A DNA stretch of 64,000 nucleotides from NCBI RefSeq assembly GCF_011386835.1, contig NC_088794.1:1116001-1180000 (forward strand). The letters run 5' to 3'. The notes under the pieces are model-generated. The model ran no database searches, had not been told where the DNA came from, and saw nothing but the letters and a program-made list of their open reading frames with translations. A program made the position numbers and the translations under genes. Positions 1 through 64,000 of the stretch are shown here, in pieces (positions within the stretch are counted from its first letter, which is position 1; each line of letters opens with the position of its first letter). The stretch comes from Chrysemys picta bellii. Lineage: Eukaryota.

Positions 1-1431
1 AAAACTTTGGTCCCCAGTGCATCAGGGTTATTTTGTTTTGTTTTGTCAGGTTCTCTAATAATCATTTTGTTGTTGATTTTTGTTATTAATACATTTGTAT
101 TGTTAGTTACATTTGCTTGTATTATTAATTCCACACTTTCCTCTATGCACTCTGGTTCTATTTCCCCAAGCCCTGAAGGGTAGTTCTTCTGCAACATTTT
201 GGCAACTAAATGTTAGTTTAAGTCCAAATCAGCTTAACCTTGCATAACAACTGTGATACTCCTACAAAATCTTATTTGTTGTGTGTGCTTAAGAAGGTCC
301 TGACCTCAGTGACTTTTATTGTTTGATGGCTATTGCAGCATCAAACTTGGGCCTCATCTTGTTTGTCAATGTACCCAATGATTGTAATGGTAATGGTTTT
401 GTTGTATTTCCAATTATTATAATTATAATTGTTTGCATTTGTGTTTATGTTATATCTGGTGTTTAGTCAATTGTAATGGTTTTAGTTATATTCACCTGGT
501 TATAATTGTTTGGTTTGTTTGCAACAAATACAAAAAATTTATATGGTGACCACACAAGAATTGTTCTTGAGAGGTCAAAAGGGGGACAATGTAGATAAAT
601 CTCTAATAATTTTCATATGACTTTACATTGTGCCTCTTCATATAACCTTGTGGTGGGTCTACCCACGTGTGACCTCTGTTTTCATGGGACTTTGTATCAA
701 AGCCTCATTTAGAAACTTTGCATTGCCCTTGGTATAATATTATAGCCCCTAAGTATAGAATAAGATAGAAGAAAAATTTCTTTTTGCTAGCAGTAGAACA
801 AGAACTCTCCCCCCCCCCCCCCCCCGCTTAATCAATTGTCCTGTTGAATGAATGAGGTGTGGATGAACAAGGCATGGAAGGCAGCACCTCCAGACAGCCT
901 CAACTGTTGGAGAGGGGCTGGGAGCCAAACCCAAGGACAATAAAACGTGTCAAGTGGGCTCATTAAAGACAAGCAGACATACTGATGGCCTCGGGGGTTA
1001 GAAGCCATCACCTTCTTTTGGAAACACCCTCTTTGCAGCATTGGGACAACACTCAAAAGAAAGCAGCACAAAGGACCAATGGACACAGACACAGAGTTTG
1101 AATCTGGTCTAGATTTGCATAAGAGGAAAGCTGCTATAAAAGTGAGGTGTCTTGCAGAGGACCCCGGGTCTCGTCCTGTCAACATGGGAGCATCGATCCG
1201 GATCGGCAGAAGCCCGGCTCCACCTCCTCCCCCATCTAACTCACCTGGCCAGTGAAGTTAAGGGGAGCAACTAATTGGTAACAACAAGACGGAGTGTGTT
1301 TGTGTGTGTGTGTGAGTGTAATATATTATATGCATATGATACAGTGTTAATGAATACATGTATTACTAATAAATGTGGCGTTTTGTCTTATTCCCCCTGA
1401 AAAGGTCCTGTGCAGTACTTTAAGTACAACA
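1..1431 (+). mobile_element. 3' end of an ERV/LTR element: degraded internal sequence, polypurine tract and 3' LTR (590-1431)
   Basis: AAAAGGGGGACAA (577-589) directly precedes TGTAGA at 590. The LTR ends ...TACAACA at 1431 and contains TATAAA (1135) and AATAAA (1368). A near-identical solo copy lies inverted at 27763-28657. Confidence 0.75.
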
Positions 1432-2156
1432 TCCGTCCTGGGAGAGGCCAGCGGGCGTCACCGGGAAACCACCCACCCGTGGGCACAGGCCCTATCACCT
1501 GGCCTGCACTCAGAGCCCTGGGGAACCAAGACGTTCAGCCGCCATCAGCCAGGCTACGCGACGGGCGTAAACCAAGCGGTATCGATAACCGAGCTCGCAG
1601 CAGCTCCAAGGGCCAAGGCTTGATGCCCAGCGTTGGCCACGGTAGCAAGAGGAAGATGAAGCACATGCTGCCCACGGGATGCTCCACAGTGGCAAAGGAC
1701 TCGAGGTGCTCCCTAGTGTGCCGAGATCGCGCGCAAGGTAACTGTGGCGCGAGCCGCTCGGCTTGCTAGCAGGGTGACCAACCCAAAGGCCAGCCTGTGC
1801 AGCGCGGAAAACGAATCCATTGGCCCCTCCTTTGTGTCACTGGGTTTAATGAAATACAAACCTGCCCCCTTGAGTCTCCTGCCTGCAAGCTGCTTTCCTG
1901 CTAGACCGCAAGGCCGGGCTTTGGCCACGGAGGCTCCCAAAGAACAGCGGCCGCCCACAGCGCGTCTCCGCTGTCGCTCCACAAGCGCTGTGACAACGAT
2001 GGGAATTCTAGTGATATGTTCGTGGGGCCTGTGCACGCCTCTGGGCTTCGTCCCGCTGTGCGAGGAGGGCAAAGGACTGAGTGGGACGAACTGGGAATCT
2101 TCTATAGCTTTTTTTTTTTTAAGTCTGCTGCGTGCCTCAGTTTCCCCCTATATATT

Positions 2157-2285
2157 GCATCCGAAGAAGTGAAGTTTTTACTCACGAAAGCTTAGGCCCA
2201 AATAAATCTGTTAGTCTTTAAGGTGCCACCAGACTCCTTGTTGTTTTTGTAGATACAGACTAACACGGCTACCCCCTGATACATG
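2157..2285 (+). mobile_element. Penelope-like element terminal fragment with degenerate hammerhead-ribozyme-like motif
   Basis: gcatCCGAAGA-agtga..ctcac-GAAAgctta followed by gttagtctttaaggtgccacc; the same terminal motif occurs at ~3990-4070 and 56440-56560. Confidence 0.65.
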
Positions 2286-3984
2286 GGGGGAAGGACAGTT
2301 TGCTCGCAGGGCAGGGTGTGTGTGTCGCCTCGCTGTCTGAGCCTGGTCTCTTGTGCCCTCACACTGGCTTTCTTTGGCCAGCCCCTGGTCAGGACGGTTC
2401 TTGGCCCCTGGCCCCTAGGGAAGCTTCAGTCCCATGGGGGTGGGGCTGTGTTTCCGGAGGCAGCCGGGGCAGGGGTGTTTCCCCATCGCTGTCCCAGGCC
2501 TTTCTGCCTCCCCCCGTTGTTGATCTCTCCTCTTACCCCCGTGCGTTGCAGCGGTGGGTGCCTGCCTCCGTGACTGGCTGCTGGGGGCCGGGGGGAGGCT
2601 CCCCTCCCACGGCTGCCGCGGCTCCGAGTGCGGTTTGCAGCCCCCGTTCCAGCCGCAGGGGGTCACTGAAGGACTGGCCCGGGCGACCCTGCCAGCGTGG
2701 GCACAGGGAGAGGCTATAATGGTGCTTGCTGAAGCGTGGCCGGGCTCTGGGCCCCCCGGGACCCCTGGGCTGGGTGTGTCCCGGCCAGCAGCCAGGGCCG
2801 GGCTCAGTGGACTGGCCGGGCAGGGCTCGGAGTTACTGCAGACGCGTCTCTCCCAGGCGTCCGGCCGCGGGGGCTGGTCCAGGCACTCAGGGTCCAGCTG
2901 CTGGCTGTGTTTGGGGTCGGGAAGGAATTTCCCCCGGTCAGGCTGGCCAAGGCCTGGGGGGTGTTTTCTTCCAGCGTGGGGCGGGGTCACTCGCAGTCTA
3001 CAGCGAGTGTCCGTGGGGGAGTCTCTCTCACTGTCTGTAACCCAGGATGTGGGGGCGTCCGTGACTCAGCCAGAGGTTGGGGGTCTGTCACCGGGGTGGG
3101 GGGGAGGTTCTGGGGCAGGAGGTCAGACGAGAACATGATGGTCTGGGGGAGGTGGGGAGGCTGCGTGGTCGACCCTGGAGGAAGGGTGGGACCCACTGGG
3201 GTCTGGTTCACTGATGGGGCCCTGCTAGAGATGGTGCGAGAGCAGAACCCGGGGGTGGGGGGCGACACTTCGGGCCCTCGTGCCACCCACTTTTCGGCAG
3301 CTTTCATTGCTCCTGGGTCTGGCGTGGCTGGATTCACTGCCTGGAGCCCCAGAGAGAGATGGGGGTCGCTGGTGCCCAAGGCCCAGTCTGGGGGTCCCCA
3401 GGCCTGCCCCAGGGAGCTGGGTGGGTCCTTGGGGCCCGACCTGCTTAGGGTCACCGTAAGGGACTGGTCACAGGCTGGGCATAGGCCAGACCCTGGGCTC
3501 CGGGACACCCGCCTGCGAGTGGTGCGGTGACGCCGAGACAGAGGAGCCGGGTCCTGGTGCCGGCGTTTTCCTGCCCAGCTGGAGCCAAACCTCCACCACA
3601 GGCAACTGCCGCTGAGGGCATCTGGGCCAGGGCAGAGTCCCCCCGGGGCGTCCCACGGACTGACCCTGCGGCCGCAAGCCCTGCCCCCTCGCCCCACCCT
3701 GCCCCCACCTTGCCTTGGCTGTGTTCCTGGCGCTGCCGGGGGGTGTCCTGTTTCTCTGGGGGCAGGGGAGGGAGCAGGGAAAGGATGGCTGGGCAGAGAT
3801 CAAGGGATGCCGGTCTGTTACCAGGGAAACATCCTCAGGGAGCGGACACCATACTAGGAGGGACTGGTCTGGGAGCAGGGATTATAAATACTGTCGACCT
3901 GGAGGTAATTAAGAATAAGTTAAGTTCCTTGTCACAACTGCAAGATCGTCTCATTCACAAGCAGGCAGATAACACTGTGGATTA

Positions 3985-4862
3985 GTAGCAGAGGGGCCTG
4001 TGGCACCTTTGAGACTAACAGAAGTATTGGAGCAGAAGCTTTCGTGGGTGAATGCCCCCTTCGTCAGACGCAAGTAATGGAAATCTCCAGAGGCAGGTAT
4101 ATATCAGTGTGGAGATAACGAGGTTAGTTCAATCAGGGAGGGTGAGGTGCTTTGCTAGCAGTTGAGGTGTGAACACCAAGGGAGGAGAAACTGTTTCTGT
4201 AGTTGGCTAGCCATTCACAGTCTTTGTTTAATCCTGATCTGATGGTGTCAAATTTGCAAATGAACTGGAGCTCAGCAGTTTCTCTTTGGAGTCTGGTCCT
4301 GAAGTTTTTTTGCTGTAAGATGGCTACCTTTACATCTGCTATTGTGTGGCCAGGGAGGTTGAAGTGTTCTTCTACAGGTTTTTGTATATTGCCATTCCTG
4401 ATATCTGACTTGTGTCCATTTATCCTCTTGCGTAGTGACTGTCCAGTTTGGCCAATGTACATAGAAGAGGGGCATTGCTGGCACATGATGGCATATATAA
4501 CATTGGTGGACGTGCAGGTGAATGAACCAGTGATGTTGTAGCTGATCTGGTTAGGTCCTGTGATGGTGTTGCTGGTGTAGATATGTGGGCAGAGTTGGCA
4601 TCGAGGTTTGTTGCATGGGTTGGTTCCTGAGTTAGAGTTGTTATGGTGCGATGCGTGGTTGCTGGTGAGAATATGCTTAAGGTTGGCAGGTTGTCTGTGG
4701 GCGAGGACTGGCCTGCCTCCCAAGGTCTGTGAAAGTGAGGGATCATTGTCCAGGATGGGTTGTAGATCACTGATGATGCGTTGGGGAGGTTTAAACTGAG
4801 GACTGTAGGTGATGGTCAGTGGAGTTCTGTTGGTTTCTTTCTTGGGCTTGTCTTGCAGCAGG
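3985..4862 (-). mobile_element. 5'-truncated Penelope-like retroelement, GIY-YIG endonuclease C-terminal part
   Basis: ORF 4133-4723: NVIYAIMCQQC..MYIGQTGQSLRKRINGHKSDI..HFN..ELQFICKFDT..GLN, the Penelope-type GIY-YIG with extra Cys/His; terminal repeat motif at 3990-4070. Confidence 0.9.
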
Positions 4863-5489
4863 ATTAGGATTGTGGATTAGGTACAAATAGGTCTGGGAAA
4901 TCCAAAAGCAACATGGAATATGTGGTGGTGGTTGAGCACCACCTCCTGGCTGCTGTATGAACAACAAAGAGAATTAGGGAATAAAACTGCCTTGGCCATA
5001 GGACGTACTGAGATGCAAATTTTTAGTTTAGCATCCCTGGAGCACGTTTTGGGTGATATCTGGGAATGTTCTGGTATTAATACATCTTTTAAAACAACAA
5101 AAGTTACAGAAAATCCGACGTTTACTCTAGTTCAAACCTGCCAGTGGCCCGGGCCCCAGGCTGCAGGGGAAGGTGAAACCCCCCCAGGGTCTCAGCTAGT
5201 CTGACCTGGGGGGAAATTCCTTCCTGACCCCAAATACAGCGATCAGTTAGACCTTGAGCGTGCGGGTGAGACCCACCAGCCGGACGCCTGGGACAGAATT
5301 CCCTGTAGTAACTCAGAGCCCTCCCCATCTAGTGCCCCATCCCCGGCCATCCGAGATCTCTGCTGCGAGCAGTCGTGGATTGGCCACACGGCATCGTAGG
5401 CAGTCCCATCATCCCCTCCCCTCCACACACTTATCAGCGCCGGCTTGAAGCCAGTCAGGGGTTTTACCCCCACTGTTCCCCTTGGGAGG

Positions 5490-7027
5490 CTGGAACGATG
5501 CTGCCTTTGGCGGGACTCAACTGAGAGTGTCAATTCAGGACAAATTGCTCAGAGCAGGGCAGTCACAGCCCATAGCTGGGGGTCCTTTGCACACCAAGGA
5601 AACCAAACCAGCCAGACTAAGAGGACTTCGGTCTCACCCCACTGGCTAACCGCAAGTCTCACAAGCAATCTCCTTAGACACTCCAGTTTCCCAGTATTAC
5701 CACCAGTACCACTCGTTATGGGGACGAATGGTTATGAAAACCAATACCCCAGTAAAAGAAAAGAGTTCTCCTGATCCTAAAGGACCAAGCCCCAGACCCA
5801 GGTCAATATACAAGTCAGATCTTACCCACAAATCACGCTACTGCCAATCCTTTAGAATCTAAAACCTAAAGGTTTATTCATAAAAGGAAAAAGATAGAGA
5901 TGAGAGTTAGAATTGGTTAAATGGAATCAATTACATACAGTAATGGCAAAGTTCTTGGTTCAGGCTTGCAGCAGCGATAGAATAAACTGCAGGTTCAAAT
6001 CAAGTCTCTGGAATACATCCCCCGCTGGGATGGGTCCTCAGTCCTTTGTTCAAAGCTTCAGTTTGTAGCAAAGTCCCTCCAGAGGTAAGAAGCAGGATTG
6101 AAGACAAAATGGAGGGTGGTTTCTAGGGCCTTTTATATCCTCTGCCATGTGGCTTGTGCTTCCTTTGTCCCAAGGACAAGCCACCCAGCACATGGCCTGG
6201 AAAAATCTCCAAGTCTGTCCCTAGGCAGGTCCCAGCCTTGCTGAGTGTCACGGAGTGTGGGGGAGTCAGGGCCCTGCACCCCTCTTCCTGAGATTCACTG
6301 TGACTCTCAACCAGCCAGTAAAGCAGAAGGTTTATTTAAGGACAGGAACACAGTCTCAAGCAGAGCGTGTAGGTACGACCAGACCCCCTCAATTAGGTCC
6401 CTCTGGGAGGTTCAGGGAGCTTAGACCCCAGCTTGGGGTTCCCTGCGTTGCACCACCCAGCCCAACCTGAAACCAAACCAAAACTCCTCCTGCCGCTCCT
6501 CTCTTCCCCCTCCCCCCAGCTCCTCCTCTCCTTTGTTCGGTCTCCCGGGCAGAAGGTGTTAATTCTCCCCACCCCCATTCCTGGCTCAGGTTACAGCTCA
6601 GGTAGCTTCCTTCAAGGGAAGTCCCACATCCCCACTGCAACCCCCCTGCAACATTCCCAGGTCAAATCTGCCCCGCTCCCTGCTCCGTCACACTGAGTCA
6701 CCAGGTGTATCTGCTTCTCTCAATGGGTCAGTTGTAGCTGATGGTCCTTAATGGGCCATCAAGCAGGCTAGGCAGAGCTAACACAAACTTGTCTGGGGTG
6801 TCTCCCAGAAGCAGAGCACAAGTTTGAAATACAGACAGTACAGAGCCAATATTCATAACTTCAACTACAACATTGATACACACACAGATAGCAAAATCAT
6901 AACCAGCAAACCATAACCTTGTCCTAGACACTTTATTTAACCCCTCTTAATACAAGATTTGGTGCCACTACAGGACCTTGGTTGCAACAATGATTGATAC
7001 GGTCCCAGTTTGTGTTAATAACGTCAC
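5490..7027. mobile_element. LTR-like repeat (family A), interrupted by a younger solo LTR at 6246-6692
   Basis: Shares long blocks with 15551-17790; ends ...AACGTCACA. Confidence 0.6.
6246..6692. mobile_element. Solo LTR (TGTCACGG...CCGTCACA) with 5-bp TSD CTGAG
   Basis: TG..CA termini; CTGAG on both sides; the empty site is visible in the family-A copy near 17680 (gccttgctgagtcacc). Confidence 0.8.
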
Positions 7028-7295
7028 ACCCTCCTGATCGTGAAGAAAAGTTTGAAAACCTGACCCGAGCGCCCCGTAAACGTTCGGAACCAACATTTAT
7101 TATTGCTTAAAACCTCATGATTTCTACGCCAATCACATGGTTTTGGGGTCAAATTGGGAGTGGGGAAGGGAAGGCCAGAGGCGCTGAGCACCCGAAGGAG
7201 AAATGTGGACCCGTGGTTAGGGGAGGGGACGGGGCTCTGGTTCCCCCGGCCCTGGGGACCGTTCCCTAGCGCCTGCTCCTGGCAGATCCTGCTGC

Positions 7296-7741
7296 TCAGA
7301 TGGCCCAGGCCTGGTACTTTTCCTTTATCTCCTTGATCTGCAGCAGCAGATAATTCTTCCATGGATCCCGCACCACTGCCCCACCTCCCCGAAATGGTCC
7401 TCTCCACAGGGCCGCCCGGTTCTCCGTGTACACCACCACGTAGACCACCCCCACCCTGGGGGGCTCTCGTTCAGGCACTTGTGACGGTCCCTGTATCGGT
7501 CGATCAGGCGCTGCTCGCTGAACCTCGCCAGGTGTCTGGCTGTCACCTGGGAGTAGTAGACGGTGTCTTTGAGGAAGAGATTCTTGAGTTCTGTCCACTC
7601 CTCCGACTTGGGCCCCGTGCGTCGGAGATAGGAGGACACCGTTTCAGTGTAGCCAATGTAGAAATACTTTGTATGGCTCCTGGAGACCTCCTGGATCTTC
7701 TCCTCCAGCTGTTCACACGACAGCTCCCAAACCGGCACCAT
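7296..7741 (-). CDS. Small single-coding-exon protein (~148 aa), GIY-YIG nuclease-like with apparent circular permutation; one 1-bp frameshift in a homopolymer near 7450-7465
   Basis: ORF 7325-7741 (MVPVWELS..KYFYIGYTE..LRR..SEQRLIDRY..KCLNESPPG) continues in the adjacent frame as GVVYVVVYTENR..KEKYQAWAI* (ORF 7296-7598). ATG in good context (aggATGg), acceptor at 7807, AATAAA on - strand at 7096-7101. Confidence 0.6.
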
Positions 7742-8591
7742 CCTCCGGCTCCTTTGGCCACGCCGAGCTCAGCCCCAGGGCCACAGCCTGCGTCCGTCCT
7801 GGTGATCTGCACGGGAGAGACACATCCCCTCTCAGCCAGGGCTCAGACAGACAGACAGACAGACTGAGCCCCCCTCGGCAAGAGCCCCCCCTGCCAGGCG
7901 GGACAGGATCCTGGGGGCATATCCAGCAGGAGCGGTAGGGATGGGGCATCAGGGAGCCCAGCGCTGGATCCTGCCTCCGGCGTCATACTGACAGACTGGA
8001 CGGGGCTCAGGGAAGGGCCACAGGAAGGATACGAGGGCCGGAAAACCCGCCTGGCAGCCCGAGGCCGAAGGAGCTTGGACGTGGAGCGGGAGGGAGGGTG
8101 AGAAATGACTCGTTCCGGCTCTAGAAGTAGCTCCACAGGAAGAGATTTCCGAGAGCCGGGGGCTCCTCCCCCAGCCGACAGTGGCAGAGTGAGGGCCCAG
8201 GCTGGGGGCTGGCGCCAGACGCGTTCACACGGGGAAAAAGGCGCCAATGTTCAGTGGGGCGGGGACTAGCCAGGGGCCGGCTTGCTGGGGCTGGGCGGAG
8301 GCTCCCTCCCTCGCCAGCTCAGGAAGCGCCGCTCGAGCTCAGCCGGGAGCGATGGGGCCGGGGCAGGAATCGCCGGGGAGAGTCTCCGGCCTGGGTCACA
8401 CAGGAGCTCAGACGGGGTGGGCACCACGGGCCCTGCTGGCCCTGGCGTCTCTGAAACTCCAGTCTCTGCCCAGGACAAACCCCCAGGACAAACCCCCAGC
8501 TCTCCCCTCCCCGTGCCCCGACCCAGCTCCCCCCACCCCAGGGACCCCTGGCAGCCCCCGGCTCTGACCCCCGCCCCCTGCCCGGACTCAC

Positions 8592-8718
8592 CCAGCCGCG
8601 GGAGGAGCCGTGTTAACGCCGTGACCCGTTCCCTGCTCTGCATCGCTGCTCCCAGCGCCCGGCTTTAAACCACATCGGGCCCCGCCCCGCAGGGGAATCT
8701 CAGCTGCATTTCCTGAAA
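8592..8718 (-). promoter_or_regulatory. Putative promoter and first exon of the 7296-7741 gene
   Basis: On the - strand, in order: TT-N5-AA STAT-like (8709-8718), kB-like GGGGAATCTC (8692-8701, one mismatch), GC box (8681-8690), TTTAAA (8664-8669), then a GTGAGT donor at 8591. Confidence 0.35.
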
Positions 8719-9769
8719 GTTACCCAATGCAGCCCAGCTGGGCGGCCCCTGTTCCTCTCCGGGAACCACCGACTCCGGCAGCAAGCCCAGCACGCCAGGG
8801 ACTCAGCGCCCGCTTTGACCCCACGCACAAGCGGATCCGCTGGCTGCTAGCGGAAACCAAACCCACCCACCGGGGAACGGGCCAGAAACCGTTCCCAGAT
8901 GGGGTGAGTGGGAACCGCTGTTGTGTGTCAATGGGGCCAGACTCCCAGCTGGGGCCCGGAGCTGGGAGCTGAGCCAGCCCAGGGGAGAGGACCCGTGGGG
9001 TAATAACGGGGCCTACGAATGCCCCGTCGGCGAGCATGCAGTGTGAGATGTGGGAGCTCGGAGAGCGGCCTGGACACCTCGCATGGCTCGGTGCAAAGGG
9101 GACAGCGGGGGGCTGAATCCGTGCAGGCAGAGAGAACACAAGGGCCGTGTGGGGATCGGCCTGGTGAACAGGTGACGTGGGGGGCCGGAAATCAGTGACC
9201 CCGATGGGGTGTGAGAAATTGGGTCTAATTGGTGCAGAGGTAAGGGGAGGGGGGGAGCTGGGCATCGCTCCATTCCGGGGTCCCCAGACAGAGACTTGGG
9301 GGGCGGGGGGAGGTGACAACAGAACTCAAGGGCTGGTGGCGGGAAGACGGGGAAGGAGCGAGCGCTGCCCCCCCGACCCCGCCGTCTCCTGGGACTCTGG
9401 GATCCCCTGTCACATCCCTGGGCCTTCGTCGTCCTGATCCTGAGACGTCCCGACCAGCCCAGGCCAGAGCGCAGCCCCACCCCGACAGCAGCGGCTCCTC
9501 CACTGGCTCCCAAACAGGGCTGGGGACGGGAGAATTTGTCACACCTCCCCCACATCCTTTTCCTTCCCATCTTCTTTCCCTCTCCTGACCCTCTCCTGGG
9601 GCTCCCCAGGGCTTGGGGGGGCTGGACAGACGGGAAGCCGGGCCTGTGTCTCCAGCAGACAGGGTGCAGGCAAGTGACCGGCAGAGCCAGACACTGCGTT
9701 TGCTGGCTGGGCTACTCGCCTCTCTCCCTGGCGCGTCCCTCCCCCCTGCTAGGAAAGGGGGTCGGACCC

Positions 9770-10587
9770 TGTCAGGGGTCCCTCCCCCACCCTGAACTCT
9801 GGGGTATAGATGTGGGGACCCACATGAAAGACCCCCTAAGCTTATTTCTACCAGTTTAGGTTAAAACTTCCCCAAGGCACAAATTCCTTCCTTGCCCTTG
9901 GACGGTATTGCTGCCACCAACAAGTGATTTACACAAAAATTCAGGGAAGGGTCACTTGGAATCCCTATCCCCCCAAAATATCCCCCCAGCCCATTCACCC
10001 CCTTTCCTGGGGGGGCTTGAGAATAATATACCAACCAATTGCCTTAGCAATGTGAGCATGGACCAAACCCCTTGGTTTTTAGGACACTGAAAATCAATCA
10101 GGTTCTTAAAAGAAGAATTTTATTTATAAAAAAAAAAAGTAGAAGAATCACACCTGCAAAATCAGGCTGGAAAGTAACTTTACAGGTTAAATAAAAAGAT
10201 TTAAAACACAGAGGATTCCCCTCTGGTTCAGCTTCCCAGTTACAAAACAGGAATGAAATTACCTCTTAGCATAGGGAAAATTCACAAGCTAAAACAAAAG
10301 ATAATCTAGCGCCTTTCCTTGCCCTTACCTACAATTTTTGTAATCTTAGATGACTCATTTCTGGTATGTTTTCAGGAGATGTTTTACCTGCCTGGTCTCT
10401 CTCTCTGTCCAGAGAGGGAACAAACAACTCCCCCACCCCAGATTGGAAAGTATCCTCTTTCCTCATTGGCCTTTCTGGTCAGGTGCCAACCAGGTGATTT
10501 TAGCTTCTTAACCCCTTAGGGGTAAGGCGATTCAGTACAGCTGCCAAGGAGGGATTTTATGTTACCCTTATCCCTATGTTTATCACA
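9770..10587. mobile_element. Solo LTR with 5-bp TSD GACCC
   Basis: TGTCA...TCACA termini; GACCC at 9765-9769 and 10588-10592; AT-rich island in GC-rich DNA. Confidence 0.8.
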
Positions 10588-11722
10588 GACCCCCACAGTT
10601 GCAGCCCCACTGTGCCCCCATCTTCGCCAGACCCCAAAAGGCTGGATCTCGCCCTTCCAGTGACCAGCCCCGACCCACGGTCCATCCCCGACCTCTCTCC
10701 GGTACCGGGCCCCGGGGATGCTGGGACAGTGGCAGCCTGGCTCAACGCTTGGCATTTGCACGGCTCGGCCGGGCTGCCCTTGTGCTCTGTGTCACGCAGG
10801 AGCCGCGGGCGCCCAGCGCTGAGCCGGCCGAGGGCTCTGGATCCCGAACCCGACCGTGTGTCGGGCCGGGGACGTGTCGCACTGACACCTCTCGCTCTTC
10901 CAGCACAATTCACACGATAGCCCCGGGGTCCCTGCTGCCCCGCGTGGGGCAGCATCGCTCTGGGGCGCCCTTGCCCGGCTCTTCGGCCTGACGGGCAGCC
11001 TGCGGGGGGAGGGGGTTGGGAGCTGCCCAGCTGAGGGGGAGCCGCAAACCCGGCACCCGCAGAGCCTGGCGGCAGGGAGGGCGAGGGGCCGGGGCTTGCC
11101 CCCAGCTCTGGCTTGTCCCCGAACGCACCCTCCCCTGGTGGGCCCCGGGAGCGACGGATCCGCTGCTTCCCCGCAGCAGGGTGGAGGGTGGGTCCAGCGA
11201 CCAGAGCCAGGCGCGCCCGGAGCCCGTGCAGTGCCGTGCCGCGAGCAAACCGCCCGAGAAACAAGCGGCCCTGGCTGGCGTGAACCGGCTGTCCCAGCTC
11301 CAGGCCGCTGCTCCTGTGTCGCCCCTCAGGGGTCAGGTGAACCGGGATCCGGAAGAAAGGCCTAAACTTGGGGGTTTGCTCCCCAGGTCCTTTCTCTGTC
11401 TGGGGGTCTCTGGAGGAGCCGGCGGGGACCAGGAGACGCATGTCTGCCCCGGGGGCTGCCAAGGCTGAGAACTGAGACGTTCATTAGAGAAGGGCCGTAC
11501 AGTTCCCCAGGGACACAGACACAGTCGCACTTGTAAGGGGTTCACCTCGTTCAGTCCTTCCCCAGGGTTCCTCAGGGTGCCCCAGGCTCTCGCCCGCCCA
11601 TCCCAGGGCTCCACGCAGCGTCTCACCCCTCCCGGCCCCTCACCAGCTGCATTGCCACCCGGCAGGAGCACGGGTTACTTCACAGGCATCTCTGCAGCCA
11701 GCCCAGAGTTTCTGCTCCACGT

Positions 11723-12264
11723 TGTTAGAGCAACAGGTCAACTATTTTCTTATAAGCCCAGCTGTCATATCAGGAGCAACGGCTGTCTCTGCAAAATACC
11801 CGCTGCAGCCCTCTGTGCAGCAAGATTATGCGATAAGACAAGGTGGCCAAACCACCAGCCTAGGTGAGACAGACAGACACTGCTATTTTAGTCTAACATA
11901 TGCCTCAGAGAGGAGTGCAGGGGGGAGAGAAGGGGGGTGCTAAGGAAAGAGGTGATAAGTTCAAGTAAAATGTTAAACCGCATCCTGTTATGTATCCATC
12001 CCCTTGCCCCTCTCTCAATCTGCATACAATGCCCTTTGAAAAGTTCCTTCCGCATACACGTATCAGGTATGCATGCTAAGTTGTTTGTTGCTAGGTATAA
12101 AAAGGCTGCTCTGTACTTGTAAGGGGCTCTCTCTCTGGCATTAGCCGAGGAGAGCACCCACTCAGCTGACTGGTCAATAAAAACTTAAAGCCGTCTTCTA
12201 GACTCCCGTGCCTCCTTGGGGTAATTGGGCAGCTCCAGGGGGAAACGAGCCCATTTGGCTAACA
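11723..12264 (+). mobile_element. Solo LTR (TGTTAG...CTAACA)
   Basis: 6-bp inverted termini, internal TATAAAA (~12096) and AATAAA (~12177); no clean TSD seen. Confidence 0.6.
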
Positions 12265-12436
12265 GTACCTTCTGCATGTCCATTCTGCGTGAGGGAGAGG
12301 GTACAGGGGTCTCTGCAGGGAACTGTGACTCTACGGCACTGTGAGGCGGGCTGGGCGCCTTGTTATTCCTTCTGCCTTGTCCCTCCGCCCCCGCCCCCGC
12401 CGGGCTGCAAGGTCAGGCTGCCATCGGGCATAGAGG

Positions 12437-13088
12437 CACCAGTTTAATAATACTGCGTAGGGCCCCAGAAATCCTAGGGACGGCCCTGGGGGCGCCAGAA
12501 AGCGGTGCCCTGGCTCGGCAGGGAGGAGCCGCCTTCCGGAGGCACCGGGGAGCCAGAGCGTCGGCGAGCCCCAGCCGTGGAGGAGCCGGCGCGGCGCAGG
12601 GGGGCAGGAGCCCTGCAAAGGCGGCAGCGTTGCTAGCGGGGAGCAGTCGCGTCCCCCCTCCCCTCCTGCCCAGCCTGAGGCCTGGCACCCGCCCCGGGGG
12701 CTCCTGCAGGCTGCAGCAGATGCATGCAGGCAGAGGCCCCCGTGTGCCCCCCAGCTCCTCCCTCGCCGCGCTCGGGCTCTGCGGCTCCCGGGCATGTGAG
12801 CCGCCGCCCGGGCGCGGGGCCCTGAGCCTGTGCGAGGGGCAGCAGCGGCCGCTCACACTCCTGGGAGCCGCAAAGCCTGAGCGCAGCGAGGGGAGAACTG
12901 GGGGGGCACACGGGGGCCTCTGCCCACATGCATCTGCTGCAGGAGCCCCCAGAAGGCAGCTCCTCCCTGCCGAGCTGCTGCAGCGGCCGAAGTCCGGCAA
13001 AGCCAGTGAGATGTGCTGGGGGGGAGGGGGAGGGGCGCGCAAGGTGGAAGTTTCGCCTAGGGTGCAAAATATCCTTGCACCGGCCCTG
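12437..13088. mobile_element. Non-autonomous hAT-like DNA transposon fragments
   Basis: Two CAGGGCCG-type termini on the - strand (~12488 and 13088) with GC-rich internal sequence. Confidence 0.4.
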
Positions 13089-13488
13089 CTGTCAGGTAAT
13101 TAGTGTCTGACCCGACCACAACTTCCTGCAGCTGGAAACATTTAACATCGATACGAACATTTAAAATGCTTAAAACGTATAATTTTGCAGAGCTGAACAC
13201 TGAAATAAGCGATTCAAGTAAAAATCAGAAAAAATGCGTAAACCGAAGCGAGCTAGTCCGGCAACGCGAGAACAAGGCTGCCTAGATTCTGCCAGGCTTT
13301 TAACGGGGCTGCTTCTGATCGTGAGCGAGGCCTTGGCCCAGCCAGGTTCCCGCCTCACCCCCTGTTCTCGCCCAGCCTGGGCTTCCCCAACCCTCTCCCG
13401 GAGACTCCCCTGGCCGGAGGGGGACTCGGCCCCGAGAACTGGAACAAAACTCCAGCCAAGGCAGGTGCGGGAAATGACAGCGAGCCTG

Positions 13489-13952
13489 TGTGACGGAGCA
13501 GGGAGTGGGGCGGACTGACCTGGGGATGTCGCAGGGGAGTTTTACTGGGACTGTCTGCATTGGTGCTGGATGGGGAGGGGATACCAGGGTGGGACTTCAC
13601 CTGAGCCTGTAACCTGAGCCCAGGAGGGGAGTGGGGCCAGGTGACACCTTCTGTCCCAGAAACTGGACAAAGGCTGGGGGAGGAGCCGGGGGGGAGGCTG
13701 GGTGAGACGGCTGGAGAGTTGCAGTTTGGAGCTGGCTGGGGAAACAGAGGGAGCCCAAGGGCTGGGGTCTCGGCTCCCTGCCCCCCAAGATGGACCTGAC
13801 TGAGGGATCCCGTTTTCCATACCTACAAGCTCTGGTCTGGACCGTGTTCCTGTCGTCTAATAACCCTTCTGTGTCACTGGCTGGCTGAGAGTCCCGGGGA
13901 ATCGCAGGAAGTGGGGGTGCAGGACCCTGTCTCCCCCTCACACTCTGTGACA
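13489..13952. mobile_element. Solo LTR, same family as 6246-6692, opposite orientation
   Basis: TGTGACGG...TGTGACA; TSD GCCTG/CCCTG (4 of 5 match); shared ctgtcgtctaataa..actggctggctgagagtc core. Confidence 0.7.
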
Positions 13953-14799
13953 CCCTGTTCCAACCAGCCAGAGGAATTCCCGGGGCTTGGCTGGCCGGTG
14001 GCCGCACAGAGCTAGCGGGGCAAGCCGAGGCTGCAGGCCCTCTGGGATCGACGGGCTGGGGGCTGACACCCCCAGCTCAGCGCAGACACGGGGAATCTCC
14101 GGCCCTGGCTGGAACAAAGCGCAGGCGGGCTGGTGCCTAGAGCTGGCCGAGGAACGTGTGGGACAGAACAAGGCCCAACGCCCCCATGACTGGCCCAACT
14201 CACCTGGGAAAAAGGCAGGACCTGCCCCGGCGCGGGAGGACTCGCAGCCTTCGAGGCAAAACTTCAGGGAACCCCAAGAGCTGTTTCCTTGCAGAGGCCG
14301 TGGAGAACAAGCCCAGCGCTGAGCTCCCGGCCGACGCCCCTGCCCTGCGCCCCTAGGACGCGTGGCCACGGAATGAGGAAACAGACGAAAGATAAACTCC
14401 TGCAGTCCTTGTTTATGTCACTTTCCGCTGCAGCCGCTGGAGCCTGCGTCGGGGCGGAGAAGAAACGGGGCAGGGCCCTCATGGGACTCCCTGGATCTCG
14501 GCTGGATTCTCTGCTTCGGGCTCAGCCCCTGGGTCCCAGCTGGGCCGGGAAATGATCTGGGAACGTGACCCCAACAGGCTCAGAACAAGGAGCCCCCCCC
14601 ACACACACACACACACACACCCCACCAGTGCTGCTGTTTAAAATCTCCTGGATTTGGAGGCAGGAGGAGGCGGGAGGGGGCTGCAAACTCTGCAATAACA
14701 GCGCCAGCGTCTGAGCGACCTTTGTGAAACATTCACAGACTTCGCTCGGGACGTGCTCACAGCAGGGCTCCGTGTCCACCGGTTCATCCAGCGCCTGGC

Positions 14800-15225
14800 G
14801 TGACAGGGGCCCCAGGCTGGGCCGGGGTCCATGCGGGTCTGGGCCAGGGCGATGGGGGTCCCTGGCCAGGCTGGGGTCCGGGCCGGGGTCCGGGCGGGTC
14901 TCGGGCAGGGGCGACAGGGGCCCCAGGCTGGGTGGGTCTCAGGCAGGGGCGACGGGGGCCCCAGGCTGGGCGGGTCTCGGGCCGGGCGGGGGTCCGGGCG
15001 GGTCTCGGGCCGGGGCGACGGGGGCCCCAGGCTGGGCGGGGGTCCGGGCGGGTCTCGGGCAGGGGCAACGGGGGCCCCAGGCTGGGCGGGTCTCGGCCGG
15101 GGCGATGGGGGCCCCAGGCCGGGTGGGGGTCCGGGCGGGTCTCGGGCCGGGGCGACGGGGGCCCCAGGCCGGGCGGGTCTCGGGCAGGGGCGACGGGGGC
15201 CCCAGGCCGGGCCAGGGTCCATGCA
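14800..15225. repeat. GC/CpG-rich VNTR with variable units
   Basis: Tandem gggcgacgggggccccaggctgggcgggtctcgg variants. Confidence 0.85.
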
Positions 15226-15550
15226 GCGCCCGGCCCACTTGCAGTTCTGCTCAGAACAAAGGCAAGGTGGCAAGGCGGCAAGGCCATGTTGGATCTGAAT
15301 TGACGACATGACGGGCTGTGCCGGCGGCTCTGTGAGAAGCGAGGGGCTGGGATCCAACACTAGGTCCACCCCACCCCCCCATCACAGCCTCGGCTTGGAT
15401 ACAGACACCCCCACCTCTCTGGCTGGGAGGTCTGTTCCCCACTCTCCCCTTCCCCAACAGCAGGGAACAGGAGAGGGACAGGCCCCAGGCAGAGCCTCTC
15501 CAGGCGCGGGAGAATGAGCCCGACCAGAAGCCAGGGGGACGGGCTCTACT

Positions 15551-17790
15551 GTAACGCTGCTGCCTTTGGCGGGACACCCCTGAGAGCGTCAATTCAGGAC
15601 AAATCGCCCAGAGCCGGGCAGTCACAGCCCAAAGCGGGGGTCCTTTACCATTAAGGCACCAAACCAGCCCGACAGAGAGAACTTCAATGTAAAGGGAAAT
15701 CGCGTCTTACTAATCTATTAGAGTTCTTTGAAGGGGTCAACAAACATGTGGACAAGGGGGATCCAGTGGACATAGTGTACTTAGATTTCCAGAAAGCCTT
15801 TGACAAGGTCCCTCACCAAAGGCTCTTATGTAAATTAAGCTGTCATGGGATAAAAGGGAAGGTCCTTTCATGGATTGAGAACTGGTTAAAAGGCCGGGAA
15901 CAAAGGGTAGGAATTAATGGTAAATTCTCAGAATGGAGAGGGGTAACTAGTGGTGTACCCCAAGGGTCAGTCCTCGGACCGATCCTATTCAACTTATTCA
16001 TAAATGATGTGGAGAAAGGGGTAAACAGTGAGGTGGCAAAGTTTGCAGATGATACTAAACTGCTAAAGATAGTTAAGTCCAAAGCAGACTGTGAAGAACT
16101 TTAAAAAGATCTCACAAAACTAAGTGATTGGGCAACAAAATGGCAAATGAAATTTAATGTGGATAAATGTAAAGTAATGCACATTGGGAAAAATAACCCC
16201 AACTATACATACAATAGGATGGGGGCTAATTTAGCTACAAGGAGTCAGGAAAAAGATCTTGGAGTCATCGTGGATAGTTCTCTGAAGATGTCCGCGCAGT
16301 GTGCCGAGGCGGTCTAAAAAGCAAACAGGATGTTAGGAATCATTAAAAAGGGGATAGTAATAAGACGGAGAATATCTTATTGCCCTTATATAAGTCGATG
16401 GTACGACCTCATCTCGAATACTGCGTACAGATGTGGTCTCCTCATCTCAAAAAAGATATACTGGCACGGGAAAAGGTTCAGAAAATGGCAACTAAAATGA
16501 TGAGGGTTTGGAACGGGTCCCATATGAGGAGAGATTAAAGAGGCTAGGACTCTTCAGCTTGGAAAAGAGGAGACTAAGGGGGGATATGATAGAGGTCTAT
16601 AAAATCATGAGTGATGTGGAGAAAGTGGATAAGGAAAAGTTATTTACTTATTCCCATAATACAAGAACTAGGGGTCATCAAATGAAATTAATGGGCAGCA
16701 GGTTTAAAACAAATAAGAGGAAGTTCTTCTTCACACAGCACACAGTCAACCTGTGGAACTCCTTGCCTGAGGAGGTTGTGAAGGCTAGGACTATAACAGG
16801 GTTTAGAAGAGAACTGGATAAATACCTGGAGGTTAAGTCCAATAATGACTATTAGCCAGGACGTGTAAGGAATGGTGTCCCTAGCCTCTGTCTGTCAGAG
16901 GGTGGAGATGGATGGCAGGAGAGAGATCACTTGATCATTGCTTGTTAGGTTCACTCCCTCTGGGGCACCTGGCATTGGCCACTGTCGGTAGACAGGACAC
17001 TGGGCTGGATGGACCTTTGGTCTGACCCCAGTACGGCCTTTCTTATGTTCGCCAAAAGTGTCGGTTGTGCAATGAAAACAGGGAATGATTATTCTTATGT
17101 ATGGGTAACCAGAAGTTATAAAAACAATTCCCTCAGACACTCCAGTTTCCCAGTATCACCACCAGTGCCACTCCTTATAGGGACGAATGGTTATGAAAAA
17201 TAAAAAATGTTCTCCCGATCCCAAAGGACCAAGCCCCAGACCCAGGTCAATATACAAATCAGATCTTACCCACAAATCACGTTGTTGCCGCCAATCCTTT
17301 AGAATCTAAAATCTAAAGGTTTATTCATAAAAGGAAAAAGATAGAGATGAGAGTTAGAATTGGTTAAATGGAATCAATTACATACAGTAATGGCAAAGTT
17401 CTTGGTTCAGGCTTGCAGCAGCGATAGAATAAACTGCAGGTTCAAATCAAGTCTCTGGAACATCCCCAGCTGGGATGGGTCCTCAGTCCTTTGTTCAGAG
17501 CTTCAGTTTGTAGCAAAATCCCTCCAGAGGTATGAAGCAGGATTGAAGACAAGATGGAGATGAGGCATCAGCCTTTTATAGTCTCTTGCCATGTGGTCTC
17601 TGCTTTCTTTGTCCCAAAGACACCGATCCAGCACATGGCCTGGAAAACCTCAGAGCTCTGTCCATAGGCCTGTCCCTGCCTTGCTGAGTCACCAGGTGTA
17701 TCTGCTTCTCTCAATGGGTCAGTTGTAGCTGATGGGCGTTAATGGGCCATCAAGCAGGCTAGGCAGAGCTAATGCCACATTGTCTGTATC
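15551..17790. mobile_element. LTR-like repeat (family A, second copy) interrupted by a CR1 insertion
   Basis: Starts TGTAACG; 15551-15685 and 17120-17790 match 5490-7027. Confidence 0.6.
15687..17049 (+). mobile_element. 5'-truncated CR1 LINE (ORF2 reverse transcriptase remnant plus 3' UTR)
   Basis: [56 protein letters not shown]; in-frame stops; 3' end TTCTTATGTTC. Confidence 0.95.
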
Positions 17791-18129
17791 CCTGCAGCCC
17801 CTTCGCACTGTCCCCACGTGTCTCTGTGCCCCAACTCAGCCACCTCCCTTCCCCCACGTGGCCCTGCTCTGTTCTAGAGCCACAGGGGCCCCTAGTGGGC
17901 AAAAGGTGGAACTGCAGCAACTTTCCTGCAGAAGTTATTTTCTGCGGGGTCGGGAAATTATGCACAGCACATGAATTATGCGCGCAGTGGCACAGAATTC
18001 CCCCCAGGAGTAGAAGGTGACAGGGCAGGAGGGATCCAGGGTTGAAAGTGCCATTTCAGCTCTGAACGAGGCTCCTTTCAGCCCTGCAGAAATTATTCGA
18101 GTTCCTAAAGGAGCCGAGTGCCATGGGTT

Positions 18130-20256
18130 TCATTCCCGGTTCTCCCTTCCCCGCCTCCTGTGCAGACAAAGCACAACGGCAGCCGTGAGAATGATTCCTG
18201 CTCCCAGCACCAGCAGCCGGATGGTCCAGTGATGTGGGGACAGCGTTCGATGTCCGGGCTCAGACTGGGTTGTGTTCCCCTGCAGACCGGGCCGGGTCGT
18301 GTTCTGAGCAGGGGGACCTGAGAGAGAGAGAGAGAAAGAGACATCCTGAGATCTCCTCCCAGTCAGCTCTGTCTGCGGAACTCTGAGGGGCTGCGGGTCG
18401 GGAGTGAGGGGCACCGGCAGAGCTGGGGGGGGGCAGGGCTGGGCTAGCAGGGGCTGCGGGTCGGGAGTGAGGGGCACCGGCAGAGCTGGGGGGCCAGGGC
18501 TGGGCTAGCAGGGGATGCGGGTCAGGAGTGAGGGGCACCGGCAGAGCTGGGGGGGGGGCAGGGCTGGGCTAGCAGGGGCTGCGGGTCGGGAGTGAGGGGC
18601 ACCGGCAGAGCTGGGGGGCCAGGGCTGGGCTAGCAGGGGGCTGCGGGTTGGGAGTGAGGGGCACCGGCAGAGCTGGGGGGGGCAGGGCTGGGCTAGCAGG
18701 GGCTGCGGGTCGGGAGTGAGGGGCACCGGCAGAGTGGGGGAAGGGGAGATGGGGGCGGGGCAGAACTGGGGGACGGGACGGGGATACAGGGGCAGGGCAG
18801 GACTGGGGGACAGGCTAGAAGCGGGGAAGGGGATAGAGGGGCAGGGCAGGATCGGGGGGCAGGCCGGGAGTGGGGAAGGGGATACAGGGGCAGGGCAGAA
18901 CTGGGGGACGGGACGGGGAGACGGGGGCAGGGCAGGACTCGGGGGCAGGGCAGGACTGGGGGGCAGGCTGGGGGCAGGGCAGGGGAGGACGGGGGGGCAG
19001 GACTGGGGGCAGGGAAGGGGATAGAGGGGCAGGGCAGAACTGGGGGCGGGACGGGGAGACGGGGGCAGGGCAGGACTCGGGGGCAGGGCAGGACTGGGGG
19101 GCAGGCTGGGGGTGGGGAAGGGGAGACAGGGGAGGGAAGGGGAGACAGGGGCAGGGCGGGGGGGGGGGGGTACCTGTGACGACGAGGTGGGTCCCAGACC
19201 CCAGCAGCAGACAGGGCTGTCCCGAGAGCAGCAGGACGAGGTGGCAGCGATAGACGCCCGAGTCGTTGCCCCGCAGGGCCCGGATGCTCAGGACGCTGGT
19301 GGAGCCGTTCTCCAGCCGGGCCTGGCCCAGCCCCGTCGCCAGGCGGCCCCGGTGCCAGCTGGCCCTGAGGGCCCCGGGCGGCGGGGGGGGTTCCACAGTG
19401 CAGCTCATCTCCAGGGACGCCCCCTCCGGCCGGGCTGCCCACGGGGGGCGCTGCTGCACCCAGAACTCAGAGCCCCCCAGGCAGCGACCTGGGTGGGGGA
19501 GGAGAGTCAGAGCTGGGAGACGCTGGCCAGGCCCCCTGTGACAGAGTGGGGAGGGGGGCGGGCTGGCCTGGGGATGGGGCGGGGGAGTTGTACTGGGACT
19601 GGGATATCGGGGGTGACTTTACGCTCAGGTATCGTCCCTCAAGTGACCTGAGAGCCCGGGGGGCTGGGGCCAGGTGACACCTGCCCGGAAACTGGCCCAA
19701 GGCTGGGGGAGGAGCCGGGGGGGTGAGATGGCTGGGGATGGGGTTCAGTTTGGAGCTGTCTGGGGAAGCAGAGGGAGGCCCAGCACCGGGGTCTGGGCTC
19801 CCTGCCCCCCAAGATGGACCTGACTGAGGGGTCCTGTTCGCTGTACCTACAAGCTCTGGTTTAGACCATGTTCCTGTCGTCTAATAAACCGTCTGTTTTA
19901 CTGGCTGGCTGATCGTCCCGGGAATCACAGGAAGTGGGGGGTGCAGGGCCTTTTCTCCACCCACAGTCCGTGACACCCCCCACCGAGATCCCCCCCGCCA
20001 CCCAGCCCCCCCACCCTGCACTAGATTGGGGCTCCCTCACCACCCAGCCTCCCCCACCCAAGACCGGGGCCCCCTTGCGGCCCAGCCCGCACCCCCACCC
20101 CCCGAGATCCGGGTTCAGCACCCACCCCCAGAGCAAGGACCAGCCCCTGCCCCGCAGCTCCATGCGTCTGGCGTGGAGGTTTTGCCCCCTGCACTCACCG
20201 CGCTGCCGGGAGCCGCCCGCCAGCCACAGGAGAGTGGCCCAGAGCAGCAGGCGCAT
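18130..20256 (-). CDS. Type I membrane receptor with one V-set Ig domain, TM arginine and 10-aa tail (NKp30/NCR3-like or TMIGD2-like), 186 aa
   Basis: Exons 20256-20199 (signal peptide [15 protein letters not shown]), 19488-19174 ([17 protein letters not shown], phase 1-1) and 18317-18130 (stalk with NTT x2, [34 protein letters not shown]). All GT-AG; 561 nt in frame. Confidence 0.8.
18380..18730. repeat. ~60-bp minisatellite in Ig-gene intron 2
   Basis: Unit ggggctgcgggtcgggagtgaggggcaccggcagagctgggggggcagggctgggctagca; the same unit forms the array at 33990-34935. Confidence 0.9.
18730..19165. repeat. G-rich low-complexity tandem repeat
   Basis: ggggcagggcaggactgggg variants; almost no C/T runs on the + strand. 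Confidence 0.8.
19537..19975. mobile_element. Solo LTR in Ig-gene intron 1, TSD CCCCC
   Basis: TGTGAC...GTGACA termini; same family core as 13489-13952. Confidence 0.75.
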
Positions 20257-20589
20257 GGCGGCCGAGCACCCACCCCACATGCAGCCCCCGGCCCTGGCGA
20301 CGCGATGCCCGGCGGGGGGAGCAGCGGCGCCTTCCTGAGTTTGCAACCAGCCTGGCACGACAGCTCCCCCCATGGGGCCGGCTCCCGCTGCCCCCTGCCC
20401 CACGCCCAGCTGGCTCTGTGGGGCCCAGCACGCGGCTCTGAGCTCAGAGTCCCTGGGGGCAGGAAATGGTCTGGGGGCAGGAAACGGGTTGGGGGAGTGA
20501 CCAGCGGACGAGCTGTGGGCTCTGATGCGGAGACAGGCGCAGGGCAGGAAATGGCAGTGAGAGCCGGGGGGAGGCAGAACTACCCGGCC

Positions 20590-21480
20590 CCCACTCCCAC
20601 ACAGCTCCATGTAGCCAGCCCCACACCCCTGTCTACCCAGCCCCCCTGCCCTCAGCCAGCCAGCGCCCCGCCCCGCCATCCCCATCTAGCCACCCAGCCC
20701 CCGGCCCCACACAGCTCCATGTAGCCACCCCCACACACCCAGTCTATGCAGCCCCCCACCTGCCCCACACCCCCGTCTACCCAGCCCCCCGCCTGCCCCC
20801 ACACCCCCGTCTACCCAGCCCCCACCACACAGCTCCATGTAGCCTGCTCCCACACCCCCATCTACCCAGCTCCTCCTGCCCCCAGCCAGCCAGCCTGCCC
20901 CCAGCCAGCCAGCCCGCCCCCCGCCCCCACATCCCCATCTAGCCCCCCAGCCCCCCACCCACACAGCACCATCTACCCAGCTCCCCACCCCCCCAGGCAC
21001 CCAGCTCCCCACCCCACACAGCTCCATGTAGCCACCCCCACACACCCCGTCTATGCCAGCCCCCCGCCTGCCCCCACGCCTCCGTCTACCCAGCCCCCCG
21101 CCTGCCCCCACACCCCCGTCTACCCAGCCCCCATCACACAGCTCCATGTAGCCACCCCCACACACCCCATCTATGCAGCCCCCCGCCTGCCCCCACACCT
21201 GTCTACCCAGCCCCCCGCCTGCCTCCACACCCCCATCTACCCAGCCCCCACCACACAGCTCCATGTAGCCTGCTCCCACACCCCCATCTACCCAGCTCCT
21301 GCCTGCCCCAGCCAGCCAGCCCGCCCCCACAGCACCATCTAGCCCCCCAGCCCCCCACCCACACAGCACCATCTACCCAGCTCCCCACCCCCCCAGGCAC
21401 CCAGCTCCCCACCCCAGCACCCCTGTCTACCCAGCCCCCCCAATCCCCCCCTCCATCTAGCCAACCCCCCTGCCCCATAT
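20590..21480. repeat. C-rich compound VNTR upstream of the ARH1-like gene
   Basis: Repeated acacagctccatgtagcc / ccccatctacccagc modules. Confidence 0.85.
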
Positions 21481-21757
21481 GCAGCCAGGCCCCTGCCCCC
21501 CATCCAGCCCCCTTCTCGCGGGCTCTGGTTTCTCTGGCCCCTTTAAGGGCGCCTGGCTGCAGCTGGCCCCGGGCCAAGGCCGCGTTTAGAGACAGGAATC
21601 GCTGAGCCAGCGGGGCGGGGGGGCGGGGGGCATACACAGGGACAGACGGACGGACGCAGGGAGGGCCGGACACAAGGACAGACAGGGGGACGGGCAGGGC
21701 CCGGCAGGGACAGACGGACACAGGTGGGCCTGACGCCCCCAGCCAGCTGCAGGCTCC

Positions 21758-24700
21758 ATGGAGGGGACGTAAGTGCCCCCCTCCCCCACCCCAGGCTGTC
21801 CCCAGCCCCGGCCATGGAGCTGAAGGGGGGAGAGAGTTGGGGGGCAGGAATAGGGGGGTGGTTGGTACTTGGGGGGGCCGGACCCCTGACCCCCCCCCAC
21901 ACACACACACTGTTACCCAGGCAGCAGGGCACAGAGTGGCAGGGGGGAGGGGGAGCAGTGGGGGGGTTGGTACTTGGGGGGGCTGGACCCCTGACCCCAC
22001 ACACACTGTTACCCAGACAGCAGGGCCCTGAGCGGTGGGGGGAGGGGGTCTGGTATTTGGGGGACCAGATCCCTGACCCCGTCTCCCCCCAGGGTCCCCC
22101 CCCCGGGCGGCGTACCGGGCGGCCATGGTGCTGAGCGGGGCGGGCGACGCGCTGGGCTACCGGAACCAGCGCTGGGAGTACTGCCCCTCGGGCCCCCAGA
22201 TCCACGCCGAGCTGGCCCAGCTGGGGGGGCTGGGGGGCATCCAGGCCGCGCCCCCCGACTGGCCCGTCAGCGATGACACCGTCCTGCACCTGGCGACCGC
22301 GGAGGCCCTGGCCACCGGTGAGAGGGGCACAGATCTGGGGAGAGGAAAAGGGGGGCACAGATCCAGGGGGTGGGCATGAGGGGCACAGATCCAGGGGGGC
22401 AGAGAAAAGGGGGCTGTGACGGTGCTGCCCGTGGGAGCCAGCTGAGGTCACTCAATCAGGGTGAACTGGAAACAGAACGGGCAGCCAAACCCCAAACGCT
22501 GGTGGATCTTCCAATACTTAGATTTACCAACCAGCCCAAAACAGCCTCTGTAGAACCTCACTGGTTACTCAGAGTCCAACCAACGCAGTTCCCTTAACGT
22601 GCCCAGCGTCCGGCCTCCGTCCAGACACACGTCAGATATGATGATGTTACTTGACAATCTGATCTCATCATATAAAAGAAAAGGTTCTTCCAACCCCAAA
22701 GGATCAGCCACACACCCAGGTCCAATTATAACTTAGATCTGACCCAAAATACACCCTATAGTCAATTCTTATTAACTAAGCTAAAATGTATTAAAAAAGA
22801 AAAGAGAGAGAGTGTTGGTTAAAAGATCAATCTACAGACAGACTTGAATTCAATTCTTGAGGTTCAGACACAGCAGAGATGAGCTTGTCGTTGCCAAAAG
22901 TCCTTTTAGAAATAGTCCAGAGGTTATAGTCCAACGTCCATGATTCAGGGTGGCTCCAGTCAGTGACTGGGGATCTCAATCCTTGTGGCTTAAGGTTTCC
23001 CCCTCTTGAAACCCAAAGCAGATCTGAGATGAAGCAGGATCGTGTCCCAGGGTCTTATGCATTTCCAGCAGCCTTTCGGCCTGAGAAAACAATAGGCTTA
23101 ATTCTCCTTCTCCCAAACATCCTGGCAATTAGCACAGGGTCATTTACCCATTAAACAGTTCAGATCCAGGTTACCACAACCTTCAAAGAGACATAGAGAC
23201 GATAATACTATTTCTCTCAAGTATCCTACCCAGTCGCTACAGTTGGGCCCTGGGTCAGGTCAGTCTGGGAGGTAATTAACTCTTTCTGGCCCTGTCACCT
23301 TCCAATGAGATATTAGATCACACTCAATGTCACAGGGGCACAGATATGGGGGAAGGGAATGGGGGGCACAGACACGGAGGGGAAATCAGGGATCAGGTTG
23401 GGCCGGTTAGCTGGACCCAGAGAAGTTGGGGTGTTGGGGGAGGAAGGGGACTGGCTGGGGGGCCCCAGACTGACCCCTCTCTCTGCCCCCCAGGACTGGA
23501 GGGGGAGGCGTTGCTGCAGGAGCTGGCGCGAGGGCTACGTGGCAGCGATGGGCGACATGGAGGGCAGGAACCCGGCCCCACCAGCATCCTGGGTATGGTA
23601 GGGACACCCCCTCATGCCTGGCACCCCCTGGGCACTGGGGCCCCCCCATGCCCACCAACACCTAGCCCACAGCTGCCTCCTGGGGCCCCCCTCCACTGTC
23701 CCTCCCAGCTGCCCCACGCGCCCCCCGGAGCCTAGCAGCCCCCACGCCTGTGACATGTGGGGGGGCGCGTGGGAGGGTTGTCGGCTATGCATACCTGGGC
23801 TGGGTGTGGTGTGGGGGGCTGGGGACAGGAGGGGGGTGCTATTTTGGGGACCCTGCAGGGCGCCCGTGTGACCCCCACTCTCTCTCCCCCCAGGGACGTC
23901 CCAGCTGCGCCCGGGCGAGCCGGCCGGGTACCGGATCCCCTTCAACCCCAGTGCCACCGGCTGCGGGGCCGCCATGCGCTCCATGGCCATTGGGCTCAGG
24001 TGGGGGGCGGGGCCCCAGGGGCCATGGGGCACCCCGGGGAAGGGGGTGGAGGTGGGGGGTCTCAGGAGGAGACTGGGGACAGAGCATCCAGGAAGATGGG
24101 GGCTCTGGGTCTTGGGGGTCTGGCGGGTGCATCCCAGGGGGCGCTGGGGGGTTCTGGTGTCAGGGGACACCTGGCTGGGGGGCATGACCCTGCACTGCCC
24201 CTGCCTCCCCCAGGTACCCGCGTCCCACAGAGCTGCCGACCCTGATCCGGATCAGCGTGGAGAGCGGGCGCATGACGCACCATCACCCCACAGGTAGGGG
24301 GCACAGGGGCTGGAGGGGAAAACGGTCCCACACTCCCACCCCGGCATCCCCCTCCCCCTTGCAGGGGACTGGGGGGCCGTGTGGGGGGCCATCCTCCCAA
24401 TCTCCCATTGGGGGTTTCTGGGAGGGCTGTGGGAGGTCCCACAGGGAACTGGGGGGGCCCGGTCTGAGCAGTGGCTCTGCCCCCAGGCCGGGGGGGAAGG
24501 GTACCGGCGTCTCTGTGCGGGGCCCCTGATGGACGCTTCCCCGCTGCAGGGTACCTGGGGGCGCTGGCCTCGGCCCTGTTCACGGCCTATGCAGTGCGGG
24601 GGCTCTCCCTGGCGCAGTGGGGGGCCGGCCTGCTGCAGACGCTGCCCCTGGCCCAAACCTACGTGCGGGACGCGGGCATCGACACCCAGCCCAACCTGGA

Positions 24701-26910
24701 CGCCTGGGGGTACTTCCCCCAGAAATGGACCTGGTGAGTGCAGGAGGTAATGGGGGGACAGAGCCCCGGGCGAGGCTGGGGGTGCCAGGCGCAGGGCAGG
24801 GGATGGGAAAGGGGGTGCACAAACCCTGGGGGGTGGAGCCGGGGTGTCAGGCGCAGGGCAGGGGATGGGAAAGGGGGCGCACAAACCCTGGGGGGTGGAG
24901 CCGGGGTGCCAGGCGCAGGGCGGGGGATGGGAAAAGGGGCGCACAACCCCTGGGGGGTGGAGCCGGGGTGCCAGGCACAGGGCGGGGAAAGGGGGGTGAG
25001 GCCGGGAGCAGTCAGCGGTCTGGTCTCATCCCTGCCCGCAGGTATCTGGCTGAGCGGGGCCTGGCCGAAGGACATGGCCCCCCCCGGTTCCCCTCCCCCT
25101 ACGGCCCGGCGGAGCGGGACGGGGTCTACCAGACCTTCAGCCTGGAGGGCTGGGCGGGGCGCAGCGGGCACGACGCCCCCATGATCGCCTACGACGCGCT
25201 GCTGGGCGCTGGCGACTGCTGGGACGAGCTCTGCAGCCGGGCCATGTTCCACGGGGGTGAGTCCGGCTGCCCCAGAGCCAGCCGCATCCCCGGCCCCACC
25301 ATGCCCTAGGGCCAGCCGCACCCCTTATGCTGCATCCCAGAGCCAGCCGCATCCCCGGCCCCACCGTGCCCTAGGGCCAGCCGCACCCCTTATGCTGCAT
25401 CCCAGAGCCAGCCGCATCCCCGGCCCCACCGTGCCCTAGGGCCAGCCGCACCCCTTATGCTGCATCCCAGAGCCAGCCGCATCCCCGGCCCCACCGTGCC
25501 CTAGGGCCAGCCGCACCCCTTATGCTGCATCCCAGAGCCAGCCGCATCCCCGGCCCCACCGTGCCCTAGGGCCAGCCGCACCCCTTATGCTGCATCCCAG
25601 AGCCAGCCGCATCCCCGGCCCCACTGTGCCCTAGGGCCAGCCGCACCCCTTATGCTGCATCCCAGAGCCAGCCGCATCCCCGGCCCCACCGTGCCCTAGG
25701 GCCAGCCGCACCCCTTATGCTGCATCCCAGAGCCAGCCGCATCCCTGGCCCCACCACGCTCCAGGGCCAGCCGCACCCCCAGTCCCGCTGCTCCCCAGAG
25801 CCAGCCGCACCCCAGGGTCAGCCGCCTCCCAACTCTGAGCCCTGTATAACCAGCCCCCTCCGCCCGCCGCATCCTGGCCCCGATGTTGGTATACACAGCT
25901 CCTAGAGCCCTGCCCCAGAGCCAGCCGCATCCAAACTCCAATATACACAGCCCCCAGCTCCCTGCCCCAGAGCCAGATGCATCCTTGCCCTGATGCTGGT
26001 ATACACAGTGCCCGGCATCCCGTCCCAGAGCCAGCTGCATCTCGGCCCCCATATACACAGCCACCAGCACCCTGCCCTAGAACCAGCTGCATTCTGGTCC
26101 CGATGCCAGTATACACAGTCCCCGGTGTCTCACCCCAGAGCCAGCTGCATCTCGGCCCCCATATACACAGCCACCGGCACCCTGCCCTAGAACCAGCCGC
26201 ATTCTGGTCCCGATGCCAGTATACACAGTCCCCGGTGTCTCACCCCAGAGCCAGCTGCATCTCGGCCCCCATATACACAGCCACCAGCACCCTGCCCTAG
26301 AACCAGCTGCATTCTGGTCCCGATGCCAGTATACACAGTCCCCGGTGTCTCACCCCAGAGCCAGCCGCATCCCGATGCCAGTACACACAGCTCATGGCCC
26401 CAGAGACTACCTCACCCCGGTTGACCCCGGCCAGACTCTCCCAGCTGGGGCAGGGCCCAGGGCGACCCCCAAACTCATCCTCCTGCCTGGCCAACCTCCC
26501 TGCCCCCTCCAGGACTGTGCCCCTGCTGTGCTCCAGCTTCCACAGGCCCTGCTCAGCCCCCCAACCTCCACGGCTGCAGTGGGGCAGGTTAATTGGCCTA
26601 GTCCGACCCACACTGACCCACTCAGGGCTCGTGTGGGGCAAACACCCCATTGCAGGATCCCCATGTGCCCAGCCCCCGCCCCAGAGGGGTCCCCGGGTGC
26701 CCCACCCCAGAGGGGCCGCGTCTCACCTGTGCCGATCTCCCCGCAGGAGACAGCGACTCGACGGGCGTCATTGCAGGGTGCTGCTGGGGGCTGGCGCACG
26801 GGCTGGCCGGGGTCCCCGAGGGGAATCACCGACACCTGGAGTACCGGCACCGCATGGAGGCAGCCGCCGACCGGATCCACGCCCTGGCCTGGGGGGAGAG
26901 CGCCCCGTGA
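21758..26910 (+). CDS. ADP-ribosylarginine hydrolase (ARH1/ADPRH)-like, 8 coding exons; three 1-bp homopolymer indels, probably assembly errors
   Basis: Exons 21758-21768, 22093-22317, 23494-23592, 23894-23999, 24214-24293, 24550-24733, 25042-25256, 26747-26910. Motifs [81 protein letters not shown]. Confidence 0.88.
22415..23334. mobile_element. Solo LTR (family B) in ARH1-like intron 2, TSD GGGGC
   Basis: TGTGAC...GTCACA; second copy at ~27700-29649. Confidence 0.8.
25271..26390. repeat. Intronic VNTRs: 65-bp unit x~8 (25271-25760) and 110-bp unit x3 (~26030-26370)
   Basis: cccagagcc recurs at 25271, 25336, 25401, 25466, 25531, 25596, 25661, 25726; ccagctgcatctcgg recurs at 26031, 26141, 26251. 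Confidence 0.9.
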
Positions 26911-27699
26911 GCGGGGGGACCCCGCTCTGCCCGGACACCTGGGTTCCTTCTTAACCCCACCACCCTGGCCTCCCACCCTGCACTCAACAGCCAACCCCAC
27001 CCCAGGCCAGGGCTGGATTTGGGGGGTCCCCCATTCCCCAGATACATGGGGGAGGGGCACCAAATTCCCATCCCCCCCAGTGTTCGCTCCTGGCACCCCA
27101 TGAGCCACGGGACCCCACTCGCTAGCACCTCCTACTGCTGCACCCAGGACACCAGGTCTCCCGGGTCAGCGTCGCTGCTCCTGGCACCATCCTGCTCAAT
27201 AAACCCGTCTCCTGCTGTCCCATGCCGGCGGGGGTCATTTCAGGGGGGCCCGGGGCCTGTGCCAAGGAGCAGGCATCCCCTGGGGGATGGGCGAGGCCAG
27301 GGTGCAGGGGAGGAGTGGCCAGAACCCAGGCGTCCTGCTCCCTGCAGCGCAGCACCCCCAGCACCCCACTGATCCCAGCACTGACTGCCAGGGAAGGGCC
27401 CCCCACAGCCCCCCACGCCGGCTGCCTGCTGTGCTGTCCTTTCCTAGTCCTGCTCTGCAATCCCCCAGGGCCACCTTCCCGCAGGCCTTGTGCCCCAGCG
27501 GGGGAGATCAGCCCCCCAGGAACCCAGGCCCCCCTCTGCTCTAAGGGCTGTGCCCCCAAACCTGTTACTGGCTCCCCAGAGGGGCCTGCAGCCCCCAACT
27601 TTCTGCTCAGCCCCACCCGGCTGGGCCCCATCAGCCATTAAACCAGCTCCTGTCAGCGCCCACCCGCTCTTCCCCCAGCTGCTCCCAGCTCTGGTCATT

Positions 27700-29649
27700 G
27701 GCCTCCGCCAGCCAGCCGAGGTCACTCAATCCGGGTGAACTGCAAACAGAACGGGGCACCAATGTTGTACTTGAAGTACTGCCCAGGATCTTTTCAGGGG
27801 GAATAAGGCAAAACGCCACATTTATTAGCAATACATGTATTCATTAACACTGTATCATATACATATAATATATTACACTTACACTCACACACACACACAA
27901 ACACACTCCGTCTTGTTGTTACCAATTAGTTGCTCCCCTTAACTTCACTGGCCAGGTGAGTTAGATGGGGGAGGGGGTGGAGCCGGGCTTCTGCCGATCC
28001 GGATCGATGCTCCAATGTTGACAAGACGAGACCCGGGGTCCTCTGCAAGACACCTCACTTTTATAGCAGCTTTCCTCTCATGCAAATCTAGACCAGATTC
28101 AAACTCTGTGTCTGTGTCCATTGGTCCTTTGTGCTGCTTTCTTTTGAGTGTTGTCCCAATGCTGCAAAGAGGGTGTTTCCAAAAGAAGGTGCTTGCTTCT
28201 AACCCCGGAGGCCGTCAGTATGTCTGCTTGTCTTTAATGAGCCCACTTGACACGTTTTATTGTCCTTGGGTCTGGCTCCCAGCCCCTCTCCAACAGTTGA
28301 GGCTGTCTGGAGGTGCTGCCTTCCATGCCTTGCTCATCCACACCTCATTCATTCAACAGAGCAATTGATTAAGAGTGGGGGGGGGGGGAGAGCTCTTGTT
28401 CTACTGCTAGCAAACAGAAATTTTTCTTCTATCTTATTCTATCCTTAGGGGCTATAATATTATACCAAGGGCAATGCAAAGTTTCTAAATGAGGCTTTGA
28501 TACAAAGTCCCATGAAAACAGAAAAAAGAAGAACAGGAGTACTTGTGGCACCTTAGAGACTATGAAAACAGAGGTCACACATGGGTAGACCCACCACAAG
28601 GTTATATGAAGAGGCACAATGTAAAGTCATATGAAAATTATCAGAGATTTATCTACACCAAACCCCAAACGCTGGTGGATCTTCCAATACTTAGATTTAC
28701 CAACCAGCCTCTGTATTACCTCACTGGTTACTCAGAGTCCAACCAACGCAGTTCCTTAAAGTGCCCAGCGTCCGGCCTCCGTCCAGACACACGTCAGATA
28801 TGATGAGGATTCCTGACAATCTGATCTCATCACATAAAAGAAAAGGTTCTTCCAACCCCAAAGGATCAGCCACACACCCAGGTCCAATGATAACTTAGAT
28901 CTTACCCCAAAATACACCCTATAGCCAATTCTTATTAACTAAACTAAAATGTATTAAAAAAGAAAAGCGAGAGAGTGTTGGTTAACAGATCAATCTACAG
29001 ACAGACTTGAATTCAATGCTTGAGGTTCAGATACAGCAGAGATGAGCTTGTAGCTGCCAAAAGTCCTTTTAGAAATAGTCCAGAGGTTATAGTCCAATGT
29101 CCATATTCAGGGTGGCTCCAGTCAGTGACTGGGGATCTCAATCCTTGTGGCTTAAGATTTCCCCCTCTTGAAACCCAAAGCAGATCTGAGATGAAGCAGG
29201 ATCGTGTCCCAGGGTCTTATACATTTCCAGCAGCCTTTCGGCCTGAGAAAACAATAGGCTTAATTCTCCTTCCAAACATCCTGGCAATTAGCACAGGGTC
29301 ATTTATCCATTAAACAGTTCAGATCCAGGTTACCACAACCTTCAAAGAGACAGAGACAATAATACTATTTCCCTCAAGTATCAACATAAATATTAATATT
29401 CCTGTTTTGATCTGTGAATCAAAGCTCTAGCGATAGACCAGACTTGTTTGCTGATCCCACAAGCCCTGAGCACCCAGCTCCCGTCTACCTCTAACAGCCC
29501 CGGCTGCATTTCCCAGCTCTGCTCATGAACAGATCTTCTGAACCAGTCGCTACAGTTGGGCCCTGGGTCAGGTCAGTCTGGGAGGTAATTAACTCTTTCT
29601 GGCCCTGTCACCTTCCAATGAGATATTAGATCACACTCATAATGTCACA
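27700..29649. mobile_element. Family-B LTR copy interrupted by the 27763-28657 solo LTR
   Basis: Matches 22415-23334 on both sides of the insertion. Confidence 0.75.
27763..28657 (-). mobile_element. Solo LTR, inverted copy of 590-1431, 4-bp TSD CCAA
   Basis: TGTTGTA...TCTACA; CCAA at 27759-27762 and 28658-28661; empty site visible in 22415-23334. Confidence 0.85.
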
Positions 29650-31249
29650 CTCCCCCAAAATCCCCAACCTCAATTGTCCCCCCACTCTGAGCCCCCCGGC
29701 TGGGCAGTCAGGTGGACAGGACATCTGAGTTCCTGGTCTTGTCCTCCTGCCCCATTGTCCACATGCAGCCCGGGGGAAGCCACCTGCCATGGAGACAGGC
29801 AGGAAACCCATTGGCCGAGAGTGGGTTCTCCCTTGGGCCCCTCCCACCAGGGTGATGTGCAGAGACAGCCTGGGCACCGCCCCAAAGGACAAACTGGGGC
29901 CACGGGGCTAAGTCTGTCCCATTCGCGCCCCCCACCCTGTGTGATAACCAGAGCAAGACACCTGCTGAGAGGCTCAGTGAGAATCCAGAACGATACCACA
30001 CAAGAACCCAAATCAAGGAGAGAAGAAGCAGGCTGCTCCCTGTGTCAGGGAGAGACAAAGCAGGCTGCTCCCCGCGGCAAAGGGCTTCACTCACCCCCTG
30101 GCTCTAGGCTGGCTACCCCACTGACTCTCCACACTGACAAACTGCCCCCAAAAGGCCCCGTCTCCACTGCACCCTGCAGCCAGCTCAGCTCTGTGGGGGG
30201 AGAACGGGGGGAGGCTGGACTAACTTACAGCATTAAAGGCTGCACTGGGTGAGCTGCATTCACACTAGCAGCACTTTGCTGTATTGGGGGGCCGGGGGGA
30301 TCAGGCGGTGGGAGCCTTGCGGGGGGGAGTTTTCTTAAGGTAGAATTGACAAAGCAGGGTCTCACAGGGTAGAATAGTGGGGGGGCTAAGGGACACCCCC
30401 ATATCTCGGGGGACTCTGGGCAAGCAGAGGGGGATTCTGCCCCCACCCTCTGACTGAAGCCCCCAGTGGAGGGGGAGCTGAGCTGGGTTTTCTGGGGTCT
30501 CTTGCAACTCCCACCGTAACAGAGGGGGGCCATCCCATATCACCCAGCAGAGAGGGGCCCCTGCCCTAGAGGAAGGGCTTCACCCCCACCCCCACCCCAT
30601 GGGGGGAATCTCCTGTAACGGACACCGGTGATATCCCATAAGAGACCCCAGCCCCACCCCATGCCCCACGATGGGATTGAACCCCAGAATGGGGTCCTAC
30701 ACCCCACAATTCCCCCCTGCAAAGCTTGCCATCCCATAATACCCCCAGCCCCATATGCTCAGTGCCCCAGAGATGGGTGTTAGCCCTCCCTCCACAACCG
30801 GGTTCTGGGAACCAAGGTTCCTGCGTCCCAAAATTTCCACCTTAAAAGCTTTGGAGGGGACACCCCATGAGACCCCCTGCCCCACCTTTGCAGGGGGGCT
30901 GAGCTGCAGGGAGCGCCCCGTGGGGGTCACAAAGGGGATGTGAACCCAGGACCCTAATCAGAGACATGGCACTGAGCCCTCTGCATCTGAACCCAGGCAT
31001 CCTGGCTCCCAGCCCCCCTGCTCCAACCACCAGCCCACACTCCTCTCCCAGAGCTGGGGAGAGAACCCAGGAGTCCTGGCTCCCAGCCCCCCCTGCTCTA
31101 ACCCCCCAGCCCCGACTCCCCTCCCAGAGCCAGGGAGTGAACCCAGGCGTCCGGGCTCCCAGCCCCTGTGCCAGCCAGCAGATGTTGGCCAGGCGGGTTT
31201 ATCCAGCAGCTGCCCTGGTCAGGATGGCGACAGGTCGCGGGGGTGAGGA

Positions 31250-31278
31250 TAATCCCCTGACGTGGGAGCGACTATAAA
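31250..31278 (+). promoter_or_regulatory. CABP5 proximal promoter: OTX2/CRX-type TAATCC site and TATA box
   Basis: TAATCC at 31250-31255 and TATAAA at 31273-31278, ~75 nt upstream of the ATG. Confidence 0.6.
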
Positions 31279-31351
31279 CCCCCCCACCCAGCCTGGCACG
31301 GCCGCCTCCTCCTCCAGCCACGGCTCTGGCTCCGGGGCAGCCGCCGGCACC

Positions 31352-33434
31352 ATGCAGAACGCCCTGGGGCCCGCCTGCATCTTCCTGCGCAAGGGCATCG
31401 CCGAGAAGCATGGGGTGAGACGCCTGGTTCTGCGAGGGGAGCGGGGGCTGGGAGCCCGGATGCCTGGGTTCTCTCCCGGCTCTGGGAGAGGAGTGGGGGC
31501 TGGTGGGTTAGAGCAGGGGGGGCTGGGAGCCAGGACTCCTGGGTTCTCTCCCGGCTCTGGGAGGGGAGGGGGCTGGTGGGTTAGAGCCGGGGCGGGGCTG
31601 GGAGTCCGGACACCTGGGTTCTCTCCCCAGCAGGACCGCACTGGGTCCCTGAGTGTGTCTCTTTATTGCAGCACCGGGAGCTGGGAGCCGATGAAATCGA
31701 AGGTAAGAAGCCCACAGGAGGGGAGTGGGATCTAGTGATTAAAGCAGGGAAGGAGGGGTGGGGCTGGGAGCCCGGACGCCTGGGTTCTCGTTGCAGCCCA
31801 AAGGAGAGAGGGGTCTAGTAGGTTGGTGCAGGAGCCCCCAGTACTAGCCCCACCCCCAGGAGGGCTGTGGGGGAACACAGGTGCTGCAGGTAGGGAGGGG
31901 GCCCAGCAGTCCTGGGTTCCCCCCGGGGGGGAGCTCAGCCCGGACGGCAGGGGGGGCCCAGCCCGGTGGGGGGGGATCAGCAAGGTGGGGGGGGGCCCAG
32001 CCCGGCAGGGGGGCTCAGCCCAGCAGGGGGGGCCCAGCCCAGCGGGGTGGGGGGCTCAGCATGACTGCAGGGGGCCCAGCCCGGTGTGGAGGGCTCAGCC
32101 CGGCGGTTCCCGGCAGAGCTGCGCGAGGCCTTCGCGGAGTTCGACAAGGACAAGGACGGGCTGATCGGCTGCAAGGACCTGGGCAACCTGATGCGCACCA
32201 TGGGCTACATGCCCACCGAGATGGAGCTCATCGAGCTCTCGCAGCAGATCAACATGAACCGTGAGCCGGGGCTTCACGGGGTGACCGGGGGGGCTCCTAG
32301 CGGGGGGGTGCTTGGGAAGGGATGGGGCTCCTGGCAGGGCGGTGCTCGGGAAGGGACGGGGCTCCTGGCAGGGCGGTGCCCGGGAGGGGACGGGGCTCCT
32401 AGCAGGGGGGTGCCTGGGAGGGGACAGGGCTCCTAGCAGGGGGGTGCCCGGGAGGGGACGGGGCTCCTGGCAGGGGGGTGCCTGGGAGGGGGCGGGGCTC
32501 CTGGCAGGGCGGTGCCCGGGAAGGGGCGGGGCTCCTGGCAGGGGGGTGCCCAGGGGAGTGGGGCTCCTAGCAGGGGACCCCCGGCTGACCCCCACCTCCC
32601 ATTGCAGTGGGGGGCCGGGTGGATTTCGAAGACTTCGTGGAGCTGATGACACCCAAGCTGCTGGCCGAGACGGCCGGTATGATCGGGCTGCAGGAGATGA
32701 GGGACGCCTTCAAGGAGGTGAGGGAGAGAGAACCCAGGCGTCCGGGCTCCTAGCCCCCCCCGGCCCTAACCCCCCTCCCCTCCCAGAGCCAGGAGAGAAC
32801 CCAGGAGTCCGTGCTCCCAGCCCCTGGCTCTAACCCCCCTCCCAGGGCTGGGAGAGAACCCAAGTGTCTGGGCTCTCAGCCCCCTCTCAGAGCCAGGGAG
32901 CGAACCCAGGAGTCCTGACGGCTGCCCCCTCCCCCCCCCCCCCGCAGTTTGACACCAACGGGGATGGGGAGATCACGCTGGACGAGCTGCAGCTGGCCAT
33001 GCAGCGCCTCATGGGCGAGCGGCTCACCCCCCGCGAAATCAGCGACGTGGTCAAGGAGGCCGACATCAACGGGGACGGGACCGTCGACTTCGAGGGTACG
33101 TGGGACGCCCTGGGGGATTGTGGGTAACGTGCCGCTCGGCCAGAGCCCACACGGGTCACGCCCCATGGCCCTGGCAAGGGATTGTGGGTAACGCGCCGCT
33201 CGGCCAGAGCCCACACGGGTCACGCCCCACGGCCCTGGCAAGGGATTGTGGGCCGGTGTTGGTGGACCATGGCCTGCCAGCTCTAAGAGGGGATTGTGGG
33301 TAAGGCACACTTGGTGTGAGTGGCGCAGGGCTTCTGGGGGCTGGGATCCCCTGGTGGGGTGGCTCCGTGGGGCTGGGATCGGTACTAATGGGGGTCTTTC
33401 CCCTGTAGAGTTTGTGAAGATGATGTCACGCTGA
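31352..33434 (+). CDS. CABP5: Calcium-binding protein 5 (EF-hand, CaBP family), 173 aa
   Basis: Exons 31352-31414, 31672-31702, 32117-32260, 32608-32717, 32948-33095, 33409-33434 (522 nt). Peptides [59 protein letters not shown] match CABP5 as recalled. AATAAA at 33784. Confidence 0.93.
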
Positions 33435-33989
33435 GGGGGCCGAGCCCCGCCAAGATCAGAGACTGACCTTGGAGGGGGGGGTCGAGCCCAACTGGCTGTC
33501 AAGACACCACCACGAGTGACTCCCAAATTGCTGCGTCCTGCCCCCCCACCTCCCTGCCAACTACCCCCAGAGTCCCCAATGCCTTCCCCAGCCCCCTCCC
33601 ACAGCCTTCCCCCACACCATGTCCCCCCAGACCTCCACCGCCCCCAGCACTCACTCACCTCCCCCTCCACTCCCCACGGTCCTTCCTTTCCTGTCCCCCC
33701 CGCCCCATGGTTCTCTGGATCCCACCGTCCCCCCAGGTCTCCTCCCCGGACCCCTCCACCACAGACACGCAGCCCTTGTGTGCAATAAAAGCCGTGTGCT
33801 GAACCCAGGCGTCCGAGGGAGGCTTTCTTGGCCAGGGGATCACGGTTACAACGCGGCAGCGGGGGCTGGGGGGAGGCCGAGCCGAGCGCAGGGTGAAGGG
33901 CTTAGAGTCAATAATCACAGCCCGCGGGGACAACATATGGATGGGAATAACCGGCTTAGCATGGGTGGCTGGGGGGGCAAGGCAGGGCA

Positions 33990-34935
33990 CGGCTGGGCTG
34001 GCAGGGGCTGCAGGTCGGGAGTGAGGGGCAGCGGCAGAGCTGGGGGGGCAGGGGGCTGCGGGTCGGGAGTGAGGGGCAGCGGCAGGGCTGGGGGGGCAGG
34101 GCTGGGCTAGCAGGGGCTGCGGGTCGGGAGTGAGGGGCACCGGCAGAGCTGGGGGGGCAGGGCTGGGCTAGCAGGAGCTGCGGGTCGGGAGTGAGGGGCA
34201 TCGACAGAGCTGGGGGGGGGCAGGGCTGGGCTAGCAGGGGCTGCGGGTCGGGAGTGAGGGGCATCGACAGAGCTGGGGGGGGCAGGGCTGGGCTAGCAGG
34301 GGCTGCGGGTCGGGAGTGAGGGGCATCGACAGAGCTGGGGGGGGGCAGGGCTGGGCTAGCAGGGGCTGCGGGTCGGGAGTGAGGGGCATCGACAGAGCTG
34401 GGGGGGGCAGGTCCGGGCTGGCAGGGGCTGCAGGTCGGGAGTGAGGGGCATCGACAGAGCTGCGGGGGGGCAGGGCTGGGCTGGCAGGGGCTGCGGGTCG
34501 GGAGTGAGGGGCACCGGCAGAGCTGGGGGGGGGGGCAGGGCTGGGCTGGCAGGGGCTGCGGGTTGGGAATGAGGGGCACCGGCAGAGCTGCGGGGGGGCA
34601 GGGCTGGGCTAGCAGGGGCTGCGGATCGGGAGTGAGGGGCACCGGCAGAGCTGCGGGGGGGCAGGGCTGGGCTAGCAGGGGCTGCGGGTCGGGAGTGAGG
34701 GGCACCGGCAGGGCTGGGGGGGGGCAGGGCTGGGCTAGCAGGGGCTGCGGGTCGGGAGTGAGGGGCATCAACAGAGCTGGGGGGGCAGGGCTGGGCTGGC
34801 AGGGGCTGCGGGTCGGGAGTGAGGGGCACCAGCAGAGCTGGGGGGGGGCAGGGCTGGGCTGGCAGGGGCTGCGGGTCGGGAGTGAGGGGCATCGACACAG
34901 CTGGGGGGGGCAGGGCTGGGCTGGCAGGGGCTGCG
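33990..34935. repeat. ~60-bp minisatellite x~15
   Basis: Same unit as 18380-18730. Confidence 0.9.
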
Positions 34936-34989
34936 GGTCGGGAGTGAGGGGCACCAGCATGGCAGCCCGTCCCCCTGTCCTCCCCAGGC

Positions 34990-35120
34990 ACAGCTGTCTG
35001 TCATTAGGGGCTGAGATTAAATTGCGGCTTCAGCTCCAATCCTGGGAGTTTTTAATCCGGAAATATCGTTAAATGAAACGAGCAGCCGAGCCGGATAATC
35101 CCCCCGGCGCCCTGGGATTG
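34990..35120. promoter_or_regulatory. Putative retinal enhancer: cluster of K50 homeodomain sites
   Basis: AGATTA 35014-35019, TAATCC 35053-35058, TAATCC 35096-35101, GGATTG ~35115, E-box CAGCTG 34991; locally AT-richer unique sequence between two VNTRs. Confidence 0.5.
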
Positions 35121-35419
35121 CTCCAGCACCTGGGTGTCCTGGGGCTGAGATCGGGGGTGGGGGAGTCCGTGGGTCTGTGGCACTGCAGGGAGATGGACGT
35201 ACCCGCAGCCCCCCGCCAGCCCAGCCCTGCGGTGCCCCTCACTTCCGACCCGCAGCCCCTGCCAGCCCTGGGCCCCTCCCCAGCTCTCTACCACTCCCTC
35301 CCCCTTCAGTTCCTGCTCCCTGGCTCTACACCCCAGCGCTCGGCTGTGTACAGACACATCCTGCTCTCATGGGAGGGGCTGAGACCCTGCGCCCCAAACA
35401 ACGGGACCCCCGATCTCGC

Positions 35420-36180
35420 TCACCGCGGGTCTGTGCCGTGCCCGGCCCGATGGGCCCCGATCTCGCTCCCCGCGGGTCTGCGCCACGCCCGGCCCGATGG
35501 GCCCCGATCTCGCTCCCCGCGGGTCTGCGCCACGCCCGGCCCGATGGGCCCCGATCTCGCTCCCCGCGGGTCTGCGCCACGCCCGGCCCGATGGGCCCCG
35601 ATCTCGCTCCCCGCGGGTCTGCGCCACGCCCGGCCCGATGGGCCCCGATCTCGCTCCCTGCAGGTCTGTGCCGTGCCCGGCCCGATGGGCCCCGATCTCG
35701 CTCCCTGCGGGTCTGTGCCGTGCCTGGCCCGATGGGCCCCGATCTCGCTCCCCACGGGTCTGCGCCACGCCCGGCCCGATGGGCCCCGATCTCGCTCCCC
35801 ACGGGTCTGCGCCACGCCCGGCCCGATGGGCCCCGATCTCGCTCCCTGCGGGTCTGTGCCGTGCCTGGCCCGATGGGCCCCGATCTCGCTCCCCACGGGT
35901 CTGCGCCACGCCCGGCCCGATGGGCCCCGATCTCGCTCCCTGCGGGTCTGTGCCGTGCCTGGCCCGATGGGCCCCGATCTCGCCCCCCACGGGTCTGCGC
36001 CACGCCCGGCCCGATGGGCCCCGATCTCGCTCCCCACGGGTCTGCGCCACGCCCGGCCCGATGGGCCCCGATCTCGCTCCCTGCGGGTCTGCGCCACGCC
36101 CGGCCTGATGGGCCCCGATCTTGCTCCCTGCGGGTCTGCGCCGCGCCCGGCCCGACAGGCCCCGATCTCGCTCCATCCCC
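35420..36180. repeat. 47-bp CpG-dense VNTR x~16
   Basis: Unit gcccggcccgatgggccccgatctcgctccccgcgggtctgcgccac. Confidence 0.92.
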
Positions 36181-36899
36181 ACTGCTGTGAGCAGTGGGAC
36201 CCACTGCCCTGCGGCGGAGTTAAGGCCCTTGGGCTGAGGGGTCAGTTCACACCAGGGCCCCGGCCGGGCTGCTGGCTCACATACAGGCCCCGATCCCTGG
36301 AGCTCTCACACTCGCTGGGCCTGTTCCCCGATGCAGACCGCGGAGGCTGGGACCCTGCCAGAGCAGGTGGCACGTAGGGGAGTGGGGGCCCCGTACACCG
36401 TGTGTGCCCCACTGAGAGTCCTGGAGAGAAGTGGGGGGAAGGGCTGGGAAGGAACCCCAGTGCAGGGGGAAGGGGAGTCATAGTCTGTGACTCAGGACTC
36501 CTGGGTTCTCTCATGCATCTGAGAGGGATGTGGGGTTTAGTGGTTTAGAGCAGGGGGGCTGGGAGCCAGGACTCCTGGGTTCTCTTGCGGCTCTGGGAGG
36601 GGCGTGGGGGCTGGTGGGGTAGAGCCAGGACTCCTGGGTCCCAAGCTGCTCTCTGTGATGTTGTCAGAGGGTGGGCTCCACCCGTTCGTTAGCGCTGATT
36701 GCACCAGGGTGTGGCCAGGCAGTGCCGGGGGGAGGGGATATATCAGACCCCTGTGGAGGCCCAGTAGGGAGCTAGTGAGCAGGGGGAGGGGGTTTCCCTG
36801 GGGTAGGGCTTTGGGGTGCAGTGTGTCTTGCACAGCTGGGTGCCTGGGGCCTCCCCAGGGGTGAGCTCCCTGCCCCCAGGCTGACCTGCCCCCTCAGCC

Positions 36900-39800
36900 A
36901 TGGGCGAGTCCCCCGTGCGAGTGGAGGTGCTGACCCAGGTAAAGGGAAGGGGGCTCTGGGGTGTCATGGTGGAGGGCTTTGGGAGGTGACTTGTGTTGGG
37001 GAAGGTGGGGGAGTGGTGATCCCTGAGGGAAGAGTGTCTGGAGAAGGGGGGACCCTGGGCTGGGGGACCCCTGGAGATGCACAGCTGTGTTGGGGGCAGA
37101 AAGGCTCTGGACTGTGGGGGGGATGACCTAAGTGCTGGTGTCCCTCTAACCCCTCTCTCCCCCCAGCTGCAGCACCACGGCATCCCCTCAGAGCAGATCA
37201 CCTACCCTCGCGTCACCCTCTCCGCGCCCTGGCGGCTCTGTGTCCGGCATGGCCTCCCCGAGGACCCTGCTGGGGCCCGAGTCACCCTGCTCGACCTGCG
37301 TGAGCCCCACGGCCCAGCCACCCACAGCTGGCCCCTGCACCAGGCCCAGGGTGCGCTGGCCCACCCCAGCCAGCCCCTGCTGGCCCTACGAGGTATGGGG
37401 GTCTCATGGGTACGAGGAGGGGGGCAGCAGGGGCCAGACTCCCAGGCCAGGGAACAGGGTGGGAGGTGTTCTGGGCTGACTGGTAATAGCATCAACTCTC
37501 CATAGAGGCCCCGGCCTGACCCTGAGACCCATGGCCACACTGCACCCCAATGGGGATCCTCACCTCCCCCATGGCTCAGTTGACCCGTCTCTGCCCCCAA
37601 TGGGCCATGTGGCTGGGCCCCGGGGTGCTGACTCGTCTCTGCCCGCAGCGGGCTGTGTGGCCATGGGACCAGGCTGGGCCCCGGGGCGCTGACTCGTCTC
37701 TGCCCACAGCGGGCTGTGTGGCCGGGCCGGGCCCCGGGGCGCTGACTCGTCTCTGCCCGCAGCGGGCTGTGTGGCCATGGGACCAGGCCGGGCCCCGGGG
37801 CGCTGACTCGTCTCTGCCCGCAGCGGGCTGTGTGGCCGGGCCGGGCCCCGGGGCGCTGACTCGTCTCTGCCCGCAGCGGGCTGTGTGGCCATGGGACCAG
37901 GCCGGGCCCCGGGGCGCTGACTCGTCTCTGCCCGCAGCGGGCTGTGTGGCCGGGCCGGGCCCCGGGGCGCTGACTCGTCTCTGCCCGCAGCGGGCTGTGT
38001 GGCCATGGGACCGGGCCGGGCCCCAGGGCGCTGACTCGTCTCTGCCCGCAGCGGGCTGTGTGGCCATGGGACCAGGCCGGGCCCCGGGGCGCTGACTCGT
38101 CTCTGCCCGCAGCGGGCTGTGTGGCCATGGGACCAGGCCGGGCCCCGGGGCGCTGACTCGTCTCTGCCCGCAGCGGGCTGTGTGGCCATGGGACCAGGCC
38201 GGGCCCCGGGGCGCTGACTCGTCTCTGCCCGCAGCGGGCTGTGTGGCACAGGTGTTCGATGTGGCGCAGCGCTGCCTACGCTGGCAGTGGACCTTTGCCC
38301 ACCCCCTGGAGTTCTGGGCCTGGCTGGAGCCCAACACGCTGGCGCTGGTGACGGAGGAGGAGGTGTTCCACTGGGCCCTCAGCCGTGAGCATGCCACAGG
38401 CCACCCCCGTCGGGGAGCTGACAGGCGCCCTGGGAGGAGGGTGGGCTGGTCAATGGGGGGCTAGCCTGGGGGTCCTGTGGAGCAGGACTGGTTGGCATGG
38501 GGGGGGTCCGGCAGGGGGTTCTGTGGGGAGCAGGGCTGGTCAGCGGGGTGGGGTTTGGGCAGGGGATGCTGTGGGGAGGGGGGTTGGTTGGCAGGGGGCA
38601 GGCAGGGGCTGTCGGGGGGGTGGCCGGTTGGCGTGGGGTGGAGTCAGGCAGGGGGTGTTGTGTGGGGGGGGGACTGGTCGGCGTGGGGCGGAGTCGGGCA
38701 AGGAGTGCCGTGGGAGGTGGCCGGTCAGCGTGGGGCAGGGGGTGCCGTGAGGGGCGGTCGCTAAGCTCCTAACTCTAGTCTGTACCCCCCGGCCGGCAGG
38801 ACCAAAGCCGCGGCGTCAGTTCTGGCGCCATGAGCAGCTGTGGCGCACGGAGGTGGTGGGATACCAGCAGGACGCCAGCGGGCTCTGGCTGGCGCTGTCC
38901 ACGCTGGGCCTGGACCAGGTAAGGACACCCCTCCCCCCCCCCCCCCCCCCCCCCCGCCAGCTGCCCCCAGAATCCCAGGGGCCCCTCTGCCCGGCTGACC
39001 CCGTGTCTCTCCCCAGAAGGGCCAGGTGGTGGGGCTGACCCAGCTGTACTGGCGGGGGGGGCGGCTCTCCCAGGTCATCGAGGCCCAGGCGGTGGCGCTG
39101 CCCCGGCACAGCTTCTCCAGGAACCCCCACCCCTCCTCCGCCTTGCTGGCCGCCGTCCGGCACGGGGCAGAGCGCTACGGGCAGGTGTGTGACTGGGGGG
39201 GGCTGGCTCCCGGCGGGTTGTGGGTAGTGCCTGGGGTGGGCAGGAGTGGAGGGGGGCTGGCTCCCGGAGGGTTGTGGGTAGTGCCTGGGGTGGGCGGGAG
39301 AGGAAAGGCAGGGCAGGTGGGGGCTGGCTCCCAGAGGGTTGTGGGTAGTGCCTGGGGTGGGCGGGAGGGGAAAGGCAGGACAGGTGGGGGCTGGCTCCTG
39401 GCGGGTTGTGGGTAGTGCCTGGGGTGGGCGGGAGAGGAAAGGCAGGGCAGGTGGGGGCTGGCTCCCAGAGGGTTGTGGGTAGTGCCTGGGGTGGGCGTGG
39501 AGGTAGCAGAGGGCAGTGCCAGGGTGGGGGGCAGGCAGGTGGCAGATGGGGGCTGGGGAAGGGCTGTACCCGTCTGACCACCCCCCCCCCTCTCTCTCAG
39601 TTCCACGTGGTGGAGCTGGGCCCGCACCAGCCAGGCAACGCTGCCCTGCTCAGTGCCCGCGCCAGCCTGGCCTTCAAGGGTGCCCGGCCCGGGGACTTCC
39701 CCAGCGCCGTGCAGGTGAGCCGGGAGCAGGGTGTGTGGTGGGTCCCTGGGGGAGATGAGGGGGGTTGCTGGGGGTGCCTGCCAGCAGCGTGGGGCTATCT

Positions 39801-40338
39801 GGGCGTGCGTGACCCAGCCCCTCTCCTCCCCTCCCCACAGTTCGCCCCACGGCTGGGCCTGGCCCTGGTGCTCACCAAGCACGCCCTGCTCTTCCTGGCC
39901 GACGTGGAGACCGCCCAGCCCCTGCACCGCGTCCAGCTGGCCTGGGACATCGTCTTCACCACGGTGCCCGACCCCCCCCGCCACGGCCTGGTGGGGGTGT
40001 GCCGCAGCGGCAAGGTGAGCCGGGGGGCAGCCTGCCGACGGGGAGGGATGCCCTGCTGGGAGGCTGGGCTAGGGGCACGGGTGGGGAGGGGAGAGCCCTG
40101 GGCAGCTCCAGCCCTGCACCCCTGACAGCCCCTCTCTCCTTCCCTGCCCCCTCTGCAGGTGCTGTCGGTCTCGCTGGGCCTGGACCCCCTCCTGCAGCTG
40201 CTGTCGCACCGCCCTGCCAGTCTCTATCTCACCCAGCGCCTGCTGCAGCTGGTGGGGCGGGTGCCGCGCCCCGGGGCCAGCCCAGACCCCAAGCCGGGGG
40301 GCTGGGGAGCAGGCAGGGCTGGGGGGCTCTGTCACTAG
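36900..40338 (+). CDS. Stand-alone clathrin heavy-chain N-terminal domain (beta-propeller plus linker) protein, 389 aa
   Basis: Exons 36900-36938, 37167-37392, 38235-38384, 38800-38918, 39017-39184, 39601-39714, 39841-40014, 40159-40338 (1170 nt, all GT-AG, open). Colinear with clathrin HC residues ~1-360, e.g. FWAWLEPNTLALVTEEEVFHW vs [30 protein letters not shown] vs RVVGAMQLY, GDFPSAVQ vs NDFPVAMQ, GVCRSGKVLSV vs GVNRKGQVLSV. AATAAA at 40555. Confidence 0.85.
37620..38234 (+). repeat. 61/53-bp VNTR made of 11 copies of the 3' splice site of exon 3
   Basis: ctgactcgtctctgccc(g/a)cag|cgggctgtgtgg; AGs at 37648, 37709, 37762, 37823, 37876, 37937, 37990, 38051, 38112, 38173, 38234. Confidence 0.9.
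39200..39500. repeat. G-rich intronic tandem repeat (~60 bp)
   Basis: ggctggctccc..gggttgtgggtagtgcctggggtgggc x5. Confidence 0.8.
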
Positions 40339-40599
40339 GGTAACTTGTACCGGGGGGGTGGGAGGTCTCTGGCGCTGAGGTGAAAGCAGGGACTGGCCTG
40401 AGTCTCCTGCAGCCCCAGGGGCTGGGAAGGGGAGGAGTCGGCCTGAGGTTCCCATCAGTGGGGGGGGGGGGTAGGAGACCCTCTCTGCAGCTCTCCTGTC
40501 ACTGACTGGGGGGGGCACCCCAGCTGCAATGTCCTGTGTCCTCCTGGGTTTTACAATAAATGAAAGAAGCTGGAGCCCTGGGCTGGGGCTGGCATCCGG

Positions 40600-41080
40600 C
40601 ATCCAGCTGTGTGGGTCTCTGCCTGGGAGCCCTGGGGCAGGGATGTGTCTCTGGCTGGGAGCCGGGAGCAGGGGGCTCTGGTTAGATGCCAGTGGGGAGG
40701 GGATGTGTCTCTGCCTGGGAGCCCGGAGCAGAGGGCTGTGGTTAGATGATGGGGGGGGGGGGGGGGGGGGGGCTGAGGGAGGATGTCTCTGGCTGGGAGC
40801 CGGGAGCTCTGGTTAGATGCCGGGGGGGGGGGGGGGGAATGTGTCTCTGGCTCGGAGTCAGGAGCAGGGGGCTCTGGTTAGATGCCGGGGGGCGGGGGAG
40901 GGGGGGGGGGGAGATGTATCTCTGGCTGGGAGCAGGGGGCTCTGGTTAGATGCCGGGGGGGGGGGGAATGTGTCTCTGGCTCGGAGTCAGGAGCAGGGGG
41001 CTCTGGTTAGATGCCGGGGGGCGGGGGGGGGGGGAGATGTATCTCTGGCTGGGAGCAGGGGGCTCTGGTTAGATGCCGGG
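40600..41080. repeat. G-rich VNTR between the convergent 3' ends of two genes
   Basis: ctctggttagatgccggggg..tgtctctggctgggagcagg variants. Confidence 0.8.
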
Positions 41081-41234
41081 GAGGGTGGGGGCGTGTTGCC
41101 GTCTCACTGTGCACAGCCCCCAGCTCTGGCCAGGCCATTTATTTGTCATCGAGGGGGGAGCAGATCTCGGCCCGTTCACAGCGGTTGGGGTGGGGGTCTT
41201 AAAGGGAGGCCCAAGCCCCCCTCTCTCCCACACC

Positions 41235-44200
41235 CTAGCTGTCCTGGCGCAGGGGCACGGTGCCACTCTCGGCTGCTGCGTGGGACCGAGCTGTCCTCTT
41301 CTGTCGTGCTGCCCTAGAGGGGGGAGCTGGGGTTAGTGGAGGGTGGCAGGGCTGGGGGAAGGCCCCGGGTGCTGGGTGAGGGGGGCAGTGTCCCTACCTG
41401 CTCTGCTCCCTGCCCTCCGGCCGCCTGGTCCCGGCGTCTCCCGTGCCCTTCAGCTCGTCTATGATCTCCTGCAGCAGGTCCAGCCTGGGGAGTGGGGGCA
41501 GGTTAGCAGGGAGGTGGGGGTGGCCCAGCCCCCCCCCCCATGGTGCACCCCATGGCTGCTGCAGGGAGCGATAGCTGGATCTGTCAAGCCACCAGCCTCC
41601 CTCCTCCCATTACACCTGCTCTCCAGCCCCAGCCCCCCTCGCCTCACCGCTCCCCCCACTCCCAGGCCTGCTGTGATAACGGGGACATGAGCCAGGGTCA
41701 TGTGCTGCCCAAGGGGGTGCTGCTCCCCATAACACGTGCTGGAGGGTGGTTCTCAGCCCTGCTCCCTCCCTCCCCAACGTGGGGGACTGCAGCAGAGGCT
41801 GCTGGGTAAAATGCTGAGGGGAGCGCTGGCCTCTGCTTCCCTCCCCACTGCAGGGCTGCCCGGCCACTCACGACTGCAGGGTGCCAAAGGGGCTGTCCAG
41901 GGTCAGCTCACAGGCCAGGTCGGAGCGTCCCAGGCCCTGCAGACAGACCGGCGGGGGGGGGGGGGAGAGTCGGTGATGGTGGCAGATCTGGGGGGGCAGC
42001 TGGGGGGGGGGGTTCTCCTTTCTCCGTTACCTGTTGCTGCTCCTGCATTCGTACCCAGGCAGAGAAATCGATGAGGGTCTGCAGGGGACGACCCCCAGGC
42101 CCTGTGCTGGCCCTGCTATGCTTGCCTGGGGAGGAGGGAGTGGGTGAGTGTGGGACACTGCCCTGGCCAGGGTGGGAGGAGGGGCCCCAGGTCAGGGGGT
42201 GCTGGCCAGGCCTTGGCAGGGGGAGGGATAACAGCCTGGGGGCAGTCACACCCCAGGAGTGGGGGGCCAGCATTGCTGGGCAGGCCCTGTGCTGCTCCTT
42301 GGTGCTGTCAGCCAGGCACCTAGGGGATCCCAAAGTTGGCACCCAGAGCAGCACGCCTGGGGCTCTGCAAGGGGGGCTGCCTACTACCCCCCCATCCACA
42401 GAGCTCGGTGGAGCCCAGTGTGAAGGGGCTGGGGGGGAACCCACCTGCTCTGTTCTAGTGGGGGGAGGCTGGGAGGTATGACTCACCTGCTGGGGCCATG
42501 GGTGGCTGGCCGGACCCTTGCAGGGCCCCCAGGCTGCAGCATGCCCGGGTGGCCCCTGTTTGGCCAGCCCCACGCCTGCCGCAGCGTCGCTGGGCCGGGA
42601 GCGCCCCCTGGAGGCTGACGAAGTCCTGCAGGGCCTGGATGCCAGAGGCAAAGCGGCGCTCCAGGGTTTCCAGCGAGGCTTGGGCCTGATCCAGCAGGCA
42701 GGCTGAGGCTTGGAGGCTGCTCACGCAGGGCAGGGCTTGGGGCCGGGCCGGCTCCTACGGGTGACACAGCCGGGGTTAGATGCTGGGGATAGGGGGGTAA
42801 AGTCGGCCGTCCCGACACTCAATTAATAGATTTTACCCACCCCTTAACGCTATCCCCTCAACGTTAACAGCGTTTCTCCTGTTGCAAGAGCACCCCAGCT
42901 CACAACCTCCTTACAACCTGTTGTAACTAACGCACACGGCAAGCCTCGCTACGCTTGCGTTCACCAGTGCCCACGGCAGCTCCAGCTCTACGCCCCACAC
43001 GGGTAGGGCTATTGGCTGCGGTACCAGGCAGGTCATGGGTAAGCCTTGCAAGCGGCTTCGCCTCTCTCTCCCAGTCGGCCCTGCAACATGCACCTTCCTT
43101 GGAACGGGCTGTAATTCCACAGCAGGTTCTGCATCCAGCACAGGAGACTTCCTGGGGGCAGCACCTCCCCTTCCTTGGGCATCGCTGCCCGCTCTGCAGC
43201 CATATCTGCCAGTGGGAGCTGTAATGGGGCCTCACAGCGTAGCCCGATTCTAGGCTCTGGGGGGGTTCATAAAAGTAGTTAAACCCCAATCATTCATCGC
43301 CAGAGATGAATGATGCTCTCCCCTTCGTGTCTCTGTTCTGTCACAGCCGGCCCATCCTAGTTCTGTGGGACAGCCAGATTGCTACTAGCAGACGTAGTGG
43401 CCGGCTCACTTCCAGGGAACCGTACCAACTGCCCAATTGCCAACCAGCGATTCCTGGCAAGAGTTCTGATCTCTCTCCTTCCTTCTTCTGTCCGGAGCTG
43501 ATCTATGGGAATCCCAGGTCGTTTCTGAACAACCTGATAGGGTTCTGATTTCCAACGGTCTCCTGGCTTGTTCTTCCATTTTACTCCTGAGTTCCTTATC
43601 AAACCGCAGTCACCTGGGAGTAGTTCTTGCTCTCGTATGCACTGGTCACGTCAGATCTTATTCTGAGTTGCGCTCTTCACTGCCGCAGCCATAGCCAGTC
43701 AATAGGCGTTTCTCCTGTTGTTGTGTTGTTTTCTTTACACACTGAAGACGTCAAGGCCACCTCCCTCTGGAGTCACTCCAAAACAAATGTCCACGGGTAG
43801 TCTCGCTTCCCTCACAAACATTAGACAACGAGGGGAGAATCCAGTGGCATCATTCCTGGCACAATTATAAGTGTGTGCTAGTTGTGAAACATGTTGGCTC
43901 CATTTGTGCTTTTGTATCGGGCTGAGAGTCCCAAGCATGTTCAAAAGCGCCCCAGTGAAACGTTCTGGCTGTGGGGCCCCTTGTGGGTGATATGGTGAGG
44001 TCCGGGATTTCTTTGCCCCAATTATTTGTAGTAGTTCTTTGATAAGTGTAGTTGCAAAGTCACACCCCGGATCAGAGTGAATTCTGGAAGGCCAGCAGTA
44101 GTGCACAATACTATCTTGGCTACAGCGGGAGTGCGCTGATGTTTCACGGGGAATGCTTGTGCTTACTGAGTGAAATGATCTGTTACCACTAATACGCTAG

Positions 44201-47200
44201 TGTTCCCTTCGTTGTCAGATTCTAGGAACACACAAGATCCATGGGTTGCTTGCTTTGGATGTTAACTAACTGGGCACATGGTTTGGGTAACGTCTTCCAA
44301 GCTCAACAGCTGGCACAATTCTTACCAATATTCCTCTATAACCCTCGCTAATCTGGGCCAATAGAACCATCTTCTTACCCTCCCAAGTGTCTGGTCTACC
44401 CCAAAGTGCCCTCCTTCATCATGCAAGGACTTCAGCACCAGGTCCCTGAATTCTCCTGGCAACATCAGCTGATGATAATGGTGATGAAGTGAGTCCCTCG
44501 ATAGAACAGGCCTCTTTTCGATGTTAACTGGTTCCACTCTCTCAAGATCAGTTTTGCAGCTGGATGGGCATTCTGTATGGTATTCCCAGGTCTCCCCCGG
44601 CTTTCAGCAGTCAGGGTCACTTTCAGGCTGGGAGCTCTTGAGTGCGAATATCTTCCCCTTGCAATCTGGGAAACAAAGTAAGATCCAGTTGGGTGGCATC
44701 TGTATACCCCTTGGGTATAGCATTGGGAGGGGCTCCCAGCAGTTCCATGATGCCATTGTGCATCTGATTCAGGCTAAGAGGCTAGCTTATGCAAACCCTC
44801 ACTCCAGGAGCTGGGATGTCAGTCCATTCCTGGCCTGGCACCCTCTCTGTCCAGCCGGCAGGATAATGCATCAGGCCCTGGGCGATACTACATTTGGAAG
44901 TCAGAGGCGGCCAATGCTGCTAACCACCTATGCCCTGTGGCATCCAAACAGGCCGACTTCAAGACCTAAATTAAGGAATTGTTTTCAGTACAGATTGTGA
45001 ATTTTGCTCTATAAAGATAATCATGAAATTTCTTGGCCACAGCCCACTTTGGTGCTAGTTTGTGAGCTGGATAGATATTAGACTCCTACTGGTATAAGCA
45101 ACTGGTCCCCGTCCACAGTATTGAGTTTAAAATGGGACCGTGCCCACACTTGGAAGGGTCCCCACATGGGCTCCACCCTGAAGATCCCACCCTAGCCTCT
45201 TCCCCCCCCCCCCCGAGGCCCCACCTGCCAACCCCTCCTCTTTGCCCCCCGCCCCCATGTGAGCTGTGGCACGGCCTCAGGGAGGAGCATGGGTGGGCCA
45301 GGGAGCAGGGCCATGGTCCAGGCACCAGGACCCACAAAAGGTTAATCCGGCCCTGCCCATCCATCTGTATATTCTTGATAGACGATTCCTCCAAATCCTT
45401 CCATATTAGCATCAATGTGTAGAAGATACGGTTAGTTAGTATCAGCAAAAGCTAACACAGGAGCATGCACCAGTGCATCTATTAACATCAAAACAGCATT
45501 CTCACGACAGAGTCCACTGGCTTCTTTGACTGGTAGTTGTCAGGTTCTGCATCCAGATACCCTTTTCCTATGGGGAATATGCCTTGGTGAGTTCATCTAA
45601 GGGATGACAAAGGGCAGAAAATCCCGCTACAAATCACCTATAATAATTGCAGAAACCCCCCGACCAAAAAACAACAAACAAAAACCCTGTAATTCTTTCA
45701 AGGTTTAGGGGCTTGATCATGTCCACAGGGTTTTTGGTTTGTCCGGATCTGCAGCAACTCCATCTCGAGATGCAGTGTATGCCCTACGGACTTTGTTTTC
45801 CTGACAGAACTGGCATTTGTCTAGAGCTAGCTTCAATCCATGTCACTGCAGACAGTCATACATTTTTTAATAAGCATTCTTCGTGCTCTTCCAAAGTGCA
45901 ACCGAATACTATCAAGTCATCCAGATACACCAGGACTTGCAGAAGGTTCATGTCACCCCCAACCATCCACTCAATTAATCTCTGGAATGGCCCCACATAT
46001 TCCCTGAAGCCGAGTGGACAGATGAAGGCTCTTTTGCGTATCTGATGGTTTTCCTTTTTGGATCTGAGAAGCAGTTACTAACCGCTTCCTATTAGGCAGT
46101 GACTCTAAGGCATCATCCACTCATTGGTCAGGTACATCTATTCAAAATGTGATAATCTATGCAAATGCATAATCCTCATTCTTTTTTCTGGCCACAACAA
46201 CTGGGGAGGCATAAAGACTTGTAGGATTCCTTCAGTCTTCATCTCCTGCACAGGTTTCCGAACATCTTCGATATCTGCAGGTGCTAGTCCCTTCGATCTT
46301 TCATAGAAAGGCCTATCATTCTGCGGAATGTGATGTGCCAAGGAGTTGACCAACCCACTCACAAGTGGAGAACACTTGGGCTCTCTGCACGAGTTTCCAT
46401 TTCAATCTCTCTTTCCACACCAGAGGAATTGGGGAGTTCCTAAAGTTCAACTTCTCTGGGTCAAATATGGGTATAATCTTCCTGCGGGGGGCAGATGGGC
46501 CACCGCTGCAGCCCAGTATACCTGCACTAACACAGTTCCCTGAAGGATAGTGATTGGGTGCTCAGTTTCATTAGCCACCAGTAGCTTTACTGACGCGTTC
46601 TGTACGAGACGAGGTTTTGGCTACACCTCTCTTCAACATCAGTCCTCCCCGCAGCACATCTGTATCTGAGGCTTCAACCAAGATCAACTGATTGATTGGT
46701 GGCTGTGACGAAGTGGGAATGTTCTTAATGTGTTCTTTGAATGCTGAGCGGGGAGTGTTGGCCTGGGAAGGTTGCAGGGGAGTTTTGCTGGGACGGTCTG
46801 CATTGGGGGTGGGAGACTGGCCTTGAGGGAGGATACCTGAGCATGTAACATGAGAACCCAGGAAGGGAGGGGAGCCCAGACGGGGCTTGGGCTTCCCAAC
46901 AGGGCTCTGGTGTCCCTGGGGCCCCTAGATGGACCAAACTCAGGGGGTCCTGTTGTCTGTACCTGCCAGACCTGTCTTGGACTGTGTTCCTGTCGTCTAA
47001 ATAAACCTTCTGTGTTACTGGCTGGCTGAGAGTCATGGTGAATCGCAGGAAGCCGGGGGTGCAGGGCCTTGTCTCCCCCACACTCCATGACAGTGGCCTT
47101 CTGATCCCCTTGAGCCATTCCATCCTAGCAGGAATGGTAACTGGAGTCCCATATCCTAGTTTCACCGGTCCTCCGAGTCCACCTGGTCTCGCTCTCCTTC

Positions 47201-59200: not shown

Positions 59201-59941
59201 ACGGGACAGGTGTTAGGAGGCACTGCCGAGACCCCAGGGCAACAAGGGAAGATTTTCCCACAATGCACTGCTTCCAGTCTGGCTTGGGGGAATGGGATCC
59301 AGAGCCTTCCCAGGGCGCCAGCTCCGATCTGGCCCCAGACAGGGGACTGGTTGGCTCCGGGGGAGGGGAATGGGATATGGGACCTTTCCTCTCTCAGGCC
59401 ACTGGCTCCACCATGAGGGCCACTCACTGGTTGGGATCTGCTCTGAACCGGAGGAAGAGCCGGGCGACCGCGGTGTGTCCCAGCAGTGCGGCGACGAAGA
59501 GACCTGTCTGTCCAGCTGTGTTTTGGCCGTCCACATCCACCCCTAAGGAGGCAGGCACAAAGATTACCCACAGCTGACCAGGAATATGGCCCATCACCCA
59601 AAAGGTGTGACCCACAGAGACCACATCTCCCAGCATGCAACGCTCCCATCTTCATCCGAGCTGCAGGAGTGTGGCTCATGGGGACCCCAGCTCCCAGCAT
59701 GCAATGCTCCCATCTCGGCTTGGACACTCAGTTCATGGCAGAGCCTTGCACGCTGGATCCATGGTCTCTCTAGGCCAGGGCGGATTCACTGAGGGGCTTT
59801 ACCTCTCTTCAGCAGCCTCTTGGCCTTCTTGAGCCTGCCCTCAGTCGCGTGCTGGTGTAACTGCCCCGCCAGGGAGCACGGCTCGGCGACATAGCCCAGG
59901 CTGGCGGGGCAGCATGGCGGAAGCACTGGGGGCTTCGGCAT
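41235..59941 (-). CDS. TEX14-like ankyrin-repeat pseudokinase (divergent, short paralog); 3' exons tentative
   Basis: Phase-consistent exons 59941-59803, 59542-59428, 59184-59019, 58375-58215, 56106-56046, 55752-55622, 55552-55442, 55065-54942, 54551-54370, 54294-54155, 53636-53446, 53358-53250, 53171-53095. Peptides [67 protein letters not shown] match TEX14. Tentative later exons ~52808-52622, 42754-42487, ~42075-42030, ~41935-41870, ~41483-41398, 41313-41235. AATAAA on - strand at 41138-41143. Confidence 0.82.
46704..47092. mobile_element. Solo LTR nested in the Gypsy element, TSD GTGGC
   Basis: TGTGACG...CATGACA; GTGGC on both sides. Confidence 0.8.
47538..48130. mobile_element. hAT (Blackjack-like) MITE
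   Basis: TAGGGTTACC...GGTAACCCTA terminal inverted repeats. Confidence 0.7.
48531..48815. mobile_element. hAT (Charlie-like) MITE fragment
   Basis: CAGGAGTCGGCAACCTTTCAGAAGT start; same family as 57046-58031. Confidence 0.65.
50018..50298. mobile_element. PIF/Harbinger MITE with TAA target duplication
   Basis: TIRs GGCCTGGTCTACACTA / TAGTGTAGACCTACCC, flanked by TAA on both sides. Confidence 0.8.
51410..52590. repeat. ~40-bp intronic VNTR
   Basis: gatgccggggtgcaggccggggagatgcagacacagacgg(g/a)ttag variants. Confidence 0.9.
53637..54100 (-). repeat. VNTR of 7 copies of a 3' splice site (GCTAAC branch point, pyrimidine tract, CAG)
   Basis: - strand unit ...gagctaacccggctgctctgtgttccag; the last copy is the functional acceptor at 53637. 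Confidence 0.85.
54690..54960 (-). repeat. 57-bp VNTR duplicating an exon end and 5' splice site, 5 copies
   Basis: Unit translates [10 protein letters not shown]-(VSW/GSR)PGARVR; two copies keep GTGAG. Confidence 0.85.
56226..56349. mobile_element. Short hAT (TAGGGTGACCA-type) MITE
   Basis: TAGGGTGACCAGA...TCTGGTCTCCCTA inverted termini. Confidence 0.7.
56430..56830 (-). mobile_element. Penelope terminal fragment with hammerhead-like motif
   Basis: - strand gcat-CTGATGA-a-gtggg(ttctag)cccac-GAAA-gctt-aggc at 56515-56554. Confidence 0.7.
57046..58031. mobile_element. hAT MITE interrupted by a solo LTR (57193-57862, TSD TGTAT)
   Basis: GGGGTCGGCAACC...GGTTGCCTACCCC termini; nested TGTCAC...GTCACA with TGTAT on both sides. 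Confidence 0.75.
58435..58989. mobile_element. hAT MITE with internal tandem expansion, 8-bp TSD
   Basis: TIR CAGTGCTTAATT/AATTAAGCACTG; TSD GAGGCCCC/GAGGCCGC; internal ggttcagagccc repeats. Confidence 0.8.
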
Positions 59942-60819
59942 TGCTCTAGAAAGAGGGAGAGGCAGAAGGGAGGTTACCCGAGCTGGCTGTACTAAAGGGT
60001 GGAGGGGCGTCACCTGACAGTGCCGTGTATTTTATACACCCCAGGGTTCCCCTTGGGGTATGCTGGGGATCGGTGCTCTCAGTCGGTGGCTTTCTGCCTG
60101 TGCTCCTGCCCTTTCTCCCCATTTAAGGGTGGTCGGCCACGTCTGAACAAACTAACCTCTTGGTCACTCTTGGCATGACCCCCCACACACACACACCATG
60201 CTCTCCCCCCACCCCACCCCCCAGGAGGGTCCCAGTGCTCTCAACCCATTAATCCCTGCCCCGGGGGTCACTCTCCCCCCATGCCGGGGTGGGTGGCCAT
60301 ATCGGAGCAAACCAAACTCTCCTCCATCCTTGGCATGACCACAGTCCCCGCAGCCTACGTGTGGGCTAAAGAGCCTCCCCACTGCAGGCGGGGACAGAGT
60401 TACCCAGCTAACTCCCTGGGGGGGGGCGTCACTGTTGCCCACTCGCCCCCTTTCAGGTTCGGCGGCCATATTGGTGTGACCCAAACACCCGCCCGCCCAC
60501 CTGTGGCATGGCCACCGCCCACCCCCATGCCGGGGGAGCGTATCCGTTCACCTGCCCCATGCCCGCCCTAGTGCGGGGGGTGCTCTCGCCCCACCTTGAG
60601 CTGGGCGGCCATTTTGGAACGAATGCTGTGGGGTGGGCGGCCATACTGGGGCCAACCGAAGTCTGGCCCCCCCTTGGCGGGACTGCGCCCCTCCCCCCTT
60701 TGCTACGGCCCAGTCCCTTCCCCCACAGGATGTGGAAGGCCCCCCCCCCACCCCAGGGGCCAGTCAGCACCTGGGGGGGGCTCTGAGGGAGCACCCCAAG
60801 AAATCAATAGGGGAGCAGT

Positions 60820-61200
60820 GAAATCTGTCACTGCGCATGCGCGCGGCGTGTGGGGGTTACGGGAGGGGGTGGTGCCTGTTGCCGGGGCAGTTCGCCGGCC
60901 CCCTGCGCTGTGATTGGCTGAGAGAGCCTCGGTGGGCGGGGCCGGAGTCCGGAGCCCAACGGCCGCCCCGGCGCGAGGAGCTGGAAAAAGGCGCCAAAAG
61001 GCGGCCGGGGTCGGGCTCGCGCTGCAGCCGTTGGCGCCTCAGCGCCCCGCCCCCCTTGCAGCGGGAGGGGGGGCAGGAGCCCACGGGCCCTCCACAGGGG
61101 CCGCCCCGCCCCCACCCAGCCGCGTCACTGCGGGTCACTGCGGCCCGGCCAAGTGCCCCCCCGACCCCCCCCGCCTTGAGACAGAGACTCGGTCATGTCC
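60820..61200. promoter_or_regulatory. CpG island promoter, possibly bidirectional
   Basis: CpG-dense; NRF1-like TGCGCATGCGC (~60832), CCAAT (ATTGG ~60915), GC box GGGCGGGGCC (~60935); ~1 kb upstream of the TEX14-like ATG, whose coding exon starts with an acceptor, implying an upstream UTR exon. Confidence 0.5.
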
Positions 61201-61209
61201 GCGTGGGGG

Positions 61210-62760
61210 CGGGGCTGTGGCGTGGGGGGGCTCAGGGCTGGGGCAGAGGGTTGGGATGTGGGGGGGGGGTGGGCTGTGGGGTGGGCTGGGGATGAGGGGT
61301 GGGGGGGCTCAGGGCTGTGGGGTGGGCTGGGGATGAGGGGTTTGGGGGGTCTCAGGGCTGGGGCAGAGGGTTGGGATGTGGGGGGGTGAGGGCTGTGGGG
61401 ATGAGGGGTTTGGGGGGCTCAGGGCTGGGGCAGAGGGTTTGGGGTGGGGTGGGCTGGGGATGAGGGGGTGGGGTGGGGGGGTGCGGGCTCTGGGGTGGGC
61501 TGGGGATGAGGGGTTTGGGGGCTCAGGGCTGAGGCAGAGGGTTGGGATGTGGGGGGGTGTGGGCTGTGGGGTGGGCTAGGGGTGCGGGCTGGGGATGAGG
61601 GGTGGGGGGGCTCAGGGCTGGGGCAGAGGGTTTGGGGGGGGTGCGGGCTCTGGGGTGGGCTGGTGCGGGGGATGAGGGGTTTGGGGGCTCAGGGCTGAGG
61701 CAGAGGGTTTGGGGTGGGGGGGTGAGGGCTGGGGATGAGGGGTTTGGGGGGGCTCAGGGCTGAGGCAGAGGGTTTGGGGTGGGGGGGTGAGGGCTGGGGA
61801 TGAGGGGTTTGGGGGCTCAGGGCTGAGGCAGAGGGTTGGGATGTGGGGGGGTGTGGGCTGTGGGGTGGGCTGGGGATGAGGGGTGCGGGCTGTGGGGTGG
61901 GCTGGGGATGAGGGGTTTGGGGGGGCTCAGGGCTGGGGCAGAGGGTTTGGGGTGGGGGGGTGCGGGCTGTGGGGTGGGCTGGGGATAAAAGGTTTGGGTG
62001 CAGGCGGGTGAGGGCTCTGGGGTGGGATGGTGCGGGGGATGAGGGGTTTGGGGGGGGCTCAGGGCTGGGGATGAGGGGTGTGGGGTCTCAGGGCTGGGGC
62101 AGAGGGTTTGGGGTGGGGGGTGCGGGCTCTGGGGTGGGCTGGGGATGAGGGGTTTGGGGGCTCAGGGCTGAGGCAGAGGGTTGGGATGTGGGGGGTGCGG
62201 GCTGTGGGGTGGGCTGGGGATGAGGGGTTTGGGGGGGCTCAGGGCTGGGGCAGAGGGTTTGGGGTGGGGGGTGCGGGCTGTGGGGTGGGCTGGGGATAAA
62301 AGGTTTGGGTGCAGGCGGGTGAGGGCTCTGGGGTGGGATGGTGCGGGGGATGAGGGGTTTGGGGGGGGCTCAGGGCTGGGGATGAGGGGTGTGGGGTCTC
62401 AGGGCTGGGGCAGAGGGTTTGGGGTGGGGGGTGCGGGCTCTGGGGTGGGCTGGGGATGAGGGGTTTGGGGGCTCAGGGCTGAGGCAGAGGGTTGGGATGT
62501 GGGGGGGTGTGGGCTGGGGATGAGGGGTTTGGGGGCTCAGGGCTGAGGCAGAGGGTTGGGATGTGGGGGGGGTGGGCTTTGGGGTGGGCTGGGGATGAGG
62601 GGTGGGGGGGGTGCGGGCTGTGGGGTGGGCTGGGGATGAGGGGTTTGGGGGCTCAGGGCTGAGGCAGAGGGTTGGGATGTGGGGGGGTGCGGGCTGAGGG
62701 GTGGGGGGGCTCAGGGCTGGGGCAGGGGTGGGGGCAGGGCTGCGGTGAGGGGTTTGAGGT
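61210..62760 (+). repeat. 1.5-kb G-rich VNTR with high G-quadruplex potential
   Basis: ggggtgggctggggatgaggggtttggggggctcagggctgggg variants; extreme G skew. Confidence 0.9.
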
Positions 62761-63189
62761 GTGGGGGGTCCCACCGGAAAAGGCAGGGGTCTGAGGCGGG
62801 AGAGCAGTGCCCTGGCACGAGTGGGTGGGGGCACTAGGACCCTGCGGCGGCAGTGGATGCCGGGAGCTAGCAGAGCGGAGGCAGTGGGGAGCTGCAGGGG
62901 CCACCCACCTGCTTGCGGCAGGGACTGCCCGGGCCCAGGGATGCATGTGGGGGCAGCAAGTGGGGGCTGGGGGCACCAGGCAGAGCCAGGCGAGAGACCT
63001 GGCCCCAAATATTGGTGGTGCTGGGCCCTCAATATTGCTGGATCCCGGGCACCAGGGGCCCATAGAACTCGCCGCCCCTGCCAGCCCCTCTATCACCCAG
63101 TCCTGGGGGGGTTTGTCCCATCATGCCTTTGGGGCAGCTGCTCATGGGGGCATGGCACAAGCACGGTATCCCCTAGCGGGGCTTATCAG

Positions 63190-63540
63190 AGTCCCCGGGC
63201 GATGCTCTGGAACTGCTCCCCACAAAGCCAGTCAGGACTCTGGGGAGCCTCCTCTCCCTCGGAGCAGACTGTCTCCAGGGCAAGAAGCTCACACGGCTTC
63301 ACCTCCTGGGTCTCTCCTGGGAGCATTCAGCATATGCCCCTCCGTGCACTTCCCACAGTGAGTCCGCCCAGGCGGGGTCCTGGGAGAGCCAGAGGGTCCT
63401 GCACCCCCCACTTCGCAGTCAGACGTGACTCTCAGCCAGCCAGTAAAACAGAGGTTTATTAGACGACAGGAACATGGTCTAAAACAGAGCTTGTAGGTCC
63501 AGCGAACGGGACCCCTCCGCCGGGTCCATTCTGGGGGGCA
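63190..63540. mobile_element. Partial LTR, same family as 57193-57862
   Basis: Near-identical block gatgctctggaactgctccccacaaagccagtcagg...gtttattagacgacaggaac. Confidence 0.75.
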
Positions 63541-63837
63541 GGTGTAGAACTGATGAATGAAATTGTTTTTAATTGTTCACTTTATTAATGTAACTTCATA
63601 AGCAAAGTTTTATGAATGAAACAATATTCATTCATAAAACCGGTTACCCCAATAACTGGCTAATTAACAGTTAAGATGCTTGTTAAGAGCCATAGCTGTT
63701 CAGTCAGCTGCCTTTGTAAGTTTCACTATCAATCCAATTCCTGCTTAAATCACTGAGACTTGCACTGTTTCAGTATTGTAACTTCTGTTCACCATTTATT
63801 ACACTTGCCTACAGCGTAACTTCTGTTCACTGTTTGC

Positions 63838-64000
63838 CATAAGGACTGGGAATGGTTGAGCCATTACAAACATTGAATCTATTTCCCCTTGTAAGTATTC
63901 TCATACTTCTTATCAAACTGTCTGTCTGTACTGGGCTAGCTTGATTATCACTTCAAAAGTTTTTTTTCTCTTACTTAATTGGCCTCTCAGAGTTGGTAAG
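63838..64000 (+). mobile_element. Penelope 3' fragment
   Basis: KDWEWLSHYKH* resembles the end of the 4133-4723 ORF (NKDCEWLANY). Confidence 0.55.

Follow-up and report, generated by a model that had tools for sequence, protein, structure and literature searches.

A two-exon turtle gene for a probable divergent GIY-YIG protein, with a frame-shifting 10-nt deletion in the assembled allele

Does a short minus-strand reading frame in a turtle genome encode a nuclease whose parts have been rearranged, and what is to be made of the change of frame that interrupts it? The locus lies at positions 7296 to 7741 of a 64,000-nucleotide stretch of DNA, here called the window, and a first-pass annotation had read it as a stand-alone GIY-YIG domain with its first beta-strand carried to the C-terminus. 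In the canonical GIY-YIG domain the elements run beta-beta-alpha-beta-alpha, with the GIY hairpin before YIG (PMC1564403; bioRxiv 10.64898/2026.03.19.713005), and an arginine is among the conserved active-site residues of the superfamily (bioRxiv 10.64898/2026.03.19.713005). The reading that we somewhat favor is of a two-exon host gene for a divergent, most likely permuted member of this superfamily, whose local allele has been broken by a 10-nt deletion.

Two reading frames have to be joined to see the whole domain. Frame A is open from the ATG at 7741 to 7325 on the minus strand, and supplies 93 residues up to the frame break (7463..7741): an N-terminal helix, the YIG strand (Y28-I-G-Y-T32, 7663-7646), an invariant Tyr38 (7630-7628), Glu76 within S-E-Q-R-L-I-D (7516-7514) and, in the C-L-N-E-S at its end, Asn91 (7471-7469). 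Frame B, one base out relative to frame A, is open from 7463 to 7299 with its stop at 7298-7296, and reads PPRVGVVYVVVYT. Its coding part (7299..7457) continues as P-P-R-V-G-V-V-Y-V-V-V-Y-T, in which the GIY-like strand G-V-V-Y-V-V-V-Y occupies 7451-7428 and is followed by C-terminal helices. The residues singled out in the first-pass annotation (Y28-I-G-Y-T32, R40/R41, E76 and N91) are correctly numbered on the minus-strand translation, G-V-V-Y-V-V-V-Y does follow the Asn, in the other frame, and the Glu-to-Asn spacing of 15 equals that of E75/N90 in I-TevI, as taken from the T4 record. It also holds that no GIY-like strand precedes YIG; a helix and a short, unconserved strand are found there instead.

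The protein start is placed at 7741, since a TGA stands in frame 10 codons upstream of this ATG. The gene consists of two exons on the minus strand, with the entire coding sequence within exon 2 and a 785-nt GT-AG intron (GTGAGT...GTGCAG, 7807..8591) within the 5′UTR. Exon 1 covers 8592..8645. Its 3′ end comes from a contig of sequencing run X10, whose match to the window ends at 7807 and resumes with an exact match at 8593-8622, one letter being shared at the junction, so that the splice acceptor proposed earlier is real. Its 5′ end is less direct: a TTTAAA box (about 8672-8666) would set the start of transcription some 25 nt further on, near 8645. The translation and the X10 junction together delimit the 5′UTR portion of exon 2 (7742..7806). 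Upstream coding exons were considered and ruled out, because of the in-frame TGA and because exon 1 opens only an upstream reading frame of 30 codons, from an ATG at 8643 to a TGA at 7771-7769. The intron also holds a (GTCT)n microsatellite (about 7838-7874), three units longer than in the turtle Platysternon, which was excluded as a repeat from the read mapping. At the other end, the proposed polyA signal is present on the minus strand as two AATAAA hexamers (7101-7096 and 6937-6932) in the 3′UTR (6932..7101), and contigs extend beyond the first of them, to 7020 in X10 and about 106 nt past 7000 in run X9. A high-copy repeat abuts the 3′UTR at 7000-7040, where contig depth rises to 31,647 in run X8 and 16,842 in run X4, against about 10-17 in the adjoining DNA.

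Run X10 holds only 109 million letters and still yielded the spliced contig at a depth of 6, from which we infer that it is RNA; if it is, the allele that it carries, which is the deleted one described below, is both transcribed and spliced. In the sister species, organism B, many small runs from four studies (42-226 million letters) contain 85-90% of the words of the coding sequence, far above any possible DNA coverage, and the gene is therefore probably expressed there too. A contig of run X9, from organism B (7409-8154, depth 24), is colinear through the 5′UTR intron and ends near 8150-8190, which may reflect intron retention or an internal or alternative start inside the intron in that species.

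The sole close database match to the protein is an intact 153-aa protein of Platysternon megacephalum (82% identity), encoded on a contig that is syntenic with window positions 6693-8112 and beyond. When the two DNA sequences are aligned, the window lacks 10 nt exactly at the change of frame, past the Asn motif and ahead of the C-terminal strand (7452..7459), and the same alignment contains a further 6-nt in-frame gap in the window. Public contigs also cover this site. In X10, which carries the window's own species label (organism A) and comes from a different sample and study, a 788-nt stretch matches the window letter for letter and shares the deletion. The organism B runs X4 and X9 have 10 extra letters at 7452-7457, and these restore S-P-Q-G-K-H-R-P, the same as in Platysternon. 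In X8, a third sample of organism A, contigs are broken at 7452/7459, and a loose end of 14 letters matches the undeleted form. Three sources thus have the undeleted form: Platysternon, organism B and one sample of organism A. The annotation had blamed a one-base homopolymer error, and this does not hold: the difference is a 10-nt indel relative to three other sequences, an independent contig carries the identical deletion, and a sequencing slip is ruled out. The deletion appears instead to be a natural allele that segregates in the species. It had been held against the annotated gene that the frameshift might be real and no intact ortholog exist; the frameshift is indeed real in the window genome, but intact orthologs do exist. 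Since it is real, the window allele is probably null, as the frame shifts just before the C-terminal strand and the truncated product lacks a core strand. In practice, the annotation of the assembled allele should record a naturally occurring frameshift, and the assembled sequence should be left as it stands.

An exhaustive search of representative sequences widened the family. It returned a Platysternon paralog (67% identity), whose gene model erroneously includes an Ig V exon, and eight more members at 35-52% identity, among them a 387-aa tandem-domain protein of Mauremys, Platysternon and Chelonia and a protein of the tunicate Styela clava. The Styela gene has a 2OG oxygenase gene on one side and a T-box gene on the other, and an intron interrupts its domain; it is therefore cellular, and not a mobile element of recent arrival. 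Near-invariant residues in the alignment are F27, Y28, G30, T32, Y38, L39, T42, P44-K45-S46, K58, Y63, E76, L79, I80, C89-L90-N91, G101, Y104 and Y108. Pfam gave no match at threshold for any member; matches to retrotransposon gag fell below threshold (E 0.006-0.07) and were treated as noise because they were limited to close turtle sequences. No relatives were found in pattern scans of bacterial and archaeal genomes and viral contigs, and no additional copy was found within the 64-kb window. We read these sequences as a eukaryotic family without prior annotation, with three turtle loci, an intron-bearing tunicate gene and members in other eukaryote-like assemblies. The claims that this is a host gene and a small stand-alone domain are borne out, the former by the intron and the homologs. 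An immune-effector role or a horizontal acquisition gained no support from any test. No prokaryotic or viral relative appeared in the pattern scans, and an intron is present in the tunicate gene itself. Some of the gene models and copies encountered are irregular. In Mauremys reevesii (locus L004) a second, frame-broken copy of the tandem-domain member (20670-21140) is found 9.5 kb downstream of the intact gene, which has a single exon, and both copies are inside an opposite-strand gene for an LRR protein. A 575-aa model (P0015) fuses a tandem family member to an SPC25 signal-peptidase domain and is probably an artefact, and a 1057-aa tandem-repeat protein (P0003) matched only through repeated short stretches.

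Is the family kin to GIY-YIG at all? The nearest clusters by protein language model are GIY-YIG (0.92), T5orf172 and MUG113, with scores of 0.90-0.92 and all of one clan, and one member (P0006) matches T5orf172 in register at YIG, at an E-value of 0.17 (12.9 bits, against a curated threshold of 20). For profile comparison a seed alignment was built from annotated records of T4 (I-TevI, I-TevII, SegA/F/G, EndoII) and E. coli (UvrC, Cho, YhbQ), since a wide protein search gave only near-identical YhbQ orthologs. In hhalign the family core (residues 22-95) scored 23.1 against this seed, aligned from YIG to Asn, where column shuffles scored about 9.3-9.5 (+/- 1.8); over the hhalign comparisons with this seed, native and rearranged, P values run from 7e-4 to 6e-5, each against a single template. 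The low-diversity YhbQ alignment gave nothing in hhalign. Among all six-frame ORFs of the window, the best match to the seed HMM is this ORF (E 0.046), ranked above the true Penelope endonuclease ORF that lies nearby. In the opposite direction, the family HMM run over 990 ORFs of T4 and E. coli loci placed EndoII first and I-TevII second, and the chance that both top ranks would fall to the 9 GIY-YIG proteins among them is about 7e-5. AlphaFold gave P0001 and the distant P0011 the same topology, each at a pLDDT of about 81. A sequence profile search of the PDB and Foldseek searches of PDB, AFDB-SwissProt and Atlas gave no named family, and AFDB clusters returned only unnamed proteins (best E 2.7e-3).

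The hallmark residues behave largely as the superfamily would have them. In the Tyr-x-Gly of the YIG box, within a segment predicted as a strand (25-32), Y28 is kept in 10 of 11 members and G30 in all 11. E76, at the place of the metal-ligand Glu (E75 in I-TevI), is aligned in 9 of 11 rows, with one other offset by a single column and the second domain of P0008 lacking the Glu, and N91, at a spacing of 15 from the Glu, is kept in 10 members and replaced by Asp in one; the Asn of motif E may be Asp or absent in some GIY-YIG families (PMC1564403). The expected conservation therefore holds for YIG, E76 and N91 and fails for R40/R41. The fold assignment is likewise mixed, for YIG, Glu and Asn are colinear with I-TevI by sequence but Pfam gives no match at threshold. 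On balance, the family probably belongs to the GIY-YIG superfamily.

The order of its strands is another matter. The GIY-box strand that should stand directly before YIG is absent in the family, and a GIY-like G101-x-x-Y104 follows Asn91, within a well-conserved strand G-x-[VI]-Y-[VL]-[VL]-x-Y that is predicted with high confidence and whose Tyr104 is kept in 10 of 11 members. When this C-terminal strand is set in front of the core, hhalign gives 29.3 in place of 23.1 (P 6e-5, probability 64%), with the strand aligned to the GIY strand. Other family segments in the same place give 23.0-23.4, the reversed strand 26.9, and shuffled strands 25.0 +/- 1.9 with a maximum of 30.6. The proposal that the first strand has moved to the C-terminus thus fits the sequence profiles, and the scores favor it without being decisive. 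A GIY-like Tyr strand located after the Asn makes circular permutation plausible, and we regard a permuted domain as probable. The phylogenomic survey of GIY-YIG proteins (PMC1564403) contains no form of the word "permutation", and full-text searching of the literature turned up no account of a permutation of this kind; the hits were incidental co-occurrences or dealt with the permuted domain order of Penelope-like elements, which is a different matter.

The same observations can be arranged otherwise. The fold could be an unrelated or new alpha/beta fold, with the likeness in YIG, Glu and Asn convergent or due to chance; this we consider unlikely, as five different tests agree on both superfamily and register, and GIY-YIG proteins would seldom take both top ranks of the 990 ORFs by chance. 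Rather less probable still is a GIY-YIG-derived domain that was never permuted, in which a short N-terminal strand (residues 4-6 in P0001, 8-11 in P0011) is strand 1 after insertion of a helix, and the C-terminal strand is an added edge strand with a non-catalytic Tyr. Both models do show a short strand ahead of the N-terminal helix, and the modest profile gain from moving the C-terminal strand would sit comfortably with such a domain. The N-terminal segment, however, is poorly conserved, has no conserved Tyr and adds nothing when placed in front of the core (hhalign 23.0 against 23.1), and it is the C-terminal strand, with G101, Y104 and Y108, that ranks among the best-conserved parts of the family.

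The active-site arginine is a further departure from the superfamily. Comparison with the I-TevI catalytic domain and phage GIY-YIG homing endonucleases (PF01541, PDB 1LN0) gives two gap-free matching blocks: G19..F24..W28 of I-TevI corresponds to G30..V35..L39 of the family, and E75-x2-W-I-x2-L-x6-Y-N90 to E76-x2-L-I-x2-Y-x6-L-N91. This type of domain is also the only named nuclease domain to recur, in register, in both structure searches. With I-TevI G19 set on G30, His31 falls on Thr42 and the catalytic Arg27 on Tyr38 (the YIG Gly + 8), which occupies the canonical Arg position in all 11 rows. R40/R41, which had been taken for the catalytic arginine, are not conserved, and that assignment was wrong: the first position holds W, Q, R, L, C or E and the second R, S, T, E, Q or Y, with Q-S at the equivalent place in the intact Platysternon protein. 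Because the canonical Arg is missing throughout the family, nuclease activity is doubtful; the conserved Lys45 and Lys58 might compensate for it, but cleavage by the intact forms is less likely than not.

Other GIY-YIG proteins differ too. T5orf172 and MUG113, for all their closeness in the language-model and Pfam comparisons, follow the canonical order of strands and occur mostly in bacteria or viruses. SLX1 and ANKLE1/LEM-3 (with the LEM-3-like Hotaru) are cellular GIY-YIG proteins of animals, and SLX1 and ANKLE1 are reported to have been the only two with a biochemical characterisation (bioRxiv 10.64898/2026.03.19.713005). Pfam detects these proteins, they possess Arg and Glu within the canonical beta-beta-alpha-beta-alpha order, and they come with partner or targeting domains, whereas the present family has none of these features and is patchy across lineages. 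Closest in place is a GIY-YIG ORF (PF01541, E 1.4e-5) at 4876..4136, 2.4 kb away and on the same minus strand, presumably the endonuclease of a Penelope-like element. In such elements the endonuclease is fused to a reverse transcriptase and is multicopy, whereas the gene described here is single-copy in the window, has no reverse transcriptase, has its own intron and UTRs, and is syntenic in Platysternon. The family profile gave no match to the Penelope ORF, in agreement with the earlier remark that the two are unalike. Platysternon shares the DNA around that ORF (4871-6246) at the matching position, which makes this an old insertion.

How much of this still matters to the turtle? Between the window gene and its Platysternon ortholog dN/dS is 1.01 (dS 0.109), and it is again 1.01 between the two Platysternon paralogs; across three turtle genera the tandem-domain paralog gives 0.30-0.54. 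By these ratios the family includes constrained genes, but the lineage of the window gene is either relaxed or diversifying. A dN/dS near 1 together with a segregating frameshift makes the gene look dispensable, and points to its being so in the window species. It is quite possible, if somewhat short of an even chance, that in this turtle lineage the gene, whatever its fold, is decaying as a pseudogene and is transcribed without consequence, and this is compatible with the explanation that we favor. Besides both ratios of 1.01, the frameshift allele is present in two samples and the flanks are almost as conserved as the coding sequence. Yet an unbroken ORF is present in Platysternon, organism B and one organism A sample, all family motifs are kept, the transcript is spliced, sequence of the gene turns up in many small runs, and a ratio near 1 also fits a mixture of purifying and diversifying selection.

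The favored explanation, a two-exon host gene of the GIY-YIG superfamily with a broken local allele, would then run as follows. A 5′UTR exon, the intron and a single exon with the whole coding sequence would give a product of about 150 aa. Its core of about 110 aa would be a divergent GIY-YIG member, with YIG strand, helix, third strand, Glu helix and Asn motif colinear with I-TevI, and the position of its GIY-type Tyr strand after the Asn would most likely stem from circular permutation. Intact members would either use an altered active site (putatively Tyr28, Tyr38, Tyr104, Glu76, Lys45 and Lys58) or have lost cleavage of nucleic acid. In a stronger form, the proteins would be stand-alone, permuted eukaryotic GIY-YIG enzymes of chordates and others, with Tyr for the catalytic Arg and still active on nucleic acid or another phosphoester, fast-evolving and presence/absence-polymorphic in turtles; we think this doubtful. 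If true, a fast-evolving turtle gene with presence/absence polymorphism would be in keeping with a part in genetic conflict or defence, and the family would join SLX1 and the ANKLE1-like proteins as a third cellular type of GIY-YIG protein in animals. With its first strand at the C-terminus and a Tyr for the catalytic Arg, it would also illustrate the extent of rearrangement open to a small nuclease fold.

A last observation concerns immunoglobulin-like sequence. At the Platysternon locus L002, V-set Ig genes flank the paralog, and an Ig V-like exon lies at 18937-19137. Pfam recognised nothing in the Ig-like stretch 19298-19564 of the window, and within it 19328-19504 (minus strand) has 43% protein identity to the Ig V-like exon fused into the gene model of the Platysternon paralog.

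Follow-up and report, generated by a model that had tools for sequence, protein, structure and literature searches.

A turtle gene encoding the clathrin terminal domain alone, and the bilaterian family to which it belongs

Gene model and locus

The window analysed here is a stretch of 64,000 nucleotides from Chrysemys picta bellii (NC_088794.1, positions 1,116,001 to 1,180,000 of the forward strand), and all coordinates given below are positions within it. Between 36900 and 40338 on the plus strand it carries a gene of eight exons, which splice into 1170 nt encoding 389 amino acids and a TAG stop codon at 40336-40338. All seven introns are bounded by GT and AG, with phases 0, 1, 1, 0, 0, 0 and 0, and the locus lies within GCA_011386835.2, CM062321.1. 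The spliced product is 100% identical to an automatic NCBI model of this species, XP_042703553.2, named 'clathrin heavy chain 2-like isoform X1'. An intact reading frame of 389 residues in eight exons, closed by a stop codon and followed by AATAAA at 40555, had been proposed for this locus (hereafter the original prediction), and both the frame and the AATAAA were confirmed. The features of the gene are as follows.

36900..36938 (+): exon 1, 39 nt, with the ATG; residues 1-13 are equivalent to the N-terminal strand of CLTC; donor GTAAAG
37167..37392 (+): exon 2, 226 nt; blade 1 and the beginning of blade 2, with the family-invariant His41 and Trp68
37611..38247 (+): tandem array in intron 2, 61-nt unit, 10.8 copies
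38235..38384 (+): exon 3, 150 nt; blades 2-3, matching CLTC residues 87-132
38800..38918 (+): exon 4, 119 nt
39017..39184 (+): exon 5, 168 nt; invariant Gln197, equivalent to CLTC Q192 of the arrestin box
39601..39714 (+): exon 6, 114 nt, phase 0; size and boundaries as in the canonical heavy-chain exon
39841..40014 (+): exon 7, 174 nt, phase 0; size and boundaries as in the canonical heavy-chain exon, matching CLTC 273-322
40159..40338 (+): coding part of exon 8, 180 nt; final propeller strand, two linker helices, disordered tail and TAG
40339..40560 (+): putative 3' UTR, ending with AATAAA at 40555-40560

The tail encoded by exon 8 (residues about 365-389) is disordered and unconserved. In-frame exon-skipping isoforms, which would break the propeller, are further modelled by NCBI. 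Within the array of intron 2, every 61-nt unit duplicates the acceptor of exon 3 together with the initial bases of that exon; a homologous array, with a 59-nt unit in 3.2 copies, is found in Emydura.

Downstream of the gene, the coding sequence of a convergent kinase gene ends at 41176, about 0.8 kb away, in agreement with the earlier claim that the locus has no room for the legs of a clathrin heavy chain. The possibility that the gene is a fragment of a longer one was ruled out by the same neighbouring genes, which leave no space for legs. A motif scan of the window found no kinase-domain exons. On the upstream side of the turtle gene lie an ADP-ribosylglycohydrolase gene and a CABP-type EF-hand gene, which are likewise upstream in Emydura. 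In lamprey, a GIT-type ArfGAP lies upstream and an ankyrin-kinase downstream, and comparison of the turtle and lamprey flanks by tblastx returned low-complexity noise only.

Homology, fold and groove residues

Residues 5-342 of the turtle protein align colinearly with residues 6-335 of CLTC (E 4e-48 for the whole protein), and the homology is far above chance, because single exons already match the clathrin terminal domain colinearly (exon 3 alone, CLTC residues 87-132, E 5e-6; exon 7 alone, residues 273-322, E 9e-3). The AF2 model of the protein (pLDDT 89, pTM 0.87) has 28 strands and two C-terminal helices, and shows a seven-blade propeller with the first two linker helices (338-346 and 352-362, roughly CLTC 331-354), followed by a disordered tail. 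Overlaid on solved clathrin terminal domains, as had been suggested for the terminal domain of CLTC, the model gave TM scores of 0.92-0.93 at an rmsd of 2.0-2.8 Å, and its matches among the Swiss-Prot structure models were full-length heavy chains only. Pfam returned no match for single exons and, for the whole protein, Clathrin_propel below threshold only; Clathrin (PF00637), Clathrin-link (PF09268) and Clathrin_H_link (PF13838) had no Pfam match in the turtle protein, and NCBIfam gave no match for it. Canonical heavy-chain fragments from the same family search do carry leg/linker Pfam families.

Among the parts of a canonical heavy chain, the N-terminal seven-blade propeller is present, the full linker and the approximately seven CHCR leg repeats are absent, and so is the C-terminal trimerisation and light-chain-binding hub, the stop codon falling at 40336-40338. 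The central claim of the original prediction, a complete gene for the clathrin terminal domain alone, is upheld by the E value, the TM score of 0.92 and a stop after two linker helices, whereas its claim of colinearity from the first residues through the linker stands for the start (from residue 5 on) and falls for the linker, of which only the first two helices are present.

The N-terminal domain of CLTC (CHC17; residues 1-363; PDB 1C9I, 1UTC, 2XZG and 5M5R) has the seven-blade propeller and first linker helices in common with the turtle protein, which is almost exactly equal in length to the laboratory 'terminal domain' construct of CLTC. The turtle protein is, however, only 27-28% identical to CLTC and lacks the distal and proximal leg, the CHCR repeats, the light-chain site and the trimerisation domain; exon boundaries are shared with CLTC where tested. 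The turtle gene stands apart from CLTC and has an age reaching back to the bilaterians. Structural identity to CLTCL1 (CHC22) is 30%, 'clathrin heavy chain 2-like' being the NCBI name of the turtle gene. Another short protein with a piece of the clathrin heavy chain is CLHC1 (clathrin heavy chain linker domain-containing protein 1), whose defining feature is the linker core motif and not the propeller. By this description it differs from the turtle protein, which has no Clathrin_H_link or Clathrin-link match, and no CLHC1 entry was present among the Swiss-Prot structural matches of the turtle model.

The predicted peptide-binding grooves combine conserved and altered positions. The equivalents of CLTC Q89, F91, I80, L82, W164, L183, Q192, I194, I154 and I170 are conserved in the family, and these groove positions matter in CLTC by mutagenesis (PMC5182127). 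The equivalent of R64 is Trp in 25/25 aligned members (Trp68 in turtle), those of K98, R188 and E11 are not kept, that of F9 is V, I or L, and at the K96 position a basic residue is found in amniotes, caecilians, lungfish and every arthropod member. Thirteen columns are invariant in the family yet unlike the canonical state, e.g. E42H and R64W in CLTC numbering, and the turtle protein carries all 13 residues (R28, V29, H41, T53, W68, P83, A170, L174, A201, L240, P242, H243 and R327, turtle numbering). Stand-alone members thus have the groove residues Q89, F91, W164 and Q192 in common with CLTC, whereas R64 is changed to Trp and E42 to His in every one of them. Conservation in the grooves falls partly on buried hydrophobics, which may have been kept for folding and not for ligand binding, and canonical clathrin-box binding may have been lost through the changes in charged, motif-contacting residues.

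Distribution, age and selection

Stand-alone members of 369-391 amino acids with a matching end point were found, among the matches listed, in turtles, squamates, caecilians, lungfish and lamprey, and further in echinoderms, hemichordates, spiders, tick, horseshoe crab, millipede and centipede. The turtle protein fits this family in both length and end point, with a propeller, two helices and a short tail. Members carry the automatic NCBI names 'clathrin heavy chain 1-like' or '2-like', the family itself being unnamed; a literature search found no paper describing a stand-alone terminal-domain family, which is apparently unstudied. No member from mammals, birds or insects was among the matches listed, consistent with the earlier remark that there is no mammalian equivalent. 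The family-alignment profile search covered at most 8000 candidates and omitted even some of its own query members, so that absence from its list carries little weight.

Phylogenetic analysis placed the stand-alone family in one clade of the ML tree (support 100/99), apart from the canonical animal heavy chains (95/95), these being represented by one full and three partial sequences with CLTC from PDB alignments left out, in a tree where long branches lead both to the stand-alone family and to the protist outgroup. Sub-clades of the family follow taxonomy, the turtle gene standing beside other turtles and squamates, and a topology joining the vertebrate stand-alone proteins to vertebrate heavy chains in one clade was rejected by the AU test (delta lnL 92, p 1.5e-45). 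Seven intron positions and phases are common to turtle, lamprey, urchin and millipede, including the phase-0 boundary at the end of exon 1. In the millipede, the next gene lies on the opposite strand 1.4 kb away, and a millipede-type member is represented by a spliced mRNA contig with a complete 376-aa ORF, in-frame stops upstream and a 3' UTR. Judged from sequence comparison, the stand-alone family goes back to the ancestor shared by vertebrates, echinoderms and arthropods, or further.

The exon sizes had been proposed to track those of CLTC, and exons 6 and 7, of 114 and 174 nt and phase 0, do match canonical heavy-chain exon boundaries, which argues for an ancient partial gene duplicate and not a retrocopy. 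A processed retrocopy or pseudogene of CLTC was ruled out by the presence of seven introns, two or more of which occupy canonical positions, and by a dN/dS of 0.185, and a vertebrate 2R ohnolog of CLTC/CLTCL1 by the AU test and by the members in lamprey, echinoderms and arthropods. The introns and shared boundaries therefore sustain the proposal of an old duplicate, whereas a vertebrate age of the CLTC/CLTCL1 type is contradicted by the presence of the family in deuterostomes and arthropods. CHC22, a CLTC paralog that some vertebrate lineages have lost, is full-length, forms triskelia and arose by duplication in jawed vertebrates (PMC6548504); the stand-alone family does not nest with vertebrate heavy chains and is present also in lamprey, echinoderms and arthropods.

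Between Chrysemys and Emydura, codons 1-365 show 39 nonsynonymous changes over 799 sites and 67 synonymous changes over 293 sites, a dN/dS of 0.185, and the tail has a dN/dS of about 1. The eight-exon ORF is intact in both turtles, and the notion of a gene held open was confirmed for the propeller by this ratio. The contigs of four sequencing runs over the turtle locus were of genomic type, crossing introns, with no splice joints, and no RNA-Seq runs containing exon 7 were listed. Because of this, transcription and the 3' end in Chrysemys are predictions drawn only from the automatic model and from selection.

Possible functions of a free terminal domain

It is probable that the turtle locus is a functional gene, an ortholog within an ancient family, whose product is a monomeric, stand-alone terminal domain acting most likely as a soluble modulator or adaptor. 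Beyond the gene model, fold, family, age, selection and residue pattern observed directly, we infer peptide binding and any role in traffic. The family would have originated through duplication of the 5' portion of a clathrin heavy-chain gene that contained introns, before the protostome/deuterostome split, and would then have been inherited vertically and lost in many lineages. Its product is predicted to be a monomeric seven-blade β-propeller capped by the first two linker helices which, having no leg, light-chain-binding region or trimerisation region, could not join or build a lattice. As in the clathrin terminal domain, short linear peptide motifs of unstructured regions would dock in the grooves between blades; the clathrin-box and arrestin-box grooves have kept their hydrophobic floors and key glutamines, and specificity has probably been remodelled, since all members have Trp at the R64 equivalent and a number of charged residues on the rim are altered. 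Monovalent and unable to polymerise, the protein would thus most likely modulate or adapt motif-bearing trafficking proteins, as a competitor of clathrin recruitment or as the dedicated partner of a family-specific ligand, and would not be a coat component.

A pure decoy, the leading idea of the original prediction, in which the free propeller draws AP2, amphiphysin, epsin and arrestin away from triskelia by competition and so damps clathrin-mediated endocytosis, appears unlikely. Such a protein would bind clathrin's own motifs (L-phi-x-phi-[DE], PWxxW and [LI][LI]GxL), as would suit a fold identical to the clathrin terminal domain, the retained equivalents of Q89, F91, Q192, W164, I154 and I170, and the basic K96 equivalent in the lineages named above, but the invariant Trp at R64 and the loss of the K98, R188, E11 and F9 equivalents do not suit it, and the thirteen invariant residues peculiar to the family suggest a role specific to it. 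A monovalent domain with roughly micromolar-range motif affinity would also need great abundance to out-compete trivalent, lattice-forming clathrin, which weighs against a decoy on general grounds. Since the peptide grooves are only partly conserved, simple competition for clathrin-box motifs is not the sole reading, and perhaps not the best.

The propeller might also have been repurposed outside coat biology, as a scaffold for a family-specific ligand bound through a remodelled face of blades 1-2, with a PDZ-ligand-like C-terminal anchor in some lineages. Six of the 13 family-specific residues do lie in blades 1-2 (R28, V29, H41, T53, W68 and P83, turtle numbering), and C-termini of the types -VTSV, -ITAV and -DTTV occur in caecilians, lungfish, lamprey and hemichordates; this reading is nevertheless decidedly unlikely, the tail motif being absent from amniotes, echinoderms and arthropods and the turtle tail evolving neutrally.

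A decaying or non-functional turtle remnant, whether a transcribed relic open by chance or a piece of a mis-assembled full-length heavy-chain gene, was already disfavoured and is highly improbable: the turtle sequences are strongly diverged from the rest of the family and extreme in base composition (GC3 0.91), exon-skipping isoforms are modelled, some sea-turtle models read exon 3 in a different frame, and the locus contigs lack splice joints with no RNA-Seq run listed, but the constraint across the cryptodire-pleurodire split, an ORF intact in both turtles, an architecture identical from lamprey to millipede and neighbours that leave no space for legs all stand against it.

With a functional modulator or adaptor as the preferred reading, it may tentatively be suggested that bilaterians ancestrally had a second clathrin product, soluble and leg-less, whose conserved ligand specificity was its own (invariant Trp at R64), which would regulate or bypass clathrin-adaptor interactions and would have been overlooked because human, mouse, and probably fly and worm, apparently lost the family. 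The clathrin terminal domain is the hub by which dozens of adaptors recruit the coat, and for decades experimental work on it has used an artificial fragment. A protein that occurs in nature under selection, is in essence that fragment and is apparently missing from the standard model organisms would add a new component to motif-based trafficking networks, and the family, which is open to experiment in sea urchins, starfish, spiders and lizards, would constitute a natural experiment on how a free terminal domain acts in the cell. The inventory of heavy-chain genes is also corrected, as lamprey has a second, truncated paralog in addition to the one heavy-chain gene counted in a survey of 2019 (PMC6548504).

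Gene model and terminal-domain fold

The window sequence holds, at 36900-40560, eight exons whose borders are all canonical GT/AG and which splice to 1170 nt, that is, 389 codons followed by TAG at 40336-40338. By exact look-up, the Chrysemys protein (P0034) is XP_042703553.2, 'clathrin heavy chain 2-like isoform X1' of Chrysemys picta bellii, whose locus (GCA_011386835.2 CM062321.1) lies entirely within the window, so that the hand-built gene model of the original prediction agrees with the automatic annotation. No RNA runs were listed for the turtle locus; the four matching runs were genomic-type contigs with no splice joints.

Compared on its own with the solved CLTC terminal domain, exon 3 matched residues 87-132 (E 5e-6) and exon 7 residues 273-322 (E 9e-3), in colinear order, and the whole protein matched CLTC 6-335 over residues 5-342 (E 4e-48). 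An AlphaFold2 model built from a 20-sequence family alignment (mean pLDDT 89, pTM 0.87) showed the strands of seven blades followed by two helices, 338-346 and 352-362; residues 370-389 form a disordered tail. The top Foldseek matches were solved clathrin terminal domains (TM by target 0.92-0.93, rmsd 2.0-2.8 Å, 27-28% identity), with non-clathrin propellers ranking far below; among Swiss-Prot models, only full-length heavy chains (animals, plants, fungi, Dictyostelium) matched at the clathrin level, and no short human or mouse protein did so. Pfam detected no linker or CHCR domains in the turtle protein. Together, homology, model, structure matches and the Pfam result indicate that the predicted product consists of the terminal domain and the two opening helices of the linker, close to the extent of the CLTC 1-363 crystallography construct. 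Gene model, homology and fold thus bear out a terminal-domain-only gene; the description of the protein as extending through the linker went too far, as only its first two helices are present.

A leg-less family in deuterostomes and arthropods

Exhaustive HMMER searching with exon 2, followed by two word-indexed searches and one profile search, recovered homologs of 369-391 aa from vertebrates (turtles, squamates, caecilians, lungfish, lamprey), echinoderms (crinoid, sea urchins, starfish, brittle star), two hemichordates and arthropods (spiders, tick, horseshoe crab, millipede, centipede), so the turtle gene is not a lone oddity. Only automatic names are attached to these proteins, and every one of them ends 8-25 residues past the second helix. 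Mammals, birds, crocodilians, frogs, teleosts and insects were not represented among the matches listed, an absence that is provisional since the searches were not exhaustive overall.

The predicted lack of legs was upheld by the close neighbours of the gene in two lineages and by a spliced mRNA with a complete ORF. In the turtle, a convergent kinase gene follows downstream (features below), and in the millipede an opposite-strand transporter gene lies 1.4 kb after the family gene. In an 1800-nt Logan contig, the 376-aa ORF of a millipede-type member is complete and uninterrupted by introns; in-frame stops precede it and a 191-nt 3' UTR follows. Given the eight introns of the millipede gene, this contig represents spliced mRNA.

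Exon sizes of family genes (nt)
Turtle: 39/226/150/119/168/114/174/180
Lamprey: 54/220/150/122/168/114/174/129
Sea urchin: 51/220/156/125/174/114/174/111

The millipede gene shares these boundaries and has an additional intron, and intron phases 0,1,1,0,0,0,0 are common to all four. The canonical tinamou gene has 114- and 174-nt exons of phase 0 that start and end at the same residues as turtle exons 6 and 7, and the 198-nt exon that comes next is homologous to the family's last exon, which holds the family stop codon.

An ML tree (LG+C20, 29 rows) combined 25 terminal-domain-only proteins with canonical heavy-chain fragments P0063 (vertebrate; 720 bits to CLTC across residues 1-371), P0064 (protist-type), P0065 (invertebrate-type) and P0066 (tinamou). 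With few canonical heavy chains, some long branches and a composition warning, this tree united 25/25 terminal-domain-only proteins in a single clade (100/99), distinct from that of the animal heavy chains (95/95). Within it, separate subclades were formed by vertebrates (100/100), by Ambulacraria (94/94) and by arthropods (99/98), the vertebrate order being lamprey, lungfish, caecilians, then turtles with squamates. Grouping the vertebrate members with vertebrate heavy chains was 92 log-likelihood units worse (AU p 1.5e-45). Thirteen columns, all of them invariant or almost invariant within the family, depart from the canonical state (e.g. T29R, L30V, E42H, R64W, K78P).

The gene structure agrees with the single ancient origin shown by the tree. 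Judged by tree, AU test and shared gene structure, the family derives from duplication of the 5' part of an intron-bearing heavy-chain gene and dates back at least to the protostome-deuterostome ancestor. On its evolutionary side (an old duplicate and not a retrocopy), the earlier interpretation is thereby supported by introns common to the family and the canonical gene, and extended to a much greater age.

In a comparison of Chrysemys with the pleurodire Emydura, neither the ORF nor any splice site is disrupted. Across codons 1-365 there are 39 nonsynonymous changes over 799 sites and 67 synonymous over 293 (dN 0.050, dS 0.273, ratio 0.185), so the propeller is constrained; the tail ratio is ~1, and the turtle tail evolves neutrally. 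The gene lies in very GC-rich DNA (GC3 0.91), which accounts both for the apparent richness of the protein in Ala, Gly, Pro and Arg and for the composition warning of the tree.

The family is an ancient, selected, leg-less clathrin paralog that the usual model organisms appear to lack. A published survey counted one heavy-chain gene in lamprey and did not mention a terminal-domain paralog (PMC6548504). Literature searches turned up no account of a paralog made of the terminal domain alone, which is not proof that none has been published.

Peptide grooves and putative function

CLTC residues whose mutation is known to disrupt each peptide site of the terminal domain (PMC5182127) were located in the family alignment, numbered by P0063.

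Peptide-site residues in the 25 members (CLTC positions)
Clathrin box: Q89, Q in 21 and E in 4; F91, aromatic in 24/25; I80 and L82, hydrophobic retained; K96, R, K or H in 18/25; R64, Trp in 25/25; K98, not retained
Arrestin box: W164 and Q192, invariant; I194, retained in 24/25; L183, hydrophobic retained; R188, not retained
W box: I154, V or I; I170, L in every member; Q152, E, Q, A or D; F27, aromatic in 22/25
Royle box: F9, V, I or L in every member; I7, I282 and V327, hydrophobic pocket retained; E11, not retained outside arthropods

Groove floors and backbone-binding glutamines survive, and the charged rims differ family-wide. These residues suggest a putative peptide-in-groove binder of altered specificity that would be soluble, monovalent and incapable of coat assembly. 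It might compete with clathrin, as in the decoy or regulator role first proposed, serve a dedicated ligand, or both.

The C-termini -KVTSV in caecilians and lungfish, -KITAV in lamprey and -DTTV in hemichordates (P0006, P0012, P0013, P0008, P0060, P0061) resemble class I PDZ ligands, a likeness absent in amniotes, echinoderms and arthropods.

Locus features and annotation variants

Features of the turtle locus
End near 26954: ADP-ribosylglycohydrolase gene, before the EF-hand gene
31352-33434, + strand: CABP-type EF-hand gene, 175 aa, directly upstream of the clathrin-like gene
36000-36174: minisatellite, 47-nt unit
37611-38247: tandem array in intron 2, 61-nt unit, 10.8 copies
40555-40560, + strand: AATAAA (window sequence)
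41176: CDS end of the convergent kinase gene, opposite to the clathrin-like gene (fetched locus)
43735-44537, - strand: ORFs like retroelement integrase (including a 10-residue peptide)

The order ADP-ribosylglycohydrolase, EF-hand, clathrin-like gene recurs in Emydura; no synteny was found between turtle and lamprey at the family locus. Annotation fuses the EF-hand and clathrin-like genes in Mauremys (P0018) and, erroneously, the Ixodes member (P0062) with an LSm protein; the Platysternon member (P0029) is misnamed 'elongation factor Tu'. NCBI isoform X2 (P0038) aligns without exon 6 (38 aa), and X3 (P0026; 339 aa, 50 aa shorter than X1) has a length consistent with exon 3 skipping; both changes are in frame, and propeller strands would be lost.

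Each 61-nt unit of the intron-2 array comprises a polypyrimidine tract, a CAG acceptor and the first exon 3 bases, which places some ten potential decoy acceptors ahead of the true one. The presence of 3.2 copies of its unit in Emydura (locus L002, 10700-10893) makes this an old array in turtles. Among the sea-turtle models (P0001, P0002, P0027, P0054), those of Chelonia and Dermochelys have another exon 3 frame or are named 'uncharacterized protein'; alternative acceptors, errors of assembly or genuine damage to the gene in some sea turtles may lie behind this. The Lepidochelys model aligns with all 389 Chrysemys residues at 91% identity.

GC-rich minisatellites lie on either side of the clathrin-like gene (33950-36380 and 40615-41096), with units of about 60-129 nt between it and the kinase gene, and produce long spurious ORFs in several frames. 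The integrase-like ORFs are probably a Gypsy-type remnant within a kinase-gene intron.
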